From Octopus sinensis (taxonomy: Eukaryota): a DNA stretch of 64,000 nt. The stretch lies in contig NW_021831985.1 in assembly GCF_006345805.1 (NCBI RefSeq), positions 186,001-250,000 of the forward strand. The letters run 5' to 3'. The position numbers were made by a program, and so were the translations under genes. The notes under the pieces were generated by a model. That model had not been told where the DNA came from. It did no database searches and saw nothing but the letters and a program-made list of their open reading frames with translations. Below, piece by piece: positions 1-64,000 of the stretch; the first letter of the stretch is position 1; each line of letters begins with the position of its first letter.

Positions 1-272
1 AAAATTCTGTCTGCCTTGGCGTGGTTTCTATGGCTAGATGCCCTTCCTAATGCCAGCTGCCTCACAGTCTGTACTGAGTGGTTTTTACATGGCACCAACA
101 GCAGTGAGATCACCAAATAGCTCATAAGACAAAGCCACTCAAGTGAGAAGGGAGTAGTATTGAGGTGGGTGGTTTTGTGCCAGATGAGAGGTTAGAGAAT
201 GGAGAGACACACAGAAATAGGTGACTTGCAGTAAAGGAGATACATAGCTACCTCAAGAGGTTTATATATATA

Positions 273-385
273 TCATCATTTAATGTCCATTTCCCATGCT
301 GACATAGGTTCATCATATTTAACATCCATTTTCCATACTAGCATGGGTTGGACGATTTGACAGGAGCTGGCTCAATGGAAGACTG
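273..385 (-). mobile_element. RTE-type LINE 3'-tail-derived repeat fragments
   Basis: catcatt..tccattttccat(a/g)ctagcatgggttggacg motif, shared with copies at ~25980-26025 (+), 52205-52260 and 60056-60110. Confidence 0.5.
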
Positions 386-410
386 CACCAATCTTGTGTG
401 TATGTGCATG

Positions 411-451
<41 letters not shown>

Positions 452-944
452 ATATAATAAATGCAAAAACTAATTTGTGTGTCAGTGTGTCATATTTTGA
501 CCTACTCTCTCACTATCCAATGACACTTCTACTATTCCTGGTGCTGGCGTGAGAGTAGTAGTAGGCATAGAGACGGTGAGGGTGGTGGTGAAGACAGAGA
601 AAGAAAGAAAAAGAGAGGGAGATAAAGAGACAAAGAAATTTAGGGAGAGTTGATGTTTTATTAAAAGTAGTAGTATCGATGGTGGCAGTGGGAGTAATAA
701 TAAGAGAAAGAGTGGGTATGTGAGAGAAAGAGGGAGATGATGTACAACTTTCTTTAACCATGTCTCTTTGACAGGAATTCCTGTGGCCAACATACTGTAC
801 ACTATCATTTTTGTTTTATTTTTGCTTTCTTTAATACATATATATATACACATATATAAAATATACTTTAATTGAAATTACGCTTCCCCAAAATTAAACA
901 TATCTAATATAATAAATGTTATGTCAGTGAGTCACTTTACCAAC

Positions 945-1170
945 TTTAATAAACCCTTTCTACTAGAAGCACAAGGCCTCGAATTTTGGGGTAAGGCATT
1001 AAGTCGATTACATCAACCCCAGTATGTAACTGGTACTAATTACTTCGACCCCGAATGGATGAAAGGCAAAGTCAACCTCAGTAGATTTTGAACTCAAAAC
1101 CTAACAGCAGATGAAATACCTTTAAGCTTTTCACACAGCATGCTAATGATTCTGCCAGCTCATCGCTTTA
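945..1170 (-). mobile_element. tRNA-derived SINE, family 1 (degraded)
   Basis: Reverse complement of the ggcagaa..gttagc / gagttcaaatt / gtcgactttgcctttcatcc / ggggtcgat consensus seen at 26373, 40948, 49442 and 58983. Confidence 0.75.
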
Positions 1171-1478
1171 ATATAATATATAATAAATGTATGTCAGTGT
1201 GTCACACTTTTTCAATTTTACTCCTAGGGGCCATAGCCCAACATACCAAATAATTTTGGAATCAGGCTGACTCTGTCAGTAAATTAAAAACATTCTGGGA
1301 CCGAATCTAGACCCACAATCCTGAAATTTTGGATTCCTAAGTACTGTAACTGTTTTGGGCAATTTTTTTTACATGACTTTTTGCGACAAATTTTTTTGTA
1401 CGATAATTTTTGTAATCTAAAAACCAACTCTGTGCATAAATTTAAAACATTCCAGGCCAAATCTGGACCTGCAACCTT

Positions 1479-1845
1479 GAAAATTGTGTGTAATTTAAAG
1501 GCAATTTAGCTGTTGTTTTTACCACATCCCGCGACCACCTTACACCTTTCTTGTTTTTTCAGCGCTCTGACATGTATTGGTGTTTTTCAGTATTTTTCTC
1601 TTCATAAACACATTAACAGTATGATGAGGCACCCAGGTTTAATCCATTGCTGGGATTTGAGCAAAAAAAAAAAAAAAAAAAAAAAAATCGCATTGTTCAT
1701 GTTTTAAACTCTTAAAAAAATCAAAAAAGAGAGGAAGTTTTTGGATTTATCAGAATGGAGGAGAGGATTTCAGAAAAAAAATTGAAAATAATTGTTTTGC
1801 TTATTCGCATAAATCCCAGCGCATAGAAAAGAAAATTTGCAAAAC
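1479..1845 (+). repeat. Unclassified ~350-bp interspersed repeat, copy 1
   Basis: Aligns by eye to the reverse complement of 6398-6712. Confidence 0.75.
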
Positions 1846-2404
1846 TTTGGGATTCCTATATTTTCATTACTGCTACTGTTTTTGGCGATTTTTTTTTTTT
1901 ACATGAATTTTTGCGATGAATATAATCATCATTGGTATACAACTCTGAAGGAAGCAACTGCAACAAATTCTCCAAAACAAGTCAGAGATCCATTTGCAGA
2001 CCTTCCCATTCCGGGTCAGTTACTTAAAAGCTATACACTAACTTAAAAGCCACCCTATCAGAGAACTGGACTGTACCTTCAAAGTATTCAAATTATTTAT
2101 TTTAAAAACATCCAATCAAATTATTCTGCGAGATAACCAAAATAGGTCCATAGTAGGTTATATGTCTGATGAAGAGAACTAGGATCTGTGGAAAGTTGAT
2201 GACATTTCAATGCAGCTAAATAACGGGGGGGGGGATGAGAATGAAAGGTATTAGTGGCCAAGCTTATAGGATACCATTAAGTTAATATCCTATTACTAGC
2301 ATCACATTATGTTGGTGGCTACAAGACTTACCCACCCATCAGTCGATATAGGCATAAATAGGCACCTTGTGTCTGTGAGATATAATCTTTTGTTTATATT
2401 TAAT

Positions 2405-2716
2405 CTTTCACTTGTCTCAGACATCAGACTGCAGTCACGTTGCAGCACCACCTTGAAGCATTTTAGTCCAACAGATCAACCCTAGTACTATTTTCTTTGT
2501 AAAGCCTGGTACTTACCCTATCGGTTTCTTTTGCTGAACACACATTACATAACAGGCTTCTTTCAGTTTCTATCTACCAAATCCACTCGCAAGGCTTTGG
2601 TCAGCCCAAGGCCAGAGCAGAAGACACTTGCTCAAGGTGCCATGCAGTGTGACTCAAACCAGAACCATGTGGTTGGAAAGCAAACTTTTTACCACAACGG
2701 GCCGTGCCTGCTCCTG
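2405..2716 (-). mobile_element. tRNA-derived SINE, family 2
   Basis: Reverse complement of the ggcacaggagtggctgtgtggtaag / gggttcagtccc / ccttgggcaagtgtcttc consensus at 42574 and 47787. Confidence 0.7.
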
Positions 2717-3793
2717 GCTAGGAAGTCTGCTCTGCAATCACAAGATCCCGAGTTCAATGGCATGCAGTATTTCTTAAAGTTTCAAGTCGACCCAAATATT
2801 GTGTGTGGAACTGAGCAAACAGAGAAACTGCTGAGAAACCACTCTGATGGGCTTTACCTGCAATGCAGAACTCCTCTAGCTTTGTCACACTAACCAAGTG
2901 ATGCTGACTCTACCCAAGAACTTGGTGTACGTGGTCAGTGGGAATTTAGCCACATAACATGTTTACTTAACGAATATATAGGCGGTTTAGCTGATCAAAA
3001 ATAACAGCTGAATACTCCTCGTCGAAAGTGACGGAGATCCATTATTTGAAAGCAATGCTGACAGAATTGTGAAACTATTAAGTCTTTCCGTTTGTTTTTT
3101 TTTTTAGCGATGAAGGACCAGGATTGATAAACAATGTCTCTATGGATCCCGTAATGATGCTGGATGGGGAAAAAGATAATCTTTGAAGTAAAGTGTCAAA
3201 ATACGGAAAAAAACAAAACACAAATGACATTGATCTCACACGATTTGCATTTTTACAAATAAATATTCTAATTTAACATTCAAATCATTATTTTCTTGGT
3301 ATGTTAATTGTGTGGATTAGTTCATTTTTCACATGTGCTTGTTGGAAACAATAACTCCCACGTGATTTCTGTTTTAAGAATTCACGTATCCCCTCATGAT
3401 CACGTGTCTTATTTTTCTTTATGGTTTTTGTTGCACTTTTACATACGAGACATTTCAGATTTATAGATACTGATAGAGTAACACACCAAAGCAACTTGTC
3501 AAAAATAGGTGGAGGAATAAAGATTTTCTTTTCGGCAATAAAACAAAATTCATTCTGATGCGACTTTTACAACGTTTCCAGCACGAGTTACGTTTTCCTG
3601 AATTTCATTTTAGAAGACAGGAATCAAACCAAATTTCTGACAAATTATACAAGAAAGGTATGGATTAAGGTATAAGAATCAAAATCCACATGACACTCCC
3701 ACCCCCCATACTCATGTCTAGAGCATATAAGTCCTCTAATTGCTTAAACATTCTTTCAACATTCACAATCCTTTAACCAAGACTAACCTATAT

Positions 3794-3844
<51 letters not shown>

Positions 3845-5355
3845 CATACGCATGCACATATGTATATACATATACACAAACACTCATTATACACATACAG
3901 ATGTATATACTTTAAAGACCCATATAAACACAAAACCACACATGCACGCACACGCATTTTATAGACATAACTGAAGGCGGGTGGAAGGAGAGAAGTGTTT
4001 AGACAGAAGGAGGAAAAAGGAAGAAGAGGAAAAAGTAGAAGGCGGGTGTTGCGATGGAATGAAGGAAAAACAGAATACTGGAATGATGAGGATTTACGGA
4101 ATGAAGTCAATCACCAACGACGGAATGAAAATGGACATAATGTCGGAAAAGAAAAGAGAGAGATTAAACTACTGGAAAATAAAATGACGATTATGGAACG
4201 AAGAACAGCCCTAAAGGGACACAGCATTAGAAATCCATTAAGGACATAGTATAAGGAAAAATAAAAAAAATATCGAAATAATATAATCATATACATAAAC
4301 ACACACACAGCCTTGTGTTGACTTTAGATTACGAAACCTAAATGCAAATCCTTTCTAATGTGCAAGTTTTTATTTAATATTCCCAATTAGCAATTTGTAA
4401 CATAAGCCAAAATATTTTAGATCATTTTAATGGTTTGAAAAAAAAAATTAATTCTAATAGTTGGGTTCTTTTTGAAACCGAAAAACTTAGACCTTGAATT
4501 TGACTTAGGAAGCCCTACATTCCGCGAAATCCTTCTTGTCCATCAGCAATTTACATGTCAAAATCTTCGCAAGAATTTTTAATGGTTCAAAAATGAGAAA
4601 TAAATACGTAAATAATACGAATTTGTAATTTTAGCTTACATAATCAAAGCTGAAATTGGACTTTCGAACCAGGTGTCCTATATATATATACATATATATA
4701 TTAGTAAAAACTTCACGGAAATGGATTGAAGCGAGGCATTTTTTTAATGATTAAATTTTTGTAAAACTATTTTTTGCATATTAAGTATAGGTACAGCAGA
4801 AAAAGAAAAATGTATAAAAAAACAAAACTGCACTTTTATTTTTCCTGAGAGCTGAAAGGGAGGCGCATAAAGAGAAAGTCCACCAAAACCTAAGGATAAG
4901 TCGAAAATGACCAAAAAGAAAACCTTATTCCTGGATTTCTTGGTCATTTCCAGCCGTTATGAACGTTATAATTTGAAATAAGTGAGCTAAGTTCAGCCCC
5001 CAACCGACATTATGGACGTTGGATAGTTAATGAGGGAGATCTGGTTCCTATTTCTACCATCTCGAATTATAATATATATTGGGGATTATTAAGAGCTGGA
5101 ACGTAATATATATGAGTGCCTGATGGATATAAAATGTTTGCACGTTTTGGAAAGTGTTAAGAGGATGGGAGTAAAATGGGGGAAAAGAAAGGAAGGTGGA
5201 TTACTTTACATGTGGCATGGAGGAAAACGTGTTTTATTATTCGTCTGCCAAATCAGTCAAACATGGCAGAGCCGAAAGAGAAAAAATTCTGCCTCCATAG
5301 CTATTGGGATTGTGTGCGTATGTGTGTGTGTATGTATGTGTGTATGTGTGTGTGA

Positions 5356-5395
<40 letters not shown>

Positions 5396-6397
5396 CGAGA
5401 GACACACATACACAAGCGCACACACTCCGTCGCTCCTGCCTCAATGAGAACAGATTAGCTGGTAAATTATTTAACTGCTGCAAATGGACAAGGCACCTAA
5501 TCTGCTTTTTTTTTTCTGTGTTTGCATTTTCTTTTACGCTGATTTATCACTGTATTTACAAAAAAAGGAAAAAATAGAAAACAATGTATGCTCCAACATG
5601 ACCGCACCCGCATGACTGAAATGTATGTGTGTACATATATCTATCGCCCCACCACCGTACATGTCTCTACGAGAGATTTAGAAATTCAGTATTTTTTATA
5701 TATATATATACCCACACAAACTGACATGTGCGTGCGTGTGTGGATAAACACACAAGAAACGTTGTCATAAAATACAAAACACTTTTATAGAAGATACAGA
5801 AGTCCTATTTCCATAACAAAAAAAAATATTAGACTCAAACACCAAAACCGCAAAATCCTCTTGACACAGTAAATGAAAGCGAAAACAAAAAAATGGGAGT
5901 GCATATTGTTTACATACAAGCGCACACATTGTATGTGTTTGTGTGTGTGTATGCATGTATGTATGTGTGTGTGCATACGCGTGTGAATGTTTTCCCCACC
6001 AAACATAACACAAAACCAGCAAATATTTATAGAGGTCGGCGAATCTGAAGCAAAATCAGTCTATCGCTTGAAATGACCATATTTACTAATAACCACGATG
6101 ACATTCATTCGACCATGGCGTGACGGCGTGTATGTATGTGTGTGCGTGCATGTGTATGGCTAAGCATCAGCAGCGACGAACTTCGTTAAAAATGCTCAGA
6201 GAGGTAGTTTTCAGTAGTTAAAAATGGCTATGCAAGCTACACAAGAACAAACCAATTATACAGACCACTGATAGAAAGACATAAAAAACAAAACTGACAC
6301 AAACAGATACCCACCATCTGTGTCAGTTCAAAATTCTGTGGAGTTATTTCGGCAGAATTCTGGTGGAATGTTCAGAAAATGTTTGCGAATTTTCAGG

Positions 6398-6712
6398 GAT
6401 TCATGCGAATAAGCAAAACAATTATTTTCAATTTTTTAAAAAATCCTCTCCTTCATTCCGATAAATCCTAAAATTTCCCCTCTTTTTCGATTAATTAAGA
6501 GTTTAAAACACGGACAATACGGTTTGGGGGGGGGCTCAAATCCCAGCAATGAATTACACCTGGGTGCATCATTATAGTATTAACTGTATTTATGAAGAGA
6601 AAAATACTGAAAAAACACCAATGCATGTCAGAGCGACGAAAAAGCTAAAAGGTGGTCGCGGGATGTGGTAAAAACAACAGCTAAATTGCCCTTAAATTAC
6701 CCACAATTTTTC
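6398..6712 (-). repeat. Unclassified ~350-bp interspersed repeat, copy 2 (inverted)
   Basis: Reverse complement of 1479-1830, e.g. aaggtggtcgcgggatgtggtaaaaacaacagctaaattgcc. Confidence 0.75.
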
Positions 6713-7213
6713 TTTTATATTTGTTTGCATTATCGTATGAATTCCCGTGTGTAGAACACAAATTCGCAAAACTTTCCTGAAAAATTCCAAAAAATAAAAT
6801 ACAAATTGAGAGTACTTAAAACTAAAATTCCTCCCGTTATTTCTTCATACATACGTTATTTCACACACATACAGGCATAGCGTGAAAGATGTTAAGAAGA
6901 CCCTAGGAAGAAAAAAAGATTATCCTCAAATAAGAGAATTGGTCCCTAATTTGGCAGAACGGACACCAGCAATAGCATCCAAGGACCAACTGATAGTAAG
7001 TATTAAACTGTGCGACGGATTTAAATAGGCAACGGCGAGGTTTAAAACTCAAAAGCATAAATAAGTCGTTCAATGAATGGCTCGAGCAATCCTTCCGAGT
7101 TGCCTATTTCTTGACCCAGGAAGAATGAAAAGGCAAAACTGAATTCAGTACGACTTGAACACTGAACTGGAGAAAACAGTTGAAAGGATTTTTGTAGTCG
7201 TTTAGATGTAGGC

Positions 7214-7365
7214 CGGTGGTTCCCAACATACTGTTCACAAAGGCAGTAGTGGGGGTTCCCTGAACTAAATTCACTGACAGACCTTTCAAGATATTGGGGT
7301 TCGTGGGAAAATTCATTTACAAAACGGGGAGGGGGGCTTGGTAGTGAAAAGGTTGTAAACCACTG
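7214..7365. mobile_element. Short hAT-like MITE
   Basis: Imperfect TIRs cggtggttcccaac / gttgtaaaccactg; 8-bp flanks atgtaggc / ttgtagac (6/8 match, degenerate TSD). Confidence 0.5.
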
Positions 7366-7489
7366 TTGTAGACGATTCCACTTCGCCACCTAGATAGCAG
7401 TTATGTCCCTTTGCCTTATGAAACATACCTGCAGCTGTCAATTTTTGCTTTTATACATGCGTATGTATGCACATGTGTGTGTATGTATA

Positions 7490-7651
7490 TATACATTCAC
7501 ACACAGAATATTATACATATATATTACGCAGAGTATATATATATACTCTGCGTAATATATATGTATAATATAATATATATATATAAAATATATATGTATA
7601 ATATAATATTCGACCATGTGCCTTGTTGTACCATTTATCTACATTTATATG

Positions 7652-7689
<38 letters not shown>

Positions 7690-7764
7690 GAGTATACACA
7701 CATACATACATATATATTATATACACATACACACAAAATATATTGTACATATATATTACGCAGA

Positions 7765-7822
<58 letters not shown>

Positions 7823-7956
7823 TATATATATACACATACACACAAAATATATTGTACATATATATTACGCAGAGTATATATATATAATATATATATATAT
7901 TATATATATATATATACATACACACAAAATATATTGTACATATATATTACGCAGAG

Positions 7957-7999
<43 letters not shown>

Positions 8000-8030
8000 C
8001 ACACACATATATATTATATACACATACACA
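7490..8030. repeat. Compound minisatellite: cacacaaaatatattgtacatatatattacgcagag-(TA)n units, including a perfect 64-bp palindrome
   Basis: Unit at ~7500, 7730, 7838 and 7920; palindrome at 7508-7571. Confidence 0.85.
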
Positions 8031-9956
8031 CGTTTGCGGGGGCGTGTACAGTCCCTCTGCAACGCCGAGCCGACTAAAATCTTGAATAGTTTTTGGTAGA
8101 CAAACACTTAAAGCCCGACGTATACGTGTGTTTGAGCATGTGAGCAGGCATGTTCCCCTCCCCACACCCCATCCACGGCTTGGCATTCAGTGTAGGTTTG
8201 TTTACGTCAACCTACCAAAGCGATTCAGCAAAATACAGATAGAGTTTTAAAAAAACAAAAATTCCCAGAATCGAGATATAAACACCACTGGAAAGTGGGT
8301 TAAAAATCAAAACTAGCACAAGCGGTATTTGAACCCCCAGCACAACGGTCATAATAAACGTTTTTTTTTTTGTTTTATGGATTCTGTCATTAACATCAAC
8401 ACCACAACCATTCTCGAAACATGGTCACGAAACAACCTGAATTCAACCTAATGTCCGTCTCTACCATTATATACTGGGAGCAAATAATGTGAATGTCACA
8501 TTGATACACGGCCACAAAATCATGAACAAGGAAGTGAGAGAGTAGAGTGACAGAGATATAAAAAAGTCAACCGGACGGCTACTAAAAATAAATTTCTCCT
8601 AAATTTATTTAAAGCAAGGTCAAACTATTATGCTAGCGGGTTGAGCATGACACCCATGTAATCTATCGAAAGTATGACAAACAGATGGTGTCTGAACGCA
8701 TGGCATTAATCAACCTGCTAGAAACAACAGCCAAACATCCAATAACACACTACACTCAATAAAAACAGTGCATAATGAAATACAAGTGAATGAGTGTGTG
8801 TGTGTGTTATACACACACACAGGAGTGAGCTAACAAACGAAAGAAAGTGGCACTCCACGCATTTTGTAAGAGTAACATATTATCTAATAAGTTTGACTCA
8901 GCTCCGTATGACTTCTTTAGATATCTGAGATGGGTTCGTTTGTTCTATGATGCCATAGAGCTGAGTCACACATACACAGAGGCCACGGCAGCGTGAATGC
9001 CTTTTGTCAAGTCCGTTTAATCAGTGCAAATCCGGTGCCAAAAACGACAATATACAAGAAAGGTGCTTCTTTTATCGAACCGAAGCTGGAAAAGCCAAAT
9101 TTAACCCTCAACGAAATTTGAACTCGGGTCTTAAAGGGAGGTAATCAAGATTATATTTCCGTCTCGATCATTCCAGCGCTTAATTAATAACAATTATCGT
9201 ATTGTCGGTTCCAGCCAGAGGTCGTGGCCATGCTGGGGCACAGCCATTCATAATTTTTTTTTTTTTATTAAAGACACGAAACCTATAAAAAGATTCTTTT
9301 TTTCTTTACTGTATGGGATATTATACTCGATTGATATTTCACTAACCCCCAAAAAGAAATGAAAATCAAATTCGACTGTCGATGGAATTGAACTCTCAAT
9401 GATTAGAACTCATACCAGTAGTAGTAGTATATTCGAATACAGCACAAGGTTTGGTATTTGCAAAGCCGTAGGCGTGCGTAAATGGACAGAATCGAACACC
9501 CAAGTGTATTACTGGTACATGACATTTCATAATCAACAAAAAGATTGAAGAAGAAAAGTCGACCAAAAGCAGGTTTCAACACCGATTCATATCTTATTCA
9601 TTTTACTAAACGAACAGCAATATTACTAATATTAAAAATATTCTGTCTAGGCGCAAAAATTCAGTATACGAGGGGGGGGGTAGAGCTCAGAGAGGGAAAA
9701 GGCACAATAGATTGAATTGATTTCATTTAGCTTTGTTTTTCTTTTACTTTATTGACCCGTGAAGTTACAAAGATCGATTTCACTGAAGATGAAGAAACGA
9801 TACGTACAGAAGAAAACACCAAGAAAAAAATTATGCTGAATGACTACAGTACCACACAAATATTAGATTAGACGTGTGTGTGTGTGTGAAGGCATACATA
9901 CCTACATAAATGTACTCTCACGTAACGTACAGAATTTTTTTTTTAAATTTAATTTA

Positions 9957-10375
9957 CGGATCTTTTCGGTTTGAACGGCAGTTTTTAGAATAATTTCTAG
10001 GTAACTAAAAAATTCTAAACTTCGTATACTGGTAGAATGTGTTTATAAAACATCTTTTTCTCTTGACTTTATTGAGAAAATGCTATGGTTTGTAAGATAT
10101 TTGTTGTTTTTTCTTCAATTTCTGCAATTTCAACCAATCACTGATGTCTACTGAGGTAAAAAAAAAAGAACATTATGTGCCGTATGAATATGTCCCTCGT
10201 TTAAGAAACAGATTGGGTTTATTTACATTTCTGAAGAAAAAAAAAGATATCCTTCCCCCCACCCCTAACCCTAAAACAGATTGAAATGCAATAGATCGAT
10301 ACTAGGGTCATAATTATGGGTGACAATTTCATATGACACCGCTAGAAAAAAACTGCCGTTCAAACCGAAAAGATC
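9957..10375. mobile_element. ~420-bp MITE with 28-bp perfect TIRs
   Basis: gatcttttcggtttgaacggcagttttt (9959-9986) and its reverse complement (10348-10375); ttaattta on both flanks (9949-9956, 10376-10383); internal ccctaaccctaa. Confidence 0.8.
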
Positions 10376-13059
10376 TTAATTTACTACAAAAATACCTTTC
10401 CGAAGAAACAAAGTCGGAGTGCACGCTTGAGGGGGGGGGGTGATAGCCAGACAGACACAGAGAGTGGAGAGCCCCTACGTTTGGTGTCCGCCTCCACAAC
10501 CCCGAAGTTGTTCCCTCTTAACTTTCAGATAAAGACGTATTTTTTTCTAATATTTAGCAGATATGTTTTCGAGAGTAGGTTACTATTACGCTGATAAATA
10601 TATATAAAAAGAGAAATATATATTTGGCGGGAGGGGAGCTTCGAATCAATCTTCTTAGAAATAATAACCTACTTTTTATGACCATGAATTTCTGTAGCTT
10701 TAAATTTTCACCTTTTTTTTCCCTCCACTTTCTACTTATATTTGAAACTTCAGCATTACGTAATCTACACTGTTGAAAACGTAATTCTGCAAAATTTCAG
10801 TTGAAGAAATAAGCATTTTAAATACGGAAAAGTCGAAAGGGGTGAGGAGCAGAAAGATTCGTAAAGCTTCAAAAATAAAAAATATAAATAAAATTTTCAC
10901 GAAGTTTTTAGGAAAGTAAGTTGAAAAGAAGGACCAGTTTAAGTTAAATTATAGCAATTAACATTGAACTGAAGGATAACAGACTAATTTTAGTCGAGTA
11001 AGCCGTGACTTCACACACACTAGTCTATAATTATATATATATATATAAATAAATGAAAGAATGGAGTCGAACATTTATTCATATACAACACACAAATTTC
11101 TACACATGAACCCGGAGTTTCTACCCTTGACAGGTCGCTTCAACCGTGTTTTCTGACCTGAATTTGCTACCCAGGTTTGGGTTAAACGAATTTTCCATGC
11201 TGACGATAAACATAGGATAATTCATTCACCTACTTAAATAAATATATATATATATACATACACACACACTTCAATTCGACGGAATCTGGAATGCACGTGG
11301 CGCGGAACTTAACGACACAGTAAAATCAAACTGCCTTCTGTATCATGTATTGAGTACACACACCCCTCACTTTTGTTCGTAAACAAACACGTGTGTGAGA
11401 GAGAGAAAGAATAATGGAATTATAATGGTTTAATTATATTTTAAACATCATTACTATTTCCGAGGTAGATAATCGACAGCTAACAAAACGGTTAAGAGTC
11501 AGCCTTTTTTTCCATGTAAAACAAATTTGAAATTCTACTAAAATGTACATGAAACACACAAAGTTTCATAGAAAGCGATTCGTTAAATAAGTCGAAAATT
11601 AATCACATTGTGCTTGATGGGAAATTAAACATCAATACAAAGAACACAAAACAATACTTGTAGGCACAAAGAAAGAAAGGGGTAAAAAGGCCAATAAAAT
11701 TTATCGACCCCCACCCTAGGTATGAAATGCTACTAATGTCTATAACGATAAGACGGCCAAATTGAGTTCAGCGCGACTTTGGTATGGAGGTTAAGGCCAC
11801 ACTGTAAAACTGACTTGCAAAACGATTTGACTGTAAAATTTCAAATAAAATAATAATAGTATATACAACAAATGAAATAAAATTTTGAAACCTGATTATG
11901 TGGGTTGTTTTTCTTTCCTTATTTGTGTTCCTTCTAATTACGTTCACATCAACAATACTTTTATAAGAAAACCCCCGTGTGTCTGTGAGTGAAACTGAAA
12001 GGGTTTCCAAAGGAAAGGTGCTATATAAAATTATAGGAAAAAACGATCGAGATTCACATGTGTCTGTATCTATAAATATGTATGTGTGTATGCAGGTATT
12101 CTGTGATTGACGCGGTAGGCGGGAGGTTAAATTAACAAGTATAAAAGAAAAAGGCCAACCAAAAAACAACACGAAGCAAGCGCAATTGGAGCAGAAAAAA
12201 TATGGAGGAAACGTAGAGAAAGTAACAAAAACGAAAATTGGACGGGGGTGGTTAAGCTAAGAGTTAAATTTAACTACTACAAATGCAGATACATGTGTTT
12301 CACTCTTAACTACCCAACACTTACTTATATAGTAGAGTTTGTGTGTGTGTACTCATGCATGCATATATACACACCCTTTGCATATAACCTTTATTCGATT
12401 CGTAAACTAAAAATAGTTGTGCAATGCAACACAATAAACGAACTAACTGAAAGAATCACACATCGACACCGATGATGATACTGGAGGGAACGCGTTTATT
12501 TGATGTTTCCATGTGGAAAAATAAAGCAGAGTATTGACTTTCCGCCAGTGTTAGGTATACATTAGATAACACTGGTGTGTGTGTGTGTTTGAAAGAGAAT
12601 TCAGCAAGGTGTGAGAATACAGAGTTGCCGATTCGACATCACACTTGTACTTCTTATTCAATCACTTCTGGTAGACAGACTATTTTATTATAATTTCATA
12701 AATGTACGTATGTATGTATGTGCATATATACGCTATGCACAGAGGCGCGTGCACACAGACACACACACACAAATCATTCATGATCATCGTTTTAACATTC
12801 ACTTTTCCATCTTTACTTGGGTCCAGACATGCATGCACAAAAAGAAACTGATATAGTCGTAATAAATTTATTGAACATCTGTATGTGTAACATTCTTATA
12901 AGTGCACGTGTCTGTGTGTGCGTGTGTATATATATATAATAAGCTCCTGTTATACATTAGATTTCCAAAATGGGCACTTGCGCATTAGATACATTGTAGA
13001 CACGTTTTTATATAAGAATGTGTAAGCACATAGAAATCAAAAAAAGTATTATGTATCCG

Positions 13060-13960
13060 TAATTTTTCAATACAGTCCCCGTTTGTTCCAACTTTGTTAA
13101 AGCTTTAAACCTTCAAAGAAAAATAATGTTTCCAGTTTGGGGCATGAGCCACATTTATGCACCCCTTCTTTCACTTATTGGCCCGTCGCGAATCTGTTGT
13201 CTCTTAAGGTTTCTTTCACCGATGCAATCAAACAGGTGACAATGAGAGGTCAGAAGTATGTCGACGATCTTCCAGTGCTTCAAATTTCAGTTTCAGAATA
13301 ACAGTCGTATAACAACGAGCATTATGTTGTAAACAACACAATGTCTTTCAAGAGAACTTCTGCATGTTTTACTTCAAAATGCAAGACAGAGCTTGTCATG
13401 TAACATCTTGCTATAATGAGCATGGTTTACAGCTGAGCTTTCTCTCCTGATTAATGCTTCAGTATTGGTCTTCGCTAATCCAAAAATACTATCTGCATCG
13501 ATTTTCATACTTTTGCTGGTAAATAAGGTATCCAGGTTAAAATCCCAAGTGACGATTTTTTTCCCCAAAAAAGAAATCCAAAAGCCCTTGGTAGATTTCA
13601 AATGATTTTTGTTTGTGCAATTTCGTTTGTTGTTCCGAGGATCCATCATGCACAAACAATATCAATGTCAAGTTCAATGTTGTGAACAATTTCATGGTAG
13701 AACCAAGGTTAATTTGCATATAACAAAATACACCACCAATCAAAAGTCAGGTATCCATTCAATAGAATCAGGTCACGGCCTCATTCAGTGTTGTCATCAG
13801 TACAAGACACAGCCATGCATCCAGCTCCTTTTTTCTGATCCGCGACACTTGAGCGACCATTTTTGGAATTTTCAATCCATTTGTAGAGCCCGTTATGTAT
13901 GACAAAACACCATTCTCATATCGTGCTAAAATCCTTCGATCGATTTCGGTTACTAATACA
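13060..13960 (-). pseudogene. Degenerate mariner transposase
   Basis: Minus-strand remnants GLYKWIENSKNGRS (cf. VYEWIEKFKNGRTS), KIVTWD (cf. IVTGDETW) and a C-terminal L*QSWNK; many stops and frameshifts. Confidence 0.65.
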
Positions 13961-16900
13961 CATTAAGCCCACAGAAAATAGGTCACAGAAAGCTACTCTT
14001 CTTTGAGAAAAAAGAAAAGAAAGAGAAGTGGCAGTGGGTAACGTATTAACTACAACAACATTACTGACGTTTCAAGTTCAAACCTGCACAATAATGACAA
14101 GAGGGGAAACCACAAATAGTGATGCGCGCGCAACTACTTTTCCCGCTAATAGGGAACACAACTTTAAGTGCATTGGGGATAATGAATGACTCACCTTTGT
14201 GCGTACGTACCTATTACATATGTGCATGTAAAGGTGTCAAATTTTTGTGGTATTCTAAGGCTAAGTAAGAATCTCGATAAATTTCAATGTCTGTCTTCAG
14301 GATGGCTATACATACACACGCAGGCAGCGATGTTAATAAGTGTATGTATGTATGCATGTGTGCATAGATTTATATTTCTAATTTGCTAAGTAAAAGATAA
14401 ACATTTTGTGTATACGTGTGAGGGTGTGTAAATGTGTGTAGTGCTATAATACAATCAGAGAGACTGTGTGTATGTGTGTACAAACACACAGCTGATGTTG
14501 GACAGGCAGACCAGCCTAAGAACCGAGATAGCCAGCCAGCCAGCCAGTCAGTCAGCCTGCCAGTCAGCCAGCCTGCCAGCAGAAACATGTGCCATCATCA
14601 AGGACTCGCTTGCCTCTCTGCATCGGTATGCATTCATTTATGGCGACGACATGGACAGCCATGTTCCAAAATAGAGAGGGAGGGAGGGGGACACCCGTCA
14701 GACAGCGGGGTGGCTAGAATGCTTCATGTGAAGAGGAAATTTTCAAACAGCATAACAAAAAAAGAAAACTATATACCCATTACATGCAATATATATGCTT
14801 ATGAATATATTTATATATACATAAATATCTCCATAAATATATGCATATCTATAATTATTATACATAGATATACACACATCAATAAATATATATATACATC
14901 CATATGCACATATACTTCGAATTTGCTAAATAGATCATTCTTAAGAGAGACTAGATTCATATAAACACACCTCAGAACACGTACACGCATATATTTTACC
15001 TCTCTCTATATATATATACAAACATATTTATATAGACTTTTTTGGCAAGGATTTCAAAGGAACAATGAATAACAAAATATTATGAAAAACAAAACTTGTT
15101 TGAAGACTTAATAGGAAATTTAGGAACACGAACGCAAAAATAGTTTCATATGAAAAGACATTTTTTAATCTTAACGAGAGGTGGGGGGGTGTAGATAGAT
15201 AGATAGATAGATGAGATAGACAGACAGGCAGACATCACCTAGATTAGGTGTCTTGTCAGTCAATGTTGTTTGCAAAAGTGGAATTTTAGGAGCAAGAGGG
15301 GGCGAAATCACGAAGGCTGAGACCACATCATCCATTACAAAATGTCAGTAAATTGATTTTGACCTTCTTTTTTGATGTGTGTTAGGTGGATATCGGGGAT
15401 CATTTAGAAACTATTTTGTCTTCTCTGCAAGAAAAGCAAAGATCTTTCGAAGATGATACTTAACCCCAGATCAAGCACGATCAAACAGGCTCAGCAATTC
15501 AGCAATATCAAAGACGTTCCAGCAATGACCATTGCACTGATCTATCAAACCTTAAGAACCATTGCAGCTACCATCCCGTTTTTTAATTAGACACTATAAC
15601 AAGGAGTACATTATTTAATGTTCTTCAGTCTTTTTTTGTTTTGATGTTTGGGTTTGGGGGGGGTAGAGGAATTTCGGAAGGAAAGGGTCGAGTTGTTAGC
15701 TGCGCTCTCTAGCAGATCGAACGACACTAAAAGGCCTTCTGGTTGATCTAAATAATTTGTTTGCTGTTATTCTTGTAGCCTGTCTCCAACTATTTACAAG
15801 AGAACCTATAACTTTGCGTGAAAACACGAAAGACGCCGACGTCTTGAAATTTGTGTGTCTATGTGTACCGTCAATATTAAACATGGATATCTCACTGAAA
15901 TTGTAAAGAACAATAATCTGTTCTCATTAAGATGACGGTGCATACATGATCGTTATAGCAAAATCCCTGGAAGAATGATAGAGAAATGTTCGGACACCGG
16001 CGGGAATCGAACTCGGTTTGCAAAGGGACGTAACTGACTATGATGTCAAAAACGTGACATCAGACGCTCTACCGATTCTGCCACCCAGCCATCGACCTTG
16101 TAAAGCCAATATTCATTTCTTTTATTTGCACCAAGAGAAGAAGAAAAATAGAACTTGACATTACAAAACAAACAATAATAATTATTAAGTTAATATTTTC
16201 GAAATTTTTCGAAAACTGTTTAAATAAATCTGTTTCTTCATACACTGAAAATAGTAAATAAAACATCCTAAAATGATAAAAAGTCCTAATATTAGAATTT
16301 CTGCAAAACAAGTAACAAAATTATATATACACGCCAAATTGTACTTTTTTTTTTTAAATAACGGTTATAAAACAAGACAAAAAAAAACATTTGAATGATT
16401 GCTCTGAAATTCGAAATAATGGAAAAAATATTTATTCTAACTGCTAGCAATTTCGTTTGGGGAAAATGGCCTGTGCCATTTATAGAGACACACACAGACA
16501 GACTGATTTATATATATATATATATACCCATTCACATAGTATATATACAGATAAGCATAAAATAACATGCATTTCAGCACATCCACATAGCAGACATACA
16601 AACATACACATATATATACACACACACGTGTATGTGTGTGTTTGTAAGTATATATATGTACACATAACTATGCAATTGTTTTATCACGTCCAATGACGGA
16701 AGGTCTCACTCACTACCTGTGTGACCGTTATAAAAAACCACATTCTCTCTCAAACATTTGAATTCCAGACACGCATGCATCTTATGTACTGACTGAACAC
16801 CGAGACGTTCTTTGAGGTGTTTGCGTCTAAAATAATAATGATGATGATGATGATGATGATAACTGAACTATGGTCTACCTGCAAACACAGCTAGAAAGAT

Positions 16901-18139
16901 AAAAGAATTGAAATAAATAATTGCAAAGTAAAGCAGCAATTAGAGTTATTGAAAAGGTGTACATCATCTTATCTACTAGTCAGTCAGCATCTGTGAAGTT
17001 TCATAGGAGATGAGAGAGGGCTGAGGTATTATTTTTTTTTACTGTGTATGTAGTAGTTCACTGTGTTTTTATAAAAACATGTTTGTTTGAAAGGGGTGAA
17101 GGATGAACATGATTATGAAAAAAGATACCTCACATTATTTTATACATGTATTCATTTATACATGTACATACATATGTATGGTAGTGACACGAGACGAGAC
17201 CTACTTTTTTTTTCCCCCTCTTCATGATGTATATACAGCAAAGCCAATCTATCTATCTAACCACACACCACTCTATTCAAAAAAAAAAATCTAAACCACA
17301 CCTCAAAAAGCCATCATCGACCACCTCACCAAACCCCCGCACACACACACCGCTAACGGAGCTTATCAAACAGGCAAACCAGACAATGCCAGCATATCCA
17401 CAACTGCATATCACCACATGCGAACCCGCCCTCTCCCCGTCGAACGCAGAGGACTCAAAACTGCATTATCACTACTCACTCGGGCCAGCAAAACCAAACC
17501 ACCATCAACCATCATCACTATATATGAACCCCCCCACACACACAATCGCCATTGCAATCATCACACCACACTTACAGCATGCCCACCTTATTACATTTAA
17601 CCGCCATATACTAGCCGAAAACCCACATCGGATTCATCATTCCCATCCACAGAACATCGCCATTATTCAATGAGCACAATAACAAGCTAAGTAAGCTAGG
17701 TACTACCACATTCACCATTAATCACACCTCACTACATCCAAAATATATATATAAAATACCAAACAACTACCATTGAATGACCAGAGAGAGAAGGGAGGAG
17801 ATGACGGAGAGGGGGAAAGAATGATAGGAAGCGTGGAGGGTAGAGAAGGTAAAAAGAGAGAGAGAGGGAGATAAGAGTGAGCGACAGGGAAAGAGAAGAG
17901 TGATAAGAGAAAGGTTACAGAGAGGCGAAAGAGACATGCAGCATGTAGTGAACAGTGAGGGAGACACAAGACAGACATAACAAAAAGGGGAAAGTGAAGA
18001 GGGAGAGACAGACTATAAGAGAGAGAGAGAGAGAGAGGGCGATGGTGAGGGACAGTCTATATAAGACAGAGCAAGAAACACGGGGGTGCAAGGAAGTGTG
18101 TGTGTGTATTTATGCATGTATCTATCTATATGTATATCT

Positions 18140-18170
<31 letters not shown>

Positions 18171-18427
18171 CGAGATAGAGAAAGAATGAAAGAGACAAAT
18201 TTCAAGACGGGGTACAATATATATATATATACACACATATATAATGAGGGTTAAGAGCTGAAAAATTAAAAGAAAATTTTATAGATGAGGTTAATAACCT
18301 TTCACTCACCTACCTACCTTGCACTGCTTCAGAAAGGGAGACAGAAATTCTATAAATATATATATATATATATGTATATATGTATATATATGTGTGATTT
18401 GCTTGCAGAGAAGAAAAAAACACTCAC

Positions 18428-20851
18428 CAGAGTCCGACTTGACATTCTTCAAGCACATATCACAAAGTTGATGTAGACAAGGTAAAAGTTTGGGGGCTTG
18501 TTCTTTGAATCCTGACCCACACATGGTACATGCCATGCCAGCCGCTTGTTGTTGTTGTTGTTGTTGAGTTAGGCTCTGATTGTTGTTGTTGTTAATATTA
18601 GTGGTTATAGCACTGCTAGTAGTAGTGGTGGTGGTAGTACTAGATGTAGTAGTTGTGGTTGTGGTGGGGGTGATGGTGCTGACAGCGGCGGTGGTAGTGG
18701 CGGTGGTGGTGGTGGTCGTCGTCGTCGTGGTAGAGTTTTGATCCTGTGGTTGTTGGGATTGATGGGGGTGGTGCCTACTGGTACTTGATCCTGCACTTTC
18801 ACCCCCATCGTCCGTCGGTTTGGCCGCAAGTGTCATTGTCAACGTCGGCGACGACAATGATGATGCTGCTGGTGGTGGTGGTGGTGGTGGTGGTAGTAAT
18901 GATGATGGTGACGATGATGATGATGATGCTGATAATTGCGACGTCGCTGACGTCGCCGACAGGAGCGAACTTGTGGACGCTGTGAACGTCGACGACGACG
19001 ACGACGACAATGCCGCTTGTTTTTGTGGTTGTGGTTGTTGCTGTTGTTGTTGTGGTGGTGGTGATTGTGCCGGTGGTGTCAACGACGGCGGCGGCGACGG
19101 CGAGCCCCTTGCTGTCAGGTCAGCAACAACTACTGCGCCCGCTCCTCCCACGACGACGACGCCTGGCGTAGTCGTAGTGTCGGCCGCCAGCACAGAAGCA
19201 CTGCAACCACCTCCTGTCACGATGATGGTGGCGGCGGCGGCGGTGGTGGTGGAGGATGTCGTTGTCGCTACGGCCGCTGCCACTGCTTTTTGTTGTTGTT
19301 GTTGTTGTTTGTCCACCGTGTTTTGCTGCTGTTGTTGTTGTTGATGCTGCTGCTGCTGCAGTTGCTGTTGTTGCATATCTGTACTACTGGCAGTGGAAGA
19401 TGATGTTGTTGTTGATGATGATGACGATGACGACGACGATGATGAAGCGACGGCGGCACCCGTTGCCAGGTTCGCACCTCCTCCTTCGACTCCACCATCA
19501 CCGTCCGCCATAGAAGAAGACGAAGAACAAGAAGTAGATGAGGTACGGCTTCTAATAATAGTAGTAGTAGTAGTAATAGTAGAACTATTACTACTACTAC
19601 TAGTAGTAGTAGCAGTAGTAGTACTAGTGTTGTTGTTGTTGTTAAGGTGACTACAACTACCACCACCGTTCGAGGCGGTATTGTCCTTTGCACTACAAGT
19701 TAATCCCGCCGACTTTACTATCGCCGATCCGTCAGCGGAAACAGCAGCAGCAGCAACGGTAACGCAGGAGGAGGAGGAGGCGGAGATGTTGCGGGTAGGA
19801 GTGGCGTCGCTGTTGATAGTGCTGGTGGTGGCAGTGGTAGCGGTGTTGTCGTCGACGACGGCGGCGACAGAAGTAGAAGAAGAAGAGGAGGAGGAGGAGG
19901 CAAGGGAAGAGGCAGCCGTGTCGACAGTGATGGCGCTTATTATGCTGCTGCCGACGACGGAGGTGGCGACGCCAGAGGAGTCGGAGTGTGTGACAGTGGT
20001 GTCAGTGGTGAGCGAGGAAAGGGATGAGGAGGCAGAGTCGGTAGTGGTGGGAGCGGCGGAGGTAATACTGGCGGTGGTAGCGGCAAGAGAGGAGGAAGAG
20101 GAAGAGGAAAAGGCAGAGGAAGAAGCAGCGACTGCGTTATTTTTGTTGATGATGGTGTGGACGGGGGCAGAAGCGGAGGAGGAGGAGGAAGCGGAAGGGG
20201 AAGAGTCAGCAGTGACTGCGTTGTTGTTGATGTTGTTGACGGCGGTAAGAGAGGAAGGAGAAGGGAGAGAAGTGGGAGGGGAATGGTTAGTGGAGGAGTG
20301 AGAGTGAGAGGAAGATGCAGCGACCGCAGCGTTGTTGATGATAGCGGTGGCGGCGACGATCGCCGAAGACGAGGTGGTGGCAGGGGAAGAGGAAGTGACA
20401 GCTAGAGCGGTGTCGGCGTTGGTAGCGACGACATGAGGGGGGGAATCGGCGGAAGCGGAGGAGGAGGAGGAAGAAGAAGAGGAGAAGGTTGAGGCACGGG
20501 AAGAGGAAGTGTTATGAGTGATGGTTGTAGTAGCAGTGGTGGTGGTGTTGGCGGCGGTGGTGGTAGTGTCATCGCCGTCGATGTTGTTTATGGTGGTGGC
20601 GGTGGCGGCGGCGGTGGCAGAGGCTGCAACGGCGGTAGCACCTTGTGTTTCTTGTGGTTGTCGTGATGTCGTTACGGCAGCGGCGGCGGCGATCGACACA
20701 CGAGAGAAGTTATTTTCACTATCGGCATTGCTTTCATCACCACCACCAACAACAACACAACCACCATCGCTCACTTTTCTCGACATTGTCGTCTCATCAT
20801 AAGAAGTTCTTACACCGCCGGTCGACATACCATTATTGATGTTGTTATCAT

Positions 20852-20912
<61 letters not shown>

Positions 20913-21491
20913 GTTGTTGTTATTATCATCAGAAATAACATCATTTTCTTCTTCATCTTCCATACTACTGCGACCTCGTTGTTGTTGTTGTTGTTGGTTA
21001 TTATGAAAGTGTTTATTATTATCGGTAATGCTTACAGTCGAGATCGAACTAGTTAACAGATGATTATTGTTGCTGTCGTCGTCGTCAGTATTATTATCAA
21101 CAGAATCGGTGGTCATTGCACCAGTTTCGACACTCTCCCTACAAGCTGCTGATGATGATGTTGACATGTCATCATAACAATCTGTCGTTTTATTAGTATT
21201 ATTACTAATCATGCTGTCTCTGGAATTTACAGGTTCGCTTCTCCGTCGCTTCGGTGCCACTGGTTCATCGTCTTCGTCTTCGTCGTCATTACTTGCTGCT
21301 GCTGTTATCACCCCGGGGCCACTGTTGTTGTTATCGTTTGTTTTCGTGGCCTCTGTATTTATGATAACATTGTCATCATCATCGTTGCTGTTGTTGTTAT
21401 TACTAATGGCCTCTTTGGTGGTGGAATAACTATCTTCGGACGATAACGACGGCATAGGTTTACCACCAAGATCGCCGTCATCATGATCCAT
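18428..21491 (-). CDS. TRIM33: First coding exon (1021 codons + 1 nt) of a TIF1-family TRIM E3 ligase/transcription cofactor (TRIM24/28/33, bonus-like): very long low-complexity N-terminus plus partial C3HC4 RING
   Basis: Uninterrupted 3-kb ORF ending in [28 protein letters not shown]. The 8-residue [14 protein letters not shown] spacing matches TRIM24 ([23 protein letters not shown], from memory) rather than TRIM2/3/56. Canonical donor CTG|GTGAGT at 18428/18427. In-frame TAA just upstream of the ATG. All internal repeats are trinucleotide (frame-preserving), unlike the dinucleotide repeats in the flanks. The symbol stands for the invertebrate co-orthologue; only the RING is visible. Confidence 0.75.
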
Positions 21492-21515
21492 CTTCTTCTT
21501 GTTGGATTATAAAAT

Positions 21516-21545
21516 CTATAGAGAAAGAGAAGAATAGATTACACA
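21516..21545 (-). promoter_or_regulatory. Splice acceptor 24 nt upstream of the ATG; implies an upstream non-coding exon
   Basis: Minus strand reads tgtaatctattcttctctttctctatAG|attttataatcc...ATG: branch-like TAAT, polypyrimidine tract, AG at 21517-21516. Confidence 0.7.
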
Positions 21546-21556
21546 AGCACACACAG

Positions 21557-21590
<34 letters not shown>

Positions 21591-21653
21591 TATGGCACAC
21601 ATATATATGTATATACATATATATGGCACACATATGTATATACATATATATGG

Positions 21654-21705
<52 letters not shown>

Positions 21706-22888
21706 CCATAAATTTTCGAAAAAATTTGTTCGATTATATCGACGCCAAAAGGATGAAAAGTTAAAAGTTGACTTCGGCCAGATTCGAACCAGGAACGCAA
21801 CCATTACCCGTATATATATATATACACATATAAACACATACATGAATGCACATACCCACGTGTATATATTCACATGTATACAAACATATACATACAACAC
21901 ACACACACCTTTTTTGTTTTTTTTCTTTTCATGTATATATGTGCCTAGAAATGTTTTGTTTTTTTATATGTACATATGTTATAAGCAGGAGCGAAAAGTG
22001 TTTTGTGTGTTTAAATGTGTCAGTTGCTTATTGTTTGTTCATAAAGTGTAAGTAAAAATATATATATATGTACACGCGTGTGTGTGTATATACATTGTAC
22101 AAAGTTTATATACATGGGCGAAGTTTCGCATGTTATGCCTATACATGTATATATATTGAACTTTTTTAAATATTTTATTGTTTTTAATTTCTAAACAGAA
22201 GGCGCCGGCATCAGAAACGAAAAGGGCGTCTTTGAAAGAGATTTGCTGACCACGTCTACATCACGAGGATGTAAATGATGACAGATAATGAATAATCGTA
22301 CAAATTTCTTCTTCAAAGGCAGCGAATTTTACACAAATTACTGAAGTTGGGATTAAGTGATGTTCATGCATTATTTTTTTTCTTCTTCAAAGAAATACTC
22401 GATGCCGTTTATTGAAGTGGTGGTATTTTGGATTTTTCTCAATCAAGGAATCGAAACCAAATGGCACACATTCGCTCTCCAAGCCCCGTATTCGGTGGAA
22501 ACTTAAAACTTAACCCTAACCCTAATTTTAATAGTAAATAAAAACAAATAAGGAATGTAGGGCGAAGTGGAAATAGTTGAAAAGAAGCTAAATGCAATTT
22601 TAGATCTTTATAGCGTTGGATTAGTGTTCTGAATTACAGACTTTAATGGCTCTAAAAAGAGAGGCATAACAAAATATCACACAAAAAAATTGGAACGCAA
22701 AAGTAAAATGAAGTCACCAAACACACTTCATTCCTTATAATATATACATATATATGTGTATGTATGTATGTATAACACATGCACAATACTATGAATGAAA
22801 TGTTATAACGGATATTTTACATATACCTAAAAGTGTGTTTGCGTTTTTTAATGGAGGGTTGGAATGGCTGATAATTTACATTGCCTAC

Positions 22889-22926
<38 letters not shown>

Positions 22927-24149
22927 AATGTACATTGCCTATATATATATATATATATGTAATCTACATTGTCTATATATATATATATAGAATCTACTTT
23001 GTGTATATATATATATATATAAATGCGTGTGTTGAATTTAAGAAGAAAAAGGAAATGTATAAACTAGGAAAGCACCAGATGTACAGTAAGCAATAAGTTG
23101 CTTTGAAATGTACAAAGAGAATGCGAAGGAAATTGACAAATTACTTTATTTTTATTATACATATCTATCTATATATATATATATATATATGTATACACAC
23201 CACACACACAAATATGTGTATAATTATCAGTTTAACAGCAACGGTGGATTTGTTTTCGTGAGGATAGAATAAGTTATGGGTGTTTTTCTTTCGGGGGGGG
23301 GGGTTATTTTTAAGATGTAGACAACAAAATTAGGGGCACATGCACAAGGTCATACATACATAGACGAGGAGAGACAAGAGAAGCAAAGGCTTAAGGAGGA
23401 TAACAAAAACCGATTATCGATTTAAAGTTACAGGAAGGTTACCAAAGTACAAGAGTAACGCCAATTATGAAAGCGAGTTTCTTTAGTATCTCGGGAGAGG
23501 GGTGCTTATTCATAAATAAAAATATATATATATATACATACATAAATATTTATGTGTTGATTTTGAGATAACGTGCGTCACACAAACGGTTTGAAAATAA
23601 ATATGCTACACATAATGGAAGAGTATATACTAAAGGATATAAATAAATATTTATTACTACTGCAGTTGTTTGGTAAACTGCAAGTTAACTATAATGTAAA
23701 TCATAAACGTTTCAGCCAAGAATTTCCTGTTCCTTTTTTTATTCTATCTTCTTAAGGCATTTGTGTATTCAGAATAACATTTTACTGTGTTCTTCCCCTA
23801 TTTAAAACTTAGGTGAAGTCATTTGAGGTAAATTTGGCTGTTGTTTTCTACGCAGGTTAAGTTATAGAGAGGGTGGTGGTTCTGTTTTAATTAGTGATAG
23901 TTAGCTATTGTTTTCATTCTAGTTCCATTTGATTTACTAAAACTTATTTCATAGTATTATTTATATTACATCTTTATATATCTTTTTCCTAAAGTTTTTT
24001 TTTTTATCTGGTTCGCACTTGTCCCTCGTACTCAATTAATTAATGCAACAATAATGAAATAGGGTATGTTCATTTAACGTACGCTACATACACACACACA
24101 CATATATATATATAATATATCTATATAAAACTTTCCTGTTTTCGATGTC

Positions 24150-24800
24150 GGCAGCGTTATCAAGTGAATTGTTGTGCTGGTTAATCACAATTAGTGATAC
24201 CCATAGCACGATTATATGTCAGCATAGCTATCCGAGGAGGCAAAAAGAAACGAGGAAGGAACAAGAAAGGCGGGGTGGGCGCCAAAAGATTGTGCGTAAG
24301 TAGACCACCAAAAAAAAAATGACGTACATATATATTATTGCAATTATCTGGGGTTTTTTTTTTTTAATTAGTTACATAATTTAGAGGGAATTCATTATAC
24401 ATTACTAATTGTATGATAGTATTCTTACTGCAAGAGTATAAGCGAGGTATTAGTATCGTATTTTGCGATTTGGGGTATTATAAAAACGAATAAGCGAGAA
24501 GTGGAGTAAAACTGAAAAGGAAGCCACTTTCAAGTTGACGTATAACTCTCAACGTGGTGGGCGCGGTTAGGAAGTGTTGTTTGATCCTTAGGTCCTAATC
24601 GTAACTCTAATTAGGACTGAACAATAATAACTTCAGACAACGATCAGTTTTGAAAAACCTAAAAAAAATATATCTAACAACGTCTTAACCTAGATTTGAT
24701 CTCTTAATCATGCCTTGCTCGGTGGAGCAACTCGTTAAGTCTATGTCCACCTAATTGGAATTTTAGGTGTTTGTGCAAATGCGTCTGTTTTGTTTACAAT
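24150..24800. promoter_or_regulatory. Candidate promoter/TSS region
   Basis: CpG-containing unique sequence at the edge of the CpG-retaining domain, with GC-box-like aggcggggtgggcgcc (~24268), TGACGT (~24537), gggcgcgg and GGAAGT (~24571). Motif-level evidence only. Confidence 0.25.
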
Positions 24801-25819
24801 TATGAATAATTTTTATGCCGTTGTGAAAGACTTTAGTTTTGTGTGTGTTACCTTTCTTTCTCTCTCTCCCTCTCTTTTTTTCTTCTGTCGCACTTTGTGT
24901 CTTTCTTTCGTTCTTTCTTCTTTTCTATATTTCAAGTTATCGCTCTAATTCTCCCTCTCTCTCTTTTATCTGCCTTTCTCCCACTTCCCTTGTTTCTCTT
25001 AATTCTTTCTCTTCCTCTTTCCTTGATGCAAGAAGGAGAGGAGTTAAAGCAAGTAACCGTATTACCTCCCCTTAGCTGTTCACCTCTTCATCTTACTAAT
25101 TCCTGGATCGTCAGTCTCCCTTTGAAAATATATTCAATTCATTTATTTCCAATTTTTTTTTTGACAAACTACTTGTTTCAATTAATTGTTAAAATAATGA
25201 AAAAAATTAGCAAATTAATTTTGTCCTTATTAAACAGGTGTTTGAAACTTAAATTTTGACGGAAGGTTTTAATTTACATCAATTTAAACTGGAAATTTTA
25301 TCATGAAACCAGAAATAGTTTTAGACTTTTATATCTGAAGGGTTAAAGAAAACTAGTTTTATTTCAAATTAATTCTGTAAATAATTAATTAGTTGATCAA
25401 TAATAACCTACGAAGCCATTTTTCCGTCACTGTTATCAAACCAGAAGTTTTCTATAAAATAGTTTGAATTTTTTTTTTAAATCCAACAGATATATTTACT
25501 TTTAAGAAATTCTTAAACATATTTTGAAAAAAAGACAGACAGAAAATATAAAAATGATTTTAAATTATTGAGAATCCAGAATGTGAGTGAAAAGTATGTG
25601 ACCTGATACAAAGTTACCTTAACATTTTTTTTAATTTGCTGTCTTAAAAAATATAAAAGGAAGTAAACTTGATGATTTTGAATACAAAGAAATATATATA
25701 TGGAGTGTACAACCATGTCAAAATATGTATGTATACATTTTATATATATAAGGAGATGACAGAGGAACGAGATATGTGGCACATTGCTGTACTAAAGACC
25801 CGCACGCCATAACGAAGGT

Positions 25820-26025
25820 ATCATGTAAAAGGATTGGTATGGGTGCTTGTGCCACATAAAAAATACTCAGTGCACTTTATGGAGTGGTTAGTGTTTGGGA
25901 GGGCCTCCAGCTATAGAAACTAAGCCAAAACAGACTATGAAACCTGGTGCAGCCCCTGATCTTACCAGTTCCTGTCATGCCATCCAACCCAGGCCAGCAT
26001 GGAAAATGGACATTGAATGATGATA
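25820..26025 (+). mobile_element. RTE-type LINE 3' tail fragment
   Basis: Ends ccaacccaggccagcatggaaaatggacattgaatgatgat. Confidence 0.5.
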
Positions 26026-26099
26026 TTTATATATACCTATGCACACACACATATATCAAGAATATACCATATCTCCACACAAGCTCCAGCCCACAATAT

Positions 26100-26330
26100 C
26101 ACTCAAAATGCTGAGTCTCTGACAGTCCCCTTCTGGCAAAAGTATATTTGCAACATAGCTAAGACCACATCTCAAAGACTAGCCCTTCTTTCCAGCACCA
26201 GAAAATAATTCAGTTCCCAACATCTGTGTGAAATACATAAGGGCTCAGACGAAATTCATAATGGAATGCTGTTCCCTCACCTGGGACGTATGTTAATGCT
26301 ATGTCACCATGTCATTTAATGTGGTTGAAC
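26100..26330 (+). mobile_element. CR1/Jockey-group LINE RT C-terminal remnant
   Basis: WQKYICNIAKTTSQRLALL..RK*FSSQHL resembles W.+HI..+..KAS++LG.L.R.R++F. Confidence 0.45.
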
Positions 26331-26372
26331 AGCCACTCCCAACCAGACAGGACTCATGGTATAGATCATACT

Positions 26373-26954
26373 AAGGCAGCAAGCTGGCAGAATGGTTAGC
26401 ATGCCGGGTGAAATGCTAAGCGGTATTTCGTCTGCCGTTATGTTCTGAGTTCAAATTCCACTGAGGTCGACTTTGCCTTTCATCCTTTTAAGGTCAATAA
26501 AATAAGTACCAGTTACCTCACTGGGGTCAATGTAATCGACTTAATCCGATTGTTTGTCCCCTCTGTGTTTAGCCCCTTGTGGGTAGTAAAGAAATAGGTA
26601 TTTCGTCTGCTGTTATGTTCTGAGTTCAAATTCCGCCGAGGTCGACTTTGCCTTTCATCCTTCTAAGGTCAATAAATTAAGTACCAGTTACGCACTGGGG
26701 TCAATGTAATCGACTTAATCCAATGGTTTGTCCCCTCTGTGTTTAGCCCCTTGTAGGTAGTAAAGAAATAGGTATTTCGTCTGCTGTTACGTTCTGAGTT
26801 CAAATTCCGCCGAGGTCGACTTTGCCTTTCATCCTTTCGGGGTCGATAAATTCAGTACCAGTTACGCACTGGGGTCGATATGATCAACTTAATCCATCTG
26901 TCTGTCCTTGTTTGTCCTCTCTGTGTTTAGCCCCTTGTGGGTAATAAAGAAATA
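26373..26954 (+). mobile_element. SINE family 1 trimer (one head plus two headless units) with 15-bp TSD
   Basis: Units restart at ggtatttcgtc at 26597 and 26771; flanks ggtatagatcatact (26358) and ggtatggatcatact (26955). Confidence 0.85.
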
Positions 26955-27369
26955 GGTATGGATCATACTGTTTATCCTTTTCATCATAAAATACAAATGT
27001 GGCTTGTGAAATCTCCATTCAGGTGATTTTCCTCCCGCTTCACCGCCAATCCATCACAAGGTTATCCATTTACAGCTGAATGGACTAGAGCAGCCGGAAA
27101 TGATGTATTTTACTCAAGAACACAACACACAGGCAATCTGGGAATTGAAACGATGATCTTGCAATCATGGGTACAACACCCTAACCACCAGGCCATGCTG
27201 GTACACACTCAGATATCCTAAACCACAGAAAGGCTACTCAACTAACACTAAGTTACAAATAGACAAGCTCCAACCTCTCTCTACTAATATAGTCTCTTCA
27301 TCAGTGCTGGATAGACTCATACCTCTACTCAGGCACACTCTGTCCAGTTACCCATGTTCTGCGCTAACC

Positions 27370-27530
27370 ACTTTCAGCTTCTGTCTACCAAATCCACTCA
27401 CAAAGCTATGCTCAACCTGGGGCTTTAGTAGAAGGCACTTGCCCAAGGTTTCATGATGTGGAACTGAACTTGGAACCATGTGGTTGACAAGTTAACTTCT
27501 TAACAACAGCCATGCCTGCACCTAAATAGG
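27370..27530 (-). mobile_element. SINE family 2 head fragment
   Basis: tctaccaaatccactcacaaag..cacttgcccaagg..ggaactgaac..cagccatgcctgcacc. Confidence 0.65.
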
Positions 27531-27565
27531 TGTGTATACACATATCTATATATATATGTATACAT

Positions 27566-27626
<61 letters not shown>

Positions 27627-28280
27627 TATATTTAAATACATATATATATATGTATATATATTCGTAAGGAGTTTTTATCAACTGTCATAAAGTAGTAGGT
27701 ATGTACCATGAGTGCTCAGTTCAGTTTACCACTAAAACTCCAATTCAAAATGCAACTAAAAATGCGTGTTGAGATTGCCTATCAGAGGTGGCTAGAAGTG
27801 GTTTCTCCTTGAGCAGGTGGATATAAATTAAAATAAAACAGAAAACACAAAACTTTTGGCCTCACTTGAAAAATCACTTAATTTAGATAGAGAATATAAG
27901 CATATAGAGTCTCTATATGTTTATATTCTCTATCTAAGTTAAATGTCTTTCTCAAGTATTGCCAAATGTTTTGCTTTCTCATTTTCACATTAATCTATAC
28001 ATACATATTCTTTTACTAGCTTCAGTCATGCTGGAGCACCACCTTTAGTCGAGCAAATCAACCCCAGAACTTATTCTTTGTAAGCCTAGCACTTATTCTA
28101 TCAGTATCTTTTGCTGAACTGCCAAGTTACAGGGGCGTAACTCAAGTTGTCAAGTGATGTTGGGGGGACAAATTATTATATATATATAATAATAATGATA
28201 TTAGGGAATATTATTCCAAACTTACAGGGAAAAATTCAATTTAGTAATACTAAATCAAATTTCACAATATATAATACAAG

Positions 28281-28557
28281 TATATAAATTAGAGGAGAAC
28301 CACCTTTTATCAATTCAACAATGATATCATTAAATCATACCATATAGAAAAAATTAAATATACGATAAAACATATACCAATAATTAAGTACAAAATAATA
28401 AATAAAAAGTATATAATTGGTAAATTATATATATATACTTAATTATTGGTATATATTTTATCATATATTTAATTTTTTTCTATATGGTATAATTTAATTG
28501 TATCATTATTATTTCATTGTTGAATTGATAAAAGGTGGTTCTTCTCTAATTTATATA
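28281..28557. repeat. Fold-back inverted repeat, ~110-120-bp arms, 45-nt spacer
   Basis: 28281-28390 pairs with 28436-28557 (ccaccttttatcaattcaacaatga / tcattgttgaattgataaaaggtgg). Confidence 0.85.
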
Positions 28558-28571
28558 TGTATATATATATA

Positions 28572-29815
28572 TAGGGGTTGGACAAAATAATGGAAACACC
28601 TTAAAATTGCAAACAAATTTATTTTAATATGGCGTAAGACCGCTTGAATTCTATGAGGTATGGACTCGTACAAAGTTTGAATTGTTTCCAAAGGCATTTT
28701 TGTCCATTCTTCAGCGTAAACAGTCTCCAGTTTTTGTAATGATGATGGTGGAGGATATCAACTCCTTACTTGTTTTCTAAAATGCACCATAAATGTTCAA
28801 TAATATTGAGATCTGGGGGCTGTAGTTGCCAGATAAGATGTTCAACTTCGCTAGAATGTTCCTCGTGCCATTCATTAACACCTTAACTGTGTGAATTGAT
28901 GCAGTATCATCCTGAAAAATTGCGTTTCCTTCCGGAAACAGTTCCGCAACCATAGGATGAATTTGATCAGATAAAATGCTTAAATAGTCTTAACCATAAA
29001 TTTTGTCATGAAGGGAAACAATTGGGCCAGCAGATTTCCAAGATATAGCACCCCCAGATCATCATAGATTCTCCTTCATGCTTAACAGTTGGAAGAAGGC
29101 AGTCTGGGTGAAATGCTTCTTTTGGCTGTCTCCATGTGTATACTCAGCCGCTGGTCAAAATAAGGTAAAGGATGACTTGTCCAAGAAAATAACATTCTTC
29201 CACTGCTCTTGGGACCAATTGTGTAAAGTTTTTACTCCGCTCTAAATGCTTTGCAACATTTGTTTCTGAAAGTAGTGGTTTTCTGATTGCAGCCCTCCCA
29301 TGAAATCTGTCTTTGTGCAGCTCCTGGCAAACAGTTTTTGTGGAAACTGTGTTCTCAAGGTGGTCATTAAGCTCTGCAGTAATTTTGGGAGCTGTACTTT
29401 TGTGATCCTTTCTAACAATTCACGTAAGAGTCCAACAGTTCCTATATGAAAGTTTTGGTTTTCTTCTGGAGTTTTGTTTCAATGAGCAGGTTTTTCATTC
29501 TTTCTCAAAGGCTGTCATTACTTTCAAGACAGTACTACTTCATACACCAAACGATTCAGCTGTTTTCATTATGCTAGTGCCTGCCATACGAGCACCAACA
29601 ACTTGACCACTTTGAAAGGCAACAGATCTGTCATTTTAATGAATTTTAATTACCTTTTTCTGATGATGCCTGAAAAGAAACAGCAATTTTAGCGAAACAT
29701 GTTAAGCAACACTAATAATAAATCAAAAAACATAAAAACAAACAAGCTTTTGACAGTTTTATAGATGTTTCAAAATTATGATGCTAGGTGTTTCCATTTT
29801 TTTGTCCAGCCCCTG
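28572..29815 (-). mobile_element. Tc1-like DNA transposon, decayed, 1.24 kb
   Basis: TIRs aggggttggacaaaataatggaaacacct / aggtgtttccatttttttgtccagcccctg, TA flanks; minus-strand remnants EQWKNVIFLDKS and AIFQDDTA. Confidence 0.85.
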
Positions 29816-29940
29816 TATATATATATATATATATATATAATTAATCAATATAGGGTGGCAAAAAATTTTGTAGAATTTTTTTGCCACCAGCGGCCTAGTG
29901 GGAAAAAATTAAATAGTCATAGACCATTTTTAAGTTCAAC

Positions 29941-30369
29941 ATCACAATCAAGGAACGGCCATAATAGGCCATTCACCCACTAGAAATAACAGCCAAAGCT
30001 TCAACCGCAAAATAACATCAATTCCGTAAACCAGGAGAAAATTAAAAAACATTTACCCTGTAATTTCTTATACGATGCACCGTTTCATCTACTGTTTAAT
30101 GGTAAACTAGCCTGATTAAATTAAATCAAGCCAATCTTCCATAGGCCCTTAGAATCGTCAGTAAGAAATAGCCAAGTCGGAACAGATATTTTCACGAGGC
30201 ATTTCTGTCCCTGCCTCGGCAATATCTGACCTAAAATTTTCAAATCATCGCACTCGCGCCAAATTTAATTTTCTCCTGGTTTACGGAATTGATGTTATTT
30301 TGCGGTTGAAGCTTTGGCTGTTATTTCTAGTGGGTGAATGGCCTATTATGGCCGTTCCTTGATTGTGAT
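29941..30369. repeat. Perfect 106-bp inverted repeat with 217-bp spacer
   Basis: 29941-30046 is the exact reverse complement of 30264-30369 (checked base by base). Confidence 0.9.
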
Positions 30370-31366
30370 ATATATATATATATATACACACAGAGGTGGG
30401 TACCGTTAATCGAGAAGTTAACTTCGTTCATCGTTAATCTGTAAATTATTTGAAAATGTAACAGAGGTTTACTTTAACTTTTATTGAAAAAAAGGCATAA
30501 CTACAGTTTGATACCTCATCAACATTGTTGCCTCAACTTCCAGAAAAATCAATACTTTTTAACGAAACTTTCACCAAATAATTGATTATATCCTCTACAT
30601 TGAGTGTATTTAAAGATTTGCTGAAAAAACTTTCTTGAGGGGTTGGGGAGAGGAGTTTTGGAAAATTCACAGGACGCGATGTTTTCCCCCTCAAAATTTA
30701 CTGGAAAATGGGTATTTTTTAATGAAATTTTATACAAATACCTTTCAAACGGTGTAGATTATGATTACAAAGAAACTTATAGATAACAGTTTTGGAAGGA
30801 GGCAGGAAGGGAGGAGTTTCTGGAAAACGGAGTTTCAGATCAGACAGCTCATATAAGTTGGAATTTCTCCATTTTGACAGGGATTCTTTCCAATGCTTTT
30901 CACCAAATTCTTCAAAGTGATGATAGGCATCTTTTCCCATAGAAAAACAAAATATATTTTGAATTTTTTTTTTCACTTCCACCACCCCAGTGTCAACTTT
31001 AAGGTTGTACCCTGTGAAATTTATAGTTTAGCGTTTGTGAAATGACCTGTTCATTGTAGGTTTCTAAATAAAGATCCATTTATTTTGTCTCTTCATTGAC
31101 TTCTATTGTTTTGTATGTTTTTACTATTTTATAAAATTTGTTATAGTAATATATTTGTCTGTATGTGTTTGTTCCACATTAGTTTTTACAGATGTACTTT
31201 ATGAAGCCATTGATTTCTACACAGAGAATCAATATGGGTTACATATTTCAGTATTATGTTTACCTGCCATGTATTTGTGTATACCATTAATACATTTGTG
31301 CTTGTGGTTGTATGTATTCATATATAAGTTTATATGTAAATTTATGTATTCATGTGTGTGTGTATG

Positions 31367-31666
31367 TGTGAAAAGGGGGTGTCTGTCTCCAAAACACCAA
31401 AGTTGAGTAACATTTTCATGCTTGGATTTGTAAACTATAAGAATAATCAATCCAATAAATTTCCTAAATTCAGCAGAATCTATTTCTATTCACTTATCTT
31501 TATAGACCCAAGTTCCTTCAGCATTTGTCCATATTTGGATTATTTCCAAGAAATTTGGCTTCATGAACTATATAAATGATGAAAGAGTGGAATGACAAGA
31601 TATACTCGCAAAATGGGAAGTTCCAGGCTGTTGATGTAGGATGGAGTTCTTCTTGTGTTCTTTCGA
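31367..31666 (-). pseudogene. piggyBac (PGBD4-like) transposase remnant, segment downstream of the satellite
   Basis: Translates QPGTSHFASISCHSTLSSFI*FMKPNFLEIIQIWTNAEGTWVYKDK*IEIDSAEFRKFIGLIILIVYKSKHENVTQLWCFGDRHPLF, matching the piggyBac pattern PG......S...F..F....L..I..WTN.EG....W.......EL..FIGL.IL.GVYKS..E.V..LW...GRP.F. Confidence 0.85.
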
Positions 31667-34600
31667 TTGCATTCTTCCTGTGTCCTTTCAGTTTCAGGCT
31701 TATCCTTCAAATAATGCTTTGCATTCTTCATGTGTACCTTCAGTTTCATTCTTCCTGTGTCCTTTCAGTTTCAGACTTATCCTTCGAATAATACTTTGCA
31801 TTCTTCCTGTGTACCTTCAGTTTCATTCTTCCTGCGTCCTTTCAGTTTCAGACTTATCCTTTGAATAATACTTTCCATTCTTCCTGTGTCCTTTCAGTTT
31901 CATTCTTCCTGCGTCCTTTCAGTTTCAGACTTCTTATACTTTGAATAATACTTTGCATTCTTCCTGTGTCCTTTCAGTTTCATTCTTCCTGCGTACTTTC
32001 AGTTTCAGACTTATCCTTCGAATAATACTTTGCATTCTTCCTGTGTTCTTTCAGTTTTAGACTTATCCCTCGAATAATCCTTTGCATTCTTCCTGTGCCC
32101 TTTCAGTTTCAGACTTATCCTTTGAATAATGCTTTGCATTCTTCCTGTGTCCCTTCAGTTTCATTCTTCCTGTGTCCTTTCAGTTTCAGACTTATCCTTT
32201 GAATAATGCATTGCATTCTTCCTGTGTCCTTTCAGTTTTAGACTTATCTTTTGAATAATGCATTGCATTCTTCCTGTGTCCTTTCAGTTTTAGACTTACC
32301 TTTTGAATAATGCATTGCATTCTTCCTGTGTCCTGTCAGTTTTAGACTTATCTTTTGAATAATGCATTGCATTCTTCCTGTGTCCTTTCAGTTTTAGACT
32401 TATCCTTCGAATAATACTTTGCATTCTTCCTGTGTCCTTTCAGTTTCATTCTTCCTGTGTCCTTTCAGTTTCAGACTTATCCTTTGAATAATACTTTGCA
32501 TTCTTCCTGTGTCCTTTCAGTTTTATTCTTCCTGCGTCCTTTCAGTTTCAGACTTATCCTTTGAATAATACTTTGCATTCTTCCTGTGTCCTTTCAGTTT
32601 CAGACTTATCCTTTGAATAATGCATTGCATTCTTCCTGTGTCCTTTCAGTTTTAGACTTATCTTTTGAATAATGCATTGCATTCTTCCTGTGTCCTTTCA
32701 GTTTTAGACTTATCTTTTGAATAATGCATTGCATTCTTCCTGTGTCCTTTTAGTTTCATTCTTCCTGTGTCCTTTCAGTTTCAGACTTATCTTTCGAATA
32801 ATGCATTGCATTCTTCCTGCGTCCTTTAAGGTTTAGACTTATCCTTTGAATAATACTTTGCATTCTTCCTGTGTCCTTTCAGTTTCATTCTTCCTGTGTC
32901 CTTTCAGTTTCAGACTTATCCTTTGAATAATACTTTGCATTCTTCCTGTGTCCTTTCAGTTTCAGACTTTTCCTTTGAATAATACTTTGCATTCTTCCTG
33001 TGTCCTTTTAGTTTCATTCTTCCTGTGTCCTTTCAGTTTCATTCTTCCTGCATCCTTTCAGTTTTAGACTTATCCTGCGAATAATACTTTGCATTCTTCT
33101 TGTGTCCTTTCAGTTTCATTCTTCCTGTGCCCTTTCAGTTTCAGACTTATTCTTCGAATAATTCTTTGCATTCTTCCTGTGCCCTTTCAGTTTCAGACTT
33201 ATCCTTCGAATAATACTTTGCATTCTTCCTGTGTCCTTTCAGTTTCATTCTTCCTGCATCCTTTCAGTTTTAGACTTATCCTTCGAATAATACTTTGCAT
33301 TCTTCTTGTGTCCTTTCAGTTTCATTCTTCCTGTGCCCTTTCAGTTTCAGACTTATTCTTCGAATAATTCTTCGCATTCTTCCTGTGCCCTTTCAGTTTC
33401 AGACTTATCCTTCGAATAATACTTTGCATTCTTCCTGTGTCCTTTTAGCTTCATTCTTCCTGCGTCCTTTCAGTTTCATTCTTCCTGTGTCCTTTCAGTT
33501 TCAGACTTATCCTTCGAATAATGCATTGCATTCTTCTTGTGCCCTTTCAGTTTCATTCTTCCTGCGTCCTTTCAGTTTCAGACTTCTTATCCTTCGAATA
33601 ATACTTTGCATTCTTCCTGTGTCCCTATAGTTTCATTCTTCCTGTGTCCTTTCAGTTTCAGACTGATCCTTTGAATAATACTTTGCATTCTTTTTGTGTC
33701 CTTTCAGTCTCAGAATTATCCTTTGAATAATACTTTGCATTCTTTTTGTGTCTTTTCAGTCACAGACTTATTCCTTGAATAATACTTTGCATTCTTCTTG
33801 TGCCCTTTCAGTTTCAGACTTATCCTTTGAATAATACTTTGCATTCTTCCTGTGTCCTTTTAGTTTCATTCTTCCTGTGTCCTTTCAGTATCAGATTTCT
33901 TATCCTTTGAATAATACTTTGCATTCTTCCCGTGTCCTTTCAGTTTCATTCTTCCTGTGTCCTTTCAGTTTCAGACTTATCCTTTGAATAATGCTTTGCA
34001 TTCTTCCTGTGTCCTTTTAGTTTCATTCTTCCTGTGCCCTTTCAGTTTCAGACTTATCCTTTGAATAATGCATTGCATTCTTCCTGTGTCCTTTCAGTTT
34101 TAGACTTATACTTCGAATAATGCTTTGCATTCTTCCTGTGTCCTTTCAATTTCAGACTTATCCTTCGAATAATACTTTGCATTCTTCCTGTGTCCTTTCA
34201 GTTTCAGACTTATACTTCGAATAATGCTTTGCATTCTTCCTGTGTCCTTTCAGTTTCAGACTTATCCTTTGAATAATACTTTGCATTCTTCCTGTGTCCT
34301 TTCAGTTTCATTCTTCCTGCGTCCTTTCAGTTTTAGACTTATCCTTCGAATAATACTTTGCATTCTTCCTGTGTCCTTTCAGTTTCAGACTTATCCCTTG
34401 AATAATACTTTGCATTCTTCCTGTGTCCTTTTAGTTTCATTCTTCCTGTGTCCTTTCAGTTTCAGACTTATCTTCGAATAATGCATTACATTCTTCCGGT
34501 GTCCTTTCAGTTTCAGACTTATCCTTTGAATAATACTTTGCATTCTTCCTGTGTCCTTTTAGTTTCATTCTTCCTGTGTCCTTTTAGTTTCATTCTTCCT

Positions 34601-37600
34601 GTGTCCTTTCAGTTTCAGACTTATCCTTTGAATAATGCTTTGCATTCTTCCTGTGTCCTTTAAGTTTCAGACTTATTCTTCGAATAATATTTTGCATTCT
34701 TCCTGTGTCTTTCATTTCAGTTTCAGACTTAGCCTTCAAATAATACCTTGCATTCTTCCTGTGTTCTTTCAGTTTTAGACTTATCCTTCGAATAATGCTT
34801 TGCATTCTTCCTGTGTCCTTTCAGTTTCATTCTTCCTGTGTCCTTTCAGTTTCAGACTTATCCTTCGAATAATATTTTGCATTCTTCCTGTGTCCTTTCA
34901 GTTTCAGACTTATCCTTTGAATAATACTGCATTCTTCCTGTGTCCTTTCAGTTTCAGACTTATCCTTCGAATAATGCTTTGCATTCTTCCTGTGTCCTTT
35001 CAGTTTTAGAATTATCCTTTGAATAATGCATTGCATTCTTCCTGGGTCCTTTCAGTTTCATTCTTCCTGCGTCCTTTCAGTTTCAGACTTATCCTTCGAA
35101 TAATACTTTGCATTCTTCCTGTGTCCTTTCAGTTTCATTCTTCCTGTGTCCTTTCAGTTTCAGACTTATCCTTTGAATAATACTTTGCATTCTTCCTGTG
35201 TCCTTTCAGTTTCAGACTTATCCTTTGAATAATGCATTGCATTCTTCCTGTGTCCTTTCAGTTTCAGACTTATCCTTTGAATAATACTTTGCATTCTTCC
35301 TGTGTCCTTTTAGTGTCATTCTTCCTGTGTCCTTTCAGTTTCAGACTTATTTTTCGAATAATGCATTGCATTCTTCCTGTGTCCTTTCAGTTTCAGACTT
35401 ATCCTTTGAATAATACTTTGCATTCTTCCTGTGTCCTTTCAGTTTCATTCTTCCTGTGTCTTTTCAGTTTCAGACTTATTCTTCGAATAATACTTTGCAT
35501 TCTTCCTGTGTCCTTTCAGTTTCATTCTTCCTGTGCCCTTTCAGTTTCAGACTTATTCTTCGAATAATTCTTCGCATTCTTCCTGTGCCCTTTCAGTTTC
35601 AGACTTATCCTTCGAATAATACTTTGCATTCTTCCTGTGTCCTTTTAGCTTCATTCTTCCTGCGTCCTTTCAGTTTCATTCTTCCTGTGTCCTTTCAGTT
35701 TCAGACTTATCCTTCGAATAATGCATTGCATTCTTCTTGTGCCCTTTCAGTTTCATTCTTCCTGCGTCCTTTCAGTTTCAGACTTCTTATCCTTCGAATA
35801 ATACTTTGCATTCTTCCTGTGTCCCTATAGTTTCATTCTTCCTGTGTCCTTTCAGTTTCAGACTGATCCTTTGAATAATACTTTGCATTCTTTTTGTGTC
35901 CTTTCAGTCTCAGAATTATCCTTTGAATAATACTTTGCATTCTTTTTGTGTCTTTTCAGTCACAGACTTATTCCTTGAATAATACTTTGCATTCTTCTTG
36001 TGCCCTTTCAGTTTCAGACTTATCCTTTGAATAATACTTTGCATTCTTCCTGTGTCCTTTTAGTTTCATTCTTCCTGTGTCCTTTCAGTATCAGATTTCT
36101 TATCCTTTGAATAATACTTTGCATTCTTCCCGTGTCCTTTCAGTTTCATTCTTCCTGTGTCCTTTCAGTTTCAGACTTATCCTTTGAATAATGCTTTGCA
36201 TTCTTCCTGTGTCCTTTTAGTTTCATTCTTCCTGTGCCCTTTCAGTTTCAGACTTATCCTTTGAATAATGCATTGCATTCTTCCTGTGTCCTTTCAGTTT
36301 TAGACTTATACTTCGAATAATGCTTTGCATTCTTCCTGTGTCCTTTCAATTTCAGACTTATCCTTCGAATAATACTTTGCATTCTTCCTGTGTCCTTTCA
36401 GTTTCAGACTTATACTTCGAATAATGCTTTGCATTCTTCCTGTGTCCTTTCAGTTTCAGACTTATCCTTTGAATAATACTTTGCATTCTTCCTGTGTCCT
36501 TTCAGTTTCATTCTTCCTGCGTCCTTTCAGTTTTAGACTTATCCTTCGAATAATACTTTGCATTCTTCCTGTGTCCTTTCAGTTTCAGACTTATCCCTTG
36601 AATAATACTTTGCATTCTTCCTGTGTCCTTTTAGTTTCATTCTTCCTGTGTCCTTTCAGTTTCAGACTTATTCTTCGAATAATGCATTACATTCTTCCGG
36701 TGTCCTTTCAGTTTCAGACTTATCCTTTGAATAATACTTTGCATTCTTCCTGTGTCCTTTTAGTTTCATTCTTCCTGTGTCCTTTTAGTTTCATTCTTCC
36801 TGTGTCCTTTCAGTTTCAGACTTATCCTTTGAATAATGCTTTGCATTCTTCCTGTGTCCTTTAAGTTTCAGACTTATTCTTCGAATAATATTTTGCATTC
36901 TTCCTGTGTCCTTTCAGTTTCAGACTTAGCCTTCAAATAATACCTTGCATTCTTCCTGTGTTCTTTCAGTTTTAGACTTATCCTTCGAATAATGCTTTGC
37001 ATTCTTCCTGTGTCCTTTCAGTTTCATTCTTCCTGTGTCCTTTCAGTTTCAGACTTATCCTTCGAATAATATTTTGCATTCTTCCTGTGTCCTTTCAGTT
37101 TCAGACTTATCCTTTGAATAATACTTTGCATTCTTCCTGTGTCCTTTCAGTTTCAGACTTATCCTTCGAATAATGCTTTGCATTCTTCCTGTGTCCTTTC
37201 AGTTTTAGAATTATCCTTTGAATAATGCATTGCATTCTTCCTGGGTCCTTTCAGTTTCATTCTTCCTGCGTCCTTTCAGTTTCAGACTTATCCTTCGAAT
37301 AATACTTTGCATTCTTCCTGTGTCCTTTCAGTTTCATTCTTCCTGTGTCCTTTCAGTTTCAGACTTATCCTTTGAATAATACTTTGCATTCTTCCTGTGT
37401 CCTTTCAGTTTCAGACTTATCCTTTGAATAATGCATTGCATTCTTCCTGTGTCCTTTCAGTTTCAGACTTATCCTTTGAATAATACTTTGCATTCTTCCT
37501 GTGTCCTTTTAGTGTCATTCTTCCTGTGTCCTTTCAGTTTCAGACTTATTTTTCGAATAATGCATTGCATTCTTCCTGTGTCCTTTCAGTTTCAGACTTA

Positions 37601-40024
37601 TCCTTTGAATAATACTTTGCATTCTTCCTGTGTCCTTTCAGTTTCATTCTTCCTGTGTCTTTTCAGTTTCAGACTTATTCTTCGAATAATACTTTGCATT
37701 CTTCCTGTGTCCTTTTAGTTTCAGACTTCTTATCCTTTGAATAATACTTTGCATTCTTCCTGTGTCCTTTCAGTTTCAGACTTATCCTTCGAATAATATT
37801 TTGCATTCTTCCTGTGTCCTTTCAGTTTCAGACTTATCCTTTGAATAATGCTTTGCATTCTTCCTGTGTCCTTTTAGTTTCAGACTGAATGATAGAGTGG
37901 GGAAGAAGACGATCGACATGATGCAGGAAGTATTGGTCGGAGTAGGAGCAGAGGACCCAGTGAGGGGCAGCTGGTATGTTCCCAAATCAAAGAGCGGGAT
38001 TGTATGGTGTGACGCCAGTAGCATCACAACAGAGGTTGTCTTAGAAGTGGGAGGTGTAATGGTGGAAGATGCAGCCTGGCTCAGGAAGACGGATGACTGC
38101 AATCATATCAATGTGGCGGAGTTGGATGCCGTGTTGAAGGGGGTGAACCTAGCCTTAACTTTGGGGTTGCACACCATAGAAATCAGGACTGATTCGGCCA
38201 CTGTACTTGGTTGGGTGACAGCAGTCATCACCAATGAGTGGAGTGTGCGGACCAAAGGGGCTGCAGAGATACTGGTAAAGCGTCGATTGGGAATACTGTG
38301 TGAACTAACCACTGAGTTCAATCTGAAGCTGAGCGTGATCTTTGTGCCTTCCAAGAACAGGGCAGACGTCCTGACCAGGGTAAAGTGAGCCTGGTTGCAG
38401 GTGCCAGAGGATGTGAAGCAGGCTGTAGCTGCAGTATGCCGTCTGAGTGACTCAGAGTTGAGGAGACTGCATACCATGCATCACATGGGTGTGGACAGGA
38501 CAGGACATTGTTCATAGCCAGAAAAGTTGGCTCCGATGTAACAAGACAGAGCATGCAGAGAGTGGTTAGCAGTTGTGACAGGTGCCAGTCCATCGACCCT
38601 GCTCCGGGCGTACATGAAGCGGGAAGTATTCCAGTGGACCATGACTGGAAACGACTGGCGGTGGGCATAACACACTACCGGCAGGGGACATACCTCTCAA
38701 TAGTTGACTGCGGACCGGGGCGGTTGGCCATATGGAGGGAGATGAAGATGGGGACTGCAGAAGAAATTGCGAAAGTATTGAATGAGATATTCCTGGAACG
38801 AAGCCCCGTGGATGAACTGCTTCTGGATAATGGCACTGCATTTCGCTTGGATGTGCTGAAAGAAATGCTTGATGGGTGGAAGGTCAACCGCTTCTTCAGG
38901 GCGGCATACCGGCCAAGTGGAAATGGGGTGGTGGAAAGGCATCATCGTACAATCAAGGCCATGGCAGAGTGGGGTCACATTTCACCAATCGAGGCTGTAT
39001 TTTGGTACAATATGTCGCCCAGATCAGGACAGGCTGAGGAGTCGGTGCCACACAGGGCGATATTCAGGTACGAGTGGAGGCACCCGTGTACTGCATCAAT
39101 GTGACCTGGGGCAGAGGAAGAGCACGCCTTTCAGTTTCAGACTTATCCTTCGAATATTACTTTGCATTCTTCCTGTGTCCTTTCAATTTCAGACTTATCC
39201 TTCGAATAATGCTTTGCATTCTTCCTGTGTCCTTTCAGTTTCAGACTTATCCTTCAAATAATTCTTTGCATTCTTCCTGTGTCCTTTCAGTTTCAGACTT
39301 ATCCTTCGAATAATACTTTGCATTCTTCCTGTGTCCTTTCAGTTTCAGACTTATCCTTTGAATAATACTTTGCATTCTTCCTGTGTCATTTCAGTTTCAG
39401 ACTTATCCTTCGAATAATACTTTGCATTCTTCCTGTGTCCTTTCAGTTTCAAACTTATCCTTCGAATAATACTTTGCATTCTTCCTGTGTCCTTTCAGTT
39501 TCAGACTTATCCTTCGGATAATATTTTGCATTCTTCCTGTGTCCTTTCAGTTTCAGACTTATCCTTCAAATAATACTTTGCATTCTTCCTGTGTCCTTTC
39601 AGTTTCAGACTTATCCTTCGAATAATGCTTTGCATTCTTCCCCTACCCTTTCAGTTTCAGACTTATCCTTCGAATAATATTTTGCATTCTTCCTGTGTCC
39701 TTTCAGTTTCAGACTTATCCTTTGAATAATGCTTTGCATTCTTCCTGTGTCCTTTCAGTTTCAGACTTATCCTTCGAATAATATTTTGCATTCTTCCTGT
39801 GTCCTTTCGTTTTCAGACTTATCCTTCGAATAATACTTTGCATTCTTCCTGTGCCCTTTCAGTTTCATTCTTCCTGTGTCCTTTCAGTTTCAGACTTATC
39901 CTTCGAATAATACTTTGCATTCTTCCTGTGTCCTTTCAGTTTCAGACTTATCCTTCGAATAATACTTTGCATTCTTCCTGTGTCCTTTCAGTTTCAGACT
40001 TATCCTTCGAATAATACTTTGCAT
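31667..40024. repeat. Satellite array of a 52-bp unit (cattcttcctgtgtcctttcagtttcagacttatccttcgaataatactttg) with interspersed 25-bp subunits and a 2.2-kb higher-order duplication; interrupted at 37887-39126
   Basis: Directly visible; about 7.1 kb of repeat, roughly 135 52-bp equivalents by arithmetic. Confidence 0.97.
37887..39126 (+). mobile_element. Ty3/Gypsy LTR retrotransposon pol fragment (RNase H + integrase), no LTRs, pseudogenised
   Basis: RNase H WCDASS..NHINVAELDAVLKG..TDS; integrase HH(MG)..CDRC zinc finger and core IVDCG..LLDNGTAF..GNGVVERHHRTIK; stop at ~38386 and a frameshift at ~38500. Confidence 0.9.
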
Positions 40025-40228
40025 GCATTATTGAAGGGTTTAAAGAATCATTTGTGTCAGCATTGTTGTCATCATAACCGATTCTGAATAAGTAATACTG
40101 ACATGATCACTTTCGTTATCATCTTCAGGAAAAGAAGATTCATCACAAATAATTTTTTCCCATTCTTTATGTAAGCTGGATAACGATTGTGAAATCTCTT
40201 CAAGGCTTAGCCTTTGATGCTTTGATAT
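40025..40228 (-). pseudogene. piggyBac transposase acidic N-terminus, upstream of the satellite
   Basis: (M>I)SKHQRLSLEEISQSLSSLHKEWEKIICDESSFPEDDNESDHVSITYSES, one frameshift, then GYDDNNADTNDSLNPSIMHAK running straight into the repeat unit YYSKDKSETERTQEEC. Possible TTAA|CCTTT 5' terminus at 40541-40545. Confidence 0.7.
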
Positions 40229-40599
40229 GTCATGGAAGGATTACAACTATAAAACCAAAGGACAAATGAATAGTTGGCAATCTGTCACTTTTATACTTGT
40301 TGATTTATGTTTCATTATTCCTTCAAGGATGATGCAATACTAATTGTTTGTTTCATAAAGATGATGCACTAAATAGTAATATTGCATCACCTTCAGATGT
40401 CTTAGTAAATGTTATTAGAGATCTTTGTAAAACATTATGGGATGAGGTTGTGAAAGCTGACCTCAAGATGCTGAGAAATGTGTTGTTATTGGCAAGCTGT
40501 TCTTGTGTAATTTATTTTATTGATACCTGTTGGATCAAAGGTTAAACTGACTTTTGTGGGATTTGAACTCACAATGCAGAGGAACATAACTAAACAGAA

Positions 40600-40870
40600 C
40601 AAAGCATTTAGTCTGGCGCTCCATCCATAGGCAGAATTTTTGGAACAACAGTCCTTCAAAGTTCCATACCTCATGGAAAAGGAAAAGTGAGGTGGGCAGG
40701 TTTCCTTCATTTTGTTTTTAATCTTTTTTTTTTGTTTTATACATTTGAGAGGAGGTGAGATAAGCTCAGCAAGCTGCAGGGAGCAGAGGCCATATAATAG
40801 CAGTAGAAATGGCAGAAAGAGGGAACACAGAATGTCTGGGTATCTGAGGGTGGAGCACATCTGTAAGTAA
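40600..40870 (-). mobile_element. CR1/Jockey-group LINE 3' remnant
   Basis: LLYGLCSLQLAELISPPL and LPTSLF..WNFEGLLFQK resemble the RT C-terminal Y.G.CS.ELA.L+PPPL and LP.S+FP motifs. Confidence 0.4.
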
Positions 40871-40947
40871 CTTAATAGTTAATCTGTCGGTTAGCCAAAG
40901 CATTGGGAGTAAAATTGGTTAAATAGAAACTGTGTGGAACTGTGTAG

Positions 40948-41547
40948 AAGGCAGTGAGATGGCAGAAACATTAGCACGCCGAGTGAAATGCTTAGCGGTA
41001 TTCGTCTGCCGCTATGTTCTGAGTTCAAATTCTGCCGAGGTCGACTTTATCTTTCATCCTTTCGGGGTCAATAAATTAAGTACCAGTAACGCACTGGGGT
41101 CAATGTAATCGACTTAATCCCTTTATCTGAACTTGTTTGTCCCTCCATGTTTAGCCCCTAGTGGGTAGTAAAGAAATAGGTATTTCTTCTGCCGCTATGT
41201 TCTGAGTTCAAATTCCACCGAGGTCGACTTTGCCTTTCATCCTTTCGGGGTCGATTAGATAAGTACCAGTTACACACTGGGGTCAATATAATCAACTTAA
41301 TCCATTTGTCTGTCCTTGTTTGTCCCCTCTATGTTTAGCCCCTTGTGGGTAGTAAAGAAATAGGTATTTCTTCTGCTGCTATGTTCTGAGTTAAAATTCC
41401 ACCAAGGTCGACTTTGCCTTTCATCCTTTCGGGGGTCGATTAAATAAGTACCAGTTATGCACTGGGGTTGATATAATCGAATTAATCCATTTGTCTTTCC
41501 TTGTTTGTCCCCTCTGTGTGTAGCCCCTTGTGGGCAGTAAAGAAATA
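40948..41547 (+). mobile_element. SINE family 1 trimer
   Basis: Units restart at ggtatttc at 41179 and 41363; aactgtgtggaac on both flanks (40928, 41551). Confidence 0.85.
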
Positions 41548-41827
41548 CGCAACTGTGTGGAACCCTGCCAAATGAAGTACAACTAATTCAAAGAGCCAAC
41601 CTAGTCTCACATCAAATATGTAACCAATAAGGAGGAATGAAGAAATCTGTGACCCACAGCTCCCTATCAATAGAATTATTAATCTAATATTTAGTTTAAT
41701 TTTGTTGTGATTTTCCACAATTTATTCAGCGAATGGTGTATTTTTCTTAATAGTTGAGAAACATTCGGTTGAAACTCTGACTATGTCCATCACGTGTCAC
41801 ACAGATTCTGTCCCAGAATTACATTAA

Positions 41828-42047
41828 CCCTTTCGTTACCAACCCGGCTGAAACCGGCTCTGGCTCTGAGTGCAAATGCCTTGTTTCCATAAGTTTTGAA
41901 TTAAAATCTTCCACCAAACCTTTGTCACAATTTATGTTTCTAAAACTAGCTGAATGATAACTAAGTTATTTTACTAAATTCTTTATTTTATTTAAAGTAA
42001 TTGAAAGAAACACAGAGCATCTCAAAATAAATACAGTAACGAAAGGG
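41828..42047. mobile_element. piggyBac-type MITE with TTAA TSD
   Basis: TTAA|ccctttcgttac ... gtaacgaaaggg|TTAA. Confidence 0.85.
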
Positions 42048-42573
42048 TTAAGGCCACATATATCTATGGAATACTAAGCCAAATTACACTATAGTTAGGT
42101 CCTGGACCTGTAATTAAAAGGCCTAGCCATGTCACACTGGGTTGTACTGATTCTACTTATGGATTATGCTGTGGGTACATGTGTGCTGTGGTATACTCAA
42201 CCAGTTATATGTTAATATGTGTAACCATAGGACAGCAAGCTGACAAAATAATTAGCACACTGGGCAAAATGCTTTACATTCTGAGTTCAAGTTCTGCTTA
42301 GGTTGACTTTGCCTTTCATCCTTTAAGGGTTTATAAGATAAGGACCAGCTGAATGTATAACCAGTTCAGTTGATCATACAACTGAAATGATCATCCTAGA
42401 AACAGATGAAGATCCATTTCCTTTGATTTTTGTTTACTTATACTCATCATCAAATGTGCCAATGAGGTAATCTCTGTATGGATGTTCAATTTGCTAGAAA
42501 TAACAGCCAAATCTCCTTCACACTATGCTCTAACATTTTAAAAATGAAGGACACATTAAATAATGTTGTCCTA

Positions 42574-42742
42574 TAGGCATAGGAGTGGCTGTGTGGTAAG
42601 TAGCTTGCTTACCAACCGCATGGTTCTGGGTTCAGTCCCACTGTGTGGCACGTTGGGCAAGTGTTTTCTACTATAGCCTTGGGCCGACCAAAGCCTCATT
42701 AGTGGATTTGGTAGACGGAAACTGAAAGAAGCCCGTTGTATA

Positions 42743-42808
<66 letters not shown>

Positions 42809-43020
42809 ATGTTTGTGTGCCTGTGTTTGTTCCCCAACATTGCTTGACAACCGATGCTGGTGTGTTTACGTTCCCGTAACTTAGCGGTTTGGCTAAAGAG
42901 TTTCAGACTTATCAGAATAAGTACTACGCTTCCAAAGAATAAGTCCTGGGGGTCGATTTGTGTGAATAAAGGCGGTGCTCCAGTATGGCCACAGTCAAAT
43001 GACTGAAACAAGTAAAAGAG
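42574..43020 (+). mobile_element. SINE family 2, full length, with internal (TA)n/(TG)n
   Basis: tRNA-like head (A-box-like tggctgtgtggtaag, B-box-like gggttcagtccc), CORE-like ttgggcaagtg, central microsatellite, 3' ..tgactgaaacaagtaaaagag. Confidence 0.85.
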
Positions 43021-43429
43021 AATAAAAAAGAGAATTACAAGCAAAACATGTGGCTGAAGTGAATCTCATAGTGTGAAGAATAAACACAATGTGCTGTTGT
43101 CATGGTAACTAGCTGTTAATGCCTCGCTGTCTGTTGATTGGCTAAAATTACCCAAATTTTCCCAACTTTAATTCCAAATAGCATCAGGTTCTTTAATTTA
43201 CGAGATAAAGTAATTAGTTGAACATAATCACAATTCAGAACTGCATCGATACACCCAAATTAAAAAACAATCTGAACAAAATTGAAGGGGGCTGATTTTG
43301 TGAATGAAACAGACTAAATCCATTGTCACTATTCTATATTTATGATTTTGCACGTGTGCATTTTTAAAAAAATATTTTGTTGACTACACAGTATAGTAGG
43401 GTCAACTGGGCACCATCTGTAAGAAAAAC

Positions 43430-44377
43430 AACACCATGACACAATTCACTCTTCCAGAAATTTGGAAACAACATGATGTACTGCTTGGCTTTCATGCCGG
43501 AATCTCAAATATAAACAGATGGTGAACACACAGAACAACCATTGGCTTGCCTTGTCCCCAAAACATGTACCGAGAGTGATAAAAATCAAACATCCAGTCA
43601 GCATCATGGTGTTTGGAGTGATCACTAGTGATGAAGATGTTATGCCACCATTCATCTTTCCACATGGCCTCACACTCAACTTGGTGGCCTATATCAAGTG
43701 CCTGGGGGAGGTAGTGCTGCCCTGCGTCAAGAGGGTGACTGCTGCACAAGCAGGAGAACCCAGTCATGGCTGTCTGACAATTTCTGCGACCACATCACCC
43801 CTAACATCTGGCCACCTAACTCACCAGACTGCAATCCACTTGATTATTATGTGTTGGTCACAATTGAATGAAAGACCAACAAAACTCTTTGCAACACCAA
43901 AAAAGAATTGAAGGCAAGGATTATGGCAGCATTCACCAACTTAACCCTTTAGTGTTTAAACCGGCCATATCCTGCCAAAATATTCTACCTATTTTATGTT
44001 CAAACTAGTCAGATATGGTCATTCATAGCTACCTTATTGTGTCATTTTAAAAATAAGCAATCACATCATTGAAATCTCAAAGTCATGAAATGATGCAAGA
44101 TGAATTTTACATAGTGTGAATACATAAGCTTTACATTTGACAGAATAATCTGAATGCTAAAGGGTTAAACAAGGAGACTGTCCAGAAGAGTTGGATGAAA
44201 TTCTGAAGTCATTTGGAGGCCATGGTTGATGCCAATGGCGATTTTATTGAATAAATTTACTCTTTAGTATTTCAAGACATTTTTATGTAATTTTGGTAAA
44301 TATATCTGTTGAAATGTGATGTCAGCGTTATTTTCATTTTTACATAATTTACATGGCAGTTAATTCACTGCTTCCTG
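43430..44377 (+). mobile_element. maT/DD37D-type Tc1-mariner transposase remnant, interrupted by a MITE
   Basis: NTQNNHWLA..KHPVSIMVFGVITSD.DVMPPFIFPHGL; WPPNSPDCNPLDYY; FTN|LNKET split by the TTAA MITE. Confidence 0.8.
43945..44164. mobile_element. piggyBac-type MITE (TTAA TSD) nested in the maT element
   Basis: TTAA|ccctttagtg...gctaaaggg|TTAA; removing it restores ttcaccaacttaaacaaggagact. Confidence 0.9.
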
Positions 44378-44545
44378 CATATATTAATATATCCTTTAGT
44401 TCGTTTACAAGAAACATTTTGAACATATAAAAACTCCTGTTTTATTATGCAACATTAAGCTACAGCCTAATGATATCAACTGGAAAACCAGTTATTTGGG
44501 GTTGCACCGTGCTGTGCCGATATAATGTAGGATAAATATAGTAAC

Positions 44546-44583
<38 letters not shown>

Positions 44584-45029
44584 TCCATGGATGGAATTTA
44601 TAAATATTTTAATGCATCGCTATGCCATTTCCACAAATCACATTTTCCTTAAATTCTGACTACACACACACATAAATTATATACTATCATCACTTAACAA
44701 CCGTTTTCCATACCGGAATGTGTTGAACAGTTTGGTTAGATCTGGTAAGGTATGGGGCTGTGCAACACCACAGTGTCAGCTTTGGCATGTTTTCTACAAC
44801 TGGATACCCTTCCTAATGCCAACCACCTTACAGTCTGTTCTTGGTACTTTTATTTTTTTTCGTGTCACTGGCATGAGACCATGAGGCAGTTTGAATTACA
44901 GGAGATTAAGAGAATGTAAAAATTTTGTAGCTTACTGCACAAGCAATAAAATTAAGAAAATATACTCCAGTTTAAACAAGGTGATTGTACAAAAGTGGTT
45001 CTCAACTATTTAAAAAAAAATTTGTTTTA

Positions 45030-45175
45030 ATATATTTGTCTGCATGTGTTTATTTTATGTGTATTTCAGTATTATGTATACCTGTCATGTATTTGTATAC
45101 ATCATTAATATATAAGTGCATGTGTGTGTGTGAGAAAGAGTAACGTTTTCATGCTTAGATTTGTAAACTACGATA
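45030..45175 (-). mobile_element. Second fragment of the piggyBac family seen at 31140-31440
   Basis: Shares atttcagtattatgt..acctg(c/t)catgtatttg and gagtaac(a/g)ttttcatgctt(g/a)gatttgtaaacta (VYKSKHENVT). Confidence 0.65.
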
Positions 45176-45660
45176 GGAATAAAACTGGTCAACAAAGAAT
45201 TTGTCCCAAGAAAAGAAATGCCTGTATGTTATATGTTTTTGCATGCAAAATTCAAAGATAATGTCACATTATCTGTACAAAGTTCACATATTCCATTCAC
45301 ATTCATAATGCTGAGAAACTGTGTAAACATCGCAAATAACTTTTGTTATATATGAAAAATATGTAAAATATTAAGACAATTGACGAAAAATATCTATAAT
45401 AAAATTTTAATTGATAAATATAAATTTTTATTAAAACAAAACATGCCGACGAAGTAAATCTCGAGGTGTGAAGAATTAAAACATGTGGGTGAAACACAAT
45501 ACATGTGATTGTCATGGTAACAAGCAGTTAATGCCTTGCTGTCTGTTGATTGGCTAATATTACCCAAATTTCCCAACTTTAATTCCAAATAACATCAGAT
45601 TCTTTAATTTACGAGATAAAGTAATTGGTTGATTGTAATCAAAATTCAGTGTTGCATTAA

Positions 45661-45881
45661 CCCTTTAGCATTTAAACCGGCCATATCCGGCCAAAAGTAT
45701 TCTGCCTGTTTTATGTTCAAAATGGCCAGATCTGGTCTCTCACACCAACCCTACAATATCGTTTTAAAAATTAACAGCTACCTCATCAAAATCTCACAGC
45801 TACAAGATAATGCATGATTAGTTCAAAACAATGTGGATAAAGAAGCATTAATTTTGGCAGAATAATGCGAACACTAAAGGG
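45661..45881. mobile_element. piggyBac-type MITE (same family as 43945), nested in an unclassified repeat also present at ~43080-43330
   Basis: TTAA|ccctttagca...actaaaggg|TTAA; the empty-site sequence matches the 43235-43280 copy. Confidence 0.85.
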
Positions 45882-46116
45882 TTAATACACAAAAATTAAA
45901 AGCAATCTGAGCAAAATTAAAGCAGGATCCTTTTGCAAATGAGAAAGACTAAATCCAATATTTCTTTCAAAATTCCTATTTTGTTTTTTGTTCATTCATT
46001 TAAGTTTGCAATGGCACTCTGCCTGTGAACGTTTCAGTGACCAGAATTATGTTAAACTGTGTAAAACATTAGAGAAAGAAACGAAGCTGTTACTTTCAAC
46101 AAATATATCTAATATA

Positions 46117-47780
46117 CACTACCATCAGAAATTAATTAGCACCCTTGATTTGCTCTTCACTCAAGGTATTTGCTGTCACCTAGTGGCCATATCTCGAACT
46201 ATTGCTTTGTTGTGAGTTCACTGTTGCGCAGAACGATGACGTAACTTTGTTTGCAGAGCAGTTTGAGAGTCTACAGCCTAATGATGTTGACATAGCAGTG
46301 CAACAACAACTTGGAGTGCGGATGCAGACAAATCTTCCTTTGTTTAATAGATATAGGTAGCGCCTCGCAAGGACCGAAATCACACCGTACTAAGTTTTCT
46401 CATCGCGTAAGACGTTTTGAACAGCTCGTAGGTTAATTGATTTGTGTATTTGCAAGATTTTTTTTCCTCACAAATTCTCCTACACTCTGCTTGATGATGT
46501 CACTTCCGGTTCACAAAACTTTCTGTTATACATCAAATAAGGTGAGAAATTCTGCTTTCTTTCTTTTTTGTTTAATGAATAATAACTCATAGCAGTTTTG
46601 TTATAGCATAACATTATTCAAATGAATAGTTTTAATGAAAATAACTGGTTTTTATCGTTCATTCCTAGATGGGCCCAAGACCTCGCATGATCTTGGAGAG
46701 ACGGTACGAGGCTCTCTCGTGGCGTGGGAAGCTGTCGGAGGCTGCAATAGCCAGAAAACTTGGTGTAGCCAGGCGCACAATTCAGTGCTTATTTAAGAAA
46801 TATGAAGAAACCGGATCAGCAGCTGACAAAAAGGGTAGGGGACGGAAGAGGCTGACGACCCAGCGGGAGGACCGGATGCTGATCCGAAAGTTACTGTACA
46901 ACCGAAGGGCAACGAGCCAGCAACTGGCGGAGGAGATGCAAAAGATGACAGGGAAGCAGTTGTCTACAACTACCGTCAAGACCAGATTACTGGAAGCTGG
47001 TCTAAAATCCTGTAGGGCCGCTCCTTACAGCCCACAAGACATGGACTGTGCAGCAGTAGTGGACAGTGATGTTCACTGACGAGTCGCAATTCAGTCTCGT
47101 CAGTGACAAGCCTGTCCATGTGCGACACCGCAGGGGTGAGCGCTTCAACAAAGACTGCATTGCTCCCACCATGAAGCATGGTGGGGGTGGTCTGATGGTG
47201 TGAGGGGCGTTCAGCTACAGTGGTGTTGGGCGGCTCTATGCCGTCGAAGGCAACATCAACGCAGCAAAGTACGTTGAGATAGTACGGGATACCTCTTTGG
47301 TGGCGAGGAGTACGTGCTCCAGCAGGACAACGCGCCTTCCCACACAGCGAAGCTCACAACCAGTTTCGTCAAGGACCATGGGGTGACGGTCATGGACTGG
47401 CCTGGCCAGTCACCTGACCTGAACCCTATTGAGAACCTCTGGAGTCGATTGGGTAGGGATTTGAATGTGCAGCAATACAGGAACCGACACAAGCTGTTTG
47501 GGGCACTTCTTGCTGCATGGAAGGCCATCCCTGCACAGTACCTGCAGGCACTCATAGACAGCATGCCGACCCGCATAGCAGCTGTCATTGCTGCCAAAGG
47601 AGGAGCAACAAGATATTGACTAAATTTCACGATTAATAACAATTATGTGGTGTGCTGGGATATGTTTTAATAAATTTTTGATTAAAAACGAGTTCGTTTC
47701 TGATAATAAGTTAATTAAATTAAGAAAATGTAAGAAAATGTAGAAATTTGAGAAGTGCTAATTAATTTCCGACGCAAGTG
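46117..47780 (+). mobile_element. Tc1-like DD34E transposon, 1.66 kb, relatively young but internally deleted
   Basis: TIRs cactaccatcagaaattaattagcac / gtgctaattaatttccgacgcaagtg with TA flanks. Confidence 0.9.
46669..47619 (+). pseudogene. Tc1 transposase pseudogene
   Basis: Paired-like HTH (AIARKLGVARRTIQ), GRGRKR AT-hook, FTDES, QQDNAPSH, SPDLNPIENLW with D-E spacing 34; deletions, frameshifts and stops. Confidence 0.9.
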
Positions 47781-47786
47781 TATCTA

Positions 47787-48162
47787 TAGGCACAGGAGTG
47801 GCTGTGTGGTAAGTAGCTTGCTTACGAACCACATGTTTTCTGGGTTCAGTCCCATTGTGTGGAACCTTGGGCAAATGTCTTCTACTATAGCCTCGGGCCG
47901 ACCAAAGCCTTGTGAGTGGATTTGGTAGACGGAAACTGAAAGAAGCCTGTCGTATATATGTATATATCTATATATATATAACAGGAAGGTTTATGAAAAT
48001 AAACAAAAGACGAAGGCAGGTGGAGTACAAACAAATAATGTATTAGTATGGTGCTCAGGAATAGAAATAAAACAAGTCTTTTACGTTTCGAGCCTACGCT
48101 CTTCAACAGAAAGATACACTGAAAAGAAACAAGGAGAGAAAAAAATTGCATGTAGGAGCTAA

Positions 48163-48207
<45 letters not shown>

Positions 48208-48420
48208 TGTATATGTTTGTGTGTCTCTGTTTGTCCTCACAACATTGCTTGACAGCCGATGCTGGTGTGTTTACGTCCCTGTAACTTAGCGGTTCTGCAA
48301 AAGAGACCAATAGAATAAGTACTAAACTTATGAAGAATAAGTCCTGGGGTTGATTTGCTCAACTAAAGGCGGTGCTCCAGCATGGCCACATTCAAATGAC
48401 TGAAACAAGTAAAAGAGTAA
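47787..48420 (+). mobile_element. SINE family 2 with a Penelope-like fragment inserted in its (TA)n (~47980-48165)
   Basis: Same consensus as 42574; extra internal block carrying a hammerhead-like motif. Confidence 0.8.
48078..48116 (-). ncRNA. Minimal type I hammerhead ribozyme-like motif (non-canonical core)
   Basis: tcttt-CTGTTGA-a-gagc-gtag-gctc-GAAA-c-GTA-aaaga: 5-bp stem I, 4-bp stem II, loopless stem III; A6>U deviation. Confidence 0.45.
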
Positions 48421-48859
48421 AGCTAATTTTTTTTTCATACACCCTTAAAATACATATGCCTATTCCCACTTTATTATTTTGCTTTGCATGGATCCCCAGA
48501 AATCTTACGTGGACTCCCAGGGTTCACATGGACCCAGGTTGAAAACCACTAGTATAAAACAACACCAGCAACAACCCCTGACCTTGACCATGGAAGTCAA
48601 GTGAAATAGACTGGATGAAAAATCAAACAAAGAAACCTTTATGTCAAGCATAGATAACTTTTTTTTTTCTCTGGTAAAGAGTACAGAAAAGAAAATTTAA
48701 TCTGTAATAAATTGTTGCTGTTGCCATTTAACTCCAGGCTAATCTAATCCAACAAACACTAGTAAGGTTGCCAAGTAAGTTGTGAGACAGAACAGAAAGG
48801 AGAAAAGCCTCTGTGACTAAGTTGGTAGGGAGAGGGAGGTGGATTTATGCCAGGTGCTG

Positions 48860-49440
48860 AAAGGCTAAAATGTCAAAGAGAGACAAGGGCAGGTGTCTTG
48901 CCATAGAGGAGATACATGGCTGTCCCAAATTGTACAAGGAAGGGTGAGTAGTAGTAATGGGGAAGAAGATGAAGACAAAGACAGTAGTGATAGGGAGCCA
49001 GAGTAATCTCAAGGTACAAGATGGTGAGTATAAGACAGGACAGGGACAATGGGTCAGGGGACGGGGGTGGGGGGAGAGGGGGGATGATTAGTTTCAAAAG
49101 AGTGTGAAGGGAGAGTAACAAATGGTTTAGAGATAGGAGCAGATGGGAATGTATTGAATGACAGACAAAAGTGAAGGTGTGGTTGGTGGGAAATATCAGT
49201 GTGGGGGAGGTGAGAGAGAAAACAGTGACTGGGAAAGGAGGACAGAAGCTAAATTTCTGGGGTGGTGGGAAGAATGAAGGAGTGGGGTACATAAGGGTAT
49301 GTAGAGTAAGTGGAGCATGACCTGCAGATATGAGAGTGTGATGAGAATGAGAGCAGATATGCAAGGTGGTAAGATGGAGTATGGTAGAGAAGAGAGATAG
49401 AGATATCAGAATGGTGATGTTCAATGAGAATATTGTAGGA
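48860..49440 (-). mobile_element. Highly decayed Jockey/CR1-group LINE remnant
   Basis: Purine-skewed block; minus translation ..TILHLTTLHI..GHAPLTL..PPQK resembles the LINE post-endonuclease region. Confidence 0.35.
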
Positions 49441-49441
49441 A

Positions 49442-49662
49442 AGGCTGTGAGCTGGCAGAACCATTAGCATGCTGGGCGAAATGCATAGCCATATTTCGTC
49501 TGCCATTACATTCTGAGTTCAAATTCTGCCGAGGTCAACTTTGCCTTTCATCCTTTTGGGGTTGATAAATTAAGTACCAAATACGCACTGGGGTCCACTT
49601 AATCCGTTTGTCTGTCCTTGTTTGTCCTCTCTGTGTTTAGCCCCTGTGTGTAGTAAAGAAAT
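49442..49662 (+). mobile_element. SINE family 1 monomer with ~87-bp flanking direct repeat
   Basis: 49355-49441 repeated at 49663-49750 with a few mismatches. Confidence 0.85.
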
Positions 49663-49929
49663 AGATATGCAAGATAATAAGATGGAGTATGGTTGAGAAG
49701 AGAGATAGAGATATCAGAATGGAGATGTTCTATGAGAATATTGTAGGAAAGAAAAGGAGGACAACAAGAACAAGAGAAGGAACATTCAGTGAAGATAAGA
49801 GTGAGGTAACTAACTGGTTGAACAAAGGAAGGTGGGGACCAAAATGTGTGCCAATTCTGCTCTTAAGCAGTCTTTAGGGGAATGAGCTATAAGGGAAATT
49901 TTGATGGACCAGAGTATGTTAGTAGCCTC

Positions 49930-50160
49930 ACAGAATGCTTTCAGGATATCATTTTTGTTGTGATGGACGGGTCTTCTCAAGCCCAACAAATCAACAATCA
50001 TCTCAGTCATTTGTCATCTCTGTGGGGATCAACATCTTGAGACCCACCTTCACTGCTTTGTCCCATGTCTTCCTGAATTTCCCTCCTCCACAAGTTCCAT
50101 CCATTTTTAAACAACCAACACCTTTTTTTATGCTGCTCTTCTCATCCATATGATATGATA
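49930..50160 (-). mobile_element. RTE-clade LINE C-terminal remnant
   Basis: HMDEKSSIKK..MDGTCGGGKFRKTWDKAVK (cf. RTE G.RGRGRPRKTW). Confidence 0.65.
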
Positions 50161-50166
50161 TACATA

Positions 50167-51017
50167 CAGGGTCCAGCGAATAAACTGTCATCTAAATTAT
50201 GCTAAAATGAAAATAACACTGACATTGCATTTTAGCAGATATATTTACCAAAATTACATAAAAATGTCTTGAAATACTAAAGAGTAAATTTATTCAATAA
50301 AATTGCCATTGGCTTCAACCAAAGCTTTAGAATCTCCTACAACTCTTCTGGACAATCTCCTTGTTTAAGTTGGTGAATGCTGCCATAATCCTTGCCTTCA
50401 GTTCACCTTTGGTGTTACAAGGAGTTTTGCTAGTCTCTCATTCAACTACACCCAACACAATAATCAAATGGGCTGCAGTCTGGGGAGTTAGGTGGCCAGA
50501 TGTTAGGGATGACGTGGTCACAGAAATTTTCTGACAGCCATGTCTGGGTTCTCCTGCTTGTGTAGTATGGTGCACAGTCCTGTTGCCAGACATAGGGTAT
50601 TCCAGCAACCACCCTCTTGATTCAGGGCAGCACTACCTCTTCCAGGCACATGATGTAGGCCTCCATGTTGAGTCTGAGGCCATGTGAGAAGATGAACGGA
50701 GGTATAATGTCGCCATCACTAGTGATTACTTCAAACACCGTGATGTTGGCTGTTTGATTTTTATCACTCTTGCTACATGTCCGCAGATTGCACTATTCTC
50801 AGATTGACACCCAAACACTCTGAAATGTTCATATTGGAGCTTCCGTCATGAATACCAAGCAGTGCAGTATGTTGTTTCCAAATTTCTGGCAGAGTGAATT
50901 GCATCATGGTGTTGTTTTTCCCACATATGGTGCCTAACTGATTCTACTATACTGTGTAGTTATCAAAATTCAAAACAATATGCATGTGCGAAATTAAAAA
51001 TTTACCATTGCACCCTA
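50167..51017 (-). mobile_element. Second maT/DD37D-type element (deleted, decayed)
   Basis: TA|cagggtccagcg ... ttgcacccta|TA; reverse complement of the 43430-44377 family. Confidence 0.75.
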
Positions 51018-51179
51018 TATATATAGACACACTCACACACACACAAAGCATTTATATAAGTAAATATACACCCTTATAATCATTAAAATTTATTTAAATC
51101 TGATATTATACATTCAGCTTATTTATTAATTGTTACAATGTGAATATTTCATATTTAGTAGACATGTCCATTGCATTTA

Positions 51180-52130
51180 TATTGCAAGGGCTCTATTAGG
51201 CATATTACTGATAAGATGCCAAATATTCTCTTGTGGAATTCATTGTAGTATACTTCTTTCATTGCAGTATACTCAAAAGATCTGGCTTTGAAAATGCTTT
51301 CTTGATCTTTTTATGAAGTGCTCTGTCAATTATGTCCCAAAGGTGTTCAATAGGGTTCATATCTGGTGACTGGCTTGGCCATGGAAGCTTTTTAATGTCA
51401 TTCTCATCCAACAAATCTTGGGTCATTTTAGCTGTAATAAAGTATTCTCTAATCATTTCACCCCTGGAGAAGATTGGAAGGAGTCCTTTCTGCAGTATGG
51501 ACTTATATCTGAGTTTATGTTTCCCTCACATTCCACCAGCTCTGATCAACCATTGCTCTAAATTGCTCCCCAGACCATCACAGAATACCTGCCATGTTTC
51601 ATTGTTGGCTGCAACCTTTTCACATCAAATTCTTGATCACAGAGTCTCCAGACCCACACTCAACCACTGTCATGAAATACAGCAAATCTGGACTCATCAG
51701 AGAACATGACAGTGTCCCAAAATGCTAGTGGCCTCTCCACCATCTCACTGGCCCAATCTTTTCTCTGTTTGATGTTTGCTGGTTGAAAAAGTGGCACCCT
51801 TCTTGCTGCTCTGCAATAGTAACAAAGTTTGTGGAGATACCTGACAGCTGTTCTGAGACTGGCATCAACTTGTTCTGCTATGCCAGAGGTCTTGCATTGA
51901 GGATTATCCTCCACACTTCTCTTAGCAAAGAAGTCCTGTCAGAGGGCCCTGGATGATCTGGGTGAAGTGATTTCTACTCTTTCCCCTCTCTGGTGAATTG
52001 CACAATCACTCTATTAGCAGGATCCCAAGGTTTTCTGCAAATTTTCACTGACCATGTCCACCTTCAGAATGACCACAATACCACAATACAGTTGCTTTGA
52101 AATTCAGACAGTTCCAAGGCTTCTTTTGTA
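51180..52130 (-). pseudogene. Tc1-like transposase remnant (different family)
   Basis: FWDTVMFSDESRF; LPWPSQSPDMNPIEHLWD. Confidence 0.8.
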
Positions 52131-52344
52131 CATGGCATGATTAAACAATCACATATTGAACCTGAAACATGAAAATTTCAATTAATAAAAACATAAACCT
52201 TTACGTCATCATCATCATTTAACATCCATTTCCCATGCTGGCATGTGTTGGACCAATTGACTGAGAACTGGCAAGCCAGGAGGCTACAACGGGCTCCAAT
52301 CCTAATGCCAACCACTCTGAGAGTGTAGTGAGTGCTTCTTATGT

Positions 52345-52632
52345 GCCACCACTAAGTTACGGAGACATAAACACACCAGCATCGGTTGTCAAGCAATGTT
52401 GGGGGAACAAACACAGACACATAAACACATACACACATACATGCATATATATATATATATATACATATATATACAATGGGCTTTTTTCAGTGTCATCTAC
52501 CAAATCCACTCACGAGGCTTTGATCAGCCTGAGGCTATAGCAAAAGATACTAGTCGAAGGTGCCATACAGTGGGACTGAACCCGGAACCATGTGGTTGGC
52601 AAGCAAGTTACTTACCACACAGTCACTCCTGT
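52345..52632 (-). mobile_element. SINE family 2
   Basis: Reverse complement of the consensus, with internal (TA)n. Confidence 0.75.
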
Positions 52633-53754
52633 GATATATGTATATATCATAAACACAAGTTTATATCAGTTGCTCTCTCTCCATATGTTTCACCATTGTG
52701 GTTATTTGTATCCTCTGCAGTGGATGTTCTGAGTGAGTCACAAGTTCATGAGGTCAACACTATATTCCATTATGTTACACAGACCTGTAACTGAAAGATT
52801 GGCTGATGGCAAGAGGTTTTTATATGTCCAGAGGGAAATAAACAGTGAGCAAAACAAACAAAAGCAAGATTGAGAGAGTAAAAAAAAAAAACAAGAGAAA
52901 AAAAGACAAAACCAAGTGTGTACTTAAGAAAGAAAAATGTAGGAGTCAGAGTGAGAGGAAGAGAGAGAAAGTGAAAGACATAAAAAAGACCAAATATAAA
53001 GAAACAGACAATGCAAAGAAGGTGTGTTTTGTATGAGTTAGATTTAGGTGGGTGCAGCCAGGACATTAATAATAGAAATACAAAAAGGGTCATGACTTTA
53101 CGTTTGGTGGGAAATATATTAAGAGATAAACAGCTAACAACTAACAAATAAACATATATGGGTATCAGAACTTACACATAGGTCAATGTGTATATTTCTA
53201 TAGGGCTAAAGATAAAGATACATATGTGTGTGTGTGTGTGTGTAAATTATTAAGGTGGCTATTCACAATTTGGAACCAATTGGCAACAAGTACAGTTGTC
53301 ACTAAAGTGATACAGGGTGCTTGTAAGCACCAGCATTGCTAGAAATAAGAGTCAAAACAACTCTTAGCCACATGAGAGCACTTTTCTATCAGCTGACAAG
53401 GGAGACAGGCTCACTCCCTACGACAAACACACACACACGTGTGGGTGTGTGTGTTGACAAGTTAAGAAATAATTAAGATTTAGTTGAATTAGGGACTTAA
53501 GTTGAGGCACCAAGTCACTCCTGTTTGGTCGACACCGCTCGAAGTTAGGTGAATAAAAAGCTAATAAGTAACAAAGATGTCCAGGTATCACTGCATTACA
53601 GCTGTTTCATAATAGTGGTTATGTAGGAATCCAAAACAATAAAACTGATATAAACAGTAATACCACAAGATATAATAACTCAAGCATTATTGATACAACA
53701 CCTGATAATACTACAACAAATTTGAGTGATACTATTGTGATAGAATTAATACTA

Positions 53755-53775
53755 TTATTATTATTATTATTATTA

Positions 53776-53873
<98 letters not shown>
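53755..53873. repeat. (TTA)n microsatellite, ~39 units
   Basis: Directly visible. Confidence 0.95.
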
Positions 53874-54426
53874 GAGTGAGAGAGCAGTGCATGCCATCAA
53901 AGTGACACTGGGGTAAAATATACGAAGCCCAGTATACCCATCATGACTACCCGTCTGATAAGGGTACACTAGCACATGCATCACAACCATATGTGCGTGG
54001 CATAGTGATCTCATATCAGGATAAACAGCACATGACCTTGCAGGTGGGACCCAGTTAGAATTTTCTTCTGATCGAGTAACCCATCCCGCTCAAATGGTCC
54101 CTAAATAAGGATTGTTTAAGGATGTTGAACGAAACACCCATGTTTCCAAAGGTGAATTATCCAAACGTCCAAGAATTCCTTTAAACACATGGATATGATG
54201 CTCCCCCACTACTTCTGTTCATGATCAGAGATGCACATATTGTCAGCTACTAAAGGACATGGTCAACTGGTCATGGTCAAGCAACTGACAAGCAAATCTG
54301 TGGTATTGAGCAGAATATTTGCTGTAGCCCATCTTTTATACTAAGACAAAGCAATGTACATGATAACACTTCCAATCAGTTAAGATCAGAAACCATGAGA
54401 GCTACTGCCTGGTACTGCATCAGGGC

Positions 54427-54475
<49 letters not shown>

Positions 54476-55047
54476 TAATAATAATAATAAAATGCCCTGA
54501 TGCAGTACCAGGTAGTGGCTCTCGTGGCTTCTGATCTCAACTGATTGGAAATATTATTCTGTACATTGTTTTGTCTTGGTATAAAAGATGGGCTATAGAA
54601 GATATTCTGCTCAGTATCACAGATTTGCTTGTCAGTTGTTTGACCTTAACCAGTTGAGCATGTCCCTTAGTGGCTGACGATATGTGCATCTCTGAGCATG
54701 AGCAGAAGTAGTGGGGGAGCATCATAGCCATGTGTTGAGAGGAATTCTTTGCAGTTTGGATAATTCGCATTTGGAAACATGGGTGTTTCATTTAACATCC
54801 TTCAATAATCCTAATTCAGGGATCTTTTGAGCAGGATGGGCTACTTGATCTGAAGAAAATTTTAACTGGGCCCCACTTGCAAGGTCATGCACTGTTTATC
54901 TTGATATGAGATCACCATGACGTGCACATATAGTTGTGATGCATGTCACTGGTGTACCCTTATCAGATGGGTAATCATGATGGGTATACTGAGCTTTGTA
55001 TATTTTACCCCAATGTCACTTTGATGGCATGCACTGCTCTCTCACTC
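53874..55047. repeat. Tail-to-tail inverted pair of an unclassified ~555-bp element separated by ~65 nt of (AAT)n
   Basis: 53874-54427 aligns along its length with the reverse complement of 54493-55047. Confidence 0.9.
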
Positions 55048-55059
55048 AATAATAATAGC

Positions 55060-55430
55060 AATAATATCCCCAGCTGCAATTGTAGGGTAATATCCCAATG
55101 CCCATTATTAGGTCGTTGTTTAACTCAAAATGTTGTTTACTAATGTGCAGTAATGACTGAAGCATCAGGTGCTTGATAAATATGAAGAAGTGCGTTAATA
55201 ACCATTTTTCATCTTTTAGACTTAGACATAAAACCAACAGTACATCATTATCTAGTAAAATCTGGGAACTTAAGGATAGCAATAGTAAATTTAGCCTTAA
55301 ATGGGATATAGAACATGGCTAATCAATATGGATGCGAACTATGTTGTATGGAAACTTATGAAATTTTTAAGTATAGAGATAAGAATAATCTAATTAATTA
55401 TAGATTAGACCTTTGAGTATCTTGTGCACA
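55060..55430 (+). mobile_element. Penelope-like element GIY-YIG endonuclease C-terminal remnant
   Basis: SCNCRVISQCPLLGRCLTQNVVY and NNHFSSFRLRHKTNSTSLSSKIWELKDSNSKFSLKWDI match the Penelope CNC...CPL.G.CL..NV+Y and NH..SF....K.NST.LS..IW.LK motifs. Confidence 0.8.
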
Positions 55431-56185
55431 TAGGATCACCCATACCTTCAAATACTTTAGAAACAATATTATACATATCATACTATGATTTGGTGGCAGA
55501 ATTATCTGGGGTGTCATATCTTTTGTATGGAATTATACATAATGTTGCCCTCTTATAACCCCTACCTGTTTAATTTGCATTCCTACTATACTTAGATTAC
55601 ACTATTTCCCCATTGGTTCTAAGACTTTCTTCCCTATCAGTCATAATATGTGTGTTTACATTGGATTACCAGATTTTACGCCTCCCTTAAGTATATTATA
55701 TGCCTCCTGTGAACTGTTATGATTTTACACTCATCTGTGCCTGTAATAATATATCTTACAATTATTTTATAAAATCATTTTCAATGGTAACTTTATCTTA
55801 TTTTATATATCTATTTAATTACCTTTCGTTAAGAATACCTTGACTTATCCTTATTTTTTATCTTCTATCTCTCTTTATATCCGGTATACATTTTATGGCA
55901 TCTGCAAGGTAAAATTTTTATCTTTATTTTTACTTTTTCATTTTATAAATTCTTTATTGGAATTTTATACAAAATTTTTTCCTTTTATTCATTTTTATTT
56001 TATTTTATTTTATTTATTCTTGTATCTTATATTACATTATTGTATTTTATATATCTATATACCCTCATATATACCGGTGTAATTTCTAAGGATTGAGAAA
56101 GGGTTTGTAACTTCTCTCCATAATAATCGTGGTATAATATAATACAATATGGTATTTATATTTATTTATTTATATTTATATTTTA

Positions 56186-58450
56186 CTAGCAGTTAAGCCC
56201 GGTTTCACCTGGTCTGTTTGGATGATGTGGCTGTGATCATCTTCGGTTAGGCATAATCTATAATGGTTTTTCTCAACCTTATCATTTCGGGTCCCCTGTT
56301 TCGAGTGGAGCCTTCAGCTGTATGAAAATTTCTTCCCCCACCACTGTCAAAAAACAGCTTCAGGAGTTGTGAAGAACGAATTTGTACGTAGTCTGTTTCT
56401 GAGAGCTTTTCTATTGGACCTCTGTCTAATCATTAAAACATTGATTTAATTATGAACATAGAAAGAAATTATACATTCATCCCTATTTTTGTAAGCAGTT
56501 GTATCCGTAAAAATTTCGTTTGCAGACAGCAGAAATTGAAAGAAGATATATAAAATGGACGTGTGTGTGTATGTGTGTGTGTGTGTATCTGTGTGTGCGT
56601 GCTTGTGCGTGTGTATGTGAGAGAGAAAGAGGGTGAAAAAGAGAGATAGAGTGAGTGAGTGAAGGTGTGTCATTGAGTTACATTGGCTGACACGGTGACT
56701 ATGAAGCTTTTGAGACAACAGATGACTGGGGTGATTTGAAAGATGTGAAGAAATGCCATCTTTTCAGTGGAGCACTTCTTTGTAGGCAACGTTTCTCATT
56801 CTCCCTTCTGAATTACAAATGTATAGACTTTGTGGCCTGCCAAAAAAGGAGCATCCAACGTAAAGTTGACCGTGGGAGAACACTTGTTCTGTGAAATTTA
56901 AACCAACCATTTGCAATGATTGACCCTGTGCCTTATTTATTGTCATTGCAAAGGAGAGTTTAATAGGAAATTGAAGCTGCTTAAACTTGTAGATCATATC
57001 GGAGGGAGTGAAGGACAGTGGAGTTATAAGAACATCTTGACCAGCAGCCGGTCCATTCAAGATGGTTGCCTGCAGAACTCGGGAGTATAATTTTTTGATT
57101 ATCATCCGTGTGCCTTTACACATTATTGGAGCATCCAAATTCCACAGCAGCATGAAGGGTGCGTCAACCTTAAGATGGAGTTTGTGAGGTGGAAGTCTTG
57201 CAGGCATTTGGGAATTAAGGAATTCAGTTGTGAAAACAGTCATATCATCTGGGTTATCATGCATGTCAACGGACTTGAAGGAGAGTTTTTCTCCAGGAAG
57301 CAGATTGAGAAGTTTATTATTGATAGCGGTGACTGTTTTATTGTGAGGCGCCAAAATTGCTCTTCCTTGTAGGCAAGTTGTGTCAAGTCTTTGGTTTGCA
57401 ATGTCAGGAAAAACTGAAGAAACCAAATCATCCACGGTAGGTACAAAGTTACCAAATGGTAAATGAATGAAACCATCAGTATCGCCAGCTGCAGTTCCAT
57501 TACCAACATTGAGAAGCTGCACTGAGAATGTGGCCGTGTTTTCATCGCCATGCATCTGAACTCTCATGTTCGTAGTCAGGTGAAGTTTCTCGATGTGGTG
57601 CCATAAGTAGGATGATTTTATGGAAGCATTTACCTCGTCAGCTCTTGTTCCTCGTGGAATGACAGGTAGAGTTTGTCGGAAGTCGCCAGCAAGCAGAACA
57701 GTCACTCGACCCATCATTCTCATATTGCGTCTCAGGTCTTGAAGAGACCGATCGAGCACCTCAGAAGCCGCCTTATGACTCATGGTTGCCTTATCCCAAA
57801 TGATAAGGCGGCACTCAGTGAGAAGATTTCCCATGGCTGAGCCATGACTAACATTGCAATTTGGATTTTCCTGTTAGGTCAAGTCTAGTGGTAATTTGAA
57901 GGCTGGGTGTGCTGTATGACCGCCATGCAGTAGAGTTGCCACAATGCCGCTGGATGCAACTGCTATGGCAATCCAATTTTCCTGGCAAATTTTGGTGAGC
58001 AGGAGGTTCATGAAAAAGGTTTTTCTGATTCTGCTGGGAGCATCCAAGAAAGTAGAAATTGAAAGAAGATATATGAAATGGACGTGTGTGTGTGAGTTTT
58101 CCCGGCTAATTTGGCTAGAGTTTTGCAGTCAGCACGAGGTGGTTTGTGTTTATCTCTCAAGTCGAATTGTTGTTAATTTGTCTGCAATAGCAATGCCCGG
58201 ACAAGTGAAAATATCTTCATTTTTTACTCCTTTACCTGCAGTAAAAGGACTCAGGAGCCCTTCTCCATAAAAAATTGTTACTTTTCAGTAACTAAGGGGA
58301 CTAGGAAAAAATACAAACTGCATTCCAATCTATGTACCCGTCTCCATATGTGTGCCATTTTTCACACAAATCCACCCAGCCGTTTGGCTGTAAACCTCAA
58401 GACAAGAAAGAATACAACGAATGCCCATGTCCAATTTATATTATAGAAGA
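56186..58450 (-). mobile_element. Helitron, non-autonomous, 2.27 kb
   Basis: A|TC 5' end at 58450; 3' CTAG|T at 56189-56186 preceded by GC hairpin gacc(a)ggtgaaaccgggc (56197-56214); internal PIF1-type helicase. Confidence 0.85.
56764..58050 (-). pseudogene. Helitron PIF1-family (SF1B) helicase fragment
   Basis: FLDAP..RKTF (degenerate Walker A), LIIWDKATM, LLAGDFRQTLPV, LTTNMRV, QFPIKLSFAMTINKAQGQSL, FSHGQLYV; no Rep domain, upstream stop. Confidence 0.9.
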
Positions 58451-58469
58451 TAATTGCACTATATATTTC

Positions 58470-58509
<40 letters not shown>

Positions 58510-58982
58510 TATTTTTATGCAAATATATGTGGTATTTTTATACCTTTCTATATCCTTTTAAATTTTTTCATAATATTGGTAATTTTTATATGAATATATT
58601 TTTTCTAAAGTTTTTAAATAATTTTACCTGATATAGAAATATTTATCTTCTATTTTTAGCCCTTAATCTATGGTTTTGATTCAGTAAGAAATGTGTACTC
58701 CTACTTAGATGATATCTGAATTTAATTATAGGTTCATTATTGAATAATTTTAGCATGAATACCTTAGCAGTATGCTAGGAAGAAACATTATGAGGTTTCT
58801 AATATATATAAAAGTCCCTCACTTTTATGGCTTAGGTTGATTTATCTATCCTTCTTCTCTTACTAGGTTCTTAAATCCTTTTTAAAATTTTAATTTTTTA
58901 ATACATAAATTTTGCAAAGTTTGGATACACATCTTTTCCCATTCTTTAAATTCCCACACTTAGATCTTATTGTGACCTCTTT

Positions 58983-59217
58983 CTTCTTTTTCTTTACTAC
59001 CCACAAGGGGCTAAACACAGAGAGGACAAACAAGGACATACAAACAGATTAAGTCGATTATATTGACCCCCAGTGTGTAACTGGTACTTATTTAATCAAC
59101 CTTGAAAGGATGAAAGGCAAAGTCGACCTCAGCAGAATTTGAACTCAGAACGTAGCAGGAGATGAAATTCCGCTAAGCATTCCGCCTGGCGTGCTAACGT
59201 TTCTGCCAACTTGCCGC
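58983..59217 (-). mobile_element. SINE family 1 monomer with 17-bp TSD
   Basis: cttattgtgacctcttt at 58966 and 59218. Confidence 0.85.
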
Positions 59218-59917
59218 CTTATTGTGACCTCTTTTGTTTTCAACTTTAGGCCCCTTTTATTTTATAATCATAATATGTTAAGTCACTGCCATCTTTCCTC
59301 TTTCTGGTTATCACCTCTTCTCTATATATTATGTTACTAGCAACGTCTGAGACATATTCTTTTATGTAGAACTGGTTGCTTTTATGGTTCCTGTAAAATA
59401 GGGGTAGGGGTGAGTATCTGACATTAATTAATTTATCACCACCAACAAAAACTTAACTGTCAATTTCCAATGGGTTTAATTCCAAGGAGTTTAGACTACA
59501 TGCTGCTTTGAGTCTTTTGAAAAATGATAAGGATAAAGATGAACGTAGCTATATCAGCATTCCTCTATCTTGACACCCATTATTTTCTTCTGCCACTCTT
59601 AATTAAAGTAAGCTTTAAGTATTTTTTTCCTTAAATTCATTCTGCCACCAAAATGGCAAAGAGAAGCAATGTAATTATTTTAGTCTTTAGTGCTGATGAA
59701 AAATTTGCTAAAAAATTGTAATGGAGTATCCTGTATGTTGGAAATCTATATAGTCGTCTGCACCCAAGGAGAGAGGTTTATTTCAAATTGATGTAATATT
59801 TTCATTCATCGATTAAATAGAGCTGCTTGAAAGAGGCATAATGTACTGATACCTGGACACCCTTGTTACTTAATTGATATATATATATATGTATGTGTGT
59901 GTGTGTGTGTGTGTATA

Positions 59918-59985
<68 letters not shown>

Positions 59986-60055
59986 ATATATGTATGTATG
60001 TATGTATATATATATATATATATAATATATGTATGTATATATATATATATATATA

Positions 60056-60680
60056 TCATCATCATCATCATCATTTAGCATCTGATTTCCATGCTAGCAT
60101 GGGTTGGACAGTTCAACTGGGGTCTGGGAAGCCAGAAGGCTGCACCAAGCCCAGTCTGATCTGGCAATGTTTCTACGGCTGGATGCCCTTCCTAATGCCA
60201 ACCACTCCGTGAGTGTAGTGGGTGCTTTTACATGCCACTGGCACAGGTGTCAGACGAGGCTGGCAAACGGCCATGATTGGCTGGTGCTTTTTACGTGCCA
60301 ACGGCACGGGGGGGCCAGGCGAGGCTGGCAACGGCCACGATTGGATGGTGCTTTTTACATGCCACCGGCACGAGGCCAGTCAGAGTGGTGCTGGCAACGG
60401 CCACGTTCGGATGGTTCTCTTACGTAATATTGGCACTGGTATCACAGCTGCAATTTCCATTGATGTTGATCAATTTCGATTTTGATTTTGATTTTCACTT
60501 GCCTCAACAGGTCTTCACAAGTAGAGTTTTGTGTCCCAAGAAGGAAAGGTATACATAAGTGAACTGGCTACATCCCAGGTAGAGAAAGGTATACATAAGT
60601 GGACTGGCTACATCCCAGGGTCTTCCCACGCACAGCATACTTCCAAAGGTCTCGGTCTCTAGTCATTTCCTCAGTGAGAC
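60056..60680 (-). mobile_element. RTE-type LINE 3' region with ~63-bp tandem repeats (60221-60445)
   Basis: (CAT)n tail, gctagcatgggttggac, 3.5 copies of ggtgctttttac(a/g)tgcca..ggcaacggccacg. Confidence 0.55.
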
Positions 60681-61713
60681 CTAAAGGTGAGACCTCGTCC
60701 CAGGTTTTCCTGTCCATCTATATATGTAAAAGTTCTAAAATCTTCACAGCCTTGGTTTTTATCTTATTCTAAAAAAGAATTGTGTGTGTGTATGTGCGTG
60801 AGTGTGTATGTGTGTGTGTGTGTATGTGTGTTTATGTGTGTGTGTGTGGTGTGTGTGTGTGTGCGTGTGTGTGTGCGTGTGTGTGTGTGTATACAGTAAT
60901 ACCTCACTTTAGGAGGATCTGCTTTACGAGATCCTGGGCTTACAAGCTTTATTTTTCAAACACATGATCCAAATTTTGAATAAAGTGCAAAAGTTTCTAC
61001 TACCATAACAAATACTTCTGCATGTTACTGAGAAATTTATAGAGAGTGAAAAGAAGCTTCTTCTCAGCAAACAACTCTAGACTTGTTTTTTAAAAAGATG
61101 TCTACAAGTCTGTTTATGAGTGCTTGTGAATCAGTAATTGTGGTTGGGAAGCAAGCTTCTTACCACACAGCCATGCCTGTGCCTGTATGTATATATATAT
61201 GGTAAATTTTTTGCATCCACCCTGTAGTAATAATGAGAAGATGAGATAAAGTTTGCATCCACATAATCCTTCCTTCTTCTCTATGGTGGTAGACAAGTTT
61301 TAAATGTTTTAAATCATCTTTAAAAAATAACCATTTAAGCACCATTTAAGCTTTCAGCCCAAAACACTCATTAGTCTTTACTCTTTTACTTGTTTAAGTC
61401 ATGTGGTCAGCCCGAGGCTATAGTAGAAGATACTTGCGCAAGGTGCCACACAGTGGGACTGAACCCGGAACCATGTGGTTGGTAAGCAAGCTACTTACCA
61501 CACATAAACACACACACACATGCACATGTTGTCAGTTAACTTTTGAGCACTACTTGCAATATCTAACTCAATAGAACCGCTTGTATGGACATACAATCTA
61601 TTGCATATAAGCAAACATGCATCCATGAATATGTGCGTACATTTTATTGTGTATATATGTTGTTGTTTTTTTTTGTGCATGTGTTTATGTGTGTGCTTGT
61701 GTGCGTTTGCGTG

Positions 61714-61758
<45 letters not shown>

Positions 61759-62193
61759 TATATATATTATATATATATATATATGTCAGGTTGCCTGTTA
61801 GTGGTATTGGTAACACATAACTGTGTACAACCTGTTGCATTGTCGAAGTGTCAACAACTAAGCTAGCAAACCCCCACCAGGTTTGCTTGGAAAGGAGCAT
61901 GAGTTTGCTTGCCCTGCAGGATGCAGTATTATCTCTACATTCATACATATACATATATATATATCATCACCATCACCATCATCATCATCACCATCATCGT
62001 CACCGTCGTCGCCATCATCATCATCATCATCATCCTCATCATCGTCACCGTCATCATCATCATCATCAACATCATCATTCAACATCTACTTATCATGCTG
62101 GCAGGGACTACATAGTTTGATAGGATCACTAAGCTCAGATGCCAGCTTTGTTACATACATACATACATACATACATACATGCATACTTATATA

Positions 62194-62288
<95 letters not shown>

Positions 62289-62353
62289 TTTATATACATA
62301 TACATATATATATATACATATACATATATATATATATACATATACATGTATAT

Positions 62354-62386
<33 letters not shown>

Positions 62387-62491
62387 CATATATATATATA
62401 TAATATATATATATACATATGTTAAATAAAATGAGACAACAAAACCGAAGCTGTGTGGAATTTTCATGGAACATTTATAAAGAGAAAGTTA

Positions 62492-62539
62492 GTCTTACAG
62501 CTGTTTCTGAGATATTAAGGATATCCCTTCATCAGAGAC
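62492..62539 (-). ncRNA. Minimal type I hammerhead ribozyme motif
   Basis: gtct-CTGATGA-a-gggatat-cctta-atatctc-a-GAAA-c-agct-GTA-agac: canonical core, stems I and II, palindromic CAGCTG helix III. Confidence 0.65.
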
Positions 62540-62818
62540 GATGAAAATTATATGAAGAAGAAAATTATATGAGTTCAATATAAGGAGTTATTTTGGAAAA
62601 ATGATGGAAATAAGAAGTATAAAGGGAAATAAGAGAATAAAAGCAAAAATAAAAAAATATATTTAGTATGTTATAGTTGCAGTTCCATATCCAAGGAAAG
62701 TGGTGTGTATAGAAGTGCTAGAAATGCCCCTTGTCCATGGTATGTAAATTCTGATAGGAGTTCATATTTTGTCATTACAAATGGAAAATGTGGAGATGTA
62801 GATACAACTATAACATCT

Positions 62819-62850
<32 letters not shown>

Positions 62851-63045
62851 CAACTATATATATATATATAACAGCTTATATATATATATATATTATATAT
62901 ATATAACAATTATATATATATATACATATATTTTAATTCTTACTTTTATTCTCTCATTTCCCTTTATATTTCTTATTTCCATCCTTTTCAAAATAACTTC
63001 TTATATTGAACTCAAATATTTCCCTCTATTTAACCATCTCACTTC

Positions 63046-63093
63046 GTCTCTGATGAAGGATTATCCCTAATATCTCAGAAACAACTGTAAGAC
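63046..63093 (+). ncRNA. Minimal type I hammerhead ribozyme motif (second copy, stem II decayed)
   Basis: gtct-CTGATGA-aggattatccctaatatctca-GAAA-c-aact-GTA-agac. Confidence 0.55.
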
Positions 63094-63297
63094 TAACTTT
63101 CTCATTATAAATGTCCTGAAAATTCCACACTGCCTTGGTTTGTTGTCTCATTTTATTCAATATATACATGCTCATACAAGACCTGCATTAGATTCCTCAC
63201 TCATATTATTATCGAACTGAGAGTTTAACTATGGTCCTTCCATAGTACTTACATAGCCGTACCTGCCATCTTGGGTCTTCTGGATACCAATACCTCT

Positions 63298-63337
<40 letters not shown>

Positions 63338-63442
63338 GTCAAATCAAATAAACAAACAATAAAATTAACAATAACAAGCAACAACAACAAGATGTGTACA
63401 AAGAATGTATTAGTCTGATGCTCAGCAAAAAGAGAGAGTTGT

Positions 63443-63470
63443 TGACATTTCGAGCATAGCTCTTCATTGG
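63443..63470 (-). ncRNA. Decayed minimal hammerhead-like motif
   Basis: ccaatga-a-gagc-tat-gctc-gaaa-t-gtc; explicable as CpG decay of CCGATGA...GAAACGTC. Confidence 0.3.
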
Positions 63471-63804
63471 AAAGGGGAAAAGGAAAAGTCCAAATAAGGA
63501 AAACAATCACAAGAAGCACTTGTATAGTTACATTGCTGAAGTGACCAAAAGTGGAAAGCGACAGAAAGTGGTTCTTTGAGGACAAGAAAGTGCAAAGATG
63601 GTCAGTGTGTGTGTGTATGTGTGTGGTAGTGTCTGTGTGCATGTGTGTTTGTGTTTATGTGAGTGATGTATGTATAGGATGTGAGTCAATGAGCAGGTTA
63701 GTGAATGGTGTTTGATTCAGTCAAGTAGGTGAAAAGCGTGTGAATGGGTGGGTGTGGCTGTGAATGCCTATACCTGTTTGCATGTGTGCATATGACAGAG
63801 ACGG

Positions 63805-63806
63805 AA

Positions 63807-63844
<38 letters not shown>

Positions 63845-63957
63845 CATGTATAGATAGATAGATGGATGGATGGATGCATGGATGGATGGATGGATAGATA
63901 GATAGATAGATAGATGATGGATTGATAGATAGATGATGGATTGATAGATAGATGATG

Positions 63958-63997
<40 letters not shown>

Positions 63998-64000
63998 TAT
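63805..64000. repeat. Compound (TG)n/(GGAT)n/(GATA)n microsatellite
   Basis: Directly visible. Confidence 0.95.

What the first reader, a model, noticed from the sequence alone, without database searches (positions are those of the whole stretch)
31367..40228. A 52-bp satellite born in situ from inside a piggyBac transposase gene
Seen: on the minus strand the transposase N-terminus (40228-40025, ...LNPSIMHAK) runs directly into the repeat unit (YYSKDKSETERTQEEC). At the far end, 8.3 kb away, the last unit runs into CNRKNTRR..QPGTSHF..WTNAEG..FIGLIILIVYKSKHENVTQLW. The unit is bounded by a 6-bp direct microhomology (ATGCAA) exactly 52 bp apart, so collapsing the array to one unit gives ...HAKYYSKDKSETERTQEECNRK... 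in one frame. Known: the downstream peptide matches PGBD4-like piggyBac transposases, and TE-derived satellites are described, mostly from non-coding parts or MITEs. Inference: this is the founder locus, with the seed, the initiating microhomology and both native flanks preserved, which is rarely visible.
Basis: partly seen in the sequence, partly recalled or inferred. Interest (0 to 1): 0.88.

Follow-up and report, generated by a model that had tools for sequence, protein, structure and literature searches.

The report
Tandem array born inside dead piggyBac
A 52-base stretch from the start of a dead piggyBac-type transposase remnant has been copied head-to-tail about 150 times at this one place in a 2.7-Gb animal genome. 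It is a clean but ordinary example of a tandem array arising in place from a transposon, with no sign of spread or function.

Summary
Window 31670-40021 (read on the minus strand) holds an 8,352-bp array: 102 units of 52 bp, 47 truncated 25-bp units and a few 50-56-bp variants. A 1,242-bp retroelement fragment (37886-39127) interrupts it.

Reduced to one unit, the locus aligns without a gap across the unit to 10 other genomic copies (81-86% identity). Each of those copies carries exactly one unit. It also aligns colinearly to real piggyBac transposase reading frames in the same genome (DDE_Tnp_1_7, E 1e-57), where the unit corresponds to the N-terminal codons ...EQYVSRDKQEV...

Every unit-to-unit junction in the 2.72-Gb assembly lies in this array (105 of 105 for 52-mers, 48 of 48 for 25-mers). 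In-place origin at a unique locus is therefore well supported.

Four points are overstated:
- The host is a truncated, frameshifted pseudogene fragment, not a gene.
- The array is a single-locus array, not a dispersed satellite.
- The 10 copies represent only two independent lineages.
- The ATGCAA microhomology exists here but not in the paralogs, so it cannot be shown to predate the array.

One 2.2-kb block inside the array is duplicated almost perfectly. It may be very recent or an assembly artefact. Tandem repeats derived from transposons, including from their reading frames, are already described. Interest is modest.

The parts
40022..40228 (-). Upstream native flank: the decayed N-terminal coding region of a piggyBac-type transposase (..HKEWEKIICDESSFPEDDNESDHV.. 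then, after a frameshift, ..DDNNADTNDSLNPSIMHAK).
   Evidence: Translation. tblastn of real piggyBac reading frames from the same genome gives 41-47% identity over 32-39 aa, E 2e-5 to 5e-5, in the correct order. DNA alignment is colinear with L041/L048.
39128..40021 (-). 5' sub-array: about 17 units, almost all clean 52-mers, with one 25-mer. Units are on average 2.5% from the consensus.
37886..39127 (+). Foreign insert splitting the array: an internal pol fragment of a retroelement (RNase H, then an integrase-like region). It is flanked by an apparent 16-bp duplication of unit sequence (GTCTGAAACTGAAAGG / GTCTGAAACTAAAAGG).
   Evidence: Sequence and translation. Pfam RVT_3 30.5 bits and RNase_H 26.9 bits, both above threshold; rve is weak at 16.5 bits. 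The family is abundant, with best copies 92-95% identical.
31670..37885 (-). 3' sub-array: 86 exact 52-mers mixed with 46 25-mers (the last 25 nt of the unit) and 55-bp variants. These form 77-bp (52+25), 129-bp (52+52+25) and 181-bp higher-order periods.
33298..37696 (-). Two adjacent blocks of about 2.2 kb inside the 3' sub-array (37696-35498 and 35497-33298). They differ by one substitution and three small indels.
   Evidence: Offset scan and global alignment.
31355..31669 (-). Downstream native flank: the rest of the N-terminal region and the first ~60 residues of the piggyBac DDE domain (QQPGTSHF..WTNAEG..FIGLIILIVYKSKHENVTQLWCFGDRHPLF), with two in-frame stops. Transposase homology ends at a CA-rich run (about 31355).
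   Evidence: Pfam DDE_Tnp_1_7 E 0.005, 16.5 bits, profile positions 6-63 of 349. 57% identity over 93 aa, E 4e-30, to the L041 reading frame. Alignment.
30990..31354 (-). Non-coding tail shared with the paralogous copies. Homology of the window copy stops at 30990, while the C4 copy and the nine-copy lineage continue to match each other beyond that point. The window copy is therefore cut off here.
40229..40475 (-). Non-coding 5' part of the same repeated element, shared with the nine-copy lineage and with other partial copies that start at the same point.
40473..40743 (-). Separate SINE-like repeat abutting the element. It occurs on its own at many genomic sites, and in the nine-copy lineage it lies 3.1 kb away from the element.

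Best explanation
A 52-bp segment of the N-terminal coding region of an old, already dead and truncated piggyBac-type (PGBD4-like) transposase remnant was duplicated in tandem at this locus. It was then amplified in place to about 7.1 kb.

Shown:
- One unit is the ancestral state.
- Both junctions are exact.
- The array is unique in the assembly.

Inferred, in order:
1. The first duplication arose by slippage or microhomology-mediated repair between two ATGCAA hexamers 52 bp apart. These hexamers exist only in this copy.
2. Growth continued by replication slippage and unequal sister-chromatid exchange.
3. A 27-bp deletion between TG dinucleotides made a 25-bp variant. That variant spread together with its neighbours as 77-bp and 129-bp higher-order units.
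4. A retroelement pol fragment inserted and split the array into two sub-arrays.
5. Last, a 2.2-kb block was duplicated.

The array is most likely a neutral by-product with no function.
For: - A search with a unit dimer finds tandem copies only at C8456:217.6-226.0 kb. Single 44-53-bp matches occur at 10 other places.
- The collapsed locus aligns in one match of about 1,040 bp (81-84% identity) across the unit in all 10. The multiple alignment has no gap from 40 bp before the unit to 25 bp after it.
- More intact relatives in the same genome are real piggyBac transposases (DDE_Tnp_1_7 E 1.2e-57). They align colinearly through the unit: YYSKDKSE matches YVSRDKQE.
- Junction 29-mers number 105 genome-wide and 105 in the window. 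The 25-mer junctions number 48 and 48.
- Units differ pairwise by 7.5%, against 14-19% between the host copy and its paralogs. The array is therefore younger than the element.
- The retro fragment is about 5-8% from its relatives. The 2.2-kb blocks differ by one substitution. This gives the order of events.
- ATGCAA lies at both edges.
Against: - The microhomology is not present in the paralogs. It could have arisen after the array formed, or been imposed by it.
- A stronger older repeat sits next to it: an imperfect 25-nt direct repeat, GAAAGGACACAGGAAGAA + 7 nt + GAAAG(A/G)ACACAAGAAGAA, shared by all paralogs. It may have contributed to instability.
- Concerted evolution would make the array look younger than it is.
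- The contig is an unplaced 327-kb scaffold. The near-identical 2.2-kb blocks differ mainly by small indels of the kind long-read errors produce, so the true length is uncertain.
- Unassembled copies of the array cannot be excluded.
Confidence: 0.85

Rival explanations
1. Assembly artefact: the array, or much of its length, comes from mis-joined or over-expanded long reads on an unplaced contig.
For: The two 2.2-kb blocks differ by one substitution and three small indels. The three odd-length units of 50, 51 and 56 bp all lie in the second block. The contig is an unplaced 327-kb scaffold.
Against: The units carry structured, inherited variation (51 distinct 52-mers, variant classes, higher-order periods), and a retroelement insertion sits inside the array. 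An artefact would not produce these. Outside the 2.2-kb block the units are 5-8% diverged. At most about 2.2 kb is suspect.
Confidence: 0.1
2. The visible array is one assembled copy of a larger satellite whose other arrays are collapsed or missing from the assembly. If so, this is not necessarily the founder or the only locus.
For: Satellite arrays are commonly under-represented in assemblies (established knowledge; also stated in PMC7004042 and the Tribolium preprint listed). The assembly has 13,516 contigs.
Against: All 105 and 48 junction matches in 2.72 Gb lie in this array. Both flanks are the native neighbours of the unit, as expected of the site of origin. No predicted protein in the large public collection matches the array's open frame.
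Confidence: 0.1
3. The array is ancestral to this element subfamily and travelled with it. The other copies collapsed to one unit.
For: None found beyond the general fact that arrays can contract.
Against: Two divergent paralog lineages have exactly one unit in perfect register, and the more distant intact piggyBac reading frames have one colinear unit-equivalent. In the intact relatives the unit is ordinary coding sequence. The paralogs lack the junction motif ATGCAA that every array unit carries.
Confidence: 0.02
4. The array is functional. It could be a regulatory or small-RNA-producing repeat upstream of the RING-finger gene exon at 18306-21506, or a coding repeat.
For: The array lies about 10 kb upstream of a long minus-strand open frame that ends in a RING finger, and in the same orientation. 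One strand is 70% purine. The antisense strand has open frames of 138-163 aa.
Against: The 52-bp unit is not a multiple of 3, and the sense strand has a stop in one of the three frames it cycles through. The antisense frames are repeat-derived, with no homologue in the protein collection. The array sits in a transposon-rich stretch. No conservation or expression data are available.
Confidence: 0.05

Closest known systems
Satellite and tandem repeats derived from transposon reading frames (review PMC9659126, Table 1 and section 2.2): CACTA 'Jozin' Tnp2 transposase to CficCl-61-40 satDNA in Chenopodium; L1 ORF2 to PROsat (Phodopus) and Pvc20; CR1 ORF2 to the HinfI repeat in chicken; gag to E3900 in rye
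   Same: The monomer is a piece of a transposon's protein-coding region amplified head-to-tail. The transposon copy is dead.
   Different: Those are multi-locus, often high-copy satellites, recognised by similarity after they had spread. Here there is one locus and about 7 kb, with both native flanks and the single-unit state still visible in paralogs. The source is a piggyBac-type transposase. I found no example of that in the papers searched.
Tandem repeats amplified inside non-coding parts of transposons: Ogre 3'UTR to PisTR-A and other legume satellites (PMC7004042; PMC9659126), and central tandem repeats of DINE-1/Helitron-type elements in Drosophila (PMC9659126 Table 1)
   Same: A short stretch internal to a transposon expands within a copy of that transposon. 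The array is embedded in element sequence.
   Different: In those cases the short tandem repeat is a standing feature of the active element family, and many copies carry it. Here every other copy has one unit and the expansion is private to one dead copy.
Single-locus minisatellite or VNTR-type arrays seeded by slippage between short direct repeats (general model; microhomology-mediated duplication is discussed in PMC9659126 section 4 and PMC12628747 section 4)
   Same: A unit of tens of bp, a single locus, an integer number of units plus a few shared bases at the edge, and higher-order variants produced by unequal exchange.
   Different: The 7-8 kb length is at the long end for a minisatellite. 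The role of the ATGCAA hexamer is inferred and not shown.

Membership tests
piggyBac / PGBD transposase (Pfam DDE_Tnp_1_7) | Match to DDE_Tnp_1_7 above the curated threshold | tested here: not met
   The window peptide scores 16.5 bits (E 0.005) against a cut-off of 22.4 and covers only profile positions 6-63 of 349. Relatives in the same genome pass easily: L042 reading frame 196 bits, E 1.2e-57.
piggyBac / PGBD transposase (Pfam DDE_Tnp_1_7) | Colinear homology to real family members | tested here: met
   57% identity over 93 aa (E 4e-30) downstream and 41-47% over 32-39 aa upstream, in the correct order. The DNA alignment is colinear through the unit.
piggyBac / PGBD transposase (Pfam DDE_Tnp_1_7) | Catalytic DDD core and an intact reading frame | tested here: not met
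   Transposase homology ends at about 31355, after roughly 60 residues of the domain, in this copy and in all 10 paralogs. Frameshifts and two in-frame stops are present.
piggyBac / PGBD transposase (Pfam DDE_Tnp_1_7) | TTAA target duplication and terminal inverted repeats at the element ends | tested here: inconclusive
   No TTAA-flanked inverted ends were seen at the homology boundaries (40475 and 30990). The 3' boundary is a truncation.
Satellite DNA (classical sense) | Head-to-tail tandem monomers forming a long array | tested here: met
   About 160 monomers and 7.1 kb of repeat.
Satellite DNA (classical sense) | High copy number, multiple loci or heterochromatic blocks | tested here: not met
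   All 105 of 105 and 48 of 48 junction matches in the 2.72-Gb assembly lie in this one array. Unassembled copies could not be tested.
Transposon-derived tandem repeat formed in place | The monomer is homologous to an internal stretch of a transposon, and other copies carry a single monomer between the same flanks | tested here: met
   All 10 paralogs have one unit, gap-free across both junctions. Intact relatives are colinear. The 10 copies amount to two independent lineages.
Transposon-derived tandem repeat formed in place | Microhomology at the duplication breakpoints that predates the array | tested here: inconclusive
   ATGCAA is at both edges here. The paralogs have ACGTAA/ACATAA (C4, 5 of 6 self-match) or ATGTAG/ACACTA. 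The state of this copy before the array formed cannot be recovered.

The most novel reading that the evidence does not exclude
This could be a satellite caught at its very first stage, before any spread. It would be a private, possibly length-polymorphic array from a piggyBac transposase coding region, with the seed, breakpoints and order of later events all readable. It could become, or already be, a source of small RNAs or a length-variable modifier of the RING-finger gene about 10 kb downstream.
Probability: 0.05. Interest if true: 0.55.

Novelty: new member of a known kind. Interest (0 to 1): 0.3.

Why it matters
The locus is a tidy worked example of how a tandem array starts. The single-unit ancestor survives in paralogs, both junctions are exact, and the later steps can be ordered: a deletion variant, higher-order units, a foreign insertion and a block duplication. 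It adds a piggyBac transposase coding region to the known sources of transposon-derived tandem repeats. It does not open a new question. There is no evidence of spread, function, or centromeric or regulatory use, and such private arrays are expected to be common in repeat-rich genomes assembled from long reads.

Tried and rejected
- The Pfam scan of the flank peptides alone gave only a sub-threshold DDE_Tnp_1_7 hit. The piggyBac identity had to be established through longer relatives in the same genome.
- I first read the ~3.1-kb and ~1.5-kb extra segments in the other copies as possible introns, or as deletions in the window copy. I rejected this. The C4 copy also lacks the 1.5-kb segment. 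The extras contain LINE-like frames. The nine copies that carry them are 94-96% identical to each other over more than 7 kb, so they form one recently duplicated lineage with nested insertions.
- I took position 30990 for a natural element end because many matches stopped there. That was simply the end of my query. The C4 and nine-copy lineages continue beyond it, so the window copy is truncated.
- I looked for piggyBac TTAA and inverted ends at the homology boundaries and found nothing convincing.
- A search of the large protein collection with the array's 163-aa antisense open frame found nothing. It was meant to find the array in other samples or species.
- One strand is 70% purine, but the longest pure run is 8 nt. 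I dropped a triplex-DNA explanation.
The organism was not verified. The SINE content and genome size look octopus-like, but that is only my recollection.
Full report
**What is there**

Tandem Repeats Finder reports overlapping arrays with periods of 52, 77, 129, 181 and 25 between 31647 and 40024. I read the minus strand and cut it after each GAATG. This gives 102 units of exactly 52 bp and 47 units of 25 bp, which are the last 25 nt of the 52-mer. There are also 6 units of 55 bp, one each of 50, 51, 56 and 77 bp, and one unit split by a 1,242-bp foreign insert. The array runs from 40021 to 31670, a span of 8,352 bp of which 7,110 bp is repeat. The consensus unit is CAAAGTATTATTCGAAGGATAAGTCTGAAACTGAAAGGACACAGGAAGAATG. 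The 52-mers are on average 95.3% identical to it, and their mean pairwise divergence is 7.5%.

Upstream...CCTTCAATAATGC|ATGCAA|AGTATT... runs into the array, and downstream the last unit reads ...GGAAGA|ATGCAA|TCGAAAGAAC.... After collapse to one unit, the frame ...NPSIMHAKYYSKDKSETERTQEECNRKNTRR... is open. The downstream transposase-like peptide (QQPGTSHF..WTNAEG..FIGLIILIVYKSKHENVTQLWCFGDRHPLF) lies in another frame and has two stops.

**Are the flanks piggyBac, and do they belong together?**

On its own the downstream peptide gives only a sub-threshold DDE_Tnp_1_7 hit: E 0.005, 16.5 bits against a cut-off of 22.4, profile positions 6-63 of 349. The window belongs to a 2.72-Gb, 13,516-contig genome (G000, contig C8456).

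A protein search of that genome found 149 relatives. Several have long open frames (L041, L042, L044, L045, L047, L048). These are real piggyBac-type transposases: the L042 reading frame scores E 1.2e-57 against DDE_Tnp_1_7. Their N-terminal sequence reads ...LELDEEWEEDSSDFFCCSEDDGESDWV...SSDDEDTQKQLSASHPIMNEQYVSRDKQEV...ECGPSHF...IRKWTNVEGQVVYKDKWKEIDHSELKKFIGLIILIGVYKSKHENVTQLWSQEDGRPIF. It is colinear with the collapsed window sequence at the protein level: 57% over 93 aa, E 4e-30 downstream, and 41-47% over 32-39 aa upstream. It is also colinear at the DNA level.

The start of the unit (YYSKDKSE) corresponds to YVSRDKQE. The unit is therefore native N-terminal coding sequence, just upstream of the DDE domain.

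**Do other copies carry one unit?**

A search with a unit dimer found tandem copies only at this locus. It also found single 44-53-bp matches at 10 other places: C11022, C10782, C10554, C9742, C9490, C9080, three on C5 and one on C4. I fetched all 10. The collapsed window sequence aligns to each in one match of about 1,040 bp at 81-84% identity, running straight across the unit. The multiple alignment has no gap at either junction and exactly one unit in every copy.

Two caveats apply.

- **Independence.** Nine of the ten copies are 94-96% identical to each other over up to 7.2 kb, including shared nested inserts with LINE-like frames. They are one recently duplicated lineage. Independent witnesses are that lineage, the C4 copy, and the more distant intact relatives.
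- **State of the host.** Every member of this subfamily loses transposase homology at the same CA-rich point (about 31355 in the window). All have stops or frameshifts. The host was a dead, truncated remnant before the array formed. The window copy is further cut off at 30990, where the other lineages continue.

**Is the locus unique?**

The unit-unit junction 29-mer (up to 3 mismatches) occurs 105 times in the whole genome, all on one strand. It occurs 105 times in the window. The 25-mer junction occurs 48 times in both. No array exists elsewhere in the assembly. Unassembled sequence cannot be judged.

**The microhomology**

ATGCAA bounds the unit in this copy. At the aligned positions, the C4 paralog has ACGTAA on the left and ACATAA on the right. 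The nine-copy lineage has ATGTAG or ATGTAC on the left and ACACTA, ACACAA or ACAATA on the right. The perfect hexamer pair is thus private to this copy.

This fits a story in which lineage-specific substitutions created a 6-bp direct repeat that then allowed slippage. A 6-bp shared edge is very unlikely by chance for a random duplication (4^-6). However, the state before the array is not recoverable here, so the claim stays an inference.

Next to it lies an older feature shared by all paralogs: an imperfect 25-nt direct repeat, GAAAGGACACAGGAAGAA + 7 nt + GAAAG(A/G)ACACAAGAAGAA, with 17 of 18 core positions matching in the C4 copy. The stretch was already internally repetitive.

**History of the array (inferred from structure)**

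- The 25-bp units equal a 52-mer minus the 27 nt between two TG dinucleotides. They occur with their neighbours as 77-bp and 129-bp higher-order periods.
- A 1,242-bp fragment on the plus strand splits the array at 37886-39127. It encodes RNase H (Pfam above threshold) and a weak integrase-core match. It is flanked by an apparent 16-bp duplication of unit sequence. It belongs to an abundant family whose best copies are 92-95% identical to it.
- The 5' sub-array (17 units) is cleaner, at 2.5% from consensus with one 25-mer. The 3' sub-array is 5.1% from consensus with 46 25-mers.
- Two adjacent 2.2-kb blocks (37696-35498 and 35497-33298) differ by one substitution and three small indels. This is either a very recent duplication or an assembly error.
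- The relative order is: divergence of the element from its paralogs (14-19%), then the array (7.5% pairwise, an underestimate if units are being homogenised), then the retro insert (about 5-8%), then the block duplication.

**Function**

Nothing points to one. The unit length is not a multiple of three. The sense strand meets a stop in one of the three frames it cycles through. The antisense open frames of 138-163 aa have no homologue in the public protein collection. The surroundings are rich in transposons.

**Comparison with what is known**

A review of transposon-derived tandem repeats (PMC9659126) states that monomers come mostly from terminal repeats, LTRs and untranslated regions. It also lists cases derived from reading frames: L1 ORF2, CR1 ORF2, gag, and the Tnp2 transposase of the CACTA element Jozin. 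Microhomology-mediated end joining and non-allelic recombination are the mechanisms proposed there and in PMC12628747. I found no piggyBac-derived case in the papers searched.

This locus is therefore a new member of a known kind. It is unusually legible, but it is a private single-locus array rather than a satellite that has spread.

**Verdict**

The in-place origin, the native flanks and the uniqueness of the locus are supported. The terms 'gene', 'satellite', 'initiating microhomology' and 'rarely visible' are overstated or unproven. Interest is modest.

Noticed in passing
window 37886-39127 (+): A 1.24-kb internal pol fragment of a retroelement sits inside the array. It encodes RNase H and a weak integrase-like region, and has no LTR or other element ends. 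An apparent 16-bp duplication of unit sequence (15 of 16 matching) flanks it, which is odd for an LTR-type element. Its family has at least 580 candidate copies, the best 92-95% identical.
   Followed up: partly
window 26422-26959 and 40997-41547 (+); also L041, L043-L046, L048: A SINE-like unit of 174-183 bp with a tRNA-like box (GAGTTCAAATTCC...) occurs as short tandem arrays of three copies on both sides of the finding, in the same orientation. Similar short arrays lie within a few kb of most of the fetched piggyBac relatives. Tandem amplification of transposon pieces seems common in this genome.
   Followed up: no
L031-L039 (C11022, C10782, C10554, C9742, C9490, C9080, C5:115.63 Mb, C5:115.69 Mb, C5:38.50 Mb): Nine copies of a composite segment longer than 7 kb are 94-96% identical to each other. 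The segment combines the piggyBac remnant, LINE-like inserts and a PHD-finger frame. Two copies lie 57 kb apart in opposite orientation on C5. This looks like a recent segmental duplication or a large composite repeat.
   Followed up: partly
window 31449-30990 (-) and many genomic sites: More than 60 genomic hits begin sharply inside the transposase coding sequence, at about ..LIILIVYKSKHENVTQLW.., and share the non-coding tail. This sub-repeat appears to have multiplied on its own from a fragment of this element. The mechanism is unknown.
   Followed up: no
window 18306-21506 (-): A 1,066-aa open frame of very low complexity (runs of S, T, N, Q, A) ends in a RING-type zinc finger (zf-C3HC4 22.5 bits, above its threshold of 21). 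It is probably a host gene exon, about 10 kb downstream of the array on the same strand.
   Followed up: partly
window 56764-57873 (-); 46669-47079 (+): A PIF1-like helicase fragment (E 5e-33), probably from a Helitron, and a Tc1/mariner-type helix-turn-helix transposase N-terminus (HTH_Tnp_Tc3_2, E 1.5e-9).
   Followed up: partly
L042 (C19:15,200,046-15,210,045) 8754-7855 and 5354-4755 (-): Two near-identical piggyBac transposase open frames lie 3.4 kb apart in tandem orientation. They may be a local duplication of a fairly intact element.
   Followed up: no
window 31610-31690 (-) and the aligned paralogs: All family members share an imperfect 25-nt direct repeat (GAAAGGACACAGGAAGAA, 7 nt, GAAAGRACACAAGAAGAA) overlapping the 3' end of the unit. 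Its period is the same as that of the 25-bp variant units in the array. The more intact piggyBac relatives do not show it.
   Followed up: partly
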